This document shows, piece after piece, positions 1-64,000 of a DNA stretch of 64,000 bases. The translations under genes were made by a program, and so were the position numbers. The notes beneath the pieces are model-generated. The model had not been told where the DNA came from and ran no database searches. It was given only the letters and a program-made list of their open reading frames with translations. The stretch is from an uncultured virus (IMG/VR IMGVR_UViG_3300038423_000131). Lineage: Duplodnaviria; Heunggongvirae; Uroviricota; Caudoviricetes. The stretch lies in the IMG/VR virus record IMGVR_UViG_3300038423_000131; one strand, 5' to 3'. Positions within the stretch are counted from its first letter, which is position 1, and every line of letters begins with the position of its first letter.

Positions 1-210
1 TTATTCTGTTTGCAAGATGATTCATCAAGCAAACAACCAAACAACCAATATATAGGACTCCCCTGCCAAATACAGCGATTTTTGAGGTAATTGCCTACAC
101 TCCGCCAAGACGTATAATTGCCCAGTTTGAAAACAAAAGGGCTATTTATTTTGGGCGGTTTCTAAAAAAAAATTACGCAACTACTTAACTAATTTAGGGC
201 TATTCATTTT

Positions 211-229
211 AACCGAAAGATTTATATAT
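211..229 (+). promoter_or_regulatory. Representative BRE-TATA promoter AACCnnAAnnTTTAwATA
   Basis: Near-identical motif before many genes, for example at about 3783, 8118, 18180, 25908, 41162, 50799, 58669 and 59781. Confidence 0.75.
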
Positions 230-260
230 TTGATTGTGTATTGTGTAGATAGTGATTTAA

Positions 261-1139
261 ATGAAAAAGATATGTACACAATGCGGTAAAGAATTTGAAG
301 CAATTAGAAATGGACAAAAATATTGCTCTCAGTATTGTTTTCAGTTGGCGGCTAAATTAACTCAAAGCAGTAGCAAGACGCAAGAGGAACGAATAGTCGT
401 TAAATTAACTTCGGAAACACCGATAACTATAGTTAATCTTGCTGATGCTCATGGTAATATTGACTATATACAATCTGTGGTCAATGAAGTTCAAAAGCAT
501 GATAATTGGTTTGTAATGATTAACGGCGACCTTTGGGATGCAGACCAGTATTCAACTCATCCAACTTTGAAAACTAAGTCGTTATCTGAATCAGTCAATG
601 AAGTCAGAGATATACTTTTCCCAATAGCTGATAAAATAATTGGTTTTGTTTGGGGTAATCATGAAGAACGATGTTTCCGTAATCCGTCTGGTAAAGGTAG
701 TATGCCAAGTTATTTCGATGTTTTCTTTAATGCTATCAAAGCCAAGAACCCAAATTTTCAATATGCCACGCCAATGCAATCGTTTATAGTTGAAATCACG
801 GTCAAAGGTAAACTCTATAGAATAATGTTTAAGCATGGCAAATCTGCTGGTGAAACTTTTGGAGTAACTGAATTTCGAAAAGTCTTAGAAGTTAATGATA
901 GATTAGATGTCGTAGTTTTATCCCATGTTCATATACCTATGTATATGGTCGTAAAATTAGTGGCTACAAAGAGCATAGAAGAAGAAGAAATAACTAAAGA
1001 CGATAGAATAGTGCATTTCGTTAGAACAACTGCTGGGATACCATTCTTTGATTATCAAGATAAAGGCAATATGTTTGTCAGTCCATTAGGATTAACTAAG
1101 TTGATTTTTAACGGAGAGCTAAAAGTTGAACTTAGATAA
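261..1139 (+). CDS. Calcineurin-like metallophosphoesterase with N-terminal Zn finger
   Basis: Motifs DAHG, GDLWD, GNHE, KHG and SHVH in canonical order; N-terminal CxxC...YCSxxC. Confidence 0.8.
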   Translation: MKKICTQCGKEFEAIRNGQKYCSQYCFQLAAKLTQSSSKTQEERIVVKLTSETPITIVNLADAHGNIDYIQSVVNEVQKHDNWFVMINGDLWDADQYSTHPTLKTKSLSESVNEVRDILFPIADKIIGFVWGNHEERCFRNPSGKGSMPSYFDVFFNAIKAKNPNFQYATPMQSFIVEITVKGKLYRIMFKHGKSAGETFGVTEFRKVLEVNDRLDVVVLSHVHIPMYMVVKLVATKSIEEEEITKDDRIVHFVRTTAGIPFFDYQDKGNMFVSPLGLTKLIFNGELKVELR

Positions 1140-1173
1140 TTCTTTTTTTTTATATTATTTATGGTGATTATTA

Positions 1174-2133
1174 ATGAAAAGAAAATCAATAGAAAATGAT
1201 GAAATTATTTCCCAATACTCCACTCATGAAAATTGGCTACCAGCCGAAGATTTATCAAAAATGTTAGGAATTTCAAGTGATAGTGTTTGTCATATAAGAG
1301 CAAGATTAGAGATAAAATTAATTTGCCCTAATTGTAAAAATGAGTTTAATTATGGTTATACTAAAGCATGTAATAGAAGAAGAACTAATATACATAAAGA
1401 CCCAAAATTTTGTTCATATGAATGTTGGAAAGAATATATGAAAAAGGAGTTTAGTAAAGAATGTCCAGTATGTCATAAATCTTTTACTGGTAGTTCATAT
1501 TTTTGTAGTAATAAATGTAAGAATGTTGAGAAAAAAAGATTTGAAGAAATACGAATAAAAACAGCAATAGATAAACATAGAAAAATTTGTCCTGAATGTG
1601 GTATAGAATTTATTAAAAACCAAGGACATCAAATTTTTTGTTCTAAACTTTGTAGAATTAAACACCATAAATTAAAGACTATAAAAGGTATATGTAAACA
1701 ATGTGGGGAGGAATTTTTTTATGGTGGAACGGAAGTAAAGAATTTTTGCTCAAATAAGTGTTGGGGTATTTATGCAAGTAAAGAGTCTGCAAAACAGGGT
1801 AATTTCAATTTCACAGGAAGAACTTTTGCTTATTTCATACTTACTCTTAGAAAATCTAATCGTGCCGCCTATCTTAAAACTTTAGATGAAATAAAACATA
1901 CTTTAGATGATGGTGAATATGAATTATTCTATAATAAATTTCATAGAGTCCTTGCTAAATTCCAAATTAGTTTTAATGGTAAATCTTTTAGGAAAGAGAT
2001 GAATTATAATGGGTTATGGACTAAAGTATTAGCTAATCCTCATACTCTTTCCGTAAGAAAATACCGAGAAGGAGTGAAAAATAGGGCAGAATTAATGAGG
2101 CATTTAGAAGTTATAAAGCATTATGTTAAGTAA
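1174..2133 (+). CDS. Protein with four tandem treble-clef-like Zn-binding repeats
   Basis: Repeated CPxC...F...FCSxxC units. Confidence 0.6.
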   Translation: MKRKSIENDEIISQYSTHENWLPAEDLSKMLGISSDSVCHIRARLEIKLICPNCKNEFNYGYTKACNRRRTNIHKDPKFCSYECWKEYMKKEFSKECPVCHKSFTGSSYFCSNKCKNVEKKRFEEIRIKTAIDKHRKICPECGIEFIKNQGHQIFCSKLCRIKHHKLKTIKGICKQCGEEFFYGGTEVKNFCSNKCWGIYASKESAKQGNFNFTGRTFAYFILTLRKSNRAAYLKTLDEIKHTLDDGEYELFYNKFHRVLAKFQISFNGKSFRKEMNYNGLWTKVLANPHTLSVRKYREGVKNRAELMRHLEVIKHYVK

Positions 2134-2233
2134 TTGCTTAAATGATTGCTGTGTCAGCAGGGTTAGTTGCCTTCGGTTACAATTACCGATAGCTTTAAAT
2201 AGGTGAAAACCATATTTATTAACAGGTGAATTA

Positions 2234-2509
2234 ATGGGTTTAGTAGATTTAGTAGTTAATTTACTAATAGTAGCTAACATTTTGATGCTGATTTCTAATA
2301 TACCTTCTTTTAGAACATTATTGAAGGAACGTAATATAATAACTGGTTACTCCATAATTGGTTGTGGGCTTACTTTAATTGGGTGTATAATTTTCGATAT
2401 TTGTTATCTTTTGTTTGGTTTTTATTCAGTATTTTTTATTTCTCTTCCTACAGATATATTTTGGGTATTAGCATTTATATTTAGTTTAAAGAAATGGTTA
2501 AAGCGATGA
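2234..2509 (+). CDS. Small membrane protein, about 3 TM helices (PQ-loop-like, weak)
   Basis: Three hydrophobic segments; GGTGA RBS and TATA box upstream. Confidence 0.4.
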   Translation: MGLVDLVVNLLIVANILMLISNIPSFRTLLKERNIITGYSIIGCGLTLIGCIIFDICYLLFGFYSVFFISLPTDIFWVLAFIFSLKKWLKR

Positions 2510-3266
2510 TTATGGTAAGAATAAAGGTTGGAGACATGGTTAAACTTGAGGGTGGAAGAATCGGAACAGTCGTAGATATATACAAGTGGGGTTCGAAAAT
2601 TTATTGGGTCAGGCTTGAAGGCGAAATGAATATCAAGATACTTGTTCAAGATGCAAACAGTAAAGTCCAGTATGAAGACTTGCCTAAAGCAAAACCTTAT
2701 TCTCCATTTTTGTTTAGGCAGTCAGGTGATTAATATGCCAAGAAAGAAAACAGTGGGTAAAATAGATATTGGTGATTCAAAAGATGATGCTTTTAGTGAT
2801 AAGTATGAGTGGTGGCTGATGGATGACGGCACAATTAGGAGCAGACCCAAGAGGAAATATGAAACATTCATATTCAGGTGACTTTATGGCTGAAAGCGTA
2901 GATGTTGGCGTTTATTGTTTTGTTAAGGATGGAATAAAAATCATTAAGCAAATTAAAAAGGATGGGGAATGGCAATCTATAATGTGCCCTGAAAAATTTA
3001 GACCTGAATGCAGGAAATGCAGGTATAGGTCATCAAAAGGTTTTGTATTCCGATAAGTTTAAATACTTGATTAACATTAAAGTTAGTGGTGATTATATGC
3101 ATGTATCAGGTAGAACAGAAAGAGTTTGGGATAAAACTGAGAATAATTATCGAGAGATTCATTGTTCTCAATCAGAAATTGAGGCAGAAGATAGAACTGG
3201 TAATATTTCAGCTACTATAGGTGATGCACACACTTATAATAGACCGATTCGAAGAGAGGAATAATT

Positions 3267-3407
3267 ATGCCTTATCCAAAAAAGGGTGAAAAGAAATCGG
3301 ATTATGTTGAAAGGTTCATGGGTAGTGCCGAAGCGAAGCGTGATTATCCAGACCAAAAACAGCGTGTTGCCGTAGCAATGAGTATATATAAGAGGAAGAA
3401 GAAATGA
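3267..3407 (+). CDS. Small 46-aa phage protein (not in the ORF track)
   Basis: MPYPKKGEKKSDYVERFMG...YPDQKQRVAVAMS resembles a small domain common in phage head modules. Confidence 0.45.
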   Translation: MPYPKKGEKKSDYVERFMGSAEAKRDYPDQKQRVAVAMSIYKRKKK

Positions 3408-3829
3408 TTGATGCTAATAGTAGCGTAACATTGGCTGTATTGATTTTCTGGTTTATGGCAATTGTTTATTATTGGCATTGGTATAAAAGAAGTTTAAAGA
3501 AATGACCGAAGAAGCTAACGATATTGTTATAAAAAGATTACAGAATAGAATTAATGAGTTGGGTGATGAGAAGAAAGAGTTAGAGTTTAGGGTTAAATCT
3601 ACTATGGCTAAGAATGAGAGGCTTGAAAGAGAAAACGAAATGCTTAGAAATAAGATAGAGGAAAATACTTGGAATGAAATAGATAAGGATGATAATGATG
3701 AGAGATGAGTGTTTAAAGTGTCTGCCTAAAGATTCGGCACATAGAAATAAAGAACCTGATTGCGCTAACTGTAAATATGTTAACCATAAGGTTTAAATAT
3801 CTCTTTGATAATTATAAAGTGGTGATTAA

Positions 3830-4117
3830 ATGTCAACAGGTCAAAAATCAGGTAAAGGCACTCATGGTTCACTTACTAAAGCAGGTAAAGTTCGCCGTAA
3901 TACGCCTATTAATGTGAATAATCTTCGTAAAGTTGTTAAACCAATAAAAGGTAAGGGTAAAGAGAGTGGAAAAATTCAAGGTTCAGTAACTATGATAATG
4001 CATCATAAAAAGAAACATGCTTGCCCAAGAGTTGCCAAGAAAAGGCTTGCTCATTTAAGGATGACACAGGAAGAGGGCGGTCTTGGTCGTAACATTGGAC
4101 AATGGAGAGAACCGTAA
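3830..4117 (+). CDS. rps30e: Ribosomal protein eS30 (S30e) homolog
   Basis: HGSLTKAGKVRRNTP matches the eS30 signature, followed by a basic PRVAKKR segment; own TATA promoter near 3783-3800. Confidence 0.8.
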   Translation: MSTGQKSGKGTHGSLTKAGKVRRNTPINVNNLRKVVKPIKGKGKESGKIQGSVTMIMHHKKKHACPRVAKKRLAHLRMTQEEGGLGRNIGQWREP

Positions 4118-4395
4118 TGGAAACTCAAAAACTTTATTATTGCCAACATTGTAACAAGTTTGTGCCATATGAAGAGATAATTGAGAATCCTTGTCCTTGG
4201 TGCTTAACTCCAATGCGAAAGCATAAAAAATGTGGCGGAAAAGTGACCCTAAAATAAACTCATTTTTTGAGTTTTTATAACAATTTTTGTTAATTTATTG
4301 GCGTTAAAAGTAACCAAAAGATTTATATTTAAGCAATTATTTAACATTATTCATAGGGTGACGTTAGATAGGTCATCGTTAAAAAGGTGTAAAAT

Positions 4396-5652
4396 ATGAC
4401 TGTAAATAATAGTTTACCAAATGAAACGCAAGGTAATAAACAGTATGACGACTATCGTGTGTCGCCAAATAATATATATTCTGCTGAACCAGACGTATAT
4501 GATGTAACTGGTTTTAATTCTAAATTTTGTCAAACTTTAGGAACCTTGACTGATGTTCAAGTGACAAACCTTATAAATGGATACATAGCTAAAGCTGATG
4601 AGCGAATTCGTAGATGGCTTGGTGTTCCAATCACAGTTAGAAAAGAAGGACATGAATTTTTCAATAATCCAGTAGTTCAACTTGGTCCAGAGCGTGAAGA
4701 CCCGTTTGAAATGTTTGGTTCATACGATGTAAGCGATAAAACTGTTGAAATCTATGCGATTTACTATAATGAATACAGAACAAAGATTCCTTACCCGAAA
4801 AATTGGGACCAATTTACTGAACCAAATGCAGTTGGCTTATGGGGAGTAGATAGTGGAATAGTAGGTGGAACGCCCACAACTATTGTGGGAGATACAACTA
4901 ACTTTAAATGCGGAGTAGGAAGCCTAAAAGTTGTAGTATCAAGACCTGCTGTTGGTGGTAACACACCTGTTGGTAACATTGTTTTCCCAAAGAATAAAAA
5001 CTTCAACAGACGAATTTATCCTTGGTTCTACTGTGGATTTTACTTCATGACTGATACACCATCAGCAAACTTCCAATTTAGAATGGTTAGAAATACAGGA
5101 AGCTACTATTATGGAAACTTTACCGCAAGTAGTGTAGGTGGTGCACTTGCAAATACTTGGATTCCTATAATGTTAAGTATCAGACGATTCCAATTTGCAA
5201 ACATTGCTGGCGAAGGAGCACAACCAGATTTCAACTGGATATTAACACCAACACAATACATTGAAATAACTGCTGACAGACCATGCACTTTTTGGATTGA
5301 CAATTTCAGTTTCAATGATGGATTCTTTGCGACATATCCAGAAGGCACAATATCATGGTGTATGCCAGAATGGTATCCAAGCGGCAGAATAACAGTAACA
5401 TACAGTTTTGACCCATACTTACTAAGTATTCCACCAGCATTATTAGAAGCAAGTTCGAAGTTGGCAGGGGTTTTATTGATTGATTGGGCTATAGGTAAAA
5501 GACAGATGGCTATTGCATTTGAGCAGTTGTCAGATACACTTGCTGAATCGCCTGATAAAGTAACTTTAGAGAATACACGGCGTAGATTAGAAACAGAAGC
5601 ATATAGTGCATTGGAGACATTAGGATATAAGTCATATGAAGGCATAGGTTAG
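4396..5652 (+). CDS. Putative head-tail adaptor with a large inserted beta-rich domain
   Basis: N-terminal YIAKADERIRRWLG and C-terminal ITVTYSF..IPPALLEASSKLAG resemble gp6/gp15-like adaptors. Confidence 0.5.
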   Translation: MTVNNSLPNETQGNKQYDDYRVSPNNIYSAEPDVYDVTGFNSKFCQTLGTLTDVQVTNLINGYIAKADERIRRWLGVPITVRKEGHEFFNNPVVQLGPEREDPFEMFGSYDVSDKTVEIYAIYYNEYRTKIPYPKNWDQFTEPNAVGLWGVDSGIVGGTPTTIVGDTTNFKCGVGSLKVVVSRPAVGGNTPVGNIVFPKNKNFNRRIYPWFYCGFYFMTDTPSANFQFRMVRNTGSYYYGNFTASSVGGALANTWIPIMLSIRRFQFANIAGEGAQPDFNWILTPTQYIEITADRPCTFWIDNFSFNDGFFATYPEGTISWCMPEWYPSGRITVTYSFDPYLLSIPPALLEASSKLAGVLLIDWAIGKRQMAIAFEQLSDTLAESPDKVTLENTRRRLETEAYSALETLGYKSYEGIG

Positions 5653-5662
5653 GTGGTTCTAA

Positions 5663-7591
5663 ATGGGATGGTATAATGCTTCATGGTTGCATCGAAAAAG
5701 CCATGTAATTATAGGGTCGTCAGGTGCAGGAACCAATTATCAGATACAGATTATTGTGCATAAAGGTGCTGGTATTGATGGTGGCAATGACGTTTATTTA
5801 GGTGGTAATTGTTTAGATAATTTTGGTGATATAAGGTTTACAGCAGATGACGGTATAACATTGTTAGATTATTGGATAGAATCTTATGTGTCTGGGACAT
5901 CAGCAGTTATTTGGGTGGAAGTAAGTGCCAATTTAGGTACAGATGAAACAATTTATATTTATTATGATAATAGTGGTGCAACTACAACAAGTAATGGTGA
6001 TGATACATTCCTTCTTTTTGATAATTTTCTTGGTTCATCGCTTGATACAAATAAATGGGTATCTTGGATAGCTGGTAATGGAACTGTTACCGTAAATAAT
6101 GGGCTTACTTTATATGACCCAGCACAGCTAAATTGTGGTGCTGGTATTCGTTCACTTGCAACTTTCACTAATAAAGCGTTACGGTTTAAAGGCATTTATG
6201 ATGCTGGCGCAACTGGAATTTATCAGGCTCTTGGATTTAATTTAGGAACTGATGGAACGAGTATAAATGATTTGATTGTTGGTCTAATGTGGAATAATGA
6301 AGATGGAAGGTTTTATACTGCTAAGTCATCAACTGCAACAAGCACAAGTGTAACAATTGGTAAAACTATTTCACATATATATGATGTTACTTGGATGCTT
6401 AATAGGGCTGAATTACTAAAGGATGGCGGTTCACTTGCTACCCACACAACTAACATTCAAACATCAGCAAATTATGTATTTCCCAGAATTTGGACTTATA
6501 GCGGTAATCCAGCAGTAACAACAACAACGACTATTGCTTGGATTTGTGTTAGAAATTTTATTTATCCTGAACCAGTAAACAGCACTTGGGGAAACGAAGA
6601 AACAGAATTAAAATATAATATTGATGTTATTTTCCAGAAACCATTACCATATAATGTTGATGTTATTATTGCTCCAATGCCTGTACAGTTACCAGCGAAT
6701 GTAGATGTGGCATTACAAAAATTAGATGTACCTTTAACTGAGCCTCTTGATGTTACTATTGAAAGGTTAAGATTAACTAAAAATGAACAGGCAGATGTAA
6801 CAATACAAAGATTAGATATACCTATAACTGAGCCTGTAGATGTCACTTTAGAACTTAAAGGTAAAAAAACATATAATATAGACGAATTATTTGCGATGTT
6901 AGGAATAACTAAAACTGATAGTGTAGATACTCTTGTAACAAAACTAAATGAAAATCAAATGAATAATATAGATGTAATTATTAAGGGAATAATGTATCAA
7001 ATAGATACAAAATTTATTTTGGGTAATATAAAATCAACGGATTTAGTTGATGCAATAATTGATGCTTTTCAATTGAAGGGTAGAATGAATGCTGTTAAAG
7101 AAAGTTTAATGAATAAAATTGCAACTTATGGTGCTTCTACATCATATAATTTTGCAGTTATAGATGCTTGGCGTATGCCTACTTATAATTTTAATGCTTT
7201 TGAAGGCAACCTTATTTCAGTAAAGATTATGCCGTCAAAAATGTCCAGATTAAGTTTTGGAAGCATAATAACTAATCAGTATTTCGGTCAATATTATACT
7301 TATCGTTTTACTATGCATGTTCTTTCAAGATATGTAGATTTAACTACTTATCCGCAACCAGTACCATTATTAGAAGCCAAAACTGCTATGAATATTGCCA
7401 AGGGATTAATTAATTATTTGCGTGTAAACCAAACAGACCCAGATAATGGCGTATTGGCTATTACGGATATTACGGCAAGAGAAAGCGACCCAGCAGGCTT
7501 AACAAGAGGCGGAGCACATCTTGCTCGTATAATTATAGAAGGGGTGGCTTTTGCGGAACGCCCATATCGCCATAAATATGAAGTAACATAA
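5663..7591 (+). CDS. Virion protein: DUF2341-like N-terminus, 15-aa repeats, tail-completion-like C-terminus
   Basis: FGDIRFTADDG..LLDYWIE...IYIYYDN motif; repeats like those in 45918-49184. Confidence 0.6.
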   Translation: MGWYNASWLHRKSHVIIGSSGAGTNYQIQIIVHKGAGIDGGNDVYLGGNCLDNFGDIRFTADDGITLLDYWIESYVSGTSAVIWVEVSANLGTDETIYIYYDNSGATTTSNGDDTFLLFDNFLGSSLDTNKWVSWIAGNGTVTVNNGLTLYDPAQLNCGAGIRSLATFTNKALRFKGIYDAGATGIYQALGFNLGTDGTSINDLIVGLMWNNEDGRFYTAKSSTATSTSVTIGKTISHIYDVTWMLNRAELLKDGGSLATHTTNIQTSANYVFPRIWTYSGNPAVTTTTTIAWICVRNFIYPEPVNSTWGNEETELKYNIDVIFQKPLPYNVDVIIAPMPVQLPANVDVALQKLDVPLTEPLDVTIERLRLTKNEQADVTIQRLDIPITEPVDVTLELKGKKTYNIDELFAMLGITKTDSVDTLVTKLNENQMNNIDVIIKGIMYQIDTKFILGNIKSTDLVDAIIDAFQLKGRMNAVKESLMNKIATYGASTSYNFAVIDAWRMPTYNFNAFEGNLISVKIMPSKMSRLSFGSIITNQYFGQYYTYRFTMHVLSRYVDLTTYPQPVPLLEAKTAMNIAKGLINYLRVNQTDPDNGVLAITDITARESDPAGLTRGGAHLARIIIEGVAFAERPYRHKYEVT

Positions 7592-7650
7592 ATTATGTTA
7601 ACACAAAGATTTATATAGGTGTTTGTATTACTAATACTAAAGGTGTTAGT

Positions 7651-8118
7651 ACGCCATACAAAGACCCAAAATCCCCAGCCGCAAAATCATCAAGACATAG
7701 AAGATACCTTAATTTAATAAATAAGATTGGTAGAGCAGAATATAATAAAGGACATAGAGAATATCGTAAAGCAAATCCAGAACAAAATAGATTATCTTCA
7801 AAATTATGGAGAAAGAACCATTCTGAGATGGTTGGTAAAGCCCAAAAAGATTATAGAAAAGAAATTATTAGTTTGCTTGGAAATAAATGTGCTAATCCGT
7901 ATAATATTGACCACTCAGGATTTGAACAATCGAAATATTATTTAATTTGTTTACAAATTGACCACATTAATAGTAATGGTAATAAAGAGAGAAAAATATT
8001 TAAAGGTTATAAACACATATTAAAACAAGTTAAATCAGGCAGTAAAGACTATCAATGTTTATGTCCAACTTGCAATTGGATTAAACGATATGTTAATGAA
8101 GAATTAAAAAGGGTTTAA
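7651..8118 (+). CDS. HNH homing-endonuclease-like protein with an apparent ACG start
   Basis: LQIDHI...YQCLCPTCN; the frame extends upstream of the ATG at 7828 to ACG-CCA-TAC-AAA-GAC-CCA, like MPYKDP of the paralog at 12235-12744. Confidence 0.7.
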   Translation, partial: TPYKDPKSPAAKSSRHRRYLNLINKIGRAEYNKGHREYRKANPEQNRLSSKLWRKNHSEMVGKAQKDYRKEIISLLGNKCANPYNIDHSGFEQSKYYLICLQIDHINSNGNKERKIFKGYKHILKQVKSGSKDYQCLCPTCNWIKRYVNEELKRV

Positions 8119-8162
8119 ACCATAAAGTTTAAATAGGGCTTTTCCGTAATATATTCTGATGG

Positions 8163-8609
8163 GTGATTATGGATTTCTATATTGTTAAACTAAAGATTCA
8201 GGATGAAATTGCTAACGCAAGTCCTTTACTTTATCCAATGGAAACTCATGTAAGCGGCAACTGGCATATTCAATCATATAATTTAGAAACTCAGAACTTT
8301 CCATTTGTTACAGTTAGGATGAGTGGAAGACTTCAACCTATGTATGGCAGACGCACTCCAACATTGCCGTTTGGTGAATTATATGGATATGATTTCTCAT
8401 TGTTTGTATTTGCCGATTCAATGCATAATTCAAGAGCGATAGCAGACTTAATAATTGATTATTTCCAAATGAATAACAAATTTTCAAATGTCAAAATAAT
8501 TGATATTGTAGATTTCAATTCTAAAGAGTCCGTTTTAACAATTGGAGCAAGACATTATTGGAGAACCATAGTTGAATTTACAGTATTAACAGAAGAAGCA
8601 TTAACTTAA
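8163..8609 (+). CDS. Putative tail completion/terminator protein
   Basis: FPFVTV...FSLFVF..SRAIADLI pattern and size. Confidence 0.45.
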   Translation: MIMDFYIVKLKIQDEIANASPLLYPMETHVSGNWHIQSYNLETQNFPFVTVRMSGRLQPMYGRRTPTLPFGELYGYDFSLFVFADSMHNSRAIADLIIDYFQMNNKFSNVKIIDIVDFNSKESVLTIGARHYWRTIVEFTVLTEEALT

Positions 8610-8646
8610 ATAGACCAAAAAGTTTATATATTACTTATTGATTATA

Positions 8647-8845
8647 AATCAGGAGCGAAGGGGCTATCTCGAAGGTGTTGGTCCAACGATACCAGAGATA
8701 AAAGCGATGAAACTGAGCCGTGTAAACCGTTGCGATGGATGAGCCTGCCTTCTTTGCGTCAGTTGCCAACAACTATAAAGTTGGTGGTCTCCCTGTGTGT
8801 GAGTTAGGCAGGGATGCAGATTAAATCCCCTAACCTGCCTTTTAT
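8647..8845 (+). ncRNA. Candidate structured ncRNA
   Basis: GC-rich, no ORF, several hairpins, TATA promoter at about 8613-8632, ends in a T-run. Confidence 0.45.
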
Positions 8846-9205
8846 TTTTTGTATTATTGAATCAAAAGATTTTTATAGTAGTTAAGCAATTACTTAAAAT
8901 TGCTCGACATTTAATCGGCGGAAGTCTCGGCAAAAGGTTTGAAAGTTGGGGTAGGTTTTAGCCCTACCTGCCCCTTAAAATTAATGGTGATAAATATGGT
9001 TGAAGCGTGTTATTTGGGTAAACAGAAGAAAATAAAGACTTGCGAAGAATGTTGGTGCAAATTGAATTGTAATAAATTTTTAGAAAAAAAGTAAGTAGGG
9101 CAGAGTAGGCGATGGAAGACGCTGAGTTCTTTACCTATCGCCTAAACTCTATATGTGCCCATAATTATGCTAAAGTAAATCACTTATTTAAAGTTATTGG
9201 TAAAA

Positions 9206-9688
9206 TTAACCTATTGCTTTCCAGCGTATATTAACTTGATTATTAACTACTGTAAAGTTTACTGTGAAACCATCATTATCCATAGAAACAAGAGTGCCCA
9301 ATAATTGTGTTGCTCCCGAAGTATTTATACAGTACAAACATACATTAAACTTTTCATCAGCCCATATACCCACATTACTCATAGGAATAGCAGACCATGT
9401 AGAAACATTTTGATTACCTTTAGCATCAGCAAAACCATGTGCTTCTACTATTCTCATTTCTAACCCAACATTTTTACAAATAAAAAACTCTATTACTTTA
9501 GGTTTAAATCCTAATCCTGTTACAGAATAGTTACCTGTTATTGATGGGCAAACAAAATACCCTATTTGGGCATTTATAGGACTCGATGGACCTTTAATGT
9601 TACCTATTTTATTCCAAGTTCCACTAAGCTTTTGAAAAACATCTCCCGTAGTAACATTTAAATAGTAGTCTCCATTAACGCCTGTCAT
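9206..9688 (-). CDS. Tail-fibre-associated protein
   Basis: GDYYLN..GDVFQK..GTW..GNIKGP motif plus TGLGFKPK domain. Confidence 0.5.
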   Translation of the reverse strand: MTGVNGDYYLNVTTGDVFQKLSGTWNKIGNIKGPSSPINAQIGYFVCPSITGNYSVTGLGFKPKVIEFFICKNVGLEMRIVEAHGFADAKGNQNVSTWSAIPMSNVGIWADEKFNVCLYCINTSGATQLLGTLVSMDNDGFTVNFTVVNNQVNIRWKAIG

Positions 9689-9698
9689 TTAAATCGCC

Positions 9699-9959
9699 TT
9701 AAGTTGGGTCAACTGTACCGTTATACCATTGTTGTGCTGGTGTACCAGCAACTCCTTGAACTCCTTGGTCTCCCTTTGCTCCAGTTTCTCCTTGAACACC
9801 TTGCTCTCCTTGAATACCCTGTTCTCCCTGTATTCCTTGTGGACCAGTAAGATTACCTATTAAAACCCATGCTGGAGTAGTAGCTGGTGGAGTAATTACA
9901 TATTGAAACACCTTACCATTTGCAGTATTGAGATAATAATCACCTACATTATATGCCAT
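9699..9959 (-). CDS. Collagen-like (Gly-X-Y) fibre protein
   Basis: About 12 consecutive GXY triplets. Confidence 0.7.
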   Translation of the reverse strand: MAYNVGDYYLNTANGKVFQYVITPPATTPAWVLIGNLTGPQGIQGEQGIQGEQGVQGETGAKGDQGVQGVAGTPAQQWYNGTVDPT

Positions 9960-9973
9960 ACAATCACCACCTT

Positions 9974-10255
9974 TTATATTGGATTAGTAGTACCGAATAT
10001 GAAATTATTATATAAGTTTGTTAATTTCCAAATAATAATGCGAATTTGTTCATCCCATCTAAAACCCATAAGCGTAACCGTTATAGATGTTTCATCTAAA
10101 GCTGACCATTGAACTTTCCAAGGTTCAACTATTGATATTCCACTATTTCCATTTTAATACATTGCATAAATAAAAAGGTCTTTAGTTCCAAGGTTATGTT
10201 TAACATTAATCGTTTCTGAATCTGATTTTAACCATCCACTATCATAGTCTGCCAT
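9974..10255 (-). pseudogene. 93-codon gene with one internal TAA (pseudogene or readthrough)
   Basis: MADYDSGW...HNLGTKDLFIYAMY*NGNSG...SITVT...IRIIIWK reads as one coherent domain across the TAA at 10154-10156; GGTG RBS and TATA box upstream. Confidence 0.6.
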
Positions 10256-10322
10256 TTAATACACCAAATAATTATTAGTTAAGCAACTATTTAAATCTTT
10301 TCCTAAATAAAAACATGGTTAG

Positions 10323-10486
10323 TGGCGGTGAGTGCAGGATTCGAACCTGCGATGGTCTTTAAGTCCCATACCAGATTTCTGTCAGGTTGGACATTCCAAT
10401 CCATGCTTCGAGTTTCACCCCTTAGCAGTTTCACCCTTGAAACTGATTCAAGTCTGGTGCAATAAGCCTGACTCTACCAACTCACC
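10323..10486 (-). tRNA. tRNA-Ser(TGA) with 70-nt intron (10377-10446) and encoded CCA
   Basis: Acceptor GGTGAGT/ACTCACC, G73, stem CCAGA/TCTGG, long variable arm, T-arm GGTTCGAATCC; relaxed BHB at position 37/38. Confidence 0.85.
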
Positions 10487-10534
10487 ATAATACTTCTTAT
10501 AAAATCATATATATAAATCTTATGGTTAAAAAAA

Positions 10535-10671
10535 GCAGACCCGATTACACATCCCGTGAGCTTTGGGATAGCACTTCACACCTTAAGCATCTGCTCAGAT
10601 GCCTGACCACTAAAGGTAGAACTTGGGTTGTTTTTCAAAGTGGTTTATCAAGCCCCAACTCGGTATCTGCC
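10535..10671 (-). ncRNA. Candidate ~140-nt structured ncRNA
   Basis: Ends pair (GCAGATACCGA / TCGGGTCTGC), internal hairpins, own TATA promoter at about 10690-10711, followed by an oligo-T. Confidence 0.55.
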
Positions 10672-10706
10672 TACATAATATTATGTATTCTTATATATAA
10701 AGTTAT

Positions 10707-10785
10707 TGGTTGAGAAGGGCGGATTTGGACCGCCGATGCATGGATTATGAGTCCATTAGGTTAGACCAGACTACCTTACCTCTCA
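10707..10785 (-). tRNA. tRNA with CAT anticodon (Met or Ile2) and encoded CCA
   Basis: Acceptor TGAGAGG/CTTCTCA; ATGGA-CTCATAA-TCCAT anticodon arm; T-loop variant TCCAAAT. Confidence 0.85.
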
Positions 10786-10790
10786 ATTAA

Positions 10791-10946
10791 TGGTGGATGC
10801 GGCGTGAATCGGACACGCATAGCACCTGTGGCAAGGGGTTTGCTCTACTGGTATCTTAGCCAACCAGCCTTATATGGATTTGAGCCATCCAGTTTTAAGC
10901 CATCCAGCCTTAAAGTCTCTGGGTTTCGCCAGTTCCCTACGCATCC
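10791..10946 (-). tRNA. Intron-containing tRNA-like gene; predicted spliced anticodon TTA (TAA/Leu is an alternative register); weak anticodon stem
   Basis: Acceptor GGATGCG/CGCATCC-A-CCA, D and T arms, BHB-like motif defining intron 10841-10909. Confidence 0.65.
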
Positions 10947-11127
10947 AAAACTAATATATAAAAATAGAAGTATTTAAACTTTGTGGTTAACAAGTAGTAT
11001 GTGGAACTTCCCAAGTAACTTGAATACCATGACAATTGCATCGGCAATCTGGATTAAAACTCCCCTTTTCACCCTCTGCAAATGGTGGATGACTACAACC
11101 ACATTTTTGACAATACATTTATATCAC

Positions 11128-11679
11128 CTACCCATCTGTAGGATAATTAGTTGATGATTGTGGTTCTACATCTATTATTTTATTTTCGTCTTTTGGGGTA
11201 ACATTTTCAGGTTGTTTGTCTTCAAGTGCGGCATACTGGCTGAGTCTTGGAAGCAATATATCTTTAAGCACCTTGCCTTCAACATTGCTTTGTATAAATC
11301 CTAAGAATGCAACTGTATTTGAACTTTGCATCGCATAGGCAGAATTCAGATGAGTATAAATGAAATGATACATAGCCCTCATACTTACATCCCAATTGAT
11401 TTTCTCTGGTGTGAAAGGTCGTCTTTTAGTTCGTGCTTTATCCCAAATAGTAGGACAATCAATTCTAACAGCAACATTTATTGGAATATCATTAACGATT
11501 TCCTTTATCTTGAATGAGACCCAAACTTCTCTGGGTGGGTCATAATGCCACCAAATATCTTTCACTTGGTATTCTGCTAAAACCGCATCTGTAAGTTGTT
11601 TACTTCTCATGGCGGCTACTGTTGTGCCTGAAAATTTGATTAATGGGTCATCCGTATAGATTTTGTTAAGATTAGGCAT
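11128..11679 (-). CDS. Hypothetical protein
   Basis: 183-aa ORF with GGTGA RBS and TATA box. Confidence 0.5.
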   Translation of the reverse strand: MPNLNKIYTDDPLIKFSGTTVAAMRSKQLTDAVLAEYQVKDIWWHYDPPREVWVSFKIKEIVNDIPINVAVRIDCPTIWDKARTKRRPFTPEKINWDVSMRAMYHFIYTHLNSAYAMQSSNTVAFLGFIQSNVEGKVLKDILLPRLSQYAALEDKQPENVTPKDENKIIDVEPQSSTNYPTDG

Positions 11680-11734
11680 TTAATTCACCGAATGGTTAAC
11701 TATAATTAACAACTGATATTTAAAGTTTACGGTT

Positions 11735-12250
11735 TTAAAATTGTATGCCTTCTTCACAAACAAGTTTTGAATTTTTAATTTCATTGATTTCGTTGACAAA
11801 ATCTGCTAATTTTCTTAATTTCCTTGTTGCCCCTCTACCCGTCATTACTATATTAAGTTCTGGACATTCTCTTTTAAGATGTTGAAGACAATCAATAACA
11901 TTATCTTCTTCCAGCATTCCAACAGACACAGCATAATTGAGTTCATCAAGTATTAATAGGTTTATATGCTCATATGTGCATTTATAATGAGCGGTAGCTA
12001 ATCCATCTCTGCATACATCTGCATCTGCTTGAGTTAAAGTTGCTACTCCTATCCATTCGGTACTACTGAATTGTCTAATTTCATAATTTGGATGTTTAAA
12101 TAGATATTCGCCAGTAGTTCGGTTCCATTTCAAAAACTGTATGACCAATACCTTTTGACCGTGACCAAGTGCTCTAAGTGCTAACCCTAAAGCAGAAGTC
12201 GTCTTACCCGCTCCTTCGCCGCAATAACAGTATATTATATTGGTAGCCAC
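11735..12250 (-). CDS. cobO: Cob(I)alamin adenosyltransferase (CobO/CobA/BtuR family)
   Basis: GEGAGKTTSALGLALRALGHG, IQFLK, LILDELN, VMTGR, ADFVNE. Confidence 0.92.
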   Translation of the reverse strand: MATNIIYCYCGEGAGKTTSALGLALRALGHGQKVLVIQFLKWNRTTGEYLFKHPNYEIRQFSSTEWIGVATLTQADADVCRDGLATAHYKCTYEHINLLILDELNYAVSVGMLEEDNVIDCLQHLKRECPELNIVMTGRGATRKLRKLADFVNEINEIKNSKLVCEEGIQF

Positions 12251-12744
12251 CTATTATCTAACTTTGAATGAACAATTATATGACAGTTCGAACAAAGTAA
12301 TTGTAACTCATTTAATGGCGGCGGGTGTCTATACCATTTTCCTTTATCTCTTTTTTCTTCTTCAGTTCTGCCGTTAATATGATGCCCACATAGAACTCTA
12401 AAGTCATCGTTACCACAAATTTGACATTTACCACCTAATGCAATTATAACTTCTATTTTCTTTTGTCTATCTAATTGAAGACTTCGTTGTTTATAGCGTT
12501 CATAATTATACGGATTATTTTGTCTCCAATTTCTTTGATATTCTGTATGCTCTTCGGTATTATAATTTCTCTTAGCACTTTCTCTAACTAATTGTCTTGC
12601 TCGTTCAGGGTTATTTTTACGCCACTTAGCCATTGATATTCTTTGTTGTTCTCTCCGTTTAGCTAACCTAATTGGGTCTGATTTTATTTCGTAGTATCGT
12701 TCTCTTGCTCGTTGTCTTGCTTTTTCTGGGTCTTTATAGGGCAT
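12235..12744 (-). mobile_element. HNH homing-endonuclease-like gene inserted at the 5' end of cobO
   Basis: LGGKCQICG...HHING...LQLLCSNCH; own promoter at 12779-12797. Confidence 0.75.
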
Positions 12745-12963
12745 ACTACATATCACCACTATTGTAATGGAAAAACTACTATATAAGTCTTATGGTTATA
12801 AATATATCCCATTATTGAGTCACGACTACAGACCAATCGGTGCTTTGATATACTTTGCCGTCTTGTGGAATAGGTCTGCCAGTATAGCACCATAAACACA
12901 TAGTTTTATCAATTATGCGAACTGTATAATATCCTTTATTTTTACCGCAACATTCACAAATCA

Positions 12964-14688
12964 TTAAGTTGTACACTCCACACATTTAGTATCTTCCCGT
13001 GTTAATAATTGATGTTCCCTACTTCCTTCTCGATATATTGTTATTCCTTTACAACCAAGTTTATGAGCTAATTCATATATATTACCAATTTCATCTGTAT
13101 CAACATTTTCAGGTAAATTAACTGTTTTTGAAATGCTATTATCAGTATATTTCTGGAATGCCGCTTGCATTTTAATATGCCATTCAGGAGCTATGTCATG
13201 TGCAGTAACTAATATTTCTCTAATATCTTTTGGCAAGAAAATACATTTATTATTACTTTCCAAAAAATTCTTTTCAAATGTTTCATTCCAAATTCCTTTA
13301 GATTCGAATATTCTTCTAACTGCTGGATTAATCTCTGTATATTTTTTACCCATAGATTCTTCAACGTGCCGAGTTTGTACTATCGAAAATATAGGTTCTA
13401 TACTATATGAACAATCTGATATTATACTTATAGTTCCAGTTGGAGCAATACTTGTTATTGTTGCATTTCTTAGGAAAGGTTCATTCTTAAATATGCTTTT
13501 ATCCTTATTTGGAAAGTTACCTTTTTCTTTTCCAAGTTCCTGACTCATTTTGAATCCTTCATCATGGATGAATTTCATAACATCTTCACCAAGTTTTAAT
13601 GCTTCATCACTATTATATTTTATTCCTAATAATAATAATGAGTCTGCCCATCCCATTACACCAAGACCAATCTTTCTGTTCCCTAAAGTTATATCTCTAA
13701 TTTCAGGCAAGGGAAATTTATTCGCATCAATAACATTATCCAAAAATCTGACCGCTAATCTAACTTCTCTTCTAAGTTTATCCCAATCAAATCCGTTTCC
13801 TTTCTTTAGAAATTTACTTAAATTAATCGAACCAAGATTGCAAGATTCATATGGAAGCAATGGAACTTCTCCGCAAGGATTAGTTGATTCTATTTCACCC
13901 AATTCTGGTGTTGGATTAGCTTTATTAATTGTGTCAATAAATATTACTGATGGTTCACCTTTTTTCCAACTCATAAGGCATAAAAGATTCCATAATGGTC
14001 TTGCCTTTATCGTTTTAATTACTTTCTTAGTTCTTGGATTAATAAGATGGAAATCTCCATTTGATTTTACTGCCTTCATAAAATCATCTGTTATTGCTAC
14101 TGATAAATTGAAATTAGTTAAAAATCCCTCTTTCTCTTTTACTCCAATGAAATCTAATATGTCTGGATGGTCAACTCTCATTATTCCCATATTTGCACCA
14201 CGCCGTTTGCCGCCTTGCTTAATAACTTCTGTAGCCGCATCGAATACAGTCATGAATGATAATGGACCAGATGCTACGCCGCCAGTTGATTTAACATAAT
14301 CGTCTCTTGGTCTTAATCGGCTAAAGCTGAAACCAGTTCCGCCACCTGCTTTATGAATCTTAGCGGTATATCGTATAGCATTGAATATTGCATCAATGTC
14401 ATCATCAACAGGTAATACAAAGCAAGCTGAAAGCATACCTAATGGTGTGCCTGCATTCATTAGTGTTGGGCTATTGGGAGTAAATTCAAAATTAATCATT
14501 ATTTTATAGAATTCTCTCTCAAGTTCTTTTACTTCTTTCTTAGTTTTTCCATATTTAAACTCAATTTCTGATACTGCTTTAGCTACACGCCTATATAATT
14601 GAGTTGGAGTTTCTTTAATGTTTCCATCATCATCTTTTAATAAATAGCGTTGAGCCAACGTATAATAGGAATTATTACTTAATTTCAT
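12964..14688 (-). CDS. nrdJ: Class II (adenosylcobalamin-dependent) ribonucleotide reductase
   Basis: PNSPTLMNAG, LSACFVL, TNPCGE, CNLGSINL, IAPTGTIS, C-terminal CxxC. Confidence 0.93.
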   Translation of the reverse strand: MKLSNNSYYTLAQRYLLKDDDGNIKETPTQLYRRVAKAVSEIEFKYGKTKKEVKELEREFYKIMINFEFTPNSPTLMNAGTPLGMLSACFVLPVDDDIDAIFNAIRYTAKIHKAGGGTGFSFSRLRPRDDYVKSTGGVASGPLSFMTVFDAATEVIKQGGKRRGANMGIMRVDHPDILDFIGVKEKEGFLTNFNLSVAITDDFMKAVKSNGDFHLINPRTKKVIKTIKARPLWNLLCLMSWKKGEPSVIFIDTINKANPTPELGEIESTNPCGEVPLLPYESCNLGSINLSKFLKKGNGFDWDKLRREVRLAVRFLDNVIDANKFPLPEIRDITLGNRKIGLGVMGWADSLLLLGIKYNSDEALKLGEDVMKFIHDEGFKMSQELGKEKGNFPNKDKSIFKNEPFLRNATITSIAPTGTISIISDCSYSIEPIFSIVQTRHVEESMGKKYTEINPAVRRIFESKGIWNETFEKNFLESNNKCIFLPKDIREILVTAHDIAPEWHIKMQAAFQKYTDNSISKTVNLPENVDTDEIGNIYELAHKLGCKGITIYREGSREHQLLTREDTKCVECTT

Positions 14689-14744
14689 ATAATCACCTAA
14701 TGTAAATTATAGTATTCTCAAACACCAATATAAACCTTTTGCTC

Positions 14745-15038
14745 TCAAAATGGAATGAAATGCGCCAAAATCGTGACTACTGCTACTGCAATAGCTAATA
14801 TGGCTGTAGCATATTTATAAACCCGTAGTTCACCTTTCTTCATAGCTTCATTTTCTGTTCGTGTATCCTCTAATGATTTAATTCTTGTATCCATTTTTCC
14901 ATTTTCATCATTCACATGAACGCATAATTCTTTGGCTACTTCAATAATTTCTTTATGCTCTTTCTCATTTGATTTTATCAAGTTACCTAAGCGTTCATCT
15001 ATTCTTGCAATTATTATATCAGGTTTTTCATCAGCCAT
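14745..15038 (-). CDS. Coiled-coil protein with C-terminal TM helix (holin-like, weak)
   Basis: LARIDER-like N-terminal motif and hydrophobic C-terminus. Confidence 0.35.
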   Translation of the reverse strand: MADEKPDIIIARIDERLGNLIKSNEKEHKEIIEVAKELCVHVNDENGKMDTRIKSLEDTRTENEAMKKGELRVYKYATAILAIAVAVVTILAHFIPF

Positions 15039-15092
15039 ATATTAATCACCAATAATTATCTTTTAATTGATTCATCAAGTATTTAAATCTTT

Positions 15093-18000
15093 TTATTGAT
15101 TTACACAAAACCTATCTAATTTAATATGCCCTAATATTTCATCGAATTCCAATTCTAACGGTTCCAAGACTTGGTTTAGCATAGATTCAAGAAAACTCGT
15201 ATATTTATCAACATCAATATCTTGGTTTTTAGCTAATTCTAATGGTAAAACTTTTTCTTTATTTTTGGTTTTAACAAATGATATAATTGAACCTGCTTCC
15301 ATTGCATAACCTTCTTTTTCTAATAATCTAACTGCTTTGATATGTTGTGGAATTGCGGCATAAATTGGTGTACCGTCTTTTCTTGTTCTACTTGTCTTTT
15401 TACCGTAATCACTAAGTCTTTTGTTAACGGTCATGTGGAATGCTAAATCATCTATATCATTCCATTTTCGCTCTTTAAGGTTTTTATACGATTGAAGTGC
15501 AATCTTGCTGATTTTAATTTTTGCTTCTGGAATTTCATCTTCTTTCTGGACATTTTTAAGCACAGCCTTAATTTCATTAAATGATTTCTTGAAATATTCT
15601 GGGGTATGACTTTTTTTACCTGTCATACCTTTAATATCAACTTCGCCGTTTGGTTGAACGCCTATATAATTTTTCTTTCGACTACTGAAACACATAAATC
15701 GATATTCTTTATCAAGTTCAAGGTCAATTTTATATTGTTCAAAAGCCCATTTTTGTAATTCTGGAACTTTATCAGATTTTCTAATGAATAAACTATCTGT
15801 GTCACCGTAAAGAACTATGATTCCCATTTCTATTGCATGTTGAGCCGTAGCTTGAATAATAGACCGAGATATGCCTGCTATTTCTTCTGATACTGGTGGG
15901 CAACCGAATGCGAATCCACCTTCTGTAGCAAAGACTCCATAAGACGCATTCATGAAAACTTTAATTGTTTGTTCGATGCATTTATACCAGCTTTTTTGTG
16001 CATCTGTTAAAACTTTATTCTTACTTTCTTTCTTATACCAACTTAATCTTAAATCTCTTAAGCTTCCAATAAATATACTTTCCAAAGCCTTATGTTTGGT
16101 GCAAATCCAATGTGGAAGATTGCCAAATTTATTACTACCGCATTCACTCATATCCAATAATTCTATGGCAATTAGCGCAAAGGAGTTGTAATTCTGACCA
16201 ATCCACTTTTCTAAGAGTGATGTAAATATTTCTTCCTTCGAACTCATTTCTTCCGTTAATGTGATGTATCTCAAAAGTTCGTTCATCAGTATTTCCACAT
16301 CGTTGACATTTGCCACCTTTAAATTCAATAAATTGTTTTCGTAATTCTTTTCGTTTTTTATTAATCCACCATCGTTGATATTCTTTGGCTCGTTTATACA
16401 ATATTGGATTTGATTTAACTTTTGACCACCAGTTTGCACTTCTTGTTTTTCTTTTATTAGGGTCTTCCATAAGTTTTCTATAACATTTTCTGGCGATTTT
16501 ATGGCATCTTTCTGGGTTATTTTTTCTATATTCTCTATGGTATTCTCTATTTCTTTTTCTATATTCCTCATCAGATTCATTCTTTTTTCTATGGGGCATT
16601 GGTTATCATCTCTTTGTTTAGTTGATAAATAACATAATAACCATATAAATCTTTTGGTTTGATTAGACAATTTTTGCCAACTTTCACCATGTTTACATCT
16701 TATTGTTGCATAACCAACATTATAAAACTTTATCACAGAAGGATAAAGTGAACCATAATCTATATCCTGTACATTAAATGGTACTCCACTTTTAGGTTTA
16801 ATAACCATTGCACCTTCATATTGCTTGCCTTTAATCATGGATTTAGTCGCAACATGTCCTTTCATTTCTAATATGTCTTGAGGGCGTGGGATAAGATAGT
16901 TTAATTGGCGATGCTGACAAAACAAGAAACTTGCTATCCATCTGCCAACTGCTTTTCTTGAGCATTCTTCAATTGGCATCCTGCTAATTCTTGATATGGC
17001 AGTCATTAAGTTCATTACAAGGTTATCATCAAATGTTGTTAATCCAAGAGTTAATTCTGCATCACGCATACAGTAATTAATTAAATCATAATAATCCATG
17101 TCGCCAACCCATTGATGTTCTCCTTTAAGTTTGCCTATTTTTAAAAATAAGTTAGAGAGTACATCTAAGCTCACATCTTTATATTTACCCTGAAACGCAT
17201 AATTCCGTATGGCATTAATTTGGAAGAATCTATAAAGGTCTATGTGGAGTGTACTTCGCATATACATGGATATTCCAGACATAGAAAAAGGTATAAATTC
17301 ATTTTGTATCCCGAATCTATAAGCCCTATTCCTAAGATACATTAAGTCAAAGCCATCGCCATTGAAAGTTATTAAAAGTGGGAACTGCTGTATGTATTTG
17401 AATAGGGCAAGAAGCATTTCTTTTTCATCGCTAAATACATATAATTCGTCAACATTTGGATATTTTTCAAATTGCTTGTTAGGTTGCAAGAGAAGGAACG
17501 CTATTCGCTTGCCGTCTAAAGTTTTTATGCAGGCACATAAAACTGGTAAGTTAGCGATTTCTGGTCTTGGTATTTTCTTCTGTTCATTCAAAACTTCAAT
17601 ATCAAGGCTTGCCCGTCTATAGTTTGGAGCAGGATATTCGAATAACCTAATTAGTTCTTTAGTAATTGATTTCTCTGAGAATAAATCTAATAAGGTGGCT
17701 GTTCTTGATTCAGCGTCTTTATCTATATACGGATTACCTATAGAATCATATGGCATACCCATTTTAACATTATTATCATAGATGTAACCCATATAAAATC
17801 TAATGTGATTTTCCCAAAACTTAGGGGCAGTCTCATCAAACTCTTCATCATCTAAATGTGTTCTCTTAACATCAAGGGGATTGGAAAAATACCCTTTAAA
17901 TAAATCTACAGTAGTGTCATGAAGTGCGTCATATTTTGTGATTTGTGTTATGTTTGTAATTGGTATATTATGAAATGATTCTATATTATCTGATAAGCAA

Positions 18001-18119
18001 TAAGCCTTGTAAGAATCATCATACCATTCTTCAAGTTTTTCTGTAGCTTCATCATAAACTTTTAAATATACTGAATTCTGGTCTTTATCGTATCCTGCTG
18101 ATACTACATATTTAGGCAT
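15093..18119 (-). CDS. polB: Family B DNA polymerase (PolB1-like) with a 540-nt in-frame insertion
   Basis: Exo motifs LDIEV, FNGDGFD, YCMRDA; pol motifs DYGSLYPS, KVFMNASYG, YGDTDS; KGMTGKKSHTP. Confidence 0.93.
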   Translation of the reverse strand: MPKYVVSAGYDKDQNSVYLKVYDEATEKLEEWYDDSYKAYCLSDNIESFHNIPITNITQITKYDALHDTTVDLFKGYFSNPLDVKRTHLDDEEFDETAPKFWENHIRFYMGYIYDNNVKMGMPYDSIGNPYIDKDAESRTATLLDLFSEKSITKELIRLFEYPAPNYRRASLDIEVLNEQKKIPRPEIANLPVLCACIKTLDGKRIAFLLLQPNKQFEKYPNVDELYVFSDEKEMLLALFKYIQQFPLLITFNGDGFDLMYLRNRAYRFGIQNEFIPFSMSGISMYMRSTLHIDLYRFFQINAIRNYAFQGKYKDVSLDVLSNLFLKIGKLKGEHQWVGDMDYYDLINYCMRDAELTLGLTTFDDNLVMNLMTAISRISRMPIEECSRKAVGRWIASFLFCQHRQLNYLIPRPQDILEMKGHVATKSMIKGKQYEGAMVIKPKSGVPFNVQDIDYGSLYPSVIKFYNVGYATIRCKHGESWQKLSNQTKRFIWLLCYLSTKQRDDNQCPIEKRMNLMRNIEKEIENTIENIEKITQKDAIKSPENVIENLWKTLIKEKQEVQTGGQKLNQIQYCINEPKNINDGGLIKNEKNYENNLLNLKVANVNDVEILMNELLRYITLTEEMSSKEEIFTSLLEKWIGQNYNSFALIAIELLDMSECGSNKFGNLPHWICTKHKALESIFIGSLRDLRLSWYKKESKNKVLTDAQKSWYKCIEQTIKVFMNASYGVFATEGGFAFGCPPVSEEIAGISRSIIQATAQHAIEMGIIVLYGDTDSLFIRKSDKVPELQKWAFEQYKIDLELDKEYRFMCFSSRKKNYIGVQPNGEVDIKGMTGKKSHTPEYFKKSFNEIKAVLKNVQKEDEIPEAKIKISKIALQSYKNLKERKWNDIDDLAFHMTVNKRLSDYGKKTSRTRKDGTPIYAAIPQHIKAVRLLEKEGYAMEAGSIISFVKTKNKEKVLPLELAKNQDIDVDKYTSFLESMLNQVLEPLELEFDEILGHIKLDRFCVNQ
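16144..16599 (-). mobile_element. HNH endonuclease ORF nested in an alternative frame of polB
   Basis: GGKCQRCG...EIHHING...LQLLCANCH; internal promoter at 16641-16659. Confidence 0.8.
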
Positions 18120-18224
18120 CTAATCACTTTTACTTATTTAATAGTGACACTCTTATTTAAAGGTTACGGAAACTATAAAAACCAAAAAGTTTATATAGTA
18201 GTTTACAATATCTGTTAGTAGTAA

Positions 18225-18240
18225 TTAAGTAATTACTTAA
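18225..18240. promoter_or_regulatory. Representative 16-bp palindrome TTAAGTAATTACTTAA (putative operator)
   Basis: Perfect palindrome here and at 26216; variants at 12 or more mostly promoter-proximal sites. Confidence 0.6.
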
Positions 18241-18250
18241 AGGTGAAAAT

Positions 18251-18619
18251 ATGATAACGAATAAAATGAGAAAATGGTTAGAATCCTTGCCTGAGAAACC
18301 CGTTAAAGACATTAAATATTGCGTCTATATTAATAGGATACAAAAACGAATTGATGAAGAACTTAATAACCTGTTGTGGCTATGTGTTAACCATCCAGAA
18401 TTAGTTATTGATGAAGAAACAGAAATCAATGATTTAACTGGTAAAATTGTTTCACACCGCCGATTAAGAAGGTTGATGCTTTGCGTAAATGCTGTTAACC
18501 CAAATATGAATGTTGCTTTAGTGCTTGAAAAATTAAAAGCCGAAGAAGAAGCAGAACGCCCACAACCACCGCCAGAACTACTTAACAGAAATTGTGATAA
18601 TGCCAGCCAAAAGATTTAA
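18251..18619 (+). CDS. Hypothetical protein
   Basis: ORF with GGTGA RBS and promoter. Confidence 0.5.
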   Translation: MITNKMRKWLESLPEKPVKDIKYCVYINRIQKRIDEELNNLLWLCVNHPELVIDEETEINDLTGKIVSHRRLRRLMLCVNAVNPNMNVALVLEKLKAEEEAERPQPPPELLNRNCDNASQKI

Positions 18620-18647
18620 ATAGTTGTTTAAATAATTAGAATGTAGG

Positions 18648-19067
18648 TTGATAAATATGGGAAGATTAGTTAAACACGGTAGTCAGGGAGTTGCGGATGC
18701 ACCTACTGGCGGAGAAGCCAAAGATGCTTTTGATTTAGGAACTTTGCCACAAGCAGAAGCGATGGAATTAGGACCAAATACTGCACTTTATGATAAAGAA
18801 GCGGTTGGTAAAAATGTTCTTCCAGAAGCTAAAGCGGCTATAGAAGATGTGCCTGCTGATGCTGTTTGGACTGGCGATAAGAAAGGAACTATTGCATTAC
18901 AGCAAGATGCTGGAGAATCAGAAGAGTCAATAAAAGACCCAGATTTAGAACGCTTTGCAAATAGGGGCACTCCAGATTATGAGGGTCAAAAGGAAAGTCA
19001 AGAAGACGCTTCAACAATGGTTGTTGGTCAAAAAACTCTTGGACATAAGACAAAATCAAGTCTATAA
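18648..19067 (+). CDS. Acidic, low-complexity hypothetical protein
   Basis: ORF downstream of TATA box and palindrome. Confidence 0.45.
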   Translation: MINMGRLVKHGSQGVADAPTGGEAKDAFDLGTLPQAEAMELGPNTALYDKEAVGKNVLPEAKAAIEDVPADAVWTGDKKGTIALQQDAGESEESIKDPDLERFANRGTPDYEGQKESQEDASTMVVGQKTLGHKTKSSL

Positions 19068-19103
19068 AAGTTTCCCCTTTCTACTTAATTTAGGTGATTC
19101 GAT

Positions 19104-19496
19104 ATGAGTAAAGAAAATAAAGATAATTGCGGATTCGATGAGAAACTTAGCAAAGATTCTGCTTCTATGAATAGGTCTGGCACTAAAGGATACAGAGATA
19201 AAGTTGTTATTAGTAAAATTGAAGATAACGACCCTGACACTAATTTTACAGTCGAAAATGAGACTAAAGTTGCTAATGAAGTTGATAAAGTAGCAAAGGA
19301 TTTTGAGTATGGAAAAGGAAATTATAGTGCCGATGATAAAGGACCAGTAGAGATTGAAAGGTATCCAGAAGGGGCACGACATTCATCTGAACTTCCAGTA
19401 TTGCCAGAAACAGAAGTTGTTGGTCAAACAAGTTCAGGTTTACCAAAAGTTGCAAATTTAGATAAACCAGCAGATAAAAACAAAGAAGTTTATTAA
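19104..19496 (+). CDS. Acidic, low-complexity hypothetical protein
   Basis: ORF with GGTGA RBS. Confidence 0.45.
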   Translation: MSKENKDNCGFDEKLSKDSASMNRSGTKGYRDKVVISKIEDNDPDTNFTVENETKVANEVDKVAKDFEYGKGNYSADDKGPVEIERYPEGARHSSELPVLPETEVVGQTSSGLPKVANLDKPADKNKEVY

Positions 19497-20152
19497 GGTT
19501 TTTTTTCTATCTTTTTATAATATGGACAGTTATGGTTAGTTTTGCTTGGTCTATAAACGCACCATTCACAGTCTTCATATCTTGGTTTTAGTTGCGATGG
19601 GTCTTTCTTATCAATTGCTTCTGCTATATTCATTATTTGCCAAATAAATGCGTTTCTTGTAAGTTCCCGTTCAGGTTCACTCATAGAAAACTCGAAGACC
19701 ATAAATGAGACATTTATTATGTTGATTATGGCTAAATAACCAGTTTCAACATTCATTACTGCCATTCCAATTGCAAGCTGTTCTACCCAATCTTTAGGTA
19801 TATCTTCTTTTCTAAAAATGTTTTTGCGTGTAGTTTTCCATTCAAGCGGTTTATCTCCATGTATAGCATCAATAGTAACTTGTACTCCTGCAATATCAAA
19901 GACTTTTTCTTGAGCGTCAAATCCTTTTTCTAATATTTGGTGCGCCATTTCTCCAATCATTACTATACCTACATCTTTACTCCTGTATTCACCTTTAACT
20001 TCTCCAGTTATTCGCCAATATCCTTTTAACCCACAAGAAATCGCATCACTTCTATGAAATCCTTTTCGACCTACCGTAGTTTTTTCATAATGGTAAGAAA
20101 GAACTTTATCGGCAAACTCTTTTACCATTTCGCCATTATATTCTATTCTCAT
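19493..20152 (-). CDS. Cas4-like PD-(D/E)XK exonuclease
   Basis: G..AH, IDAI, LEWKTT, QLAIG and split Cys ligands C...CEWC...C. Confidence 0.7.
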   Translation of the reverse strand: MRIEYNGEMVKEFADKVLSYHYEKTTVGRKGFHRSDAISCGLKGYWRITGEVKGEYRSKDVGIVMIGEMAHQILEKGFDAQEKVFDIAGVQVTIDAIHGDKPLEWKTTRKNIFRKEDIPKDWVEQLAIGMAVMNVETGYLAIINIINVSFMVFEFSMSEPERELTRNAFIWQIMNIAEAIDKKDPSQLKPRYEDCEWCVYRPSKTNHNCPYYKKIEKKP

Positions 20153-20279
20153 TATCCTACCTCTATAGCTTTTACTGGATTACCATTAACTACAATTACA
20201 AGTAAATATTTATCTGGTGTAAAATATTTAATTTGCCATATTTTAACTGATACCCATATAGTTCTCATTGGTACAGTTC

Positions 20280-22025
20280 TCATTGATTATACCACGCATT
20301 TTTTCCCTCAACGTAATCTGATTGAGATTTCTTTCGTTTAAGATATTCTTCATCGAAAGGATTAAAATCTTTATCCATAGGTTCTTCTGCAATCTTATCA
20401 TGTTCGCCTTCTAATGGTGCTGGTACTTTATCTGCTTTCCATATGTTTGTGCCGCCGCCACCTTCCTTAATTGAAACTACAGGTGCATCTTCTTCTTCAC
20501 CATAATAAGAAATAGCGTAAATTAGTGAGTCAAATGAGTGGTCGTCAACTTTGCGTACTTTACCATTTTTATCATATGTTAAGTTTCTTAGACTTCTAAG
20601 TAATGTAACATATGCTTTAGGAATCTGCAAATTATGACGTTCTATATATCGTTTACAAGTAGCTATATAAGTCTCTTTTTCCTGTCCACCTTCGAAACTG
20701 AATAACTCATGAACGGTGAATCCCTTATCCATTAAGGTGTTATTATATGCGGATTGTGCTGGGTCAGGTCTGATAATTTCTACTCCAAGAGTATTAGCCA
20801 TATCTACAGCAGTTTGTATCTTTTCTTGGTCACTTTGACCGTAAAGTTCTTTATGGTCAAGAACGAAAACTGTTTTACCTAACTTTCCAATTCCACTATA
20901 AGCATCTGGTGCTGTGCCTTGACCCCAATCTATACCTTCTACTCTTTCACCAACATACTGTTTAGCCCGTTTAGATGATGATGGAATTTGACTTGGTTTT
21001 ACTCCTTCAAGTTGCATATAATATTGTACAAGTGGACAAAAACCATCCTCATATGGATGGCATTCTTTACATTTATCGCATGTGCAAGATTTTAAGTCTT
21101 CAACTTTAAAAACAAGACCTGAACTAATGCTGAATGCTCCAAGACCTTCACATAGCCATTCATCATTGCTCTTTTGGTTGCGATACATTTGTATAGTTTC
21201 ATCGGTTGACCAAGGTAAATTGCTGAACCAATGATGAACATTAGTATCCATATAGATTTTATATGGGTCAGTTTTCTTGCTTATGTGTTTAGCAATAGCC
21301 CATTGATAACGCTTATATCCAAGTTTCTCAGCGTCATTCCAAGTTTCCAAAAAGTCTCCATGAGCTAAGTGTGGAGTTGAACTTTTAATTATTCTTAGGT
21401 CTTCACTTGTTGAACCTTGCCATAAAGCCGCCCTAATTTCATTTGTTTTACCTGCCGCTTCACCTGCCGCTTCTTCGTCTATAATGACATCTCTAACATG
21501 TGGTCCTCTTGTGCTTGTTTCTGAAACAGCCGTAAATATACATCCACTATCACAAAACGTTTCAATTGTCGGTGGCAATTTAATGCAATGTGATGTAAAT
21601 TCTTGTAAATCCTTACTATGTCTAATCCAACGATTAACATATGAAAAAACTTTTTTTGATTGTTCGCCTGAACCACCAAGGCAACTGATTTGATAATAAT
21701 CGTGAGTGAAAATGCGCCATGCGATATATACCGCAAGAACGAAAGATTTACCAGAACCCCTACCTGCCGCTATAATTGCAAGTTTAACGCCTTTAATGCA
21801 TACATCTATTAAGAAAGTCTTTTGGTCATCTGAAAGTATTAATGGTTTGCCAGTTTCAGGGTCCATTTTTAAGACATTTGTTGCAAATTCAATTGGTCCT
21901 CTACGCTTCCATTCTTTACGCCAAATTTCATAATTTCGTTTAATTGCCGCATTCTTTTTTTCGTCTTTAGTTCCTTGTCGCTTTTGCCAAATCTTTTCTT
22001 CTTCGCTAAATATACCGCCTGACAT
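20280..22025 (-). CDS. terL: Terminase large subunit
   Basis: Walker A AGRGSGKS, Walker B IIDEE, nuclease GIDWG and DDHSFDSLIYA. Confidence 0.9.
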   Translation of the reverse strand: MSGGIFSEEEKIWQKRQGTKDEKKNAAIKRNYEIWRKEWKRRGPIEFATNVLKMDPETGKPLILSDDQKTFLIDVCIKGVKLAIIAAGRGSGKSFVLAVYIAWRIFTHDYYQISCLGGSGEQSKKVFSYVNRWIRHSKDLQEFTSHCIKLPPTIETFCDSGCIFTAVSETSTRGPHVRDVIIDEEAAGEAAGKTNEIRAALWQGSTSEDLRIIKSSTPHLAHGDFLETWNDAEKLGYKRYQWAIAKHISKKTDPYKIYMDTNVHHWFSNLPWSTDETIQMYRNQKSNDEWLCEGLGAFSISSGLVFKVEDLKSCTCDKCKECHPYEDGFCPLVQYYMQLEGVKPSQIPSSSKRAKQYVGERVEGIDWGQGTAPDAYSGIGKLGKTVFVLDHKELYGQSDQEKIQTAVDMANTLGVEIIRPDPAQSAYNNTLMDKGFTVHELFSFEGGQEKETYIATCKRYIERHNLQIPKAYVTLLRSLRNLTYDKNGKVRKVDDHSFDSLIYAISYYGEEEDAPVVSIKEGGGGTNIWKADKVPAPLEGEHDKIAEEPMDKDFNPFDEEYLKRKKSQSDYVEGKNAWYNQ

Positions 22026-22026
22026 A

Positions 22027-22518
22027 TTACTTTTGCTCTCTTACAGATTGTTGTTTGGCTATATCAGCCCTTATTTTTCCTTCTTCTCTGATTAATAGCC
22101 CGATAAGATGGCGTTTAGTATCAATAATAACTTTCTCTGTACCTAAATCTTTGGATTCGGCTGTTAATGCAAAAAGGGTAGTTTTATCATGGCAACCTTG
22201 GAACCGCTTTCTTAAATCTTCATGTAATTTTTTCATCTCTTCACATTCTTTACTGAGTGCATCAATAGTAAGCAATCGGTCTTTTCTGACTTTATATAAT
22301 GTGTCAAGCAAGTCTTTAAGTTTCTTTTTATCTTCAAGTGTTGGAAGTATATCTATCATTTCAGCAAACTTAGTCTCTGGAACTTCAACTATTGCTTGGT
22401 CAGGTTCATTTTGTGCAACTTCTGGAATCATTGATTTAGGCATATTAACTGTTAATTCTATACAGTCTGTTGCAGGGTTTAATTTCCAACTAACAACATC
22501 AGTTATTTTTATACTCAT
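22027..22518 (-). CDS. Helical hypothetical protein upstream of terL (possible small terminase)
   Basis: Position and size only. Confidence 0.3.
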   Translation of the reverse strand: MSIKITDVVSWKLNPATDCIELTVNMPKSMIPEVAQNEPDQAIVEVPETKFAEMIDILPTLEDKKKLKDLLDTLYKVRKDRLLTIDALSKECEEMKKLHEDLRKRFQGCHDKTTLFALTAESKDLGTEKVIIDTKRHLIGLLIREEGKIRADIAKQQSVREQK

Positions 22519-22875
22519 AAATCAAACACTTCCATTTTTATAGTTGGTGGTTGAGTTGGACTTCCACAATCTAAAATTAGAGATTTTATTTTTAGAGTGT
22601 CATTACCATTTATTTTAACTTTTGTACCATGATATGTGCCATCACTTTCGATTTCAAATTTTCTACCTTTATATTTTATCTGTGGAGTATTATCTTTAAT
22701 TTTTATTCTTTTCATATAGTATCTAACTTCCCTGTTATACAACAATAGTGTTATAGTATATAAATGTTTTGGTCTATTTTTAGTCCAAACAATAATTGTA
22801 AATAGTGATAATTTACTACAAAAGATTTAAATAGTTGTTTAAATTAAATATAAACCAATATTAGAAGGTGAAAGT

Positions 22876-23328
22876 ATGAGTCAGTCAGGACCATTTAGAT
22901 GTATAAATATGTTAATAAAAGCAACCGTTGGTAGTACAGTCTATGTTATAGGTGTTGTCGAAGGCTTTGACATTCAGCTTGGTTATGAAGGCGGAGCAGA
23001 ACCGTATTATGGTTCAAGAGTCAGGAAACATTCAGCAGGCTCTAAGACTTGCACATTCAGCATTACACGATGGTACTATACAGATGCAACACAGGAAAAC
23101 TTATTATTCAATCTGTTTTTGAATGAAATACAGTTCGAACTTGAAGGGGATTTAATCACTAATAGCGGCGTTCCAATTGGTGGTGGAGCAACATCAAATG
23201 CAGTAATATCTATTACTAATGCAAGACTCTATAAGTGGAGACCAAGGACTGGTAAAGCAGACGACATAATTGGTGAAGAAGCATCTGGTCAAGCAACAGA
23301 TTGGGTAGTAACAATAGTTCCAACTTAA
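22876..23328 (+). CDS. Tail tube (major tail) protein
   Basis: 150 aa, beta-rich pattern (IG.VEGFDI...YYGS...TFSITRWY...I.NARL) typical of tube proteins. Confidence 0.6.
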   Translation: MSQSGPFRCINMLIKATVGSTVYVIGVVEGFDIQLGYEGGAEPYYGSRVRKHSAGSKTCTFSITRWYYTDATQENLLFNLFLNEIQFELEGDLITNSGVPIGGGATSNAVISITNARLYKWRPRTGKADDIIGEEASGQATDWVVTIVPT

Positions 23329-23757
23329 ATACCACAATGGTTGTCTATTAATCAACCAATTTTTTATATTTACCATCTTACTCGATTTTTATTTCTATCA
23401 ATTAAGCAGTTACCTTGTGAGATGCCATAAGGACTAATCATATGGGAAACTATGACATCTTTTTCCTTAATTAATTGAAATTCTGAATATTTTTTAACCA
23501 TCTTTTTTGTTATATTAATAGTGCGTATATCTACAGCAGACTGAGATTTAAATGGTACTTTCATATTTTCAATTCCAAATTTAACAAATACATCAGTTAA
23601 TTCACACTCATTGATTTCATGAATAAATACTCCAAGACTGTTAATATGATTTATTGATATTGTTATTATTCTTTTCAGTTCACCGTTTGGTTCATCTTGA
23701 CCATACATGAAATAAGATGTATCTCCCCTAATTGCTTCCCATTCTACAATTGCAGAA

Positions 23758-24312
23758 TTACCCATTTAAGTGTGCCCCACCAAACTCATACTCTCTTGTT
23801 GATGATAAAGTATTTTGTTGAACTTCTATTGATAAAGCTTTAAACATTTCATCTACTTGCCGTGTTGTTTTACCTCTTAATGGAAATATTAATGGGTATC
23901 TATATTGAACAGCATAATTCATTAACATAGGTTGAGCAAGTCCTATTTCGCCTTTCCTACGTTTACCCCTTATTTCATGGTCAACATATCCAATAACTAA
24001 TTTATTAACTAATTCTAATGGATAAAAACGATGTTTGCAATATTCATCCATTGAAACACTATAAAAGTCTTTAGAATCACATCTTGTTTCCCAAGTAGCA
24101 CAGTAATCTATAGTTCGTGGTTTAAATACATAAATTTGAGAATTAGGTGATATTCGCCTTGCATTACGCTTAATTTGTTGAACATGATAATTCTTCATTT
24201 TCCAAGTTTGAAATAGGAATAACTTTGGAACTATACCCTGCTTAACAAGTTCAGATAAACAGACAATTGAATCTACGCCGCCTGAAAACATTAAGCCAAC
24301 ACTTTCTTCCAT
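23758..24312 (-). CDS. PP-loop ATP pyrophosphatase-like protein
   Basis: N-terminal FSGGVDS. Confidence 0.6.
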   Translation of the reverse strand: MEESVGLMFSGGVDSIVCLSELVKQGIVPKLFLFQTWKMKNYHVQQIKRNARRISPNSQIYVFKPRTIDYCATWETRCDSKDFYSVSMDEYCKHRFYPLELVNKLVIGYVDHEIRGKRRKGEIGLAQPMLMNYAVQYRYPLIFPLRGKTTRQVDEMFKALSIEVQQNTLSSTREYEFGGAHLNG

Positions 24313-24388
24313 TACTTTTCACCACAATATCTACAAGCATATTTATTTCGAGTAGGATTTTTAGTACAAGTTTTACATGCTTTTTTGG

Positions 24389-24889
24389 TCATATAACATC
24401 ACCATTTAAACTTATCTTTAAATCCTCATATAGTCCAATTTCACATTCATAGAGTTTTTTAATTATCATTTGCAGAAACATTATTGGTAACGCCGCCCTA
24501 CTATTTCCATATCTACGCTTAAACTCAAGTTGACAACAGTAAAGCATCCCTATAGCTCTGTTATAATTATAGTAAGATGGTTTTGGTGTACTGTAGATTG
24601 TTAAGCATTCACAAACTAATTTATTAATCTTTTTAGATGTTTCCAAATAAGAGTAGTAAGTCATCCCATCTATCCAGTTTAATTTAATCATAAGTTTAGT
24701 TAAGAAGTAATTGAATTCGCCATCTTGAATTTCGGGTTTATGATAAACTATTTCTTCTTTAAATTTAATGGCTAAAATTGCTATTGCATCATCTGTACAA
24801 AGTGGACCATTAACCCAAACTAATATTTCACCAATCAATTCATCGAAAGGTGGTCTTTGTTCTTTGGTTATGTAAGGCATATTTATCAC
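24389..24889 (-). CDS. Conserved phage hypothetical protein
   Basis: MPYI...GEFNY...LEFKRR...YEDLKI..NGDV pattern. Confidence 0.5.
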   Translation of the reverse strand: MINMPYITKEQRPPFDELIGEILVWVNGPLCTDDAIAILAIKFKEEIVYHKPEIQDGEFNYFLTKLMIKLNWIDGMTYYSYLETSKKINKLVCECLTIYSTPKPSYYNYNRAIGMLYCCQLEFKRRYGNSRAALPIMFLQMIIKKLYECEIGLYEDLKISLNGDVI

Positions 24890-25275
24890 TTAGTTAATAA
24901 TGACAAACTCCTTAATAAAGGTTACGTTTAAGTTACAACTTAAATAAAAACTAATATTTTGGTAGTGGACCTTTCCAACAGTTTAAACAAATTTTATTTG
25001 TATAAAATTTATTCCATCCACCCCTATGATGGCTAACATAATATTTAAGGTGGTCTTCCACATAAAATAAACCTTTAATAATTGGCATATTACACTCATG
25101 GCATTCGTGTTCTTCTCTTGCTCTCCGAATAATTATAAATTCTCCTTCTACACATCCATTTATTTTAATATATTTTTCTCTCTTATTTTCAAGTAATATA
25201 CTTCTTCTAATCATTTCTTGAATATGACTTTTTTCTCTGTCTTTCCAAGCTAATTTATAATTTTCTACCAGTTTT

Positions 25276-25830
25276 TCATATTCCATTTTTATCACTAATA
25301 ATATTATTCAATGGACTCTTATAAACATTGTGGTAAAGTTCATCTATGCTATAGCTATAATTATTAATATAGGTCACACATCTCTTGATTATTTTGGTTA
25401 TTTCTTGTAATGTAGTAGTTACAATTGATAATAATTCAGTAATAGTGATAAATCTAATATTTACAGCAAACCTCTTCACCGCCGCCTTGACTGCTTTGGA
25501 TTCGGCTAAATTAGCTGGGCGATTCGTGACTACAATGTTGATAGTGTTTGGGTCATAGCCTTCGCCTGAGAATCTGGTTGTAACATCGTTATAGAACCAA
25601 GCAACTCGATATGGGTAGTCACTGGTCATATATTTTGCTTCAATATTGAATTTTTTGCCGTTTGGTAATTGAAGTTTAAAGTCGCATCCATGTCCAATTT
25701 GGCGTTTCCATTCATCAGGTTGATTAATTGGGTTTTTGAATGTTAAATAATTACTTAATCCAGAAGCCCGTAAAGCATTAAAAACTTGGTGTTCAAAATC
25801 TAAACCTATATTATCATAAACAGTTAACAT
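25276..25830 (-). CDS. PD-(D/E)XK nuclease
   Basis: FE...GCDF...IEAK. Confidence 0.55.
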   Translation of the reverse strand: MLTVYDNIGLDFEHQVFNALRASGLSNYLTFKNPINQPDEWKRQIGHGCDFKLQLPNGKKFNIEAKYMTSDYPYRVAWFYNDVTTRFSGEGYDPNTINIVVTNRPANLAESKAVKAAVKRFAVNIRFITITELLSIVTTTLQEITKIIKRCVTYINNYSYSIDELYHNVYKSPLNNIISDKNGI

Positions 25831-26246
25831 TTAATTCCTTCTAATTTTAATATTAATAAATATCACTTTATCTATTTAAGGCTTCTGGTTCATTAAATAA
25901 TTACTTAAACCATAAAACTTATATAGTGGAGACTATAATGTTATAGTAGGTGCTACGCATAATGACCCATGCTCAGTAAACCATAAGAGAACGATGTCTG
26001 CTTAACTGGTGGGCAGTTCTATGGGTAGGTGTGATATATGAATTGGTTAGCGAAATTAGGGTCAAATGCGGTAGATGTGGAAGAGAGTTTATTCGGTATA
26101 TTTATAAACGGCATAGTGTAAAACATAGCTATAGACATCACAGGGGACATAAAGGCGGTGGTCTTAATCCTATGACTTCCTGTTACTACTGCAACGGCGA
26201 AGTTAAGCAATTGAATTAAGTAATTACTTAAAGGATAAGTTTATAA

Positions 26247-27314
26247 GTGGGTATGCTATATAGCTTAGTAGTGATTAGAATGAATGAAGTAAAATTAGAA
26301 TGTGAACCTAACGGCGAATGTAAAACTATGATTGTTTGTGAACCTTTGCTAAGTGGGTCAACTGTTGAGCAATTGACGCATTTACGTGAACTTGTTCGTA
26401 AGCATCAGGATATGCAGAAAGCAAGGCAGGCGTTTGAGAATCGTGTGCGTAGTTTGGTACAGGGAGCAACACAGGAAGGCAGGCTTGGTTGGCTGATTGA
26501 GGACTCTATGGTTGAAGGAATGGATAATGTTGAGATGCCAGAAGGATACGAAGATATTGGGCGACCAAAAAAGAAGTTTCATGGCTTGCAGTATTGGGAA
26601 GACGACCTTGTTAAGCAGATGAAGCTAATAGTCGAAAATAATAAGCTGTATGTAGAGTGGCTTGGTAGAGTTAAAGGCATAGGCATACTTACCGCCGCTA
26701 AAATGATAGCTTATTTCGAACCTTATTGGGCTGAAATGGAAATGACTGCTTATGTTAAAAAGAAAGAGCGAACAGGAGAAGTTCTTGATGCCCCACAGAA
26801 AAAGACATTTAAACTTTATCGCCCTAAATCACGAAGTTCATTGATTAAACTGTGCGGTTATGGAGTGGATGAAACAAGCCATAGAGCATTTTGCCGAGCA
26901 AATTATAATAAGGAATCTTGTATGGGAAACGCCGAATATAAAAAGACAATGTATGTTCTTTTTGATGCCGTAATTAGGCAAAAAGGTAAATGCTATGACC
27001 TGTTTAAGCGTTACCACGAAGAAACATTGGCTAACTATGAGAAATATTTAATTAAACATTATGGTTATCCAACAAGAATAGAAGTTAAGAAGAATTTTCC
27101 GAAACAATATATACCAAACAGCCTTGATTTAAGTCGAAGACGATTTATAAAGACTTTTCTATCTATACTCTGGGAGAAATACCAAGAAATCTATAATTTG
27201 CCAATATCAAGACCGCAACATAATCCTGACCCGAACAGCCAAATTAAACTATCAGATGCAGAGCGTGAATTGTCAGATACAGAATGGTTACATCCAGAAG
27301 ACCTGTGTGAATAA
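26247..27314 (+). CDS. tasA: Nop/IS110-C-terminal-like RNA-binding protein without nuclease domain (TasA-like); likely start ATG at 26280
   Basis: Coiled coil LRELVRKHQDMQKARQAFENRVRSL, WLGRVKGIGILTAAKMIA, SSLIKLCGYG; no RuvC or HNH motifs seen; flanked by 36-nt arrays. Confidence 0.75.
   Translation: MGMLYSLVVIRMNEVKLECEPNGECKTMIVCEPLLSGSTVEQLTHLRELVRKHQDMQKARQAFENRVRSLVQGATQEGRLGWLIEDSMVEGMDNVEMPEGYEDIGRPKKKFHGLQYWEDDLVKQMKLIVENNKLYVEWLGRVKGIGILTAAKMIAYFEPYWAEMEMTAYVKKKERTGEVLDAPQKKTFKLYRPKSRSSLIKLCGYGVDETSHRAFCRANYNKESCMGNAEYKKTMYVLFDAVIRQKGKCYDLFKRYHEETLANYEKYLIKHYGYPTRIEVKKNFPKQYIPNSLDLSRRRFIKTFLSILWEKYQEIYNLPISRPQHNPDPNSQIKLSDAERELSDTEWLHPEDLCE
26301..26344 (+). repeat. Single TIGR-like unit inside the 5' part of the tas ORF
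   Basis: TGTGAACC-10nt-TGTAAAAC-10nt-TGTGAACC. Confidence 0.8.
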
Positions 27315-27322
27315 TAATGTAT

Positions 27323-27582
27323 TGTGAACCTAAAACCTTTTGTAAATCTGGGCAGATTTGTGAACCTATACAGTTATGTAAAACTCCCCTACCGTGTGAA
27401 CCAGAATCGTGTTGTAAAACTTACGAATATTGTGAACCTATGAATACCTATAAAACTAACAGAGATTGTGAACCTTGGCTCGATTGTGACTCTATGTTTT
27501 CATGTGAACCAGTAAATGTTTGTAAAACTTTACAAAAATGTGAACCTTGGATGACTTGTAAATCTGCCCAGCGTTGTGAACC
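27323..27582 (+). repeat. TIGR-like dual-repeat guide array, 7 units of 36 nt
   Basis: TGTGAACC at 27323, 27359, 27395, 27431, 27467, 27503, 27539 and 27575; TGTAAAAC-like repeat at +18; all 14 spacers differ. Confidence 0.88.
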
Positions 27583-27632
27583 GAAAGGTATATATAATTG
27601 TGGTGACATTGTAAAGGTGGTGAATTAACCAA

Positions 27633-28559
27633 ATGAGTAAAGTTAAAAAAGAATATAAACCAACAATTAAACTTTGGGATGGTACGCCTGTTCATAGTAG
27701 CTTGGATTTTTTGATTATGGATGATATTGCAAATAAATTGAGGGAATTAGGTTTTAATGCCATACATAAAGCATGGTGGAGTCTCGAAGATTTGCATAAT
27801 GATAAACTTGCATTTGTAACTCATACAAGGCGTTTAGCATCAGTTTATCCATATACTACATCTATGCGTGACGCTCAACAATTCAAAATTGACGCATATG
27901 ATGGTAAATTGCCAAATAATATAGCTCTACGGGTTGCGGCTCATGGTCACACTACGGCAGGTACGCTTGCAAACGAAACGATAAAAATACTTAATTTGCC
28001 ATGCTGGACAACATTCATTGAGTATCCTAAAGCACTCGGTAGTTTTGCACAATTCCAAACAGATATTGGGGCATATTTCATAATAGTAACAGAAACAGGA
28101 CATGTTAAATTGCAAGAATGGCTTTATCCATCATTCGTTTTTGATTATAACGAAAATAAAATTTTCCTTGGAAAAATTAATGGTGGAAGAAAATATGCAC
28201 CAACAGAAAAAGTATGTCTCGACCCATCATTTAAAGAGTTGCTTAAAGATGCTAAATTCGTGGTTGCTTGCGTAGCAGATTTCCATGTAGGCGAAGTTCA
28301 ATCTATTGCACCGCCACAATACACAATTAACGGCGTAACTAAACCAGTTAATCAAACCTTAGCAAACCAAAGGTTATATGAATACTGGAAGAAGTTCGTT
28401 GAAGCATGTAAGCAAGTTAATCCCGATGAAATCTGGGTGGTAGGCGATGTTTTGGCAGGCACTAATGTCTTTGAGAAAACTCGAAGAGTTTTGACATCTC
28501 AATTAAATGAGCAAGCCGCAATGTTTGTTGAACTAATGAAGGATTTGATTCCTTCATAA
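27633..28559 (+). CDS. Circularly permuted calcineurin-like metallophosphoesterase
   Basis: Motif order GTPVH, FVTH, AHGH, then DFH, GDVLAG. Confidence 0.65.
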   Translation: MSKVKKEYKPTIKLWDGTPVHSSLDFLIMDDIANKLRELGFNAIHKAWWSLEDLHNDKLAFVTHTRRLASVYPYTTSMRDAQQFKIDAYDGKLPNNIALRVAAHGHTTAGTLANETIKILNLPCWTTFIEYPKALGSFAQFQTDIGAYFIIVTETGHVKLQEWLYPSFVFDYNENKIFLGKINGGRKYAPTEKVCLDPSFKELLKDAKFVVACVADFHVGEVQSIAPPQYTINGVTKPVNQTLANQRLYEYWKKFVEACKQVNPDEIWVVGDVLAGTNVFEKTRRVLTSQLNEQAAMFVELMKDLIPS

Positions 28560-28562
28560 TTT

Positions 28563-28679
28563 TGTGAACCTAAACCAAGCATGTAAAACTTTGCCGATTT
28601 GTGAACCTAATCAGCAATTTAAAACTTGGGCTTTTTGTGAACCAAGCTTAACGTGTAAAACTGACCTATGTTGTGAACC
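28563..28679 (+). repeat. TIGR-like dual-repeat array, 3 units
   Basis: TGTGAACC at 28563, 28600, 28636 and 28672; TGTAAAAC/TTTAAAAC at 28582, 28618 and 28654. Confidence 0.85.
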
Positions 28680-28726
28680 GTAATATTTAAATAGGTCGTT
28701 GTTAATGTAGTAGGTAGTGATTAAAA

Positions 28727-29242
28727 ATGGCAACACCAGAAGAAAATAAACAAGCAACTGCGGAAGAACCAAAGCGTTCTTTTGTTGGGACTCCAGAACC
28801 ACAACCAGAAAAGAAATTGGGGACTTCTGAATTGCTTGAAAGAATATATGAAGTGGAAGTATATATTGGCAAAACATTGAAAGACCAAACCGAAATTTTA
28901 GCTCAAATTAGAGACGAATTAGTTAAGAACTCTAAGCAAGTAGTTGTTAAAAATGCTACCATTACTCCAGTAGAAGTACCAGCCGCAACACCACTACCAC
29001 CAGCACCAACTTCGAGTGCACCAGATGTTAAGTTAGCAAAGATTATGACGGCTTTTCCAGAAGAGATTCTAAGTCTGATTAATATAAACAGCGAAGATAA
29101 TAATATGTTTTTCATTATTAAGCCTAAGCAGTTTTTGGGTTCAGAGAATTTTGCAAAGATAGCAAGTGCAGTCAGAGGATTGGGCGGAGAATATGTTAGC
29201 CAAGGTAGAGAAAGTCACTTCCGAATTTCAAAGGCTACTTAA
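28727..29242 (+). CDS. Hypothetical protein
   Basis: ORF with RBS; Pro-rich linker and globular C-terminus. Confidence 0.5.
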   Translation: MATPEENKQATAEEPKRSFVGTPEPQPEKKLGTSELLERIYEVEVYIGKTLKDQTEILAQIRDELVKNSKQVVVKNATITPVEVPAATPLPPAPTSSAPDVKLAKIMTAFPEEILSLININSEDNNMFFIIKPKQFLGSENFAKIASAVRGLGGEYVSQGRESHFRISKAT

Positions 29243-29329
29243 AGCCTTACTTTTTTTGTTAATTAAAGTTAATTTTTAGCAAAAGATTTAAATAGTTGCT
29301 CAATCAATTCATATTAGAGTTGATAGTGG

Positions 29330-30229
29330 ATGTCCGAAGTGGAAAATCTAATTAATAAGGAAGAATATGAAGTTATTGCTGAATTAGAAGGATTAACAAT
29401 TCAAGAGGCAAAACTTGAATATTCTGCGAGGCAAAAATTGCCACCAACAGCTTTTTGTGGTCCACATAAGAGTTATCCTGCAAATGATGCGGCTCATGTT
29501 CGTAATGGGCTTGCCAGATTAAGCCAATTTGGAAGCAAACTTAATCCCAAGGTTAGAGCAAGAATTGAAGGGTGTTTGAAATCAAGGGCAAAACGATTTG
29601 GAGTTGAAGTATCAGAAACTAAAGTTAATCGTTTACCATTAATTAACTGGTATCTACAAGAATGTGGTTTAGAAACTATAGAAGAAACAGCTAAACCTAA
29701 AATTGTGTATCTTGACCCACAGACAATTAATTTTAGCGAAAGTTTCAAAGATGACAAAAATGAAAAGTTGCATAAGAGAGCAGACAAATTTGTTGATATG
29801 TATAAGAAAGGCAGTACAGATGTTCCACCAATTACAGTTTATAAGTTACCTAATGGCAAATATGAAATCCATGATGGACATGCAAGAGTGGCGGCATTCA
29901 GGAAAATGGGCATAAAGAAAATTCCAGCAGTAGTTATTAAGAAAGGAAGCGGAACAGCTAAAGGTTCAAGTTCGTCAAGTTCAAGCGATAGTTCATCTTC
30001 AAGTTCATCGTCAGGTTCAAGCGGAACAGGCTATAAAGCGGCTAAAATAATTATTGATAAAAAGGATAAATCATCTGGTTCGTCAGATTCAAGTGATAGT
30101 TCCTCAAGTTCAGATAGTTCTAAATCAAGTAAACCTCAAGGTACAATAGCAACAAGTAAATTGAGTGCTGGTTCAAATTCAAGCAAATCATTTGATAGTT
30201 CATCAAGTTCAAGTAAGAGTTCGAGTTAA
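29330..30229 (+). CDS. Head-module protein with ParB/Srx-like domain and Ser-rich tail
   Basis: PPITVY...YEIHDGHARVAAF; N-terminal FCGP..SYP..DAAHVRN. Confidence 0.65.
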   Translation: MSEVENLINKEEYEVIAELEGLTIQEAKLEYSARQKLPPTAFCGPHKSYPANDAAHVRNGLARLSQFGSKLNPKVRARIEGCLKSRAKRFGVEVSETKVNRLPLINWYLQECGLETIEETAKPKIVYLDPQTINFSESFKDDKNEKLHKRADKFVDMYKKGSTDVPPITVYKLPNGKYEIHDGHARVAAFRKMGIKKIPAVVIKKGSGTAKGSSSSSSSDSSSSSSSSGSSGTGYKAAKIIIDKKDKSSGSSDSSDSSSSSDSSKSSKPQGTIATSKLSAGSNSSKSFDSSSSSSKSSS

Positions 30230-30468
30230 TAGGTAGGTGAAAAGTATGGAAGCATCAAAACCAACCCCAGCATACGCATATCAATCTGACATAAGTTGGA
30301 TAAACCAAAGAATTGATAGAATTGAGAAGAAATGCAAACTCATTATTGCTATAATGGCTGATAAAAAAATAATTGCTCCAGAACTTGCGAAAGCAATATT
30401 TGAGACTAAACCAGAAGAACAATTAAGTCTAATAGAATGGTACTTGAAAGAAAAGAAAGTTTAGGAGA

Positions 30469-30861
30469 TTGAATATGCCAGTAGAAACTACAGCAAATTA
30501 TATACGGGTTAGAGTAGCAGACCCAGAAGGATTCACACGTTTTAGAGTGAAAACTTTAGGTAGTGGAATTAAAGCCGTAATAGGATTTATGAAGGGTGGC
30601 GGCTCTAAAATCCAAAGCATTCTTTTTCCAAGAGAGCGTTATAATATGAAATCAGCAAGAGCATGGGTATCTTCACATGGATATAAAGTTAATGAGACTT
30701 TACTTGTTTACGATATTATAATTGACCCTAAAACATTTGATTTAACCTTTATTGAAGAATCGGTTACTGAGACCGAAGAATCTGCTGTAGAAAGACCCAA
30801 AGTTAAACCTTGGGCTTGGTTACTGGATGATGAAACAGAATTAACGGGATTTGATATGTAA
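30469..30861 (+). CDS. Phage head-associated protein
   Basis: IRVRVADP..F..FR...IQSILFP...ARAW motif seen in phage head modules. Confidence 0.45.
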   Translation: MNMPVETTANYIRVRVADPEGFTRFRVKTLGSGIKAVIGFMKGGGSKIQSILFPRERYNMKSARAWVSSHGYKVNETLLVYDIIIDPKTFDLTFIEESVTETEESAVERPKVKPWAWLLDDETELTGFDM

Positions 30862-31505
30862 TGAACAAAATAGAAGAAGAAATGATTTATTCAGAATTCA
30901 AGTATATAGGTCCAATTAAAGTAATGGAATCTGCATATGGTGTAGCTTTGATTTCAGGTACATTACTTGTTGAGGGCATAAGCCGTAATAAGAATGTTTA
31001 TGAAATTGATGAGATGGAAAATATTGCTAAACAAGCAGAAGGTGTTCCAATGTATTTTGGAGTTAAAGAAGATATTAATCCAAATACAGGAGTTTTAACA
31101 AAGAATCTTCATGATGATTCAGATGACCATAGAATAGGTAAAATCATAAAAACTGCAATTGATAGAATAAATAAAAAAATAACTTTTATTGCGGAAGTTG
31201 CGAATACTCCATTATTTCCAGATTTAGTAGATAGAATTAAAAGTGGCTGGGGCGTTAGTATAGGCGGATTTGTTAGTAAACTTAATCCTGTAGTTGATAA
31301 AATTAAAGGATTATGTAATAAAATAAAAAACATGGTAGTAGAGCATGTTTCTTTAATAGAGCCATCAGTAGTTAGAGGTCAAGATTCTGCACAAGTGGAA
31401 GATGTTAAAATACAAGAATCTATGATTTATAATGATGAATCATTACCAACTTTAAGATTAAAAATAAATATTGGTAGAGGATGTAGTTTTCAAGGGGTGA
31501 AATAG
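30861..31505 (+). CDS. Prohead maturation protease
   Basis: GISRNKNVY, H, GVSIGG, EHVSLI. Confidence 0.7.
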   Translation: MNKIEEEMIYSEFKYIGPIKVMESAYGVALISGTLLVEGISRNKNVYEIDEMENIAKQAEGVPMYFGVKEDINPNTGVLTKNLHDDSDDHRIGKIIKTAIDRINKKITFIAEVANTPLFPDLVDRIKSGWGVSIGGFVSKLNPVVDKIKGLCNKIKNMVVEHVSLIEPSVVRGQDSAQVEDVKIQESMIYNDESLPTLRLKINIGRGCSFQGVK

Positions 31506-31582
31506 ATGGGAGCGAAGAAATTTAAAGCTAAACTAAAGAAAAATGTAGGCAAAAAGCCAAAAGATGGTTCTTCTTCTACTTA

Positions 31583-32326
31583 TTAAAGTAGATAAAACCA
31601 TTCTAAAAATAATTCTAATCTATACCTTTTTGGAATAAAAGATTGGAATCTCTTTAAACAGTTTCCACATAATATTATCTCATTTCCATGCCCAAGTAAA
31701 CTATTTGTATCATTATTAAATAATGATAGACCCATTTCCTTATCAGAAGCTATTTCATAAATGAATAAATTATCAATAGAATTACATTTTCTACATTTAT
31801 AATTATCACGTTCAAATGTTAATCCTTTATTACTTTGTGCTCTTGTATATCTTCCTGTTTCGCTAAGTAAAGCAAGCATTAATTTTTCTTGCTCATTTTT
31901 GAATTTTGGGAGTCTATCATATATAACTTTACTTATTATTCCACGTTCTACAAAATGCATCATTGCATCTGTAAAATTTCCATTAGTATTATCTTTTGCA
32001 TAATCACTAATAACATCTCTTATATCTTTAGGTATTCGCATTGCTACTAAATGGGTTAAACTGGTTGTAGTTTTATTTCTATTTCTTTGAAATAATAAAT
32101 CTTCGGTTTCTTTATAATCAAGCATGATATGGTCAATACAGGCATTATCAGCATTATTTCCAAATAGTCCTTTAGCTTCTATTGGTGTAGTTTTAGGATT
32201 ATGTCTATACATTCTATGTTTGAAACCTAATATTTTTACTGGTTCATCCATCCATTTATGTAATTCTGTAAATGGGTTCCCATATCTATTTTTTGAATCT
32301 TTTTCATGTTCTTCTAATTTTGGCAT
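31583..32326 (-). CDS. Multidomain protein: His-rich N-domain, possible ribbon-helix-helix, degenerate HNH/Zn C-domain
   Basis: ELHKWMD, HRMYRH, DHIMLD; VAMRIPKDI; ERDNYKCRKC...LCGNC. Confidence 0.45.
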   Translation of the reverse strand: MPKLEEHEKDSKNRYGNPFTELHKWMDEPVKILGFKHRMYRHNPKTTPIEAKGLFGNNADNACIDHIMLDYKETEDLLFQRNRNKTTTSLTHLVAMRIPKDIRDVISDYAKDNTNGNFTDAMMHFVERGIISKVIYDRLPKFKNEQEKLMLALLSETGRYTRAQSNKGLTFERDNYKCRKCNSIDNLFIYEIASDKEMGLSLFNNDTNSLLGHGNEIILCGNCLKRFQSFIPKRYRLELFLEWFYLL

Positions 32327-32402
32327 ATGTGATACACCGTATAATTTTTAACCACAACATTTATATAGTAGTTCTACTATTTAAACTTTATGGTGAAATT
32401 AA

Positions 32403-33212
32403 ATGACAGAACAACCAAAGAAAGAAGAGAAGCAAGCACCAACTGTTAGTATAGATATAACAAGAAGTGCAGAGTTAGAAGCCATGCAAAAAGAATTGAA
32501 AAGGGTAGAAGAAGAATCAAGAGGTCATAAAGCCGAAGCCGAGAAACTTGCCGCCGAAAAACAAACCTTAGAGCAAGAAAAAGGCAATATTCTTTCAGAG
32601 AAGGAACAGCTTGAGGGTGATTTAGCAATTATTGCTAAGAAAGAATTTGATGCTAAATCAGGCGTTTTGTTAGGTAAGGCAGAAGTCGCATTTGGAAGCA
32701 AAGAAGATGCTCGTTACAAAGACTTTGAGAAAAAATTGAATGACCCAGAGAAAGGTCCACAAAATCTTAGAGAACTCGAATTCACTATGGGCGTTCTTGA
32801 GGAAGCATTAAGTAAAGGTAAAGCTGAAATGGAAAAGTTTAAAAAGACTGAGGAAGAAGCAAAGAAAGTAGGAACTACACCACCAGCACCAACAGGCGGT
32901 GGCACAGCACCTTTAAATGAACAGCAAATAACAGGCGGCGGAGCAAAGCCACAAATAGAAGAAGGTTATGATAGTTATGAAGCAATGCTTAGTGACCTTG
33001 TTATTAGGGCAAGAGACCCAAGCGACCCAGCAAAGCAAGCAGAAGCACAAGCAGTATTGGAAGAATTTTGGAAGAAATGGGCTATTCAAGTTCATAAAGA
33101 CTTTGAACAACATACTAAAGTTAGCCAGATTCGGGATTATGAATCCGAAGAAAAAGAACATCATGGAATTGGTGCAAAGAATGCTCCAAAATTGCCACAT
33201 AAAGGTGATTAA
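32403..33212 (+). CDS. Putative capsid scaffolding protein
   Basis: Charged coiled coil located between protease and capsid genes. Confidence 0.5.
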   Translation: MTEQPKKEEKQAPTVSIDITRSAELEAMQKELKRVEEESRGHKAEAEKLAAEKQTLEQEKGNILSEKEQLEGDLAIIAKKEFDAKSGVLLGKAEVAFGSKEDARYKDFEKKLNDPEKGPQNLRELEFTMGVLEEALSKGKAEMEKFKKTEEEAKKVGTTPPAPTGGGTAPLNEQQITGGGAKPQIEEGYDSYEAMLSDLVIRARDPSDPAKQAEAQAVLEEFWKKWAIQVHKDFEQHTKVSQIRDYESEEKEHHGIGAKNAPKLPHKGD

Positions 33213-33214
33213 AT

Positions 33215-33814
33215 ATGGCAGAAACTAATAAGCAATCAGAACAAATAACGCCAGAAAAAGCAAGAGAAATAGTTGCCAAGACATCAATAAAGACATCTGG
33301 AGATAAAGATTACCTTTATACCTATCACGTTAGAAAAGGTAGAAACTATCATATGTTTGATGGAAAACGATATGATGTAGATACATTCTATGGCGCATGT
33401 GAAAGCGAACAAATAGCTGATTTAAGCAATGAAAAAGAACTTTGTTATGAGGAAATACATTATCCAGTAAAAGGTAAAATACTCTACAGAGTTTGGAAAT
33501 ATGACAAAAGTTATGGTGCACCATGTCCAGCATGTGGAAAGAACACAGATATTCAATTCATTATAGAAAGTCAAGGCGTATATATGAAATGCCAATGGTG
33601 TAAAATTACAACAATAGCACCGCCAATGAATATCGAATCTTTAGGTGCAGAACCAGAAAATACTCTTGCAGAAAAAGTAGTTGAAGACCCTGATGTAGAT
33701 TTAAGTTTTGCCGAAGAAGTTTTGAAAAGAACAGGACAACCATCACCGTTCCCAGCAATTCGTGGTTCAACTCGAAGAAAAGAAATAAAAACTCTCAAAG
33801 ACATTAAACACTAA
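33215..33814 (+). CDS. Zn-ribbon hypothetical protein
   Basis: CPAC...CQWC. Confidence 0.45.
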   Translation: MAETNKQSEQITPEKAREIVAKTSIKTSGDKDYLYTYHVRKGRNYHMFDGKRYDVDTFYGACESEQIADLSNEKELCYEEIHYPVKGKILYRVWKYDKSYGAPCPACGKNTDIQFIIESQGVYMKCQWCKITTIAPPMNIESLGAEPENTLAEKVVEDPDVDLSFAEEVLKRTGQPSPFPAIRGSTRRKEIKTLKDIKH

Positions 33815-33838
33815 ATATCCCTTTTTATTTTTTTTTTA

Positions 33839-34336
33839 TTATTTTTTAATTCTAATAGGTCTGCATTTTCGTTTATGTAGTAACATATTATGGAAAAAGA
33901 TATGACATTTTTTACACATTATAATTTTTATTTCTGGAACATATGATATGTGATGTTCAAGTAGATTTTCAGTAGAATTACAAATTAAACAATGTTCATT
34001 AATTACAGGTATATCTTCTATAAATTGTTGTTTTTTTATAAGGTCTTCAAATATTTTTACTTGGTCATCTGTATATGATGATAATTTCATCATTAATCTA
34101 TCTTCTGCCATTCTTTCTCTCATATAATTATTCCATTTAATTTTTCTACAATCCATACAATAGTCTTGATTATTAGAATTTGGCTTAAATGGTTTTTTAC
34201 AATCTAAACATATTTTTAATCCTTGAATATGTACTTGTTGGATTAAAATTTGTTCTTCTGGTTCTCCTATTTTGAATGTTGTTATTCTTTTATTTCCTTG
34301 AGTTTCTTCCTTATAAGCTGGGCGTTCTTCACTCAT
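33839..34336 (-). CDS. HNH-like endonuclease
   Basis: CLIC...LLEHHISY...MCKKCH. Confidence 0.6.
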   Translation of the reverse strand: MSEERPAYKEETQGNKRITTFKIGEPEEQILIQQVHIQGLKICLDCKKPFKPNSNNQDYCMDCRKIKWNNYMRERMAEDRLMMKLSSYTDDQVKIFEDLIKKQQFIEDIPVINEHCLICNSTENLLEHHISYVPEIKIIMCKKCHIFFHNMLLHKRKCRPIRIKK

Positions 34337-34448
34337 AATTTCACCATATAATTAAATAACTATTTAACTATATAAACTTTTTGTTTATAATTACAAACAG
34401 AAGATTTAAATAGTAGTTAAGTAATTATTTAATAATTAGTGATGACAT

Positions 34449-35342
34449 ATGGGTAAAATTAAAATTCAAGAAGTTCTTGAATCAGCAGACGTAAATTACG
34501 GTGCATTCTTGATTTACAGCGAAGTTATTGAAGGGGCAAGACGACCATTGGTTTTCTTTGACACAGTAACAGAAGATTTTTCTTTGATTGGTAGTACAGG
34601 TACTCAAATCTATGTACCAACTTCCACTCAGTTAACTGCTACAAAGTTGACCAGCACTATTGAAGACACAATTTCTTCGGGTTTCACAGCTGCTAATAAA
34701 ACCATCAGCAAAGTCCTTGTTTTAGTATCAACTTTCGTATATTCGTCAATATCTTTGACTGATATATTGAAGGAAGATTATCCGAATATTGATTGGCTCA
34801 GACTACACCTTCACAACATGGGAAAAGCAGTCATGGAGCAAATTGATGCGGATATTGACTCGCTATATTCAGCAGGTATGGGTATAACTAACACGGTTGC
34901 AAGTTGCAACTATGTTGCTGTTACAAACACTCTTGCAATAATGGCGGCAGGTAAATGGATGGCTGAACCCGATAATCCACCATTCCTAATTGTTGGTCCA
35001 GACGTTGCGGCTAAATTAGTTCAAGACACTCTCTTCATATTGACAGAGCGTTTCTATGCAGGCTTAACTCCACAAAGCCTTGAAGGTGAAGTGGGTAGGT
35101 TTGCAGGATGCAAAGTTCTCCAGACTCCATTGCTTGCAGGTACAGGCGTTTCATATATTGTATTCCCACCTAACTTTAAGTGGGGTCCAGTTGCGATTCT
35201 TGCTTGGAAACGTAAGATGAGAGTTAGAGAGCAGAGATATGAAGACAAAGAATTGAGCATATTCGCAACAACTACCCGATACCAACCTGTAGTAATTCAG
35301 GCGGCTGGTATTGCAAAAATAGTAGAAACATCTACGCCATAA
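34449..35342 (+). CDS. Major capsid protein (HK97 fold)
   Basis: G..I.VP, SISLT, MGKAVMEQIDADI, LIVGP, GEVGRFAGCKVL patterns. Confidence 0.75.
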   Translation: MGKIKIQEVLESADVNYGAFLIYSEVIEGARRPLVFFDTVTEDFSLIGSTGTQIYVPTSTQLTATKLTSTIEDTISSGFTAANKTISKVLVLVSTFVYSSISLTDILKEDYPNIDWLRLHLHNMGKAVMEQIDADIDSLYSAGMGITNTVASCNYVAVTNTLAIMAAGKWMAEPDNPPFLIVGPDVAAKLVQDTLFILTERFYAGLTPQSLEGEVGRFAGCKVLQTPLLAGTGVSYIVFPPNFKWGPVAILAWKRKMRVREQRYEDKELSIFATTTRYQPVVIQAAGIAKIVETSTP

Positions 35343-35443
35343 GCAAAAGATAAGCTGATTTGACAAACTTTCCTCTCTTTTCTTTTTTAGAGTAAACTTT
35401 AAATACTTGATTATATATTATAAACCTTGTAGAGTTGATTAGG

Positions 35444-35615
35444 ATGGAGTATTATTGTCCTGATTGTGGTGGTAAAATTGATGTTCCCTGATGATGTTGT
35501 AAATGGTGAGATAGTTACCTGTCCATGTTGTGGGCTTGAATTTGAAACAAAAATTGAGATAGATGGAATATCACTTAAACAATTAACTATTGAAGGCGAA
35601 GATTGGGGTGAGTAG
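35444..35615 (+). pseudogene. lysW: LysW/ArgW amino-group carrier protein with a +1 frame break at CCC-TGA
   Basis: MEYYCPDCGGKIDVP then, in the +1 frame, DDVVNGEIVTCPCCGLEFE...EGEDWGE*. Confidence 0.8.
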
Positions 35616-36454
35616 GTAATGGGTTGGTTTGATTGTTATGATGATGAAGTAGATAATAGGTCATTGACAACAAAAATAAAAGATTGGTATCACCGAAACA
35701 TTTATTAAGTGCCGTGTCTATTTAATTGTAAAGGTAGATATTAATGGGTGAAAAAGATAAACCAGAAGAAGTAATTGAAATCCCTAAATTAAAATTGAAA
35801 CATGATTATCCAATTCCAGACTGTTTAAAAGTTTGGGAAAAGAAAGAAGATATTAGTCCAGAGTACAGGGCTATGATGGATAATATAAATATTTTCATTG
35901 ACAACATTGCCGTGTCGTTAAATGAAGGTCCAGAAGTAGCCGATAATATTGCTAAAAGAATTCAAAGTCTTGACGCAATAATAAAATCATTAATGGATAA
36001 AGTTTTCATAAGTCTTAACGATAGAATTGCCATTTTAGAAAAAATTAAATTTACTATGCTGTATAATAATCAAATGAAGAAGATGGCGGCAACATACATT
36101 AACGCATTAAAGGAAGAACAAAAGAAAAAGGCAGATGAATATGTCGAATAATAATTTTCCAAATCCAAATGAACCATTTCCAGTTGATGAATCAATTCAA
36201 GTGATTGAGGGAACTACCATATATAAGAATAATAAATGGTGGTTTGCAGTTTTGCTTGCTAACAGTTTCGGTCATAATAAAGTTATGATTTATCAATGGC
36301 AATGGTTTGAAATAAAGCGTAAGGAAGGCGATAAGTGGGTTGGAACAGGACAATTCAAATGGAAGCGAAAGCAGAAGATAGGTTTTAATTTTAGTAAGGA
36401 TTGGGATAAGTCTAAACCAGTAGTTGATGAATATATGAAGAAGGGCGGTTTATA

Positions 36455-37486
36455 GTGGGAGATGCAATTTCAGACCTTAAAGAAATTCTTCTTAAACAGA
36501 AGAACGCTCAAATTCAAGAATTTGTAAACAAAGTAACTACGAAAACTAAGATTTCACCTATAGATTTAAAAAAGAAAGAAGCGGCTGAAAAAAGCGAATT
36601 TAAAATTAAGACAAATACAGTTTTAGACGATATTATAGGTGGCGGAATACCAGAAGGTAAATCAGCATTATTATATGGCGAATTTGCATCTGGTAAAACA
36701 CAAACTTGTGAAACAGCGACAGTATTAACAAACGGTCATGTTATTTATATAGATATAGAAGATAGTTGTAGAATGGAAAGATTAAGAGAGATGTGCGAAA
36801 CAAGAGGACTTGATTGGGATAAAGTTAGAGATAAAATTATTTATTTCCAACCTCAAGATTGGATGGAGCAAATGCTTATATCTTTTACAAGTCTTCCAAG
36901 TCCAGTAGATGTTGACGGAAAAGTTGATTTAATCATATGTGATTCGCTTAACAAGCATTTCAGAGGAATAGAATTTCAGGGCAGAGAAACTTTAGGATTA
37001 AAGACAGGTATGCTTAGAGAATTTATATTCCAATTAGAGAAAGCGGCTAAGTTACATCATGCGGCATTACTTTATACATCACAGGTTTACGATGAACCAA
37101 ATGCTGGGGCATATACATCTAAATCAGATACACAGAAACCTATAGGTGGTCACTCATTAGAACATCAGCCAGACTTTATATTATTCTTCATGAAAAGCGG
37201 TGCTACAAATGTTAGAATATGTAGAATGATAGATTCAAGTTACAATAAACTTGCGGAACGGTCATTTGTAATCACCGAAAAAGGCATAGAAGACGTTCCA
37301 GAAGATGCTAATGTTGCTAAACGATTGCTTGATAGTGCGGCTAAATATGCTGAAAAACAATCGCAAGAAGAACTTAAAAAACCTAAGAAAGAAGATAAAA
37401 AGCCTAATCCAGAAGCCGTAAAAGAAATATCAGAAGCATTAGATATACCAACAACTTCATCATCACAGGAAGAATCATCAGAATGA
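36455..37486 (+). CDS. radA: RadA/Rad51-family recombinase
   Basis: GGGIPEG, GEFASGKTQ, IICDSL..HFR.EFQGRETL, KPIGGH. Confidence 0.88.
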   Translation: MGDAISDLKEILLKQKNAQIQEFVNKVTTKTKISPIDLKKKEAAEKSEFKIKTNTVLDDIIGGGIPEGKSALLYGEFASGKTQTCETATVLTNGHVIYIDIEDSCRMERLREMCETRGLDWDKVRDKIIYFQPQDWMEQMLISFTSLPSPVDVDGKVDLIICDSLNKHFRGIEFQGRETLGLKTGMLREFIFQLEKAAKLHHAALLYTSQVYDEPNAGAYTSKSDTQKPIGGHSLEHQPDFILFFMKSGATNVRICRMIDSSYNKLAERSFVITEKGIEDVPEDANVAKRLLDSAAKYAEKQSQEELKKPKKEDKKPNPEAVKEISEALDIPTTSSSQEESSE

Positions 37487-37886
37487 CAACCACATTTCTT
37501 TTAACTCCAACTTTAGAGCATATACTTGCTGGCGATGGTTTCGAAACTCATGGTAGAGGCATGAAATTAATTTGTTGCGCTCCACATTGTATATATGAAA
37601 CTGATGATAAAGAATATTCTGAACCATATTTTGATAGAAAAATATCATGGAAAGGTTATGCTGAGTGCATTAATTGCGGTAATCAAACTCCGCTTGAACA
37701 TCTTGAACATACAGATAATATTGGTTTAAAAAAGCAATATCGGTCACATGAAGATACAATTATTTCTGTATGCGGAAAATGTGGTCATCCAGTTAAAATA
37801 GTTTATACCCAATGGGTAGTTTCTAAACATCGTAAATCACGACATTATTACTACCACGCCGAGTGCTTTGAAAGGATGTTTATTTA

Positions 37887-38285
37887 ATGGCAGAAGAAAA
37901 ACTATTTAAGCGTAAACAATATAGAATGCGTTACTGTGGCTCAGGCGGAAATGGCTGTGTAATAACATTACCTTTTGACCCAAGAAACCATATTTGTAAG
38001 GCTTGCCATAAATCGGTAATAAAAAATGAAATTAAAATAACTGCTTTGCATCATTTTAAATATGCTTATAAACCTGAAACTGTTAAGGCTAATCCAATAC
38101 TAATACTTGATAATACTGCTGAACTTTGTTTTCCATGTCATCAAGCTGGAGACGGTTTAATGAACATCTTAAAACAATCACCTGAAAGAGTTTTAGAAGT
38201 AGCTAAACTTATGCCGAAAGACTTATTAAGTCGTTATTCTATTATATGTAAGATGTATTTGGAGTGGTATAATAAAAATGCTTAA
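37887..38285 (+). CDS. HNH-like protein
   Basis: CKAC...ALHH...ELCFPCH. Confidence 0.5.
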   Translation: MAEEKLFKRKQYRMRYCGSGGNGCVITLPFDPRNHICKACHKSVIKNEIKITALHHFKYAYKPETVKANPILILDNTAELCFPCHQAGDGLMNILKQSPERVLEVAKLMPKDLLSRYSIICKMYLEWYNKNA

Positions 38286-38748
38286 AACATATTTAACAGG
38301 TCCGATAACTTTAACTAATAATGGTGAATGCCGAAAGTGGCGTGAAGAAGCAACTGAAAGACTTGGAAAAATGGGCATAGAAGCACTAAATCCATTTAAT
38401 ATTAAAGGTAATACTGATGATATTAGAAAGCAAATTTATGATGCTAATCAAAGGGGAGATATTGAAACTACCCGTTCTCTTGTTAGTAGTCATATGATTG
38501 AAACAGATTTAATTATGGTTAAAAAAGCAGACTTCTTGACTGTTTGGATTCCTAAACTTAACGGTTATGAAATTTGTGGAAGTTACGGAGAAGTTACATT
38601 AGCATGTTATCTTGGAAAACCAATATATGTTATTACGGAACGAAGTCTGAAACCAAGTGAATTACCAAGTTGGCTTGTGGGCTGTTCAACCGAAATCTTT
38701 ATAAGTTGGTCAGATTATTATGAGTATATAATGGAGAAATATGGATGA
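38278..38748 (+). CDS. Nucleoside 2-deoxyribosyltransferase-like protein
   Basis: YLTGPI, LNPF, D...V..AD, GSYGEVTLA..LGKPIYV. Confidence 0.75.
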   Translation: MLKTYLTGPITLTNNGECRKWREEATERLGKMGIEALNPFNIKGNTDDIRKQIYDANQRGDIETTRSLVSSHMIETDLIMVKKADFLTVWIPKLNGYEICGSYGEVTLACYLGKPIYVITERSLKPSELPSWLVGCSTEIFISWSDYYEYIMEKYG

Positions 38749-39383
38749 GCCAAAGACCGAATAAAATAGATTGGTATTTTAAAATGGCTAAAGTTGTTGC
38801 TGAAAGAAGTCCGTGTAGCAGACGAAAATTTGGTGCTATATTAGTTAAAGATGATGCTATTATAGCAACTGGCTATACTGGAACTGTTCGTGGGGCAAAA
38901 AATTGTGGTGTAGATACCCCATGTTTAAAAGACTTATATAACGAAGAACATTGTAAATCATATGAGCATTGTTCAAGTGTGCATGGAGAACAAAATTGTA
39001 TTATGAATGCGGCAAGAGTTGGAATATCTACAGTTGGAGCTACGATGTATCTTAGCGAAGTTAATGATAAAAATGATGAACGCCCATGCCATCTTTGCAG
39101 ACGCTTTATTATACAGGCGGGAATCAAAGATGTCTATTACTATAAATCTAAAATTGTTATTCCAAGTGGTCTTGGAGAATCAAAGAAGAGAATTATACTA
39201 TTTCATGAAGAAGTAGTAGATTGGGTTAAATTAGAGGATGAATGGATAGAGGACCAAATTAAGAATGCCCCAAAACCTAAAAGAATAGGTAAATGTGCAA
39301 ATTGTGGACATGATAAAGAATTAGTCACCACAGATGATTTATGTCAAGAATGTCTTGATAGATATAATGAAGGTATTGGTTAA
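38745..39383 (+). CDS. dCMP deaminase
   Basis: RSPCSRRKFGA, VHGEQN, PCHLC. Confidence 0.88.
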   Translation: MSQRPNKIDWYFKMAKVVAERSPCSRRKFGAILVKDDAIIATGYTGTVRGAKNCGVDTPCLKDLYNEEHCKSYEHCSSVHGEQNCIMNAARVGISTVGATMYLSEVNDKNDERPCHLCRRFIIQAGIKDVYYYKSKIVIPSGLGESKKRIILFHEEVVDWVKLEDEWIEDQIKNAPKPKRIGKCANCGHDKELVTTDDLCQECLDRYNEGIG

Positions 39384-40463
39384 TTGCCCAATGAAGACCA
39401 TATAAGTGAATCTGAATTTTTACTTGAATTTTTCGGCAATTATGGTAGAATATTAGGTAATCCGCCATATGCAGGTCGCAAACGCTACTTTACAGATAAT
39501 CCAAACAACATCTTCGAATGCATAGAATTTGCTGAAAAAAATAAATTACCAGCGTTTATATCAGTTCAACCATTTTCATCATATGGCATAGTTAAAGGCA
39601 TAGAGAAACTATTCCTTGATTTCGATTATGGTCGAGCCAGTGATGAGTTAACTGAGAAACAAATAGTCGAATCCAAAGAAGAAGTTGATTTTGAACTTAA
39701 AAGATTTGTTTATAAATTATCTAAGAGAGACCCAAAACTTACTCCAATGATTATTAAAACCAATAAAGGCTATCATGTTTACATATATCTTGATAAAATC
39801 TATGAGTTTAGCGATTCTCAGGATTTCGTTAAGGAAATATATAAGACGCTTGTTGATTCAATAAAGTGTTATCGTTCTGTTTCATATCTCGATGCATCAA
39901 CCGATGAAGACCTTGTTAGATTATGCAGAATTCCGTTTTCGATACATCAAGTATCTGGTAAGAAATGTGTTTTATTGAAAGTAAATAAAGATAATCAATT
40001 TGAAGAAGATAAAATTCGTGGATTAGACTATTATAGAAAAGGCGGTCTTAAATATTCAGATGTTATTCAAGCAGTAAAGGATACAATTAAGCGTTTAAAA
40101 ATGGAAGAAGAAGACCGAAAGAAAGTGAAGAATATGATATATACAGGACAAGTTTCTCAAACAATCAGCCAGATAAGACCGTGTTATCTCAAAGCACTTA
40201 AAGGTAAAGAAATGGAGCATGGTCAACGATTAGCACTTCTCGGTGAAGCATGGTATTCAGGACTAAGAGATGTAGATAGTATTGCTAATTTATTCAGTAA
40301 TATGAACGATTTTAATCTTGGGTTGACTCGTTATTATGTTAAATATTTTATAGATAAACAAAGTTACTTGGAGTATCCACCTTATAAATGTGAAACAATA
40401 AAAAAGTTAGGTTGGTGTCTTGAAAGTAATGAGTGTCAAATTTGGAGAAAAAATCATGAATAA
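39384..40463 (+). CDS. Archaeo-eukaryotic primase, PriS fused to PriL C-terminal Fe-S domain
   Basis: FLDFD, KGYHVY, RLCRIP; then IRPC...HGQRL...YKCETIKKLGWC...C. Confidence 0.82.
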   Translation: MPNEDHISESEFLLEFFGNYGRILGNPPYAGRKRYFTDNPNNIFECIEFAEKNKLPAFISVQPFSSYGIVKGIEKLFLDFDYGRASDELTEKQIVESKEEVDFELKRFVYKLSKRDPKLTPMIIKTNKGYHVYIYLDKIYEFSDSQDFVKEIYKTLVDSIKCYRSVSYLDASTDEDLVRLCRIPFSIHQVSGKKCVLLKVNKDNQFEEDKIRGLDYYRKGGLKYSDVIQAVKDTIKRLKMEEEDRKKVKNMIYTGQVSQTISQIRPCYLKALKGKEMEHGQRLALLGEAWYSGLRDVDSIANLFSNMNDFNLGLTRYYVKYFIDKQSYLEYPPYKCETIKKLGWCLESNECQIWRKNHE

Positions 40464-40679
40464 AAACCAAAGACGCAATAGACCAAATAGAAAAGTGATG
40501 CCTGAATCAGATTGGGAACGTAAAATGAGAGAAATAAAGGAAGGTTTCGAATATGGCGGCGGCAAAGAAAGCTAAGGCTGAATGGAAATGGTTAAAAGTC
40601 ATCTATGGCAAATTTGACGAAATAGAGAAAACCGAAAAGTATATTAAAGACGAAATTATTAAGATTAATAAGAGGTTGG

Positions 40680-41138
40680 ATGAATTTGAACAAAAAACAA
40701 AAGAAAAATAATGTTATACAGAAGATAGTAGAACAAGACACTAAAGACCATCCTTCTGATTATGAAATTAAAGATTCTGGTCAACGCCGAGATTTTGGTA
40801 CAGGAGCAGTTCGTGATATGAGTCAGGGTAAAGGAAGATTTGACCTTATACCTTGGCAAACTATACGGGCTTTAGCAATTCATTATGAAAAGGGTTGCAA
40901 GAAATATGGGGACAGAAATTGGGAAAAAGGAATACCAGTTAGTTCATTTCTTGATTCTGCTATGCGTCATTTAGCACAAGTTGTTGATGGTCGTGATGAC
41001 GAAAATCACTTGGTTGCATCTCTGTGGAATATTGCTTGTGCTTATCAAACCATTCTTTGGATTCAAGAAGGTAAACTTCCACCAGAATTATATAATCTTC
41101 CACGAAAAATAACGCTTCCTGACCCTTATTCTCAATAA
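40680..41138 (+). CDS. dATP/dGTP diphosphohydrolase-like (DUF5664-type) protein
   Basis: TGAVRD, GKGRFDLIP, KYGDRNWEKG, DSAMRHL. Confidence 0.78.
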   Translation: MNLNKKQKKNNVIQKIVEQDTKDHPSDYEIKDSGQRRDFGTGAVRDMSQGKGRFDLIPWQTIRALAIHYEKGCKKYGDRNWEKGIPVSSFLDSAMRHLAQVVDGRDDENHLVASLWNIACAYQTILWIQEGKLPPELYNLPRKITLPDPYSQ

Positions 41139-41218
41139 TTTTTAGTTATTTTGTGTTTTTTAACCATAAAACTTATATAGTTGAAGTTAATTAAGTAATA
41201 AATTAAATAGGTGAAAAT

Positions 41219-43984
41219 ATGTCTTCTCCAAAGAAAACCAGAAAGAAAATAATAGCTAAAGCAGAGGTTAAAGAAACCAATTTAGATTATGATAATTTTG
41301 AAAAGTTTGTTAAGGAAGAAGCGGAGCGTACTGGACAGAATCCACAGAAAATTATTGATGAAACTTTTAAAGATGGGTTTTTAATTTGGACAGTTAATGA
41401 TACTGCGGCTATAGCTGGAGAAGGTAAGCCTGCTAACAGCACTACTATAAGTCAATCTAAATTAGATAGTATGATTGCAAGTATTCAAGCTAATAAAAAT
41501 CTTTCTCAAGATGACAAAACAATTGCCGTATCCCACATAATGGAAACTTATAAAGTTGGCGAATCTGCAACTGCTGGTGGTATAACTCAGGCTACGCCAG
41601 TTTTAACGGCATGGGCTATGCCTCAAGACGCTAATGATGTTGATGAACATAGGCGTTTAAGAAAAGAATTTGCACCAGTATCGAGAGCAATAGATTATCT
41701 TAAATCAACCATTATGGGTAATAATCTTGATGTTTTGATTGATGACCCAGCAGATAAGTATAAACTTGACCTTAAAGAACAACTTCAAGATTTTATGAGG
41801 GATATTTATCAAGACCAATATACAACTTCACTTTATTCGCTTTTGGGCATTATGCTTGATGAAGCCTTAACTGTTGGCGGTGCAGGTGCAGAAATTAGAT
41901 ATAATGTTGACCCTGACCATTACCCAAAATTTTGGGATTATGTTAAATCAGTTAAACAATCTCCGTTGCCAGTTGGCAAAGGTCCACTTGGCGGAACAAG
42001 TGGTAGCGGATATACTTACTTTGAAAGTAAAGAACCAGAGTGGAAAAAACTAAATGAAATTGTTCAACTTAAACTTTTGAAAAATGGAATAGGAAGATTA
42101 AAGTTATATCGTGAGCCCAGAACTTGGGAAGCTAATTATTGGACTTTAGATGAAATAGTTGGTTCTGGAGATACTGCAATGGCTATTCACCAATTAACTT
42201 TAAAAGATGATTCAGGACAAGTTCTTAGATATTATCCTTGGCAAATGTTTTGGCTCAACCTTAATAGGCGTGAATATGATGAACGTGGAATAAGTGTTAT
42301 TGAACCAGTTAAAAAGACAGCATTACTATTAGAAAAAATTCTTAGTTCAGTAGGTGAAGGAATATATCGTGCTGGAAACAAGAAATATTTCATTATTTGT
42401 GGAACAGAAAAGAGACCTTGGAGCAAACCACATATTAGAAATGTAATGCAACAGATTCAGGAAATGGGTAAGCGTAATTGGACAAATGTGCCAGTTCCAT
42501 ATGGATTTGACATTAAGGATATAGGTGGAACAGTTTTTGAAGCCGAATCTGTAATTGCCAATTTAACTCAGATATTAGCTCAAGGTATGCATGTTCCATT
42601 GTCAGTCGTTATACCAGCAAGAGAAGCACCAGAAAGTGCTAAAGAAGAATCAGGAGCAAGTTTTAATGAAATTGAACGAATGAGACATGAATTTAAGCAG
42701 GCTGTGGAGCAACAATTATTTAAGAAACAACTTTGGTGCAAGCATGGTAAGACACGCCAGAAGCAAGGTGGTGCAGTTGCACCTATGTATGTGCCTGAAC
42801 TTGAACAATCAACTAAAGGTTTACAAAGCCCAATAGAGAGACTTACAACTATAATTCAAATCCTTAATGTTGCTAACCCTGTTGACCCGCAACTTAAACT
42901 TGAACTTGACCGTGAATTCGCTAAGATATTAGGTTATGATATGATTAAAATGAAGACTCAGGAAAAGTTGCGTAAAGAACTTGATGTTATGCAAGAACAG
43001 AAAGAGGAACAGGCAGAATTAGCGTTGAAACAAACTAAACTTGGTATTGAAAATGCAAAGAAAGCCGCTCAACAATCACAACCAACAACTAATCCTATTG
43101 GCAAGCAACAAGGTCAACCTCAACCGCCAACAGAAGATAAGCAACAGAAGCGTCTTGCAAGTGGCGTAAGTAAAAATCTTAAAGGTAAAGCAAAGCCTAT
43201 GGGTGGTCCAAGAACACCTAAAGAAAATAAAGGAGTAAGTGAAACTGCTGTAGATGAAAGTAATATAGAAGAAGAAGAAACTAATGTAGAAGAAACTACA
43301 GAAGTTCAAGAATTCGATACTTTAAAACAGGAACCAGCCGCACATCCGCAACATATTGTTCCATCAAGCGAATATAAAGGTGAAAGTAGCCAGAAGACAG
43401 GTGGCAATTATGGTCCACAAGGATACCATACAGTTATTATTGGTAAAGGCACTATGCGTAAGTTTTCAATTAAGAAGGGTGAAGGAGAATTTATTACAGC
43501 ATTTATTAATCCCTTAACTCAAGAAGAAGTTGAAGTTGTTAAAACACAATTATCAGATGGAATAGCTGGATTCAGCGAAGATATGTCAAAGATTTATATA
43601 GATGAAGCCGTTCCAAATTGGATGTATCTTGGCTTAATAACTCATGAAACCTTTGAAATGACCATGATGAAAACATTAGGATTTGAATATAGATTTGCAC
43701 ATATTAAAGCTACAGAAGTTGAAAAAGAAGCAGTTGAAAATCTTGGAATAGATTGGAAGAAATATGATGATGAATACAAGCGTCTGCTTAAAGTAGTTGA
43801 AGAACGCAAACCTCATCCATCTAATCCTAAAGATATAGAAAAAAGTAAATGGAGTAAAGTAGCTGGCGGCAAAGGCGGTGGTGGTGGAATGGACAGTTCA
43901 AGGTTAGGTCATACTGCCCAAGAGGATACAGGACAGCCATTGATGGGTCGTAGTGAATTGCAATATTCAAAAGATAAGCCGTAG
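41219..43984 (+). CDS. Portal protein with long C-terminal extension
   Basis: VSRAIDYL, RGISVIEP, LAQGMHVPLSV portal-like pattern; C-terminal HETFE domain. Confidence 0.7.
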   Translation: MSSPKKTRKKIIAKAEVKETNLDYDNFEKFVKEEAERTGQNPQKIIDETFKDGFLIWTVNDTAAIAGEGKPANSTTISQSKLDSMIASIQANKNLSQDDKTIAVSHIMETYKVGESATAGGITQATPVLTAWAMPQDANDVDEHRRLRKEFAPVSRAIDYLKSTIMGNNLDVLIDDPADKYKLDLKEQLQDFMRDIYQDQYTTSLYSLLGIMLDEALTVGGAGAEIRYNVDPDHYPKFWDYVKSVKQSPLPVGKGPLGGTSGSGYTYFESKEPEWKKLNEIVQLKLLKNGIGRLKLYREPRTWEANYWTLDEIVGSGDTAMAIHQLTLKDDSGQVLRYYPWQMFWLNLNRREYDERGISVIEPVKKTALLLEKILSSVGEGIYRAGNKKYFIICGTEKRPWSKPHIRNVMQQIQEMGKRNWTNVPVPYGFDIKDIGGTVFEAESVIANLTQILAQGMHVPLSVVIPAREAPESAKEESGASFNEIERMRHEFKQAVEQQLFKKQLWCKHGKTRQKQGGAVAPMYVPELEQSTKGLQSPIERLTTIIQILNVANPVDPQLKLELDREFAKILGYDMIKMKTQEKLRKELDVMQEQKEEQAELALKQTKLGIENAKKAAQQSQPTTNPIGKQQGQPQPPTEDKQQKRLASGVSKNLKGKAKPMGGPRTPKENKGVSETAVDESNIEEEETNVEETTEVQEFDTLKQEPAAHPQHIVPSSEYKGESSQKTGGNYGPQGYHTVIIGKGTMRKFSIKKGEGEFITAFINPLTQEEVEVVKTQLSDGIAGFSEDMSKIYIDEAVPNWMYLGLITHETFEMTMMKTLGFEYRFAHIKATEVEKEAVENLGIDWKKYDDEYKRLLKVVEERKPHPSNPKDIEKSKWSKVAGGKGGGGGMDSSRLGHTAQEDTGQPLMGRSELQYSKDKP

Positions 43985-44048
43985 CAAAAGATTTAAATAA
44001 TTGTTTAACAAATATATTATGAGTGGAAACTATGGAGTGTGATAAATA

Positions 44049-45908
44049 ATGCCAGCAGGTAGTGGTGGTTCTCTTTGGTATGGACCAATAGACAATCCGC
44101 CAAATGGTGATTTACTTTCAGATGCCCGTTTAAACCAGAAGACTAATTATATTGGTAGTGCTGACCCAAGCATTACTTTTGCTGGTATGTTATATTATAA
44201 TACAAGCACAGATACGCTCGAAATCAGGAAAGCTGATAATGCCAGTTGGTTCATTGGGTTAAATCAAAGTTTGAAATCAACTGACAGTCCAATTTTTGCT
44301 GGTTTAACTATAGGTGCTTTGTCTGGTGTTTTAAAAGGTACGGCTGGTGTAGTTGGTGGTTCAGCTACTTGTGATGATATAGCAGATGGAATAACTTATG
44401 TCAGAACGCATAACGACTTTTCTTCAACTTATAAAAATTATCTTAATCAATCTGTTACTTCAAGTGCTACACCAATATTTGCTGGGTTAACACTTAACTA
44501 TGCTGGAACAGATGTTTTATTAATTGAAACAACAGCAGACTCAGATGTAGGAGTAGAAATATATAGAAATAAAACTGCTGGTAGTTATAATGAGTCATGG
44601 TACATGCATATTCCAACATCTCACCAATACTTACAATGGGATATAGATGGTTCAACTTACTTGATGCAATTAAGCACTTCTGGAACTTTATCTCTTGCTG
44701 GCAGTTTATATGTTAATGGTGGAAGTTTCGGTCTTGAAGTTACTTCTAATGTTGAAGTAAGTTTCCAGTTTGGAAGAACAGGATTAAGTTATCCCATAAT
44801 TTGGACACAGTTTATAGATGTATCTTCTACTTTACTTCAATGGTATCAAAGCACTACTGGTTCTACTGTAATGTCATTAGACCATTCTGGAAACTTAGTG
44901 ATTGTTGGGGGTCTTACTATTGCTACTGCTACAGGTGGTGTACTTAAAGCTACTGCTGGTGTTGTAGCTGGTAGTGCAACCTTAGACGATATAGGCGAAG
45001 GTACAACCTATAAGAGAGTTACAGCAACTATATATGGTTACTTATCTAATGCTAATGCACAGTTAAGTGCTTTATATACTATAGGTAGCCCCACCTTTGC
45101 TGGACTTACATTAACGGCTTTCTCAGGATTTGTTAAAGCAACTGCTGGTATATTATCAGCCGCCGCTTTAACAGATGCAGATATACCAAATGATATTACT
45201 CTTACAAACATCACACAAATTACCAATAGAAGTCATACTTCTTTATCTGATATAGGAACACTAACTCACGCAACAATAGATACTTATCTTGACCAAGCAG
45301 TTAAAGCGGCAAGTTCACCAGTATTTGTTAATCCACATTGGACAGGATATGGATATAGTACACAAGCAAATTTAACTACTACAATATTAGCTTTTGGAAA
45401 GACAGGTGATGCTAATTGGGCTTGTACAATAAATTCTGGTGGTAGGATAGATTGGGGTGCTGGTGGTGCAATAGCAGTTGATACTAATTTATATCGTAGT
45501 GGTGCTAACATATTAAAGACTGATGATGCCTTTTATGCTGTTGGCAACATTACAACCGATGGTAATTTTAAATTAAATAGTTACGGAACTACAACATTCT
45601 TTGCAGGTGGTCAGACATATATAAAATGGCAATCTGGGTTTGGCGGTTCACTTATTGCTGATGGAAGTGATTTTGCAATAATGATGGTAACTAATCCAAC
45701 TATTTTCCATATTTATTCTGGTACTAATGATATTACTACAGCTACCGAAATTTTAAAACTTACTTATGCAGGGCAATTATCATTACTTGGTTATGTTCAA
45801 CCAACTGGCGGTTATAATGCGGCTGATGGTACTGCTGGTGTAACTTTCGCTGCGTCTTCCATCAAAACCTTAACGGTAAAGAATGGTTTAGTTGTTGCTT
45901 ACACTTAG
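44049..45908 (+). CDS. Tail fibre / receptor-binding protein
   Basis: Repeated NQS...SPIFAGLT, GVLKATAG; DTNLYRSGANILKTDD; C-terminal VKNGLV. Confidence 0.7.
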   Translation: MPAGSGGSLWYGPIDNPPNGDLLSDARLNQKTNYIGSADPSITFAGMLYYNTSTDTLEIRKADNASWFIGLNQSLKSTDSPIFAGLTIGALSGVLKGTAGVVGGSATCDDIADGITYVRTHNDFSSTYKNYLNQSVTSSATPIFAGLTLNYAGTDVLLIETTADSDVGVEIYRNKTAGSYNESWYMHIPTSHQYLQWDIDGSTYLMQLSTSGTLSLAGSLYVNGGSFGLEVTSNVEVSFQFGRTGLSYPIIWTQFIDVSSTLLQWYQSTTGSTVMSLDHSGNLVIVGGLTIATATGGVLKATAGVVAGSATLDDIGEGTTYKRVTATIYGYLSNANAQLSALYTIGSPTFAGLTLTAFSGFVKATAGILSAAALTDADIPNDITLTNITQITNRSHTSLSDIGTLTHATIDTYLDQAVKAASSPVFVNPHWTGYGYSTQANLTTTILAFGKTGDANWACTINSGGRIDWGAGGAIAVDTNLYRSGANILKTDDAFYAVGNITTDGNFKLNSYGTTTFFAGGQTYIKWQSGFGGSLIADGSDFAIMMVTNPTIFHIYSGTNDITTATEILKLTYAGQLSLLGYVQPTGGYNAADGTAGVTFAASSIKTLTVKNGLVVAYT

Positions 45909-45917
45909 GTGATTTAA

Positions 45918-48900
45918 ATGTCATCAAGATTTTCTGCCTACGTTGATACAGGTCATGTAGATGAATCATGGGTCGATTTGATAGTTGACCAGATAATTGC
46001 TTATTATATAGATTCATTATTTAAAAGAGCGAATATACCTAAGACAGATGAAATTGACATAATATTAAAAAGATTAAATATAATTAAGACTGATAATATT
46101 GATATATTATTTAAACGACTAAACATAACTAAGACGGATAATGTTGACGTATTGCTACAAAGATTAGGCATAACTAAAACTGATGATGTTGATGTTTTGA
46201 TTGAACGATTAGGATTAACCAAGACTGATAACGTAGATGTAGTATTAGAAAGGTTTAATGTAACCAAGACCGATTATGTTGATGTATTGATAAAACGATT
46301 TGGATTAACTAAAGTTGAATCATTAGATGTTTTATTAGAAAGATTTGGAATAACCAAGACAGACAACTTTGACGTTTTAATAGAAAGAAGTGGTATCCCA
46401 CTAACTGAAAGTATAGATGTTGTATTTAAAGGACAAGTTGTATATTTGCCAGAACAAATAGATGCTATTTTTACAAGATTAGATATAATTAAAACCGAAT
46501 CTATAGACGCATTATTGGAACGAAAAGGAATATTATTAACCGATAATATGGATGTTATATTAAAGAGATTTAACGAGTCAAAAACATACAATATAGATAC
46601 TATGATACAAAGATTAGGAATAACCAAGACAGATGATATTGACACAATACTTGAACGATTAGGTATAGTTAAAACTTACAATGTAGATGTAGCTTTGCAG
46701 AGGTTAGGGATAACTAAGACAGATAACGTTGATACATTATTGCAAAGATTAGGCATACCTAAAACTTATTCAATAGATACATTATTAACAAAATTACAAG
46801 TTAAAACATATAGTATTGATATGACACTTTTGAGATATGGTATAACTAAGACTGATAATGTGGATACATTATTACAAAGATTAGGCATTGTTGACACTTA
46901 TAATATTGATGTATCTCTGTTAAGATATGGTGTTACTAAAACAGATAATATTGATATATTGCTACAAAGGTTAGGTTTAACTAAAACTGACAATATAGAT
47001 ACATTGTTTGAAAAATTAAACATTACTAAGACTGAAAATATTGATGCGATATTTTTAAGATACGGCGTAACCAAGACAGATAATGTAGATGCATTATTCA
47101 AGAGATTGGATATACCTCTAACTTACAATGTTGATACCGTTTTATTAAGATATGGATTGATTAAAACTAACAATGTGGATACGTTACTTGAACGATTAGG
47201 ACTGACTAAGACTGATAACATAGATGTCTTATTTATGTTGTTAGAAGTAAAAACTTACAATATTGATGCCTTATTATTAAGATATAATGTTACAAAAACT
47301 GATAATGTAGATACGTTATTGGAACAATTGAATATAACTAAGACGGACAATGTTGACACTTTATTAGAAAGATTAGATATACCTGTAACTTATAATGTTG
47401 ATGTTACTTTGACAAGATATAACATTTTGAAGACCGATAATGTGGATGTATTATTAGAACGATTAGGAGTAACTGCAACGGACAATGTTGACGTATTATT
47501 TATAAAATTAAACACTAAGTCAGAGAATATTGATGCAATCTTTTTAAGATATGGAATAATCGCAACAGATAATATAGATACAATGTTTACAAAATTAAGT
47601 GTTATAACCTATGATTTAGACGTTGTATTGTTAAGATATGGATTAACGAAGACAAATAACGTAGATACATTAATTGAACGATTAGGATTAACCAAGACCG
47701 ATAATATTGATGTGTTATTACAAAGATTAGATATTCCTAAGACAGAGAGCGTTGATGCAATATTTTTAAGATATGAAATTACTAAAACTGATAATATAGA
47801 TACATTATTATCAAAATTAAATATTCCCTTAACTTATGATGTTGATGTTATTTTAGCAAGATTAGGCATACTTAGAACTGATAATATTGACGTATTGTTT
47901 GAAAGATTCGGAGTAATTATAACCGATAATGTTGACGTATTATTCCAAAAGATAGGAACGAGATTTTATGGTCTTGATGTTTCATTATTAAAATATGATA
48001 TAACAAAAACAGATAATGTAGATGCATTATTACAACGATTAGGATTAACATTAACTGACAATGTAGATGCTCTATTTCAGGCGTTAGATATACCCAAAAT
48101 ATATAATATTGATGTTACTTTAAAAATATATGGTTTAACAAGAATGGATAGTGTTGATGTATTGATACAGTTGTTAGGAATAAAACCTTATAATGTTGAT
48201 GTTTCGTTACAGAGATTAGGAGTAGTTAGAACTGATAATATTGATATTTTACTGCAAAGATTGAATATATCCTTAACTGAGGATATTGATGTATTGTTTG
48301 AAAAATTAGATATACCTATAACTTATTATGTAGATGTTGATTTAGCAAGATACGGAATTTTAAGAACAGATAACATAGATGTTTTAATACAAAAATTAAA
48401 TATAGTTAAAACTGCTCCTATTGATGTTCTATATGAACGATTAGGATTAACCAAGCAAGAGTCTATAGATGTTTTATTTAAGCAATTAAGTATTACAAAA
48501 TATGATAACGTTGATGTATTATTTAAAAAAGTAGGAGTAACCAAAACTGATAATGTAGATGTGATGTTCCAAAAATTAGCAATAACCAGACCAGAAATTT
48601 TAGACCTTATTATAGAAGCACTTAATATAGAACGCTTTTATGATTTAGATGTCATATTTAATAGGTTTAATATAACTAAAACAAATCCAATAGATACAAT
48701 ATTTACATTAAGACCTATGAATTTATATTCGTTAGATGTTGTGTTGCTTCAACTTCCATTAATCGAAGTAATAGGTAATCAATGGTATCTTAAATATGAC
48801 CCAACAATGACACAATATAAAGATAAACCAACACTTAAAGAAGACTATGAATATGACCCAGAGTTGCATTCTGCTCAACCAGCATATACAATTAAGGATT

Positions 48901-49184
48901 CTGGACCAGCCGAAGCAATAGATACAAGAACTTTGCCTACTGGACATGGCAAACCAAGTGGTTTTAATGTTATAGGCAATACTGGAATAGACCTTTACGA
49001 AGTGTGTCCTGTGTGCGATGAGGTACTTCATTTATATGGGGTGAAAGACATCATTACACATGAAAAGGTGTACCGATGTCGAAACTGCCATGCTGAACTC
49101 GTAAAATCTAATGTTGGGTGGGTGGTCCCGCAAGACCAAATTCCACCTTCAAAAGGAAGACCGAACGATATTGGATTTCCTTAA
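45918..49184 (+). CDS. Large repetitive virion protein (about sixty 14-15-aa repeats) with C-terminal Zn ribbon
   Basis: Consensus TKTDNVDVLLQRLGI; CPVC...CRNC. Confidence 0.65.
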   Translation: MSSRFSAYVDTGHVDESWVDLIVDQIIAYYIDSLFKRANIPKTDEIDIILKRLNIIKTDNIDILFKRLNITKTDNVDVLLQRLGITKTDDVDVLIERLGLTKTDNVDVVLERFNVTKTDYVDVLIKRFGLTKVESLDVLLERFGITKTDNFDVLIERSGIPLTESIDVVFKGQVVYLPEQIDAIFTRLDIIKTESIDALLERKGILLTDNMDVILKRFNESKTYNIDTMIQRLGITKTDDIDTILERLGIVKTYNVDVALQRLGITKTDNVDTLLQRLGIPKTYSIDTLLTKLQVKTYSIDMTLLRYGITKTDNVDTLLQRLGIVDTYNIDVSLLRYGVTKTDNIDILLQRLGLTKTDNIDTLFEKLNITKTENIDAIFLRYGVTKTDNVDALFKRLDIPLTYNVDTVLLRYGLIKTNNVDTLLERLGLTKTDNIDVLFMLLEVKTYNIDALLLRYNVTKTDNVDTLLEQLNITKTDNVDTLLERLDIPVTYNVDVTLTRYNILKTDNVDVLLERLGVTATDNVDVLFIKLNTKSENIDAIFLRYGIIATDNIDTMFTKLSVITYDLDVVLLRYGLTKTNNVDTLIERLGLTKTDNIDVLLQRLDIPKTESVDAIFLRYEITKTDNIDTLLSKLNIPLTYDVDVILARLGILRTDNIDVLFERFGVIITDNVDVLFQKIGTRFYGLDVSLLKYDITKTDNVDALLQRLGLTLTDNVDALFQALDIPKIYNIDVTLKIYGLTRMDSVDVLIQLLGIKPYNVDVSLQRLGVVRTDNIDILLQRLNISLTEDIDVLFEKLDIPITYYVDVDLARYGILRTDNIDVLIQKLNIVKTAPIDVLYERLGLTKQESIDVLFKQLSITKYDNVDVLFKKVGVTKTDNVDVMFQKLAITRPEILDLIIEALNIERFYDLDVIFNRFNITKTNPIDTIFTLRPMNLYSLDVVLLQLPLIEVIGNQWYLKYDPTMTQYKDKPTLKEDYEYDPELHSAQPAYTIKDSGPAEAIDTRTLPTGHGKPSGFNVIGNTGIDLYEVCPVCDEVLHLYGVKDIITHEKVYRCRNCHAELVKSNVGWVVPQDQIPPSKGRPNDIGFP

Positions 49185-49245
49185 TTGTTATATATAATAA
49201 AAAGATTTAAATACTTGAACCTCTCATTTATATCAATGATAAACT

Positions 49246-49818
49246 ATGGGTAAGATAATAATTGACCAATATACTAATATGGATTTATCACCAAAAAGAA
49301 AGTGGCAACTACGTCATCCAGACCAAGCTAAAAAATTAATTAAAACATCTTATAAAAAATATTATTTAAAAAATAAAGAAAAATTATGTAAATATCAACA
49401 AAAATATTATAAAGAAAATAGGGGGAAAATTTTGGAAAAGAAAGAAAAATATTTTTTAAATAATAAAGATAGAATACAACAATATAATAGAATGAATATA
49501 AATAGAAAACGAAAATGGGAAATAAAAAATAGAGACAAATTAAGAATTGAAGTTATCCAATTATTAGGTGGTAAATGTGCTAATCCATATAATATTGAAC
49601 ATGGTGGATTTATGAATGACACTCGTTGTTTACAGATTGACCATATATATGGTGGCGGTAATAAAGAAGCCAAGGAATTAGGTAGTAGAGGAATTCTCTA
49701 TAAAGTATTAAAAGACTCAAATCATAAATTGAAATATCAGTTACTTTGTGCTAATTGTAATTGGATAAAGAAAGTTATAAATAATGAAAACTCAAAACCA
49801 TTATACAAAAATAGTTAG
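49246..49818 (+). CDS. HNH homing-endonuclease-like protein
   Basis: LGGKCANP...LQIDHI..GG...YQLLCANCN; paralog of 7651-8118. Confidence 0.75.
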   Translation: MGKIIIDQYTNMDLSPKRKWQLRHPDQAKKLIKTSYKKYYLKNKEKLCKYQQKYYKENRGKILEKKEKYFLNNKDRIQQYNRMNINRKRKWEIKNRDKLRIEVIQLLGGKCANPYNIEHGGFMNDTRCLQIDHIYGGGNKEAKELGSRGILYKVLKDSNHKLKYQLLCANCNWIKKVINNENSKPLYKNS

Positions 49819-50285
49819 CTGTTTCGTTTCTTTTTCGTATTCCGCATCACAAATCTCTGCATTATCCTCAAGAACTTTCATCATTAACTCATCCCAACGT
49901 TGTTTTATTTCAGCTATATTAAGCCTTTGAATTGAATCCCATTTTATGCCACTTCCCCTAATTTTATACCAATTTTCAGTTCCTTGTGGGTTCCATTCAA
50001 ATGCGTTACCAAGAACTCCTTGCGTTACACTCGGACAAACCAAACTTTTTTCCTGTTCTGTTTTTGTGTTTCCAACCATATTATTTAAACAGTCTTTACA
50101 ATAGACTTTATAATCAACCATTACAAACCCATCTTTACCACAACTACATTTAGGGTCAATAAACTCTGGTATAGGGTAAATTAATAATTCAGTAGTAATG
50201 TCAGGTTTATAGGTGGTGTTCATAATATAACGTTCAGCCACTTTTTTCTCATCTGTTTTGTGCGTTAGCCGCCTAAGTATAATTT

Positions 50286-50732
50286 TTATAATTCCACCCT
50301 CAACTCTCTCTTTCTCCTTAGTGACTCGGGCAACCAAATTAAATCTAAATCTTCTATTTTAGGTTCATTCTTGCTTTTAAACATTACTATTACTAACTTT
50401 TTCTTTTCATTATGAATTTTCTTTAATTTGGTAAACCCCATACTTGCATAAAATTCATAACTTTCTTTAAGTGAATAAAGAACTATGGGTTTAGTTAATA
50501 GTCTGGATAATCCTTTGAGTAAATTAACTAATAATTTGCCATATCCAAGCCTTATGAATTTGTCTTCTATGGTTATTGTGTCAACTGATATTTGGTAATT
50601 TGTAATAATGAATCCAGCCTCTCCAACCTTTTCGCCAGACTTAAAAATGGTTATATCTCCTTCAATATCATCTATTCCTTTGATTTTGCTTCTACCACCA
50701 CGCATTTTAATTTCAACATCATTTTTACACAT
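50286..50732 (-). CDS. GNAT acetyltransferase-like protein
   Basis: RLGYGKLL and FYASMGF. Confidence 0.65.
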   Translation of the reverse strand: MCKNDVEIKMRGGRSKIKGIDDIEGDITIFKSGEKVGEAGFIITNYQISVDTITIEDKFIRLGYGKLLVNLLKGLSRLLTKPIVLYSLKESYEFYASMGFTKLKKIHNEKKKLVIVMFKSKNEPKIEDLDLIWLPESLRRKRELRVEL

Positions 50733-50845
50733 ATTTAACCAAACTATATAATATACAATCGGTTATATAAAAGTTACGGTTATTACGCCAAAAAGTGTAA
50801 CCATAAAGTTTAAATAGTTAAGTAGTTACTTAATAGATATAGGTA

Positions 50846-51495
50846 ATGAATATGGGCGAAAAAAATGTCGAGTTAGTTAGAAAATTCAAACCCCTAAGTT
50901 CAGAAGATTTAAAGGCTACAATTAAAGCACAGGAAGAAGCTAAGAAACAGTATAGCATAGATACTATGGAACTTGAAAAAGAACTTGAAGCATTCAATAA
51001 AGTATCAGACCCATTAGTTAATCCAGCCACAGGAAAAGCTATGTGTTGGATTCGAAGACCGTCACAAGCAGAATGGGAAGCTATGGTTCCGCAAGATGTA
51101 GTTCCATATATGGGACATCCAGAAAGTATGCCGCCTGAGATTGCAAAAAAGAATAATGATTTGATATTTACAATGATGGAAAAAATAATTGTTAATCCAA
51201 AACATGATGCCGCATACTGGAAATCACATGCGAATTTGCAGTTTATTCAACTCTTTAGTATGCATTTAGACAATACCTTTAAAGAACTTGGAATCTCTAC
51301 GACAAATTTTTAAAAACGGACTATGGTTATCAACAACTGATGGTGTGTGAATTCCTGCATTGCCTGCCAAGCGAACTAAAAAAACGGATGCGAAAGGGAA
51401 ATGGATATGTGGACTATTTCCTGATATTAGCGTATAAGTCCAGACAGTCCGAGTTAGATGCCGAAGCAATGGAAAGGGCTAAAGCTAAAAAGTAA
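50846..51495 (+). CDS. Tail assembly chaperone (50846-51313) with -1 frameshift extension to 51495
   Basis: Slippery A-AAT-TTT at 51304-51310 before the stop; the -1 frame stays open for about 60 codons; lies upstream of the tape measure gene. Confidence 0.72.
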
Positions 51496-51497
51496 GA

Positions 51498-51983
51498 GTG
51501 AATAAAATGATTGGTTTAGAAGAAACGGACAATGGTTCAAAGAAGAAAGTATCAGAGGAATTAGGCGGTTTAGGCAAGAAACTTAACGATGACCTTAGAG
51601 AACGTCTTGAGAAAATTTGGAATGATATTTATAATGATGCTGTTGCAGAATGTCCAGTTGATACTGGTAGTCTTGTAACTTCTATTAAACTTGTTGTTGA
51701 TGATAGTAATTTAGAAGGTGGCGGTGCAGGTATAGATATAAGTTCTTCTGGAATGTCAGAAAACGTTTATAATGGAACAATAACGGCAGGTGATGACGCT
51801 ATTATAAATCCTAAGAATGGTATTCCCACAAGTACATATGCCATCATGGTTCATGATGGACACTTTACTGTTGATGGTACATGGGTCGAAGGGATACCAT
51901 TTCTTTCTGATGCATTAGATAAACATTCAGCCGAATTAGAAGCCGCAATAGATGACGCAATGAAAGAGGTAGGTGCTGAATAG
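51498..51983 (+). CDS. HK97 gp10-like neck/tail protein
   Basis: CPVDTGSLVTSI, YAIMVHDG, PFL. Confidence 0.75.
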   Translation: MNKMIGLEETDNGSKKKVSEELGGLGKKLNDDLRERLEKIWNDIYNDAVAECPVDTGSLVTSIKLVVDDSNLEGGGAGIDISSSGMSENVYNGTITAGDDAIINPKNGIPTSTYAIMVHDGHFTVDGTWVEGIPFLSDALDKHSAELEAAIDDAMKEVGAE

Positions 51984-53028
51984 AATGTCTGCTATTGGCG
52001 GTATTCGCACTATATGGATAACTATCAGAGCAATGAATTATGCCAGCAGAGCATTTGGTGATTTGCAGAAAGATATTGGTGGATTAATGGGTTCAGAAGG
52101 TAAATTAGGTGCTTTAAATAAAGACTTAATTAAAAGTACATTAGATTATGTTGTTGCTGGTACAATGATGGCTACTTTATCTTCGCAAATGGCTATGTCA
52201 ATTCTTAATATGGCTATGCAGTCAAGGGAAGGTGCAGGTCAAATGGCTCAGTTGAAACAACAGATATTCTTGACTACACAGGCACTTGATAATGCGGCTT
52301 ATCAATTTTTGAAAGCTACAGGGGCATTGACTCTTTTAAATAATATATTAAAAATGCTTCAACAAAATAAAGGTTTAGATATGTTTATTATTGCCGTAGT
52401 AGCTTTGGTTAGCATATTGGCGGCTTTAGCGGCTGTAGTATTTATTACTGCGGCGGCATTTAAAGCGTTTTTCATTTTAGATGCTATGGGAATACCTGTA
52501 ATGAGCACTTTAGCACAAGTTGCTGTAGCTTTAGGAGTATCATTTAATGTGTTACTTATATCAATAGGTGCTTGTGTAGCGTCATTTATGGTATTTTATA
52601 TGATAGCTACATCACTTACTGGTTGGGCAAGAACAATAGTCTCAGCAATTATGTTGATAGTAGGTGCTTTAGTAGTATTAGCTGTTGCCGAAGGTTTGGT
52701 AACTGGTGGTTTATCAACTATAATTGGCGGTATCGGTGCAGGTGCGGCGGCGGCTGGTGGTGCATCTCTTGCAACTCAAAGCTATCAAGGTGGTACACGT
52801 TCAGTTCCACGAACAGGACCAGTTTTTGCCCACGAAGGCGAAATCATATATAACCCTTCAACTAATAGACCGTTACAAGTAGGTAATGATTTAGGCGCAC
52901 AAGGTAGTGGTGTTACACAAAGCACTACACAAATAGTAATTGAAAATGTACATACAAAGGCTGATATTGATGATTTGGGTCCAGAGTTAAATCAGGCATA
53001 TAGAAAAGCGGCAAGGAGTAGAAGATAA
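51973..53028 (+). CDS. Short tape measure protein
   Basis: Ala/Gly-rich hydrophobic helices; C-terminal YQGG...AHEGEII. Confidence 0.7.
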   Translation: MLNRMSAIGGIRTIWITIRAMNYASRAFGDLQKDIGGLMGSEGKLGALNKDLIKSTLDYVVAGTMMATLSSQMAMSILNMAMQSREGAGQMAQLKQQIFLTTQALDNAAYQFLKATGALTLLNNILKMLQQNKGLDMFIIAVVALVSILAALAAVVFITAAAFKAFFILDAMGIPVMSTLAQVAVALGVSFNVLLISIGACVASFMVFYMIATSLTGWARTIVSAIMLIVGALVVLAVAEGLVTGGLSTIIGGIGAGAAAAGGASLATQSYQGGTRSVPRTGPVFAHEGEIIYNPSTNRPLQVGNDLGAQGSGVTQSTTQIVIENVHTKADIDDLGPELNQAYRKAARSRR

Positions 53029-53130
53029 ATATGAGTAGAAATGAACCAACCCCAGAAGAAATAGATGAATTAGAAAGAAGATTAAGGGGAGAAAAACGGA
53101 AAGAAGATAAACCATTAAGAGGATGTTAAA

Positions 53131-56100
53131 ATGACTACAGGCGTTTGGACTATATCTGTTGGTGGAATAGAACGTAAGTGGATTAAACTTGAACTTCATA
53201 GGATGCTGGTTCTTAATGCACCAACAACTTTTTATGCAGAAGTAGAATTAGATTTAAGTAATCCAGTTTACTTTATGGATGAAGTAGATATTAAACGTGA
53301 TGGCACAACTGAATGGAAAGGCTATGTTGAAGGCATAGAACCATATTGGGATGGAACAAGTCTTGGTGGTAAATATATACAGTTAACTGGCAGAGATGTA
53401 ACGATGATATTATGGAAGAAATATGATGATGATTTCAGTAATTTTGCGTCAAAAACTGCTGGTATGTTTGGTACAGTTGACCCCGTTTCGTTATTGCATT
53501 TTATTCTTCATACACCTAAAAGTGACATAGGTATAGATTATCCTTATAATAAAGAGGGTTGGGGTTTAGATTTCAGTAAAAGCATTGATGTTGAAAGATG
53601 TAATGCAACTTGGGCTGACCCATCATTAGCTAAGTTTGAATTAGGAAGTCCAGAATGGTGTTTTTCACGGCAAAGAGGTTATGGATGGTCAAATACTGGT
53701 AGAGAAACATTAACAGAATATACACCAGCATCAACAGTTACTACAGCAACATTAGACCCTGATTGGACAGTTGTTGGTCCAGCACCATCGCCATATATTG
53801 ATGGTAATACTCCCAATCAAACAAGTTATGTTAATTATCTTAAAAGTTCAGGTGTTATACCTATTGGTCAAACATTACTTTTTAATATTACACCTTTTAG
53901 TTTTTCTGGTTCTCAAACACTTAAAGCTGTTACAGTAACAGTAACATTCTATAATCATCCTGCAACAATAGGTTCTTTTAATGTATATTATTGGTCTGTT
54001 TATTTAGGTCAATGGGTTCAATTTGTATGGGGTGACAATGATATTGGTACTGGAAATAGATGGGTTACAAAAATTTATGATATTTCACAATATTTAACAG
54101 TTATAAGTGACCTTGAATCAGCAGATTTACAAATTAAAATTGAGACAACTAATCCTTGGAGTTGGATTGTAGGCGGCGTTGATTATTTTTGTCAAATAGC
54201 TTATGTTGGAATGGATATAATACAAGGAGACCCAAATGGTACACAAACTGAAAATGATGCTTTTGAAATAATTTTTAAACCAGAATTATTAATTCCAATT
54301 GGTTCAACATATGTGGTTGATACTAATGGTCTTGTTGGGGAATATTTATTAAATGAAGGAACTGGAACAGTTATACATGACTATAGTGGAACTAACTCTA
54401 ATGCAACAGCCCATAATATAACTTGGGTTATGGGTCCACTTGCACCGTTAGTTTTATTTAGTGGTAATGTTAATAGTTATATTGATTGCGGTTCAAGTTT
54501 CACTTGGTTAACTGGATATAATTCTATGTCAATTGATTGTTGGCTTGATATAATAGAAATAGGTCCATTTGTTAAAAGTCTTATAATTAATAAACCTAAT
54601 CAATGCATCATTGAAATTGATGAAGCAGGTATATTATGGTGGAAGCTTTATTTTAGTGGTACTGGATGGGAACTTAATTGTAAAGTTGGTAATGCAATAT
54701 TACAGAATGAAAGAGCACATTTACAAGCGGTTTATGATGGTTTCAGTATGAATTTATATGTTAATAATAATCTTGTTAAAACTTTAGCTAAAACTGGTTA
54801 TCTTGATATAGATGGTACTCAACCTACATATTTTGAATTTGGTCCTATGTATGGTTATTTAGCTGATGTATGTATATATAATAGGGCAATTTATCCAACA
54901 ATAACAGCATTATATTTTGAATGCAGAGCTAATACTGCGGCTTATGCACGAAACTATACTGTTGAATATTTAGTTAATGGTGTATATGCTGTAATACCAA
55001 ATACTTATCCAGCTATGCCAGTAACAGGTAATACTACACAAGACATTTTGATTTCTTTTCCACCTATATCTGCACAGAAAGTTAGAATAAGGTTAACTGA
55101 AAGCGTCTCAGGAATACCTTGGGCTATAAGCCAAATCTATGTGTATAAAGCGGAATATATAAAATATAAACCATATCTTGATACTGGTGAAATAGACCCT
55201 TCCGAACCAAGAGATGCATCACCATATATTTATAAGGGTGGTCCATATATTAAAGCCTTTAGCAATCAATTAACTGGTGGTAATGCCAATCCAATTGGAC
55301 CATTAAATGTTAGCAGACAAAGATTGAATGAAGCAATAAATTATGTAGTTGGTTTATGTTCATCTATAGTTGTTGGCGAATCAGATGTTGTTGGATTTTC
55401 ACCTTTCGAATGGTGGATGAGTTATGATTCAAATAATACATTTAATATAAAGAATCAAAAAGGAAGCGATAAGACTGCTTCAATAATATTTAAAATGGAC
55501 CCAAGCGACCCAGCAAATACTAATCTTGGAATGGTTGATTATGACACATTTATAGATGATACTGTTCAAAATGTCTATGTGGTTGGTCAAGGCGAACAGA
55601 AACATCTTCAAGATTGTAGTATTTGGGTTAAATCAATAAATGCAACTGGACTTGCAACAAATGGTCAACCATTAAATACTGCTGAAAATATAGTTAGAAC
55701 ATTTTTTGAAGATGTGGTACAAGATAAAACAGTCATTATTAATGATTTAAATTATCCAGCAGTAGGAAATATACTTGGATGCGGTAATTTAACTATTAAT
55801 GCAATGCCAAGAGTACAATTAAAATTACAACTTGCTAAAGACCAATATACATCAATGCAATATGATGTTGGAGATATTGTACAAGTTTATGATACTGTAA
55901 CTGGAATTGGTTATATAGATTTAACACTTGGAAAATATAGAATTACAAACATTGATATAACAGTAAGCAAAGATACTGGTGAAGATGTTAAAATAACTTT
56001 AGGTTATCCTAATTATAAATATGAAGACGAATTGCAAACAATGTATCGTAATATGAAGAGTTATGGAATAATAGGTGCATTTAATAGCGATTGGACAGCC

Positions 56101-57138
56101 GAAGGAACTGATAAAACATTATTGGATGCAAATTTAATTAGTTCATCATCTCAATATAATGCTTCTGCTCAAAATGATAAAATGGCTCAAAACATACCTT
56201 ATGACGGCAATTTATGGAGAACTACAAGTAGTGATTATGATGCAGACCCATCAAGTCCACCAACAATAACTACAACCATAGATAGTCACTTTTTATGGAG
56301 TACAACCAATCAATGGTTTGGTATGATGGCTAATGCAGATGGTAGTATTCATGATTTAATTGCCGTGTTGATAGGTAACTTAATTCAATATTATAATCCT
56401 TCTGACCCAAATGCAGACCCAACTACACATTTAGTTAGTGGTGCAGATGCCGCCAATATAAATATGTTTTGGAATCCACATTTAGTTGTAGATTTGAGAG
56501 TTCTTGATGGAACATATATTGACCTTGCCAATGCAAATTGGGTATATAATCATTGGAATGCTGGGAGTGGAACATCTGCTGGTGATTATTGTAGAATTGG
56601 AATAGCATCACAAGATGGTTCTGTTGGTTTCTGGTTTATGATTGTTAAAAATGGTAGTGTAACTACACCAGCGTTATTTGATGTTTATTGTCAATGGGCG
56701 TTGCCAGATGGAACAACAAACTTTAATGCAGAAGATTTTAATTGTAATAATAGTACGTTAGGCGATGGCTTTGTAAGTCCAAATGGCAGTTATATGCAAA
56801 CAATTATTGCACTTCAAAAATATAAAATTGAAATAATTACACAATCAGACCCAACTTTCATTGCAACCAATACTCCAAATGTACAGTTTAATTTATATAC
56901 ATATAAATCAATTTTGACTACTGACAATGCAGGTGTAGAGCTAACTTATGTACAGTTAACTTACCCAACTTTAGGTATTTGCGTCAATAGCCAAATTTAT
57001 AATATGGTGGTTAAACCATTATATTGTGAATTTTATAATTTGGCTCAGACAAATCCAAGTAGCGGTTCACCAAGCGGTATTTACTTCTATAACTGGACAA
57101 CGAATTGGATAGTAAAACAAATAGAGGTAACACAATAA
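53131..57138 (+). CDS. Tail tip/baseplate hub protein with LamG-like and lectin-like insertions
   Basis: WKGYVE..LTGRD N-terminus, LVGEYLLNEGTG...YDG..MNLYVN, YDVGDIV...YRIT. Confidence 0.65.
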   Translation: MTTGVWTISVGGIERKWIKLELHRMLVLNAPTTFYAEVELDLSNPVYFMDEVDIKRDGTTEWKGYVEGIEPYWDGTSLGGKYIQLTGRDVTMILWKKYDDDFSNFASKTAGMFGTVDPVSLLHFILHTPKSDIGIDYPYNKEGWGLDFSKSIDVERCNATWADPSLAKFELGSPEWCFSRQRGYGWSNTGRETLTEYTPASTVTTATLDPDWTVVGPAPSPYIDGNTPNQTSYVNYLKSSGVIPIGQTLLFNITPFSFSGSQTLKAVTVTVTFYNHPATIGSFNVYYWSVYLGQWVQFVWGDNDIGTGNRWVTKIYDISQYLTVISDLESADLQIKIETTNPWSWIVGGVDYFCQIAYVGMDIIQGDPNGTQTENDAFEIIFKPELLIPIGSTYVVDTNGLVGEYLLNEGTGTVIHDYSGTNSNATAHNITWVMGPLAPLVLFSGNVNSYIDCGSSFTWLTGYNSMSIDCWLDIIEIGPFVKSLIINKPNQCIIEIDEAGILWWKLYFSGTGWELNCKVGNAILQNERAHLQAVYDGFSMNLYVNNNLVKTLAKTGYLDIDGTQPTYFEFGPMYGYLADVCIYNRAIYPTITALYFECRANTAAYARNYTVEYLVNGVYAVIPNTYPAMPVTGNTTQDILISFPPISAQKVRIRLTESVSGIPWAISQIYVYKAEYIKYKPYLDTGEIDPSEPRDASPYIYKGGPYIKAFSNQLTGGNANPIGPLNVSRQRLNEAINYVVGLCSSIVVGESDVVGFSPFEWWMSYDSNNTFNIKNQKGSDKTASIIFKMDPSDPANTNLGMVDYDTFIDDTVQNVYVVGQGEQKHLQDCSIWVKSINATGLATNGQPLNTAENIVRTFFEDVVQDKTVIINDLNYPAVGNILGCGNLTINAMPRVQLKLQLAKDQYTSMQYDVGDIVQVYDTVTGIGYIDLTLGKYRITNIDITVSKDTGEDVKITLGYPNYKYEDELQTMYRNMKSYGIIGAFNSDWTAEGTDKTLLDANLISSSSQYNASAQNDKMAQNIPYDGNLWRTTSSDYDADPSSPPTITTTIDSHFLWSTTNQWFGMMANADGSIHDLIAVLIGNLIQYYNPSDPNADPTTHLVSGADAANINMFWNPHLVVDLRVLDGTYIDLANANWVYNHWNAGSGTSAGDYCRIGIASQDGSVGFWFMIVKNGSVTTPALFDVYCQWALPDGTTNFNAEDFNCNNSTLGDGFVSPNGSYMQTIIALQKYKIEIITQSDPTFIATNTPNVQFNLYTYKSILTTDNAGVELTYVQLTYPTLGICVNSQIYNMVVKPLYCEFYNLAQTNPSSGSPSGIYFYNWTTNWIVKQIEVTQ

Positions 57139-58661
57139 TGAGCATATGCCAGATTTCAAATACAGGCGGAACGTTAGTTTTCAAGGCTATACAATGGGAA
57201 GAAGACCAAATATTTCACCCATCAGTTAGACCTATTCCTAATACTCCGTATCCATACATGGATTTAAGTCAATTTATGATTGAAGTTAGAGGAATAAATT
57301 TTACAGTTAGGTTAACAGATACAGAATATACTACGCTTCTTGCCATTTTTGCGGCTTCGACCAAAGTTACTTTAGTCTTATATAATGCATTAGAAATTGC
57401 ATCTTGGACATATACAGGATGGCTTGAAGAACCAGACGCAAAATTTGAATATAAGATGGAAGATGGACAAACTAAGGTTAGATGGTGGAACGTAGCTATG
57501 ACGGTTAGATGTGATACAATAACTGGCGGGAGTTTTGGAAGTTTAAGTGATACGGTTTTAAGTCCATCTTATGTTAATTTAGGTATGGGAACACTTGATT
57601 CAAATGGTATATACTTAGGTTTCATAACAGATTATGAACGGTTAGTTACAAGTACGGTTTGGATGCCTCAATGGATGAATCAAGTGCCAACTATTGATTA
57701 TTCATTTTATACTAATTCGTTAACTATATTAACATATGAAGCAAAATGTAATGATGCTGATAAATGGTATCTTGACCGATTATTTTTACTTGGCGGCAAA
57801 CTACAATTATATGACATCATTAATAATATTAATTCAGTCGTTGTTATTAAAGAGATAAATGAAAGATATACAAGCGATAATTGGGAGAGACCTTGGATTA
57901 TAACATTAACTATACTTGTAGATAGTATTTATGGTAATGGTGGTGCTCCTATTCCAATTATTACAATTATATCAACAACTAATATAATTAGTGAACAAAT
58001 TACTAATGGTACATTTGAAACAGGAGACTTAACTGGATGGATAGGAAACCATGCTGGAGTAGTTGATTCCTCTTATCCACATAGCGGAGATTATTGTGCA
58101 AGTCTTAGTGGTGGTAATCCATCTTCAATTACCCAAACTTTTTCAACTCCAATACCCGTCTCAGACATAATTTCATGTGTATTTTGGTTAAAAGGCTGGA
58201 TTTATTCTCCTAATCCAAATTATGATGGTCTAAGAGTTTATTTAACTTTTAGTAATGGTAATACAATATATTATGTACTTGGGGGTCATAGCACACTTTA
58301 TCCTTGGACAAAATTTGATATTACGCCGTTTGCCAAATACTACCCAAACAGTAGTCTTACAAAAATTGAGTTTGCATTTTTATATGGTAGTTATGGTTAT
58401 TTAGATGATATTTCATTACTTGCTAATGTGGAAGTAGAAACAGATATTGGAACTATAACAATTAATAATGTACCATATGTTATGGTAGGCGGTCCATTAT
58501 CAATTCCATTATTTGGCAATAATATTATATCATATACTCCTGTTTCTGGTATTTTTAGTAGTTGGATAGCAGGCGGCGGCGCATCAGTTGCCAGTTCAAC
58601 CGATAATCCAACAACATTGACATTAACAGGAAATGGTACTTTACAAATTACTTATACATAA
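57105..58661 (+). CDS. Distal-tail-like protein with carbohydrate-binding domain
   Basis: NGTFETGDLTGW...YLDDISL; position in tail module. Confidence 0.5.
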   Translation: MDSKTNRGNTIMSICQISNTGGTLVFKAIQWEEDQIFHPSVRPIPNTPYPYMDLSQFMIEVRGINFTVRLTDTEYTTLLAIFAASTKVTLVLYNALEIASWTYTGWLEEPDAKFEYKMEDGQTKVRWWNVAMTVRCDTITGGSFGSLSDTVLSPSYVNLGMGTLDSNGIYLGFITDYERLVTSTVWMPQWMNQVPTIDYSFYTNSLTILTYEAKCNDADKWYLDRLFLLGGKLQLYDIINNINSVVVIKEINERYTSDNWERPWIITLTILVDSIYGNGGAPIPIITIISTTNIISEQITNGTFETGDLTGWIGNHAGVVDSSYPHSGDYCASLSGGNPSSITQTFSTPIPVSDIISCVFWLKGWIYSPNPNYDGLRVYLTFSNGNTIYYVLGGHSTLYPWTKFDITPFAKYYPNSSLTKIEFAFLYGSYGYLDDISLLANVEVETDIGTITINNVPYVMVGGPLSIPLFGNNIISYTPVSGIFSSWIAGGGASVASSTDNPTTLTLTGNGTLQITYT

Positions 58662-59101
58662 ATCTATAAACCGAAATATTTAAATATAACTTAACTATTA
58701 TAATATGTAACTTAAAAGGTGGTGAAAAATAATATGGGAGAACAACCTAAACAACAACCTAAACCTCAAGTTCAGCTTCAACAGATTCCAGTTCAACAAC
58801 CATCAATTCAAGTTCCAGAAGATTTGAGACAACAATTCCAAGAATTATCAATTAGGAATAATGGTTACGATGTTGCAAGGAGAGATTATCAAGTAGAAGT
58901 TAACAAAACAGTAATAGAATTATTAAAGAAAGTTAATAGTCAAGCGGAGACAATTAGGAATTTACAGCAAGAACTTGTCAATTATAAGAACGGTGCATTG
59001 GACAGGAAAGCTGAACCAGCACTAATTAAAAAGAAATAATTAACTTCTTTTTTAGTTATTTACAATCAAAAGATTTATATATTAGTAAATTATTATTTAA
59101 A

Positions 59102-59713
59102 GTGAGGATTGAGAATATCGTTGCAAGCGTAACCGTAACCGAACTGACGGGTTCAGCACCAACTCCAACAGAAACATCAATTACTAACCGTGTTAGGCTT
59201 TTCAGTACAGACCAAGCAACAGACCAGATTACGCCACAATTAACTTATCCTGTTCCTATTCCAGCCGCAAGCTATAGCTACAGTTTTTGGAAGCATATAT
59301 GCCTTAAAATAACTGGCGCATCCTTTACTACAGTTTCTAATATTAGACATTATGGTACAGGTTCGCCGTGTGGATGGACTTTTGGTTCAGGTGGAGCATT
59401 GCTTCGTGGACATATGGATGCAGACCCACAAGGTTGCCCATATGCAGATTATATGAAAGCAACAGGTGTAGATGGAACAACTGGAAACCCGATAGCAACA
59501 ACACATACATATTATGATGCTCAAAGTGTGCCAGTATCAGATGCGGATGCCGATACATCTGGAGCACCAGCGTTAATTGATGATACAGTCCATACGGTAG
59601 CAGGCTATACATATGGTATAGTTTTGCAGGTGAAAGTTGATACATTAGCTAATGGTGCAATACAAGGAACACAAGCTGAGTATTTGCTTACTTGGGAATA
59701 TGATGAGTCGTAA
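59102..59713 (+). CDS. Putative virion protein
   Basis: Thr/Gly-rich beta protein, YSFWKH, ends WEYDES. Confidence 0.45.
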   Translation: MRIENIVASVTVTELTGSAPTPTETSITNRVRLFSTDQATDQITPQLTYPVPIPAASYSYSFWKHICLKITGASFTTVSNIRHYGTGSPCGWTFGSGGALLRGHMDADPQGCPYADYMKATGVDGTTGNPIATTHTYYDAQSVPVSDADADTSGAPALIDDTVHTVAGYTYGIVLQVKVDTLANGAIQGTQAEYLLTWEYDES

Positions 59714-59829
59714 GAACCTGTAATCTAATACAATAGACTATAGAAGTCCTGATACAACAGGCATCACAAAATTTTTGTTTAACCAAAATATTTAAATAGT
59801 ATGTATGCATAGTCTTATTAGGGATTAAA

Positions 59830-60516
59830 ATGAGAAATGCATCTTTAATTTATATGTGGTTTGCCCAATGTAGTGATGGGAAGGCTTTATCTCAATTTAA
59901 CATTAATACAGGGGAAGAAACTTTATTTAAAGACCTTGACCAAACCAAAATAGTTAAGTTTGGTTTATGTCCTGTAAGTCGTGAGTTAGCGGTGAAAATT
60001 AATCAATTGCAGGGATGGGAAGCAATAAAATCTAAATTAACTTTGCCATATTTTCTTATGAAACTTCAACCGAATCAACGGCTTATTTATGTTAGGCAAA
60101 ATTTCATGAGACAGTTTTCTTATAAAATATGCATTAAATGTGGGTATAAATGGATGTATATGCCCCAACTTAAAGAAGGAATGTCAGAAGTAGGCTTATA
60201 TATGCATCAAAATTCTACAATTCAAATGCAGGATGGTCAACCTAATAAACTTCCTATGTGTCCTAAATGCGGTGCTTTCAACAGAATTGTATGTGAATGC
60301 GGCGGTTTAATTAACAAAATGAAAGATACTAATGACAATTTTTATTATGAATGTCCTAAGTGCAAGAAACAACATCCGAGAGTTATAATTTTTGTTGATG
60401 GCACTCAAGCCGAAGTTAAATATTTGCTTGGTTATCAAATGACAGTTAATAATCAAAATGTTAAGCACATTATGTGTATTGATGAAAAAGGTGAAATAGA
60501 ACTTTCAGGTGATTAG
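59830..60516 (+). CDS. Zn-ribbon-containing hypothetical protein
   Basis: Several CxxC pairs. Confidence 0.45.
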   Translation: MRNASLIYMWFAQCSDGKALSQFNINTGEETLFKDLDQTKIVKFGLCPVSRELAVKINQLQGWEAIKSKLTLPYFLMKLQPNQRLIYVRQNFMRQFSYKICIKCGYKWMYMPQLKEGMSEVGLYMHQNSTIQMQDGQPNKLPMCPKCGAFNRIVCECGGLINKMKDTNDNFYYECPKCKKQHPRVIIFVDGTQAEVKYLLGYQMTVNNQNVKHIMCIDEKGEIELSGD

Positions 60517-62466
60517 TTGAATTCAATTGATTTAAGCAACTACATAAATAGTTGGCTTACTCCAGAAAGAATGAGGGAAATAGAGAAAACAGGCAAAGCC
60601 GAAATAGAATTTGACCCGATAGCAGAAGCGTATGTGGCTGATAATGCGAAGGATTCAGAAGATGTAATTAAAGATATAATTAAACAGCATTTACCAAATG
60701 TGGACTTTGACATTAATTTTATAAATTTTGATAGTCAAATCAAAAAACTTGATGATATAAATCGCAATGATGTTGGCAAGTTAATTAAAGTTCGTGGATA
60801 TATTAATGCTGATAGCGAAGTTAAGCCATATTATAATGAAATTCGTTATATTTGTAGAAGTTGTGGCGATATAACTGTAGAAATACAGAGTGACCCATTT
60901 AAAGTAACTGCTCCAATTAAATGTGAAACTATAACTCATGGTAAACATAAATGTGGATGCACACAGTTTCTTGTGGATTATGATGGCAGTAAATATATTG
61001 ATAGGAGAAAGTTGAAGATTCAAGAAGCACCAGAAGATGTTTCTGGGCAAATTCCGAGATGGAAAGATGTTATTATATTTAAAGTAAGTTTGCTTCATAA
61101 AGTAAGATGTGGAGATTATGTTAATGTGATAGGTATAATTAAAGTTAAAAGTGAATCCCAAAGTAGAATCTGCACATATTACATTGAAGCTAACAATATT
61201 ATAGTTAAACGGAAAGATTTATCTGTAAGTGAATTAACCGATGCAGATATAGATGCAGTTAAGAAATTGGTTATAGAACCAAACATTTATGAGAAATTAG
61301 TGTTTAATGTTGCACCAAGCCTTTATGATTTGAAATTGGAGAAAGAGGCGGCATTGTTGGCTCTCATAGGCGGCGTGAAAGATGAAGATAAAGAAATAAA
61401 TCAAAGGGATTGTATCCATGTACTCTATACTGGAGACCCAGCAGTTGGCAAGTCTCAATTGCTTTGGGCTGTGCATAATCTTGCTCCATTAGGAATATAC
61501 TGTTCAGCTAAAGGCGTATCGTCTGCTGGCTTGACGGCGGCAGTATTAAGGGATGAAGAAACTAAAGGTGATTATATTATGGCGGCAGGAGTTATGGTTC
61601 TTGCAGATAACGGCATAGCGGCGATAGATGAACTTGACAAGATGAAACCAGAAGACCGTGACAATATGAATTCAGCTATGGAACAACAGGTTGTGCCAGT
61701 TAATAAGGCAAATATACATACAACTTTAAAGGCAAGGACAACAGTTATTTCAGCCGCAAATCCAATTATGGGTAGGTATGACCCAAACAAAACAGTAGGT
61801 GATAACATAAAGAATTTACCAAGTGTATTATTAACTCGATTTGATTTAATATTTATTGTGCTTGATGTACCGAACAAGGAACGTGATGAAAAAATTATTA
61901 AACATATACTTAATGTTGACCAATCGTTACTTATAGACCGTGACTTGCTCAAAAAATACATAATTTATGCTAAGTCATTTAAACCCATAATGAAGCCCGA
62001 ATCTGAATCTATATTAATGAATTTTTATGTTGAATCAAGAAATATACAGTTACCCGATGACCCTGTACCTATAAGTGCCAGATATTTTGAAGGGCTTATA
62101 AGAATCGCACAGGCACACGCTAAAGCATTGTTTAAAAATGAAGTTGATGTGGATGACGCTAATGCCGCCGTAAGACTATTAAGTGCGTCTTTAAGGCAGA
62201 CATGTAAGTTTCAATCGTCAGGTGCAAATATAAACCTTATAGCTAATCCTGTAACAACTAAAATGGGAAAAGAAGGTCTCTTGCTGGATGCACTTGATAA
62301 GGCAGGAACTTTAACAGAAGACGATTGGAAGGACATAGGTAAGATTAATGGAATATCAGAAGATGATTTCAAGAAAACAGTTAATGCATTGCTTAATCAG
62401 GGCAAATTAATTAGAATAACATTTGCTCCGCCAACATATCAATTGTCATCAAAAAGTAATAGGTGA
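60517..62466 (+). CDS. mcm: MCM replicative helicase
   Basis: Zn finger, IQEAPE, GDPAVGKSQLL, SSAGLTAAV, IDELDKM, AANP, TRFDL, SARYFEGLIR. Confidence 0.95.
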   Translation: MNSIDLSNYINSWLTPERMREIEKTGKAEIEFDPIAEAYVADNAKDSEDVIKDIIKQHLPNVDFDINFINFDSQIKKLDDINRNDVGKLIKVRGYINADSEVKPYYNEIRYICRSCGDITVEIQSDPFKVTAPIKCETITHGKHKCGCTQFLVDYDGSKYIDRRKLKIQEAPEDVSGQIPRWKDVIIFKVSLLHKVRCGDYVNVIGIIKVKSESQSRICTYYIEANNIIVKRKDLSVSELTDADIDAVKKLVIEPNIYEKLVFNVAPSLYDLKLEKEAALLALIGGVKDEDKEINQRDCIHVLYTGDPAVGKSQLLWAVHNLAPLGIYCSAKGVSSAGLTAAVLRDEETKGDYIMAAGVMVLADNGIAAIDELDKMKPEDRDNMNSAMEQQVVPVNKANIHTTLKARTTVISAANPIMGRYDPNKTVGDNIKNLPSVLLTRFDLIFIVLDVPNKERDEKIIKHILNVDQSLLIDRDLLKKYIIYAKSFKPIMKPESESILMNFYVESRNIQLPDDPVPISARYFEGLIRIAQAHAKALFKNEVDVDDANAAVRLLSASLRQTCKFQSSGANINLIANPVTTKMGKEGLLLDALDKAGTLTEDDWKDIGKINGISEDDFKKTVNALLNQGKLIRITFAPPTYQLSSKSNR

Positions 62467-62909
62467 TAAGCAAGCTATATTAATGGGGAAAAAGAAGAAA
62501 TATAAGTCGTTGGTTTTAATGGCTATTCATATAAGCTATCAAAGCAGTTCTCATAGTTACATACTTTGCTTCACATGGTATGTAGTAAGTATAATCGCCA
62601 GCCGAATATCCTAAAGCACCATTTATAGCATCCCATAAGTCTTGTTCTTCGCATACTATGAAGTCTTTAACGGTAAGAGTAAATAGACTTTCAAGTTTTG
62701 CCTTTGCCATTCCATCGTCTCCCACGATGAAATCTTTAATACTATATACATAGGTCATTTCATATACACCTTTTAATAAATGTTAGTTAAGCAAGTATTT
62801 AAATCTTTTGTTTGTAATTATCATTTCTTTACAATTATTGATAAAAGATGTAACCGAAACATTTATATTTAAGTTTACATTAACTATAACCATTATGGAG
62901 AGTTAAAAG

Positions 62910-64000
62910 TTGCGGATTTGTCTTATAACAGAGTTTAATCAGGAAAATTATTACCAATGGAGAGAAGCATGGAGTGTTGATATGCAAATTAAACTTCAAA
63001 CCCTTGTAGAAACTGTAGTGATAAATCCCTCAACATTACATTCTCATAATGATGATAGTTCATATTGGAACCCATTAAGAAATGCAGATTTAGTTTTTGT
63101 TTATATTAGTAGATGTAATGCACCAAATTATCCATATGAACGTAATGGTAAACAAGAATATTGGAATTGGTGGAATTTACCAAGAGTAGCTAAACAATTT
63201 ATGAAGCCCGAAGCCAAGATGATTGCACAAACTGATGATGAATGGATATGGCTTGAACATCCAAAATGGATGTGGTGGGGTAATAAGCCAGTAGATAATT
63301 ATGGTGGAGCAGACCAATTCTTTAAAAATAACAAAATACTTGAAATACCCGATATATGGTTTACAGTTTTAGAGAATCCATATTGGAAAAAATATACTTC
63401 TAAACCAAACAAATATATGCCACTTCCCCACTTATGGAGATACATCAAAGAAATCCATAAAGCAGATATAAAATATTCCAATAATGGACTATTAAACATG
63501 CATCATAAGACATTGGCTCTTTTAAGACATTCAAGTAGTGTATCTGATATATATTCATCAATTAAATATGTTGCTGAACCACTTAATTTATCAGTTACAT
63601 ATTTTTCAACTTGTTGGACTGACCCACATATCCCTAAATTTAATGTTCCAGTTACAACAGAACTTTTTGTTAATAGAGACCGATATATGGAATTACTTAT
63701 AGATAATTGTATGGTTGCTATTGATGATTGTAGTAAATATATAGGTTGGTCAAGGTTTGCTATGGAATGTGCGATGTCGTATGTGCCATGTATAGGTTCA
63801 AATTTTGCAGTTAAATTGTTTTTCCCAGAATTATATACAGAACATGAAGATTATTCTAAACAAATTGAATTAATTAAACAATTGCTTAATGATAGCCAAT
63901 TTTATAAGAAGATTGTTGATGATGCACATTATAGAATGGCTATTCATCTTAATCCAGAAAGATTATGTGGAGAAATGTTAAAAATAATAAGAGAAGAACT
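62910..64000 (+). CDS. GT-B glycosyltransferase, runs off the window end
   Basis: TTG start MRICLITE; GWSRFAMECAMSYVPCIGS resembles the GT4 E-A-M-x-x-G-x-P motif. Confidence 0.6.
   Translation, partial: MRICLITEFNQENYYQWREAWSVDMQIKLQTLVETVVINPSTLHSHNDDSSYWNPLRNADLVFVYISRCNAPNYPYERNGKQEYWNWWNLPRVAKQFMKPEAKMIAQTDDEWIWLEHPKWMWWGNKPVDNYGGADQFFKNNKILEIPDIWFTVLENPYWKKYTSKPNKYMPLPHLWRYIKEIHKADIKYSNNGLLNMHHKTLALLRHSSSVSDIYSSIKYVAEPLNLSVTYFSTCWTDPHIPKFNVPVTTELFVNRDRYMELLIDNCMVAIDDCSKYIGWSRFAMECAMSYVPCIGSNFAVKLFFPELYTEHEDYSKQIELIKQLLNDSQFYKKIVDDAHYRMAIHLNPERLCGEMLKIIREE

Follow-up and report, generated by a model that had tools for sequence, protein, structure and literature searches.

A candidate splice-free homing element with an HNH endonuclease gene in another frame, within the DNA polymerase gene of a putative archaeal virus

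To our knowledge, homing endonuclease genes have been thought to persist in essential genes only by means of self-splicing introns or inteins. The inteins of family B DNA polymerases (PolB) from archaea and viruses are in-frame insertions driven by homing endonucleases, occupy conserved sites in polB, and leave one long open reading frame (ORF). HNH genes are commonly found within group I introns in the DNA polymerase genes of phages, and I-HmuI of SPO1 is an HNH endonuclease encoded by such an intron.

Hidden out-of-frame HNH endonucleases have been described in mycobacteriophage DNA methylases as the ShiLan domain and the Pacc40 gp60 insertion (Arsenault, Gosselin and Gogarten 2025, PMC11855218). 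In that 2025 account, splice-free read-through was put forward for a single dispensable phage methylase and is, experimentally, a proposal; the ShiLan endonuclease starts at a GTG 18 nt into the insert, for which leaderless initiation is suggested (PMC11855218). Free-standing HNH homing endonucleases that split genes are exemplified, in the reports consulted, by T4 mobE and the Aeh1 nrdA split (PMC2790892, PMC3045599).

The DNA analysed here (the window) is a 64,000-nt stretch from an uncultured virus (IMG/VR IMGVR_UViG_3300038423_000131). Its polB gene, on the minus strand, contains a 540-nt insert in which an HNH gene lies in another frame. The features, with positions in the window, are:

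15093..18119, minus strand: family B DNA polymerase ORF (polB), 1008 aa, unbroken from start to stop across the insert (PF00136, 1.5e-25; PF03104, 2e-18)
16683..18119, minus strand: PolB host part 1, residues 1-479, with the exonuclease domain and motif A (DYGSLYPS), ending in IRCKHGE
16143..16682, minus strand: putative homing element, 540 nt or 180 codons in the polB frame, in phase, beginning at polB nt 1438
16643..16654, minus strand: BRE/TATA-type promoter AAAGATTTATAT, copying the virus promoter consensus exactly and lying 43 nt upstream of the ATG of the HNH ORF
16605..16610, minus strand: GATGAT, a possible Shine-Dalgarno-like site, one mismatch from the GGTGAT that precedes other genes of the virus
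16144..16599, minus strand: HNH endonuclease ORF in the third frame, 151 aa, 456 nt (PF01844), with its TGA stop at 16144-16146
15093..16142, minus strand: PolB host part 2, residues 660-1008, with the fingers, motif B, YGDTDS and the thumb, beginning with CGSNKFGNLPHWIC

The exonuclease and polymerase domains of PolB were present with motifs A, B and C (Pfam PF00136 and PF03104; alignment). SLYPS, NASYG and YGDTDS were invariant or nearly so in the PolB alignment, and all catalytic motifs were invariant in the occupied alleles. The closest solved structure was 1s5j, matched by the insert-free allele P0002 (E 3.9e-146), and the PolBs of the phage collection were only distantly related (at most 27% identical). 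The virus also encodes MCM and RadA; judged from these and from the archaeal-type PolB, the host appears to be archaeal.

A preliminary description of this DNA had placed a 540-nt insert precisely within polB, and comparison with insertion-free alleles agreed with it. In-silico removal of the insert joined IRCKHGE directly to CGSNKFGNLPHWIC, as in the CPH-EECKSN of insert-free homologues, which align across the deletion (alignment A1). The borders are fuzzy by up to about two codons, because occupied alleles read H-G-x and empty alleles H-E-E. The GTGAA direct repeat reported earlier was found at both ends of the insert in the window, with matching GAA codons at both flanks, and the HNH stop codon does lie inside its second copy. 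The repeat was not conserved: the homologous element of another polB allele (L003) lacks GTGAA, its junctions being GGT CAA/TTT and TAT GAG/TGT, and GTGAA therefore appears to be a chance feature of the window copy.

Misassembly, which would remove the insert, was not borne out. The stretch was detected in 24 public runs, none of them listed as an RNA run, and in two of the four examined a single contig covered the entire insert and both junctions with zero differing letters (X14 record 2, 15348-16781; X24 record 25, 16014-16775); no joint skipping the insert was found in these four runs. The same insert was present in L001 and L002 (~99% identity). L002 was discarded as evidence of low variation in the insert: none of its 28 differences lay in the insert, but 26 of the 28 clustered at polB nt 206-466.

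The nested ORF scored above the Pfam gathering cut-off for PF01844 (E 1.2e-7; 32.2 bits vs 21.4). It carries the motif pattern CxxC ... HH ... CxxCH, and C98, C101, H113, C141, N143 and C144 were invariant in eight relatives. It shared 61% identity with the HNH nested in L003 and 37% with a free-standing HNH paralogue in the window (12235-12759), and HNH was found as its own called protein four times. The AlphaFold2 model of the HNH protein had a mean pLDDT of 86.4, and a fold search with it returned weak HNH-type matches only (best E 0.12), HNH nucleases, none significant, occupying the top rows. The insert terminates 1 nt beyond the HNH stop codon in the window, and L003 and an element in a methyltransferase gene (L005) have equal stop-plus-1 geometry, provided that the insert is taken to end there.

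The promoter called earlier at 16641-16659 was upheld as to its position and corrected as to its kind: the site includes a stretch that fits the virus-wide promoter motif AAAGATTTAWAT exactly (28 matches with at most one mismatch vs 6.8 expected), but it is of the archaeal BRE/TATA type and not bacterial. The promoter block reads KRFIW in the polB frame. The identical block is found in L003, and a TATA-like one stands at a similar distance in L005. Two other ideas on the nested region were dropped. A -1 frameshift from the polB frame into the HNH frame was rejected, as the polB frame has no X XXY YYZ site near the HNH start. A zinc ribbon formed from Cys pairs in the read-through frame was abandoned because the HNH start (CA-ATG-C) and the choice of Leu codons in ELQLLC account for the Cys residues.

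The polB frame had no stop in the 180 codons of the insert, as had been described, and the remaining frame had 28 stops over the 456-nt HNH ORF. Zero stops in the polB frame of the window had a low probability both by codon permutation of the HNH ORF (P = 0.0013; 4.2 stops expected) and by synonymous resampling (P = 0.0009; 4.2-5.3 stops expected across both methods). Codon permutation gave P = 0.0046 for L003 (3.6 stops expected) and P = 0.015 for L005 (3.0 stops expected); with 3-5 chance stops expected per element, each single case reaches a P of 1e-2 to 1e-3 only. The host frame was stop-free in all three elements with DNA sequence (the window and L003 in polB, L005 in a methyltransferase gene). 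Chance is an unlikely source of the open host frame (P ~0.001; 4-5 stops expected), a figure to be read with an ascertainment bias: most family members were picked up as called proteins, among which open frames are favoured, and the window was chosen for its open frame. The same relative frame had 11 stops in the free-standing paralogue at 12235-12759 and 6 in another free-standing paralogue.

Within the element, purifying selection acts on the HNH frame. In the HNH domain, most differences between the window and L003 fell at HNH wobble positions (0.27 vs 0.14 and 0.15); in the polB flanks of the same pair the polB wobble position was fastest (0.58-0.63). In 17 inserts available as protein only, third-frame coding of the window's HNH residues was possible at 22-57 of 26-63 positions (at most 22 in shuffled controls), and for one of them (P0124) the predicted third-frame HNH was confirmed by the DNA of L005. 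The read-through peptide changed fastest where change is silent for the HNH frame, e.g., in a Y/S/F alternation at an Ile wobble position, and it therefore looks like a passenger rather than a catalytic domain.

Read-through inserts occurred in 9 of 68 near-full-length PolBs, eight at the site occupied in the window and one (P0061) at another, and insert-free PolB alleles included P0002 (80% identical). A profile of the read-through peptide, searched against 1.84 billion representative proteins, gave 12 matches (protein clusters), ten of them embedded in a host protein; the hosts were PolB, DUF6899, Methyltransf_11, ERCC4 (two) and CobA. Counting the PolB hits as well, the element family is present at six sites, two of them in PolB; the other host families, which bring the number of gene families to five, are DUF6899, a SAM-methyltransferase, an ERCC4 nuclease and CobA. 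Its distribution is patchy. The PolB tree required nine changes of insert state, at least seven of them forced by well-supported branches, and each occupied allele adjoined empty kin (P0061/P0041, P0014/P0055, P0001/P0002). An 88-aa protein (P0125) looks like a frameshifted, broken copy of the element. This protein and P0143, a PolB fragment of 163 aa, are each on a 54,637-bp contig. Scans of IMG/VR viral contigs with the C-terminal half of PolB, the insert alignment, P0018 and P0142 gave no matches, and a scan with P0061 returned only its insert-free relative L004. The first genome-contig scan with the insert alignment also gave no matches.

The locus is likely to carry a splice-free homing element that is translated through as a loop of PolB, with the HNH gene expressed from the element's own promoter. 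A homing element tolerated unspliced by read-through as a loop had been suggested in the preliminary description, and the suggestion gained from the open frames (3/3), the embedded profile matches (10/12), the scattering in the tree and the lack of splicing features detailed below. The element comprises a promoter of the BRE/TATA type, a short leader whose Shine-Dalgarno sequence is weak, and the HNH ORF; it would have inserted between codons, directly behind motif A, in a PolB loop that tolerates indels. A length that is a multiple of three, together with the choice of HNH codons, leaves no stop in the host frame, since the base after each NTA or NTG codon is one with which no TAA, TAG or TGA arises; ribosomes translating polB would therefore run through the insert and yield a polymerase about 180 residues longer.

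The additional PolB segment is predicted to be a hydrophilic excursion, mostly helical or disordered. The AlphaFold2 model of PolB (mean pLDDT 86; pTM 0.81) had a mean pLDDT of ~91 outside the insert and ~63 within it, where helices alternate with linkers and residues 527-542 and 562-587 fall below 50. The longer polymerase would presumably be active; an insertion of 180 residues that separates motif A from the fingers may well impair a replicative polymerase. The HNH protein would be made separately, in the third frame, from a transcript started at the element's promoter. It may cut insert-free polB alleles of co-infecting relatives, whose repair would copy the element in (homing).

Removal of the insert from the RNA, as a divergent group I or group II intron or as an archaeal BHB intron excised by the host splicing endonuclease, with the open frame incidental, is an unlikely account. 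That HNH genes are common passengers of group I introns in the DNA polymerase genes of phages speaks for it, and BHB splicing would be available in principle because the host appears archaeal by its MCM, RadA and PolB. Nevertheless, a search of the Rfam intron families, which covers the group I search proposed earlier, had no match at E up to 10, just 83 of the 540 nt lie outside the HNH ORF, and none of the six GTGAA registers gives a U at the exon end plus a G at the intron end. A strict hBHBh' (3-nt bulge, 4-bp helix, 3-nt bulge), which random position pairs yield 7-10% of the time, was absent within 8 nt of the junctions in the window and L003, and cofolding the junctions yielded z-scores of 0.43 and -1.45; covariance models and the strict scan may overlook divergent ribozymes or relaxed BHB forms. 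Moreover, RNA splicing predicts no selection for a stop-free host frame, yet the frame was open in all three elements known as DNA and in ten of the 12 profile matches. Removal after translation, by unknown self-splicing or proteolysis as in a non-canonical intein-like element, is more doubtful still. It does require the open host frame that was seen, and Cys follows the insert in all alleles, but the same Cys stands in the empty alleles. The first residue of the insert is not conserved (S, Q, K, L, V, L, L), its ends (SE/SN/SE/YE/YD/SS/YN) show no terminal His-Asn, and no conserved first-residue nucleophile was found across the compared elements. Pfam detected no Hint domain in the 180-aa read-through peptide, and the fast change of that peptide at HNH-silent positions is passenger-like. 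The lack of an intein motif, a BHB and a group I core, noted earlier by inspection, held in the Pfam, Rfam, strict BHB and junction-residue comparisons.

Very improbable, and slightly more so than removal from the protein, is a PolB that is split, with its C-terminal half restarted at MSECGSN or made from the internal promoter and assembling with the N-terminal half, or a PolB that is non-functional or dispensable. Split archaeal PolBs are known, the internal promoter is on the same strand and might drive transcription of the 3' half of polB as well, and the virus also encodes MCM and RadA. The in-frame ATG of MSECGSN exists at 16151 as described; restarting there was not supported, since Met occupies the position in only three of eight compared elements (the window, L003 and P0018) and no GGTGA-type Shine-Dalgarno sequence precedes the ATG. 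A stop-free insert would not be expected in a split or dead gene, nor do the occupied alleles depart from the catalytic motifs. None of 445 candidate proteins shorter than 554 aa carried the insert peptide (weak evidence, from a word-based search of limited sensitivity). Ribosome bypass from the GAA before the insert to the GAA at its end, in the style of T4 gene 60, had also been considered in the preliminary description and can practically be dismissed. Matching GAA codons do flank the insert of the window, but GAA/GAA occurs only there and the corresponding codons of L003 are CAA and GAG; bypass has no need of an open frame, and the hop would be of 540 nt vs the 50 nt given for the known gap of the T4 gene 60 type (bioRxiv 10.1101/2022.08.31.505936).

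Translation through an unspliced homing element, the preferred explanation, would extend the read-through proposal to archaeal viruses and to a replicative DNA polymerase, and reveals a whole element family across several host genes. The hidden-HNH layout in mycobacteriophage methylases is already published; the archaeal virus, the replicative polymerase and the own promoter are new here. A promoter embedded in the host frame is a candidate answer to how a hidden nuclease is expressed. With moderate confidence, these elements can be regarded as "frame-transparent", combining an own promoter with codon tuning suited to any host frame. They would represent a single lineage of a third general strategy, besides introns and inteins, for lodging homing endonuclease genes within essential coding sequences. 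In archaeal viruses, and perhaps in archaeal cells too, they would have colonised no fewer than six sites in five gene families, including a replicative polymerase that works with a 180-residue passenger loop beside its active site. Nested genes of this type are concealed by gene callers, and parasites may be present in "long" metagenomic polymerases; the inserts are also natural evidence for where PolB tolerates large insertions.

Like the PolB inteins, the window element is an in-frame homing insertion that leaves one long polB ORF; unlike them, it has neither a Hint domain, nor a conserved junction nucleophile, nor a terminal His-Asn, its endonuclease lies in another frame, and protein splicing is not expected. 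It shares with I-HmuI of SPO1 an HNH homing endonuclease that interrupts a viral DNA polymerase gene and a patchy distribution, and differs in that no ribozyme was detected in the window, the ORF leaves only 83 nt of the insert uncovered and the host frame stays open. The systems of T4 mobE and the Aeh1 nrdA split, as reported (PMC2790892, PMC3045599), likewise suggest HNH homing with no intron or intein, and the window has a free-standing HNH paralogue of its own; polB, however, remains one ORF and not two cistrons. The likeness is closest to ShiLan as presented in the published account (PMC11855218): an insert in a conserved gene, missing in close relatives and patchily distributed, with a host frame that has no stops, neither intron nor intein signatures, and a predicted loop away from the host fold. 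The window element has this layout in its 540-nt in-phase insert, its open host frame, its third-frame HNH at the 3' edge and its lack of intron and intein marks. It appears to resemble ShiLan in lifestyle and not in lineage; tblastn of the window HNH against 50,697 phage records matched 37 (E up to 1e-3), none of them a Mycobacterium phage. Relative to that account (PMC11855218), the host of the element is a putative archaeal virus instead of an actinophage, the interrupted gene is a replicative and presumably essential PolB instead of a dispensable methylase, the HNH gene begins 83 nt into the insert behind a BRE/TATA promoter and a Shine-Dalgarno-like site, and a single element family occupies all six sites in the five gene families.

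The window came from a tailed archaeal-virus genome encoding MCM, RadA, a large terminase, a class II-like ribonucleotide reductase and CobA. The interrupted locus comprised the following features:

15093-18119, minus strand: family B DNA polymerase gene (polB), a single ORF of 1008 aa
16143-16682, minus strand: insert of 540 nt (180 codons), beginning exactly in polB phase
16144-16599, minus strand: nested HNH ORF of 151 aa in the third frame, above the Pfam HNH threshold (E 1.2e-7)

Every element of the preliminary description of the insert was present (ORF, frames, deletion junction, promoter and ATG). The polB frame had no stops across its 180 codons, as had been described, and the HNH ORF did lie in another frame; the remaining frame had 28 stops within the HNH ORF. 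Removal of the insert in silico restored polB: the junction read IRCKHGE/CGSNKF... and aligned with CPH-EECKSN of insert-free homologues. Misassembly, named beforehand as what would remove the insert, was excluded and the locus is genuine, because two other metagenome contigs (L001 and L002) carried it at about 99% identity, the stretch was present in 24 public DNA runs, and the whole insert with both junctions lay on one contig with no differences in two of the four runs examined. A joint skipping the insert was found in none of those four. Of the 28 polB differences that separate L002 from the window, 26 were clustered within 260 nt of the N-terminal part (polB nt 206-466; about 17654-17914 in the window), a stretch that was also polymorphic among public-run contigs and looks like a recombination mosaic.

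Two relatives provided DNA of more divergent elements:

L003: divergent polB with flanks 47-50% identical to the window's, a 552-nt insert and an intact 154-aa HNH ORF in the third frame
L005: SAM-methyltransferase gene of a Bathyarchaeota MAG contig, with an intact HNH ORF in the third frame

Between the window and L003, the polB wobble position changed fastest in the polB flanks (0.58-0.63 differences per site), and the HNH wobble position changed fastest in the HNH domain (0.27 vs. 0.14 and 0.15). HNH proteins were 61% identical and the 180-codon read-through peptides 53%. For 17 inserts available as protein only, the residues encodable by the third frame were computed, with shuffled peptides as control; of the 26-63 aligned positions, 22-57 could encode the window HNH residues (CxxC, HH and CxxCH included), against at most 22 in the control. 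The third-frame inference for one of these proteins (P0124) was borne out by L005 DNA. By the wobble pattern and third-frame encodability, it is the HNH nuclease that is conserved. In these comparisons the read-through peptide acts as a passenger, its main constraint being the absence of stops, and its apparent conservation results from overlap with the HNH frame: NVNDVEILMNELL overlies CQRCGNTDERTFEI, IGKNYNSF.PIVTEL overlies DW.ELQLLCANCHRI, and QC overlies the HNH start (CA-ATG-C).

The high Lys, Arg and Glu content of the HNH protein meant that few stops were expected in the overlapping frame. Codon permutation of the HNH ORF gave a mean of 4.2 stops and none in 0.13% of 20,000 trials, and synonymous-codon resampling with the virus's own usage gave none in 0.09%; the open host frame of the window insert thus exceeded chance. 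The HNH ORF has seven NTA or NTG codons, each followed by a base that prevents a stop. The host frame was also stop-free in L003 (P = 0.0046) and L005 (P = 0.015). A free-standing HNH paralogue in the window (12235-12759, 37% identical) had 11 stops in the same relative frame.

Upstream regions of the virus genes shared the BRE/TATA-like motif AAAGATTTAWAT, followed by a GGTGA-type Shine-Dalgarno sequence. Window-wide, it matched with at most one mismatch 28 times vs. 6.8 expected, and most exact copies lay 21-50 nt before gene starts (manual count):

216-227, 15081-15092, 22821-22832, 43987-43998 and 49201-49212: examples of AAAGATTTAWAT copies
16643-16654, HNH strand: exact AAAGATTTAWAT copy within the insert, 43 nt before the HNH ATG

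The promoter claimed for the insert was therefore retained as an exact match to the virus consensus on the HNH strand, and its type was specified as archaeal. A one-mismatch Shine-Dalgarno sequence (GATGAT) lay downstream of it. The 18-nt promoter block was identical in L003, and L005 had AGAAGTCTTATATAT at 38 nt. In the polB frame the motif read KRFIW, and this TATA variant was stop-free in all frames. Possession of its own predicted promoter implies that the nuclease would be transcribed independently of polB. Another exact copy (43588-43599, plus strand) lay inside a 921-aa ORF (41219-43984), and no nested same-strand ORF of at least 30 aa followed it.

A spliced mRNA would make the insert an ordinary intron. 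Rfam at permissive thresholds gave no intron family over 15000-18200, and only 83 nt of the insert lay outside the HNH ORF. Group I end rules failed in every register within the GTGAA direct repeat at the insert ends, no archaeal hBHBh' motif occurred within 8 nt of both junctions in the window or L003, and junction cofolding was no better than in shuffles. The earlier failure to see a BHB or group I core thus held up, as did that for an intein: the read-through peptide had no Hint domain, and junction residues were not conserved. Ribosomal bypassing from GAA to GAA was ruled out, since L003 lacked the GTGAA repeat and had CAA and GAG as flanking codons. The in-frame ATG of MSECGSN, proposed as a restart for a split polymerase, was present in the window; its Met occurred at the equivalent position in only three of eight elements.

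Insert-free PolBs in the protein search were at most 80% identical (P0002 and others). Seven further PolBs had a read-through insert; six of them shared the window's insertion site, and P0061 had its insert elsewhere. On a tree of 68 near-full-length PolBs with insert columns removed (the partial row P0054 dropped from 69), nine state changes were needed for the nine occupied alleles, and well-supported branches forced no fewer than seven of these. Their scatter equalled that of shuffled labels, and every occupied allele adjoined empty kin (e.g., P0061 beside P0041). As judged from this tree, the scattered distribution is what is expected of an active homing element. The empty site of L004 read TGC CCT CAT GAA GAA TGT AAA. 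Occupied alleles had H-G-x vs. H-E-E in empty ones, which places the insert borders only to within about two codons; the H-G-x residues would fit flank changes that were co-converted or immunising.

When 1.84 billion representative proteins of any length were searched with a read-through-peptide profile, 12 matched. The insert was embedded between host sequences in ten (five PolB, two ERCC4 nucleases, and one each of DUF6899, Methyltransf_11 and CobA/BtuR adenosyltransferase), and in the non-PolB hosts it broke the Pfam domain. Together with the other PolB inserts, these matches place the family at six sites in five gene families. The other two were short ORFs: P0125 reads as frameshifted and its contig equals in length that of a PolB fragment, so a broken copy or an error in sequencing is probable, and P0127 sits on a 696-bp contig. 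No protein under 554 aa with the window's insert peptide was found, in a word-based search that makes this weak evidence. Protein records place P0018 (PolB plus insert) and P0122 (DUF6899 plus insert) on a 106,774-bp contig, which probably means two elements of this family in a single viral genome. In L005 (1883-4485), the element-bearing methyltransferase has as neighbours another methyltransferase-like ORF and a pair of paralogous ORFs, each about 330 aa long; either the family may extend to the genomes of archaeal cells, or the contig may be of viral origin. One contig of run X18 shared only the promoter block (window 16641-16676), and its L003-like flanks suggest that both virus lineages co-occur there.

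The window's free-standing paralogue (minus strand) lies directly upstream of CobA (11735-12250), overlapping its start by 16 nt. The CobA gene of a relative (P0129) carries a read-through element, and the family thus exists both free-standing and nested. Immediately upstream of its interrupted polB, L003 also has a second, free-standing HNH gene (1619-2080, 153 aa), which overlaps the polB start at 2043 and has six stops in the corresponding frame.

By alignment with Sulfolobus PolB1 (1s5j), the insertion site falls in a loop that bears indels and lies between motif A and the fingers. AlphaFold2 with 81 sequences gave the full 1008-aa PolB a pTM of 0.81, with mean pLDDT of about 91 for the core and 63 for the insert (averages from block values); the insert formed helices (476-661) interrupted by two segments below 50. 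The HNH frame was modelled confidently (mean pLDDT 86.4) as helical repeats with a short beta-beta-alpha end, and its HNH-nuclease matches in Foldseek were not significant.

Stop-free frames, scattered distribution and the failure to find intron or intein features support the proposed homing element tolerated without splicing, and a read-through HNH element is fairly probable. We infer that translation would continue through the insert, that the longer polymerase would be active and that the element would home.

In a full-text literature search, a single publication with this arrangement came up; it reports the ShiLan domain and the Pacc40 insertion, found in DNA methylases of mycobacteriophages (PMC11855218). 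Their geometry matches the window's, with the HNH in the third frame and its stop within the last four bases. That work was computational, its host gene was a dispensable methylase, and it left the nuclease's mode of translation open; it mentions archaea only for an intein and lists no polymerase host (PMC11855218). The window HNH is not close to any mycobacteriophage sequence, so the resemblance is one of lifestyle, apparently with more than one origin. New here are the archaeal-virus setting, the invasion of a replicative polymerase by a hidden HNH element, and a single element family that bears an embedded BRE/TATA promoter and occupies six sites across five gene families.
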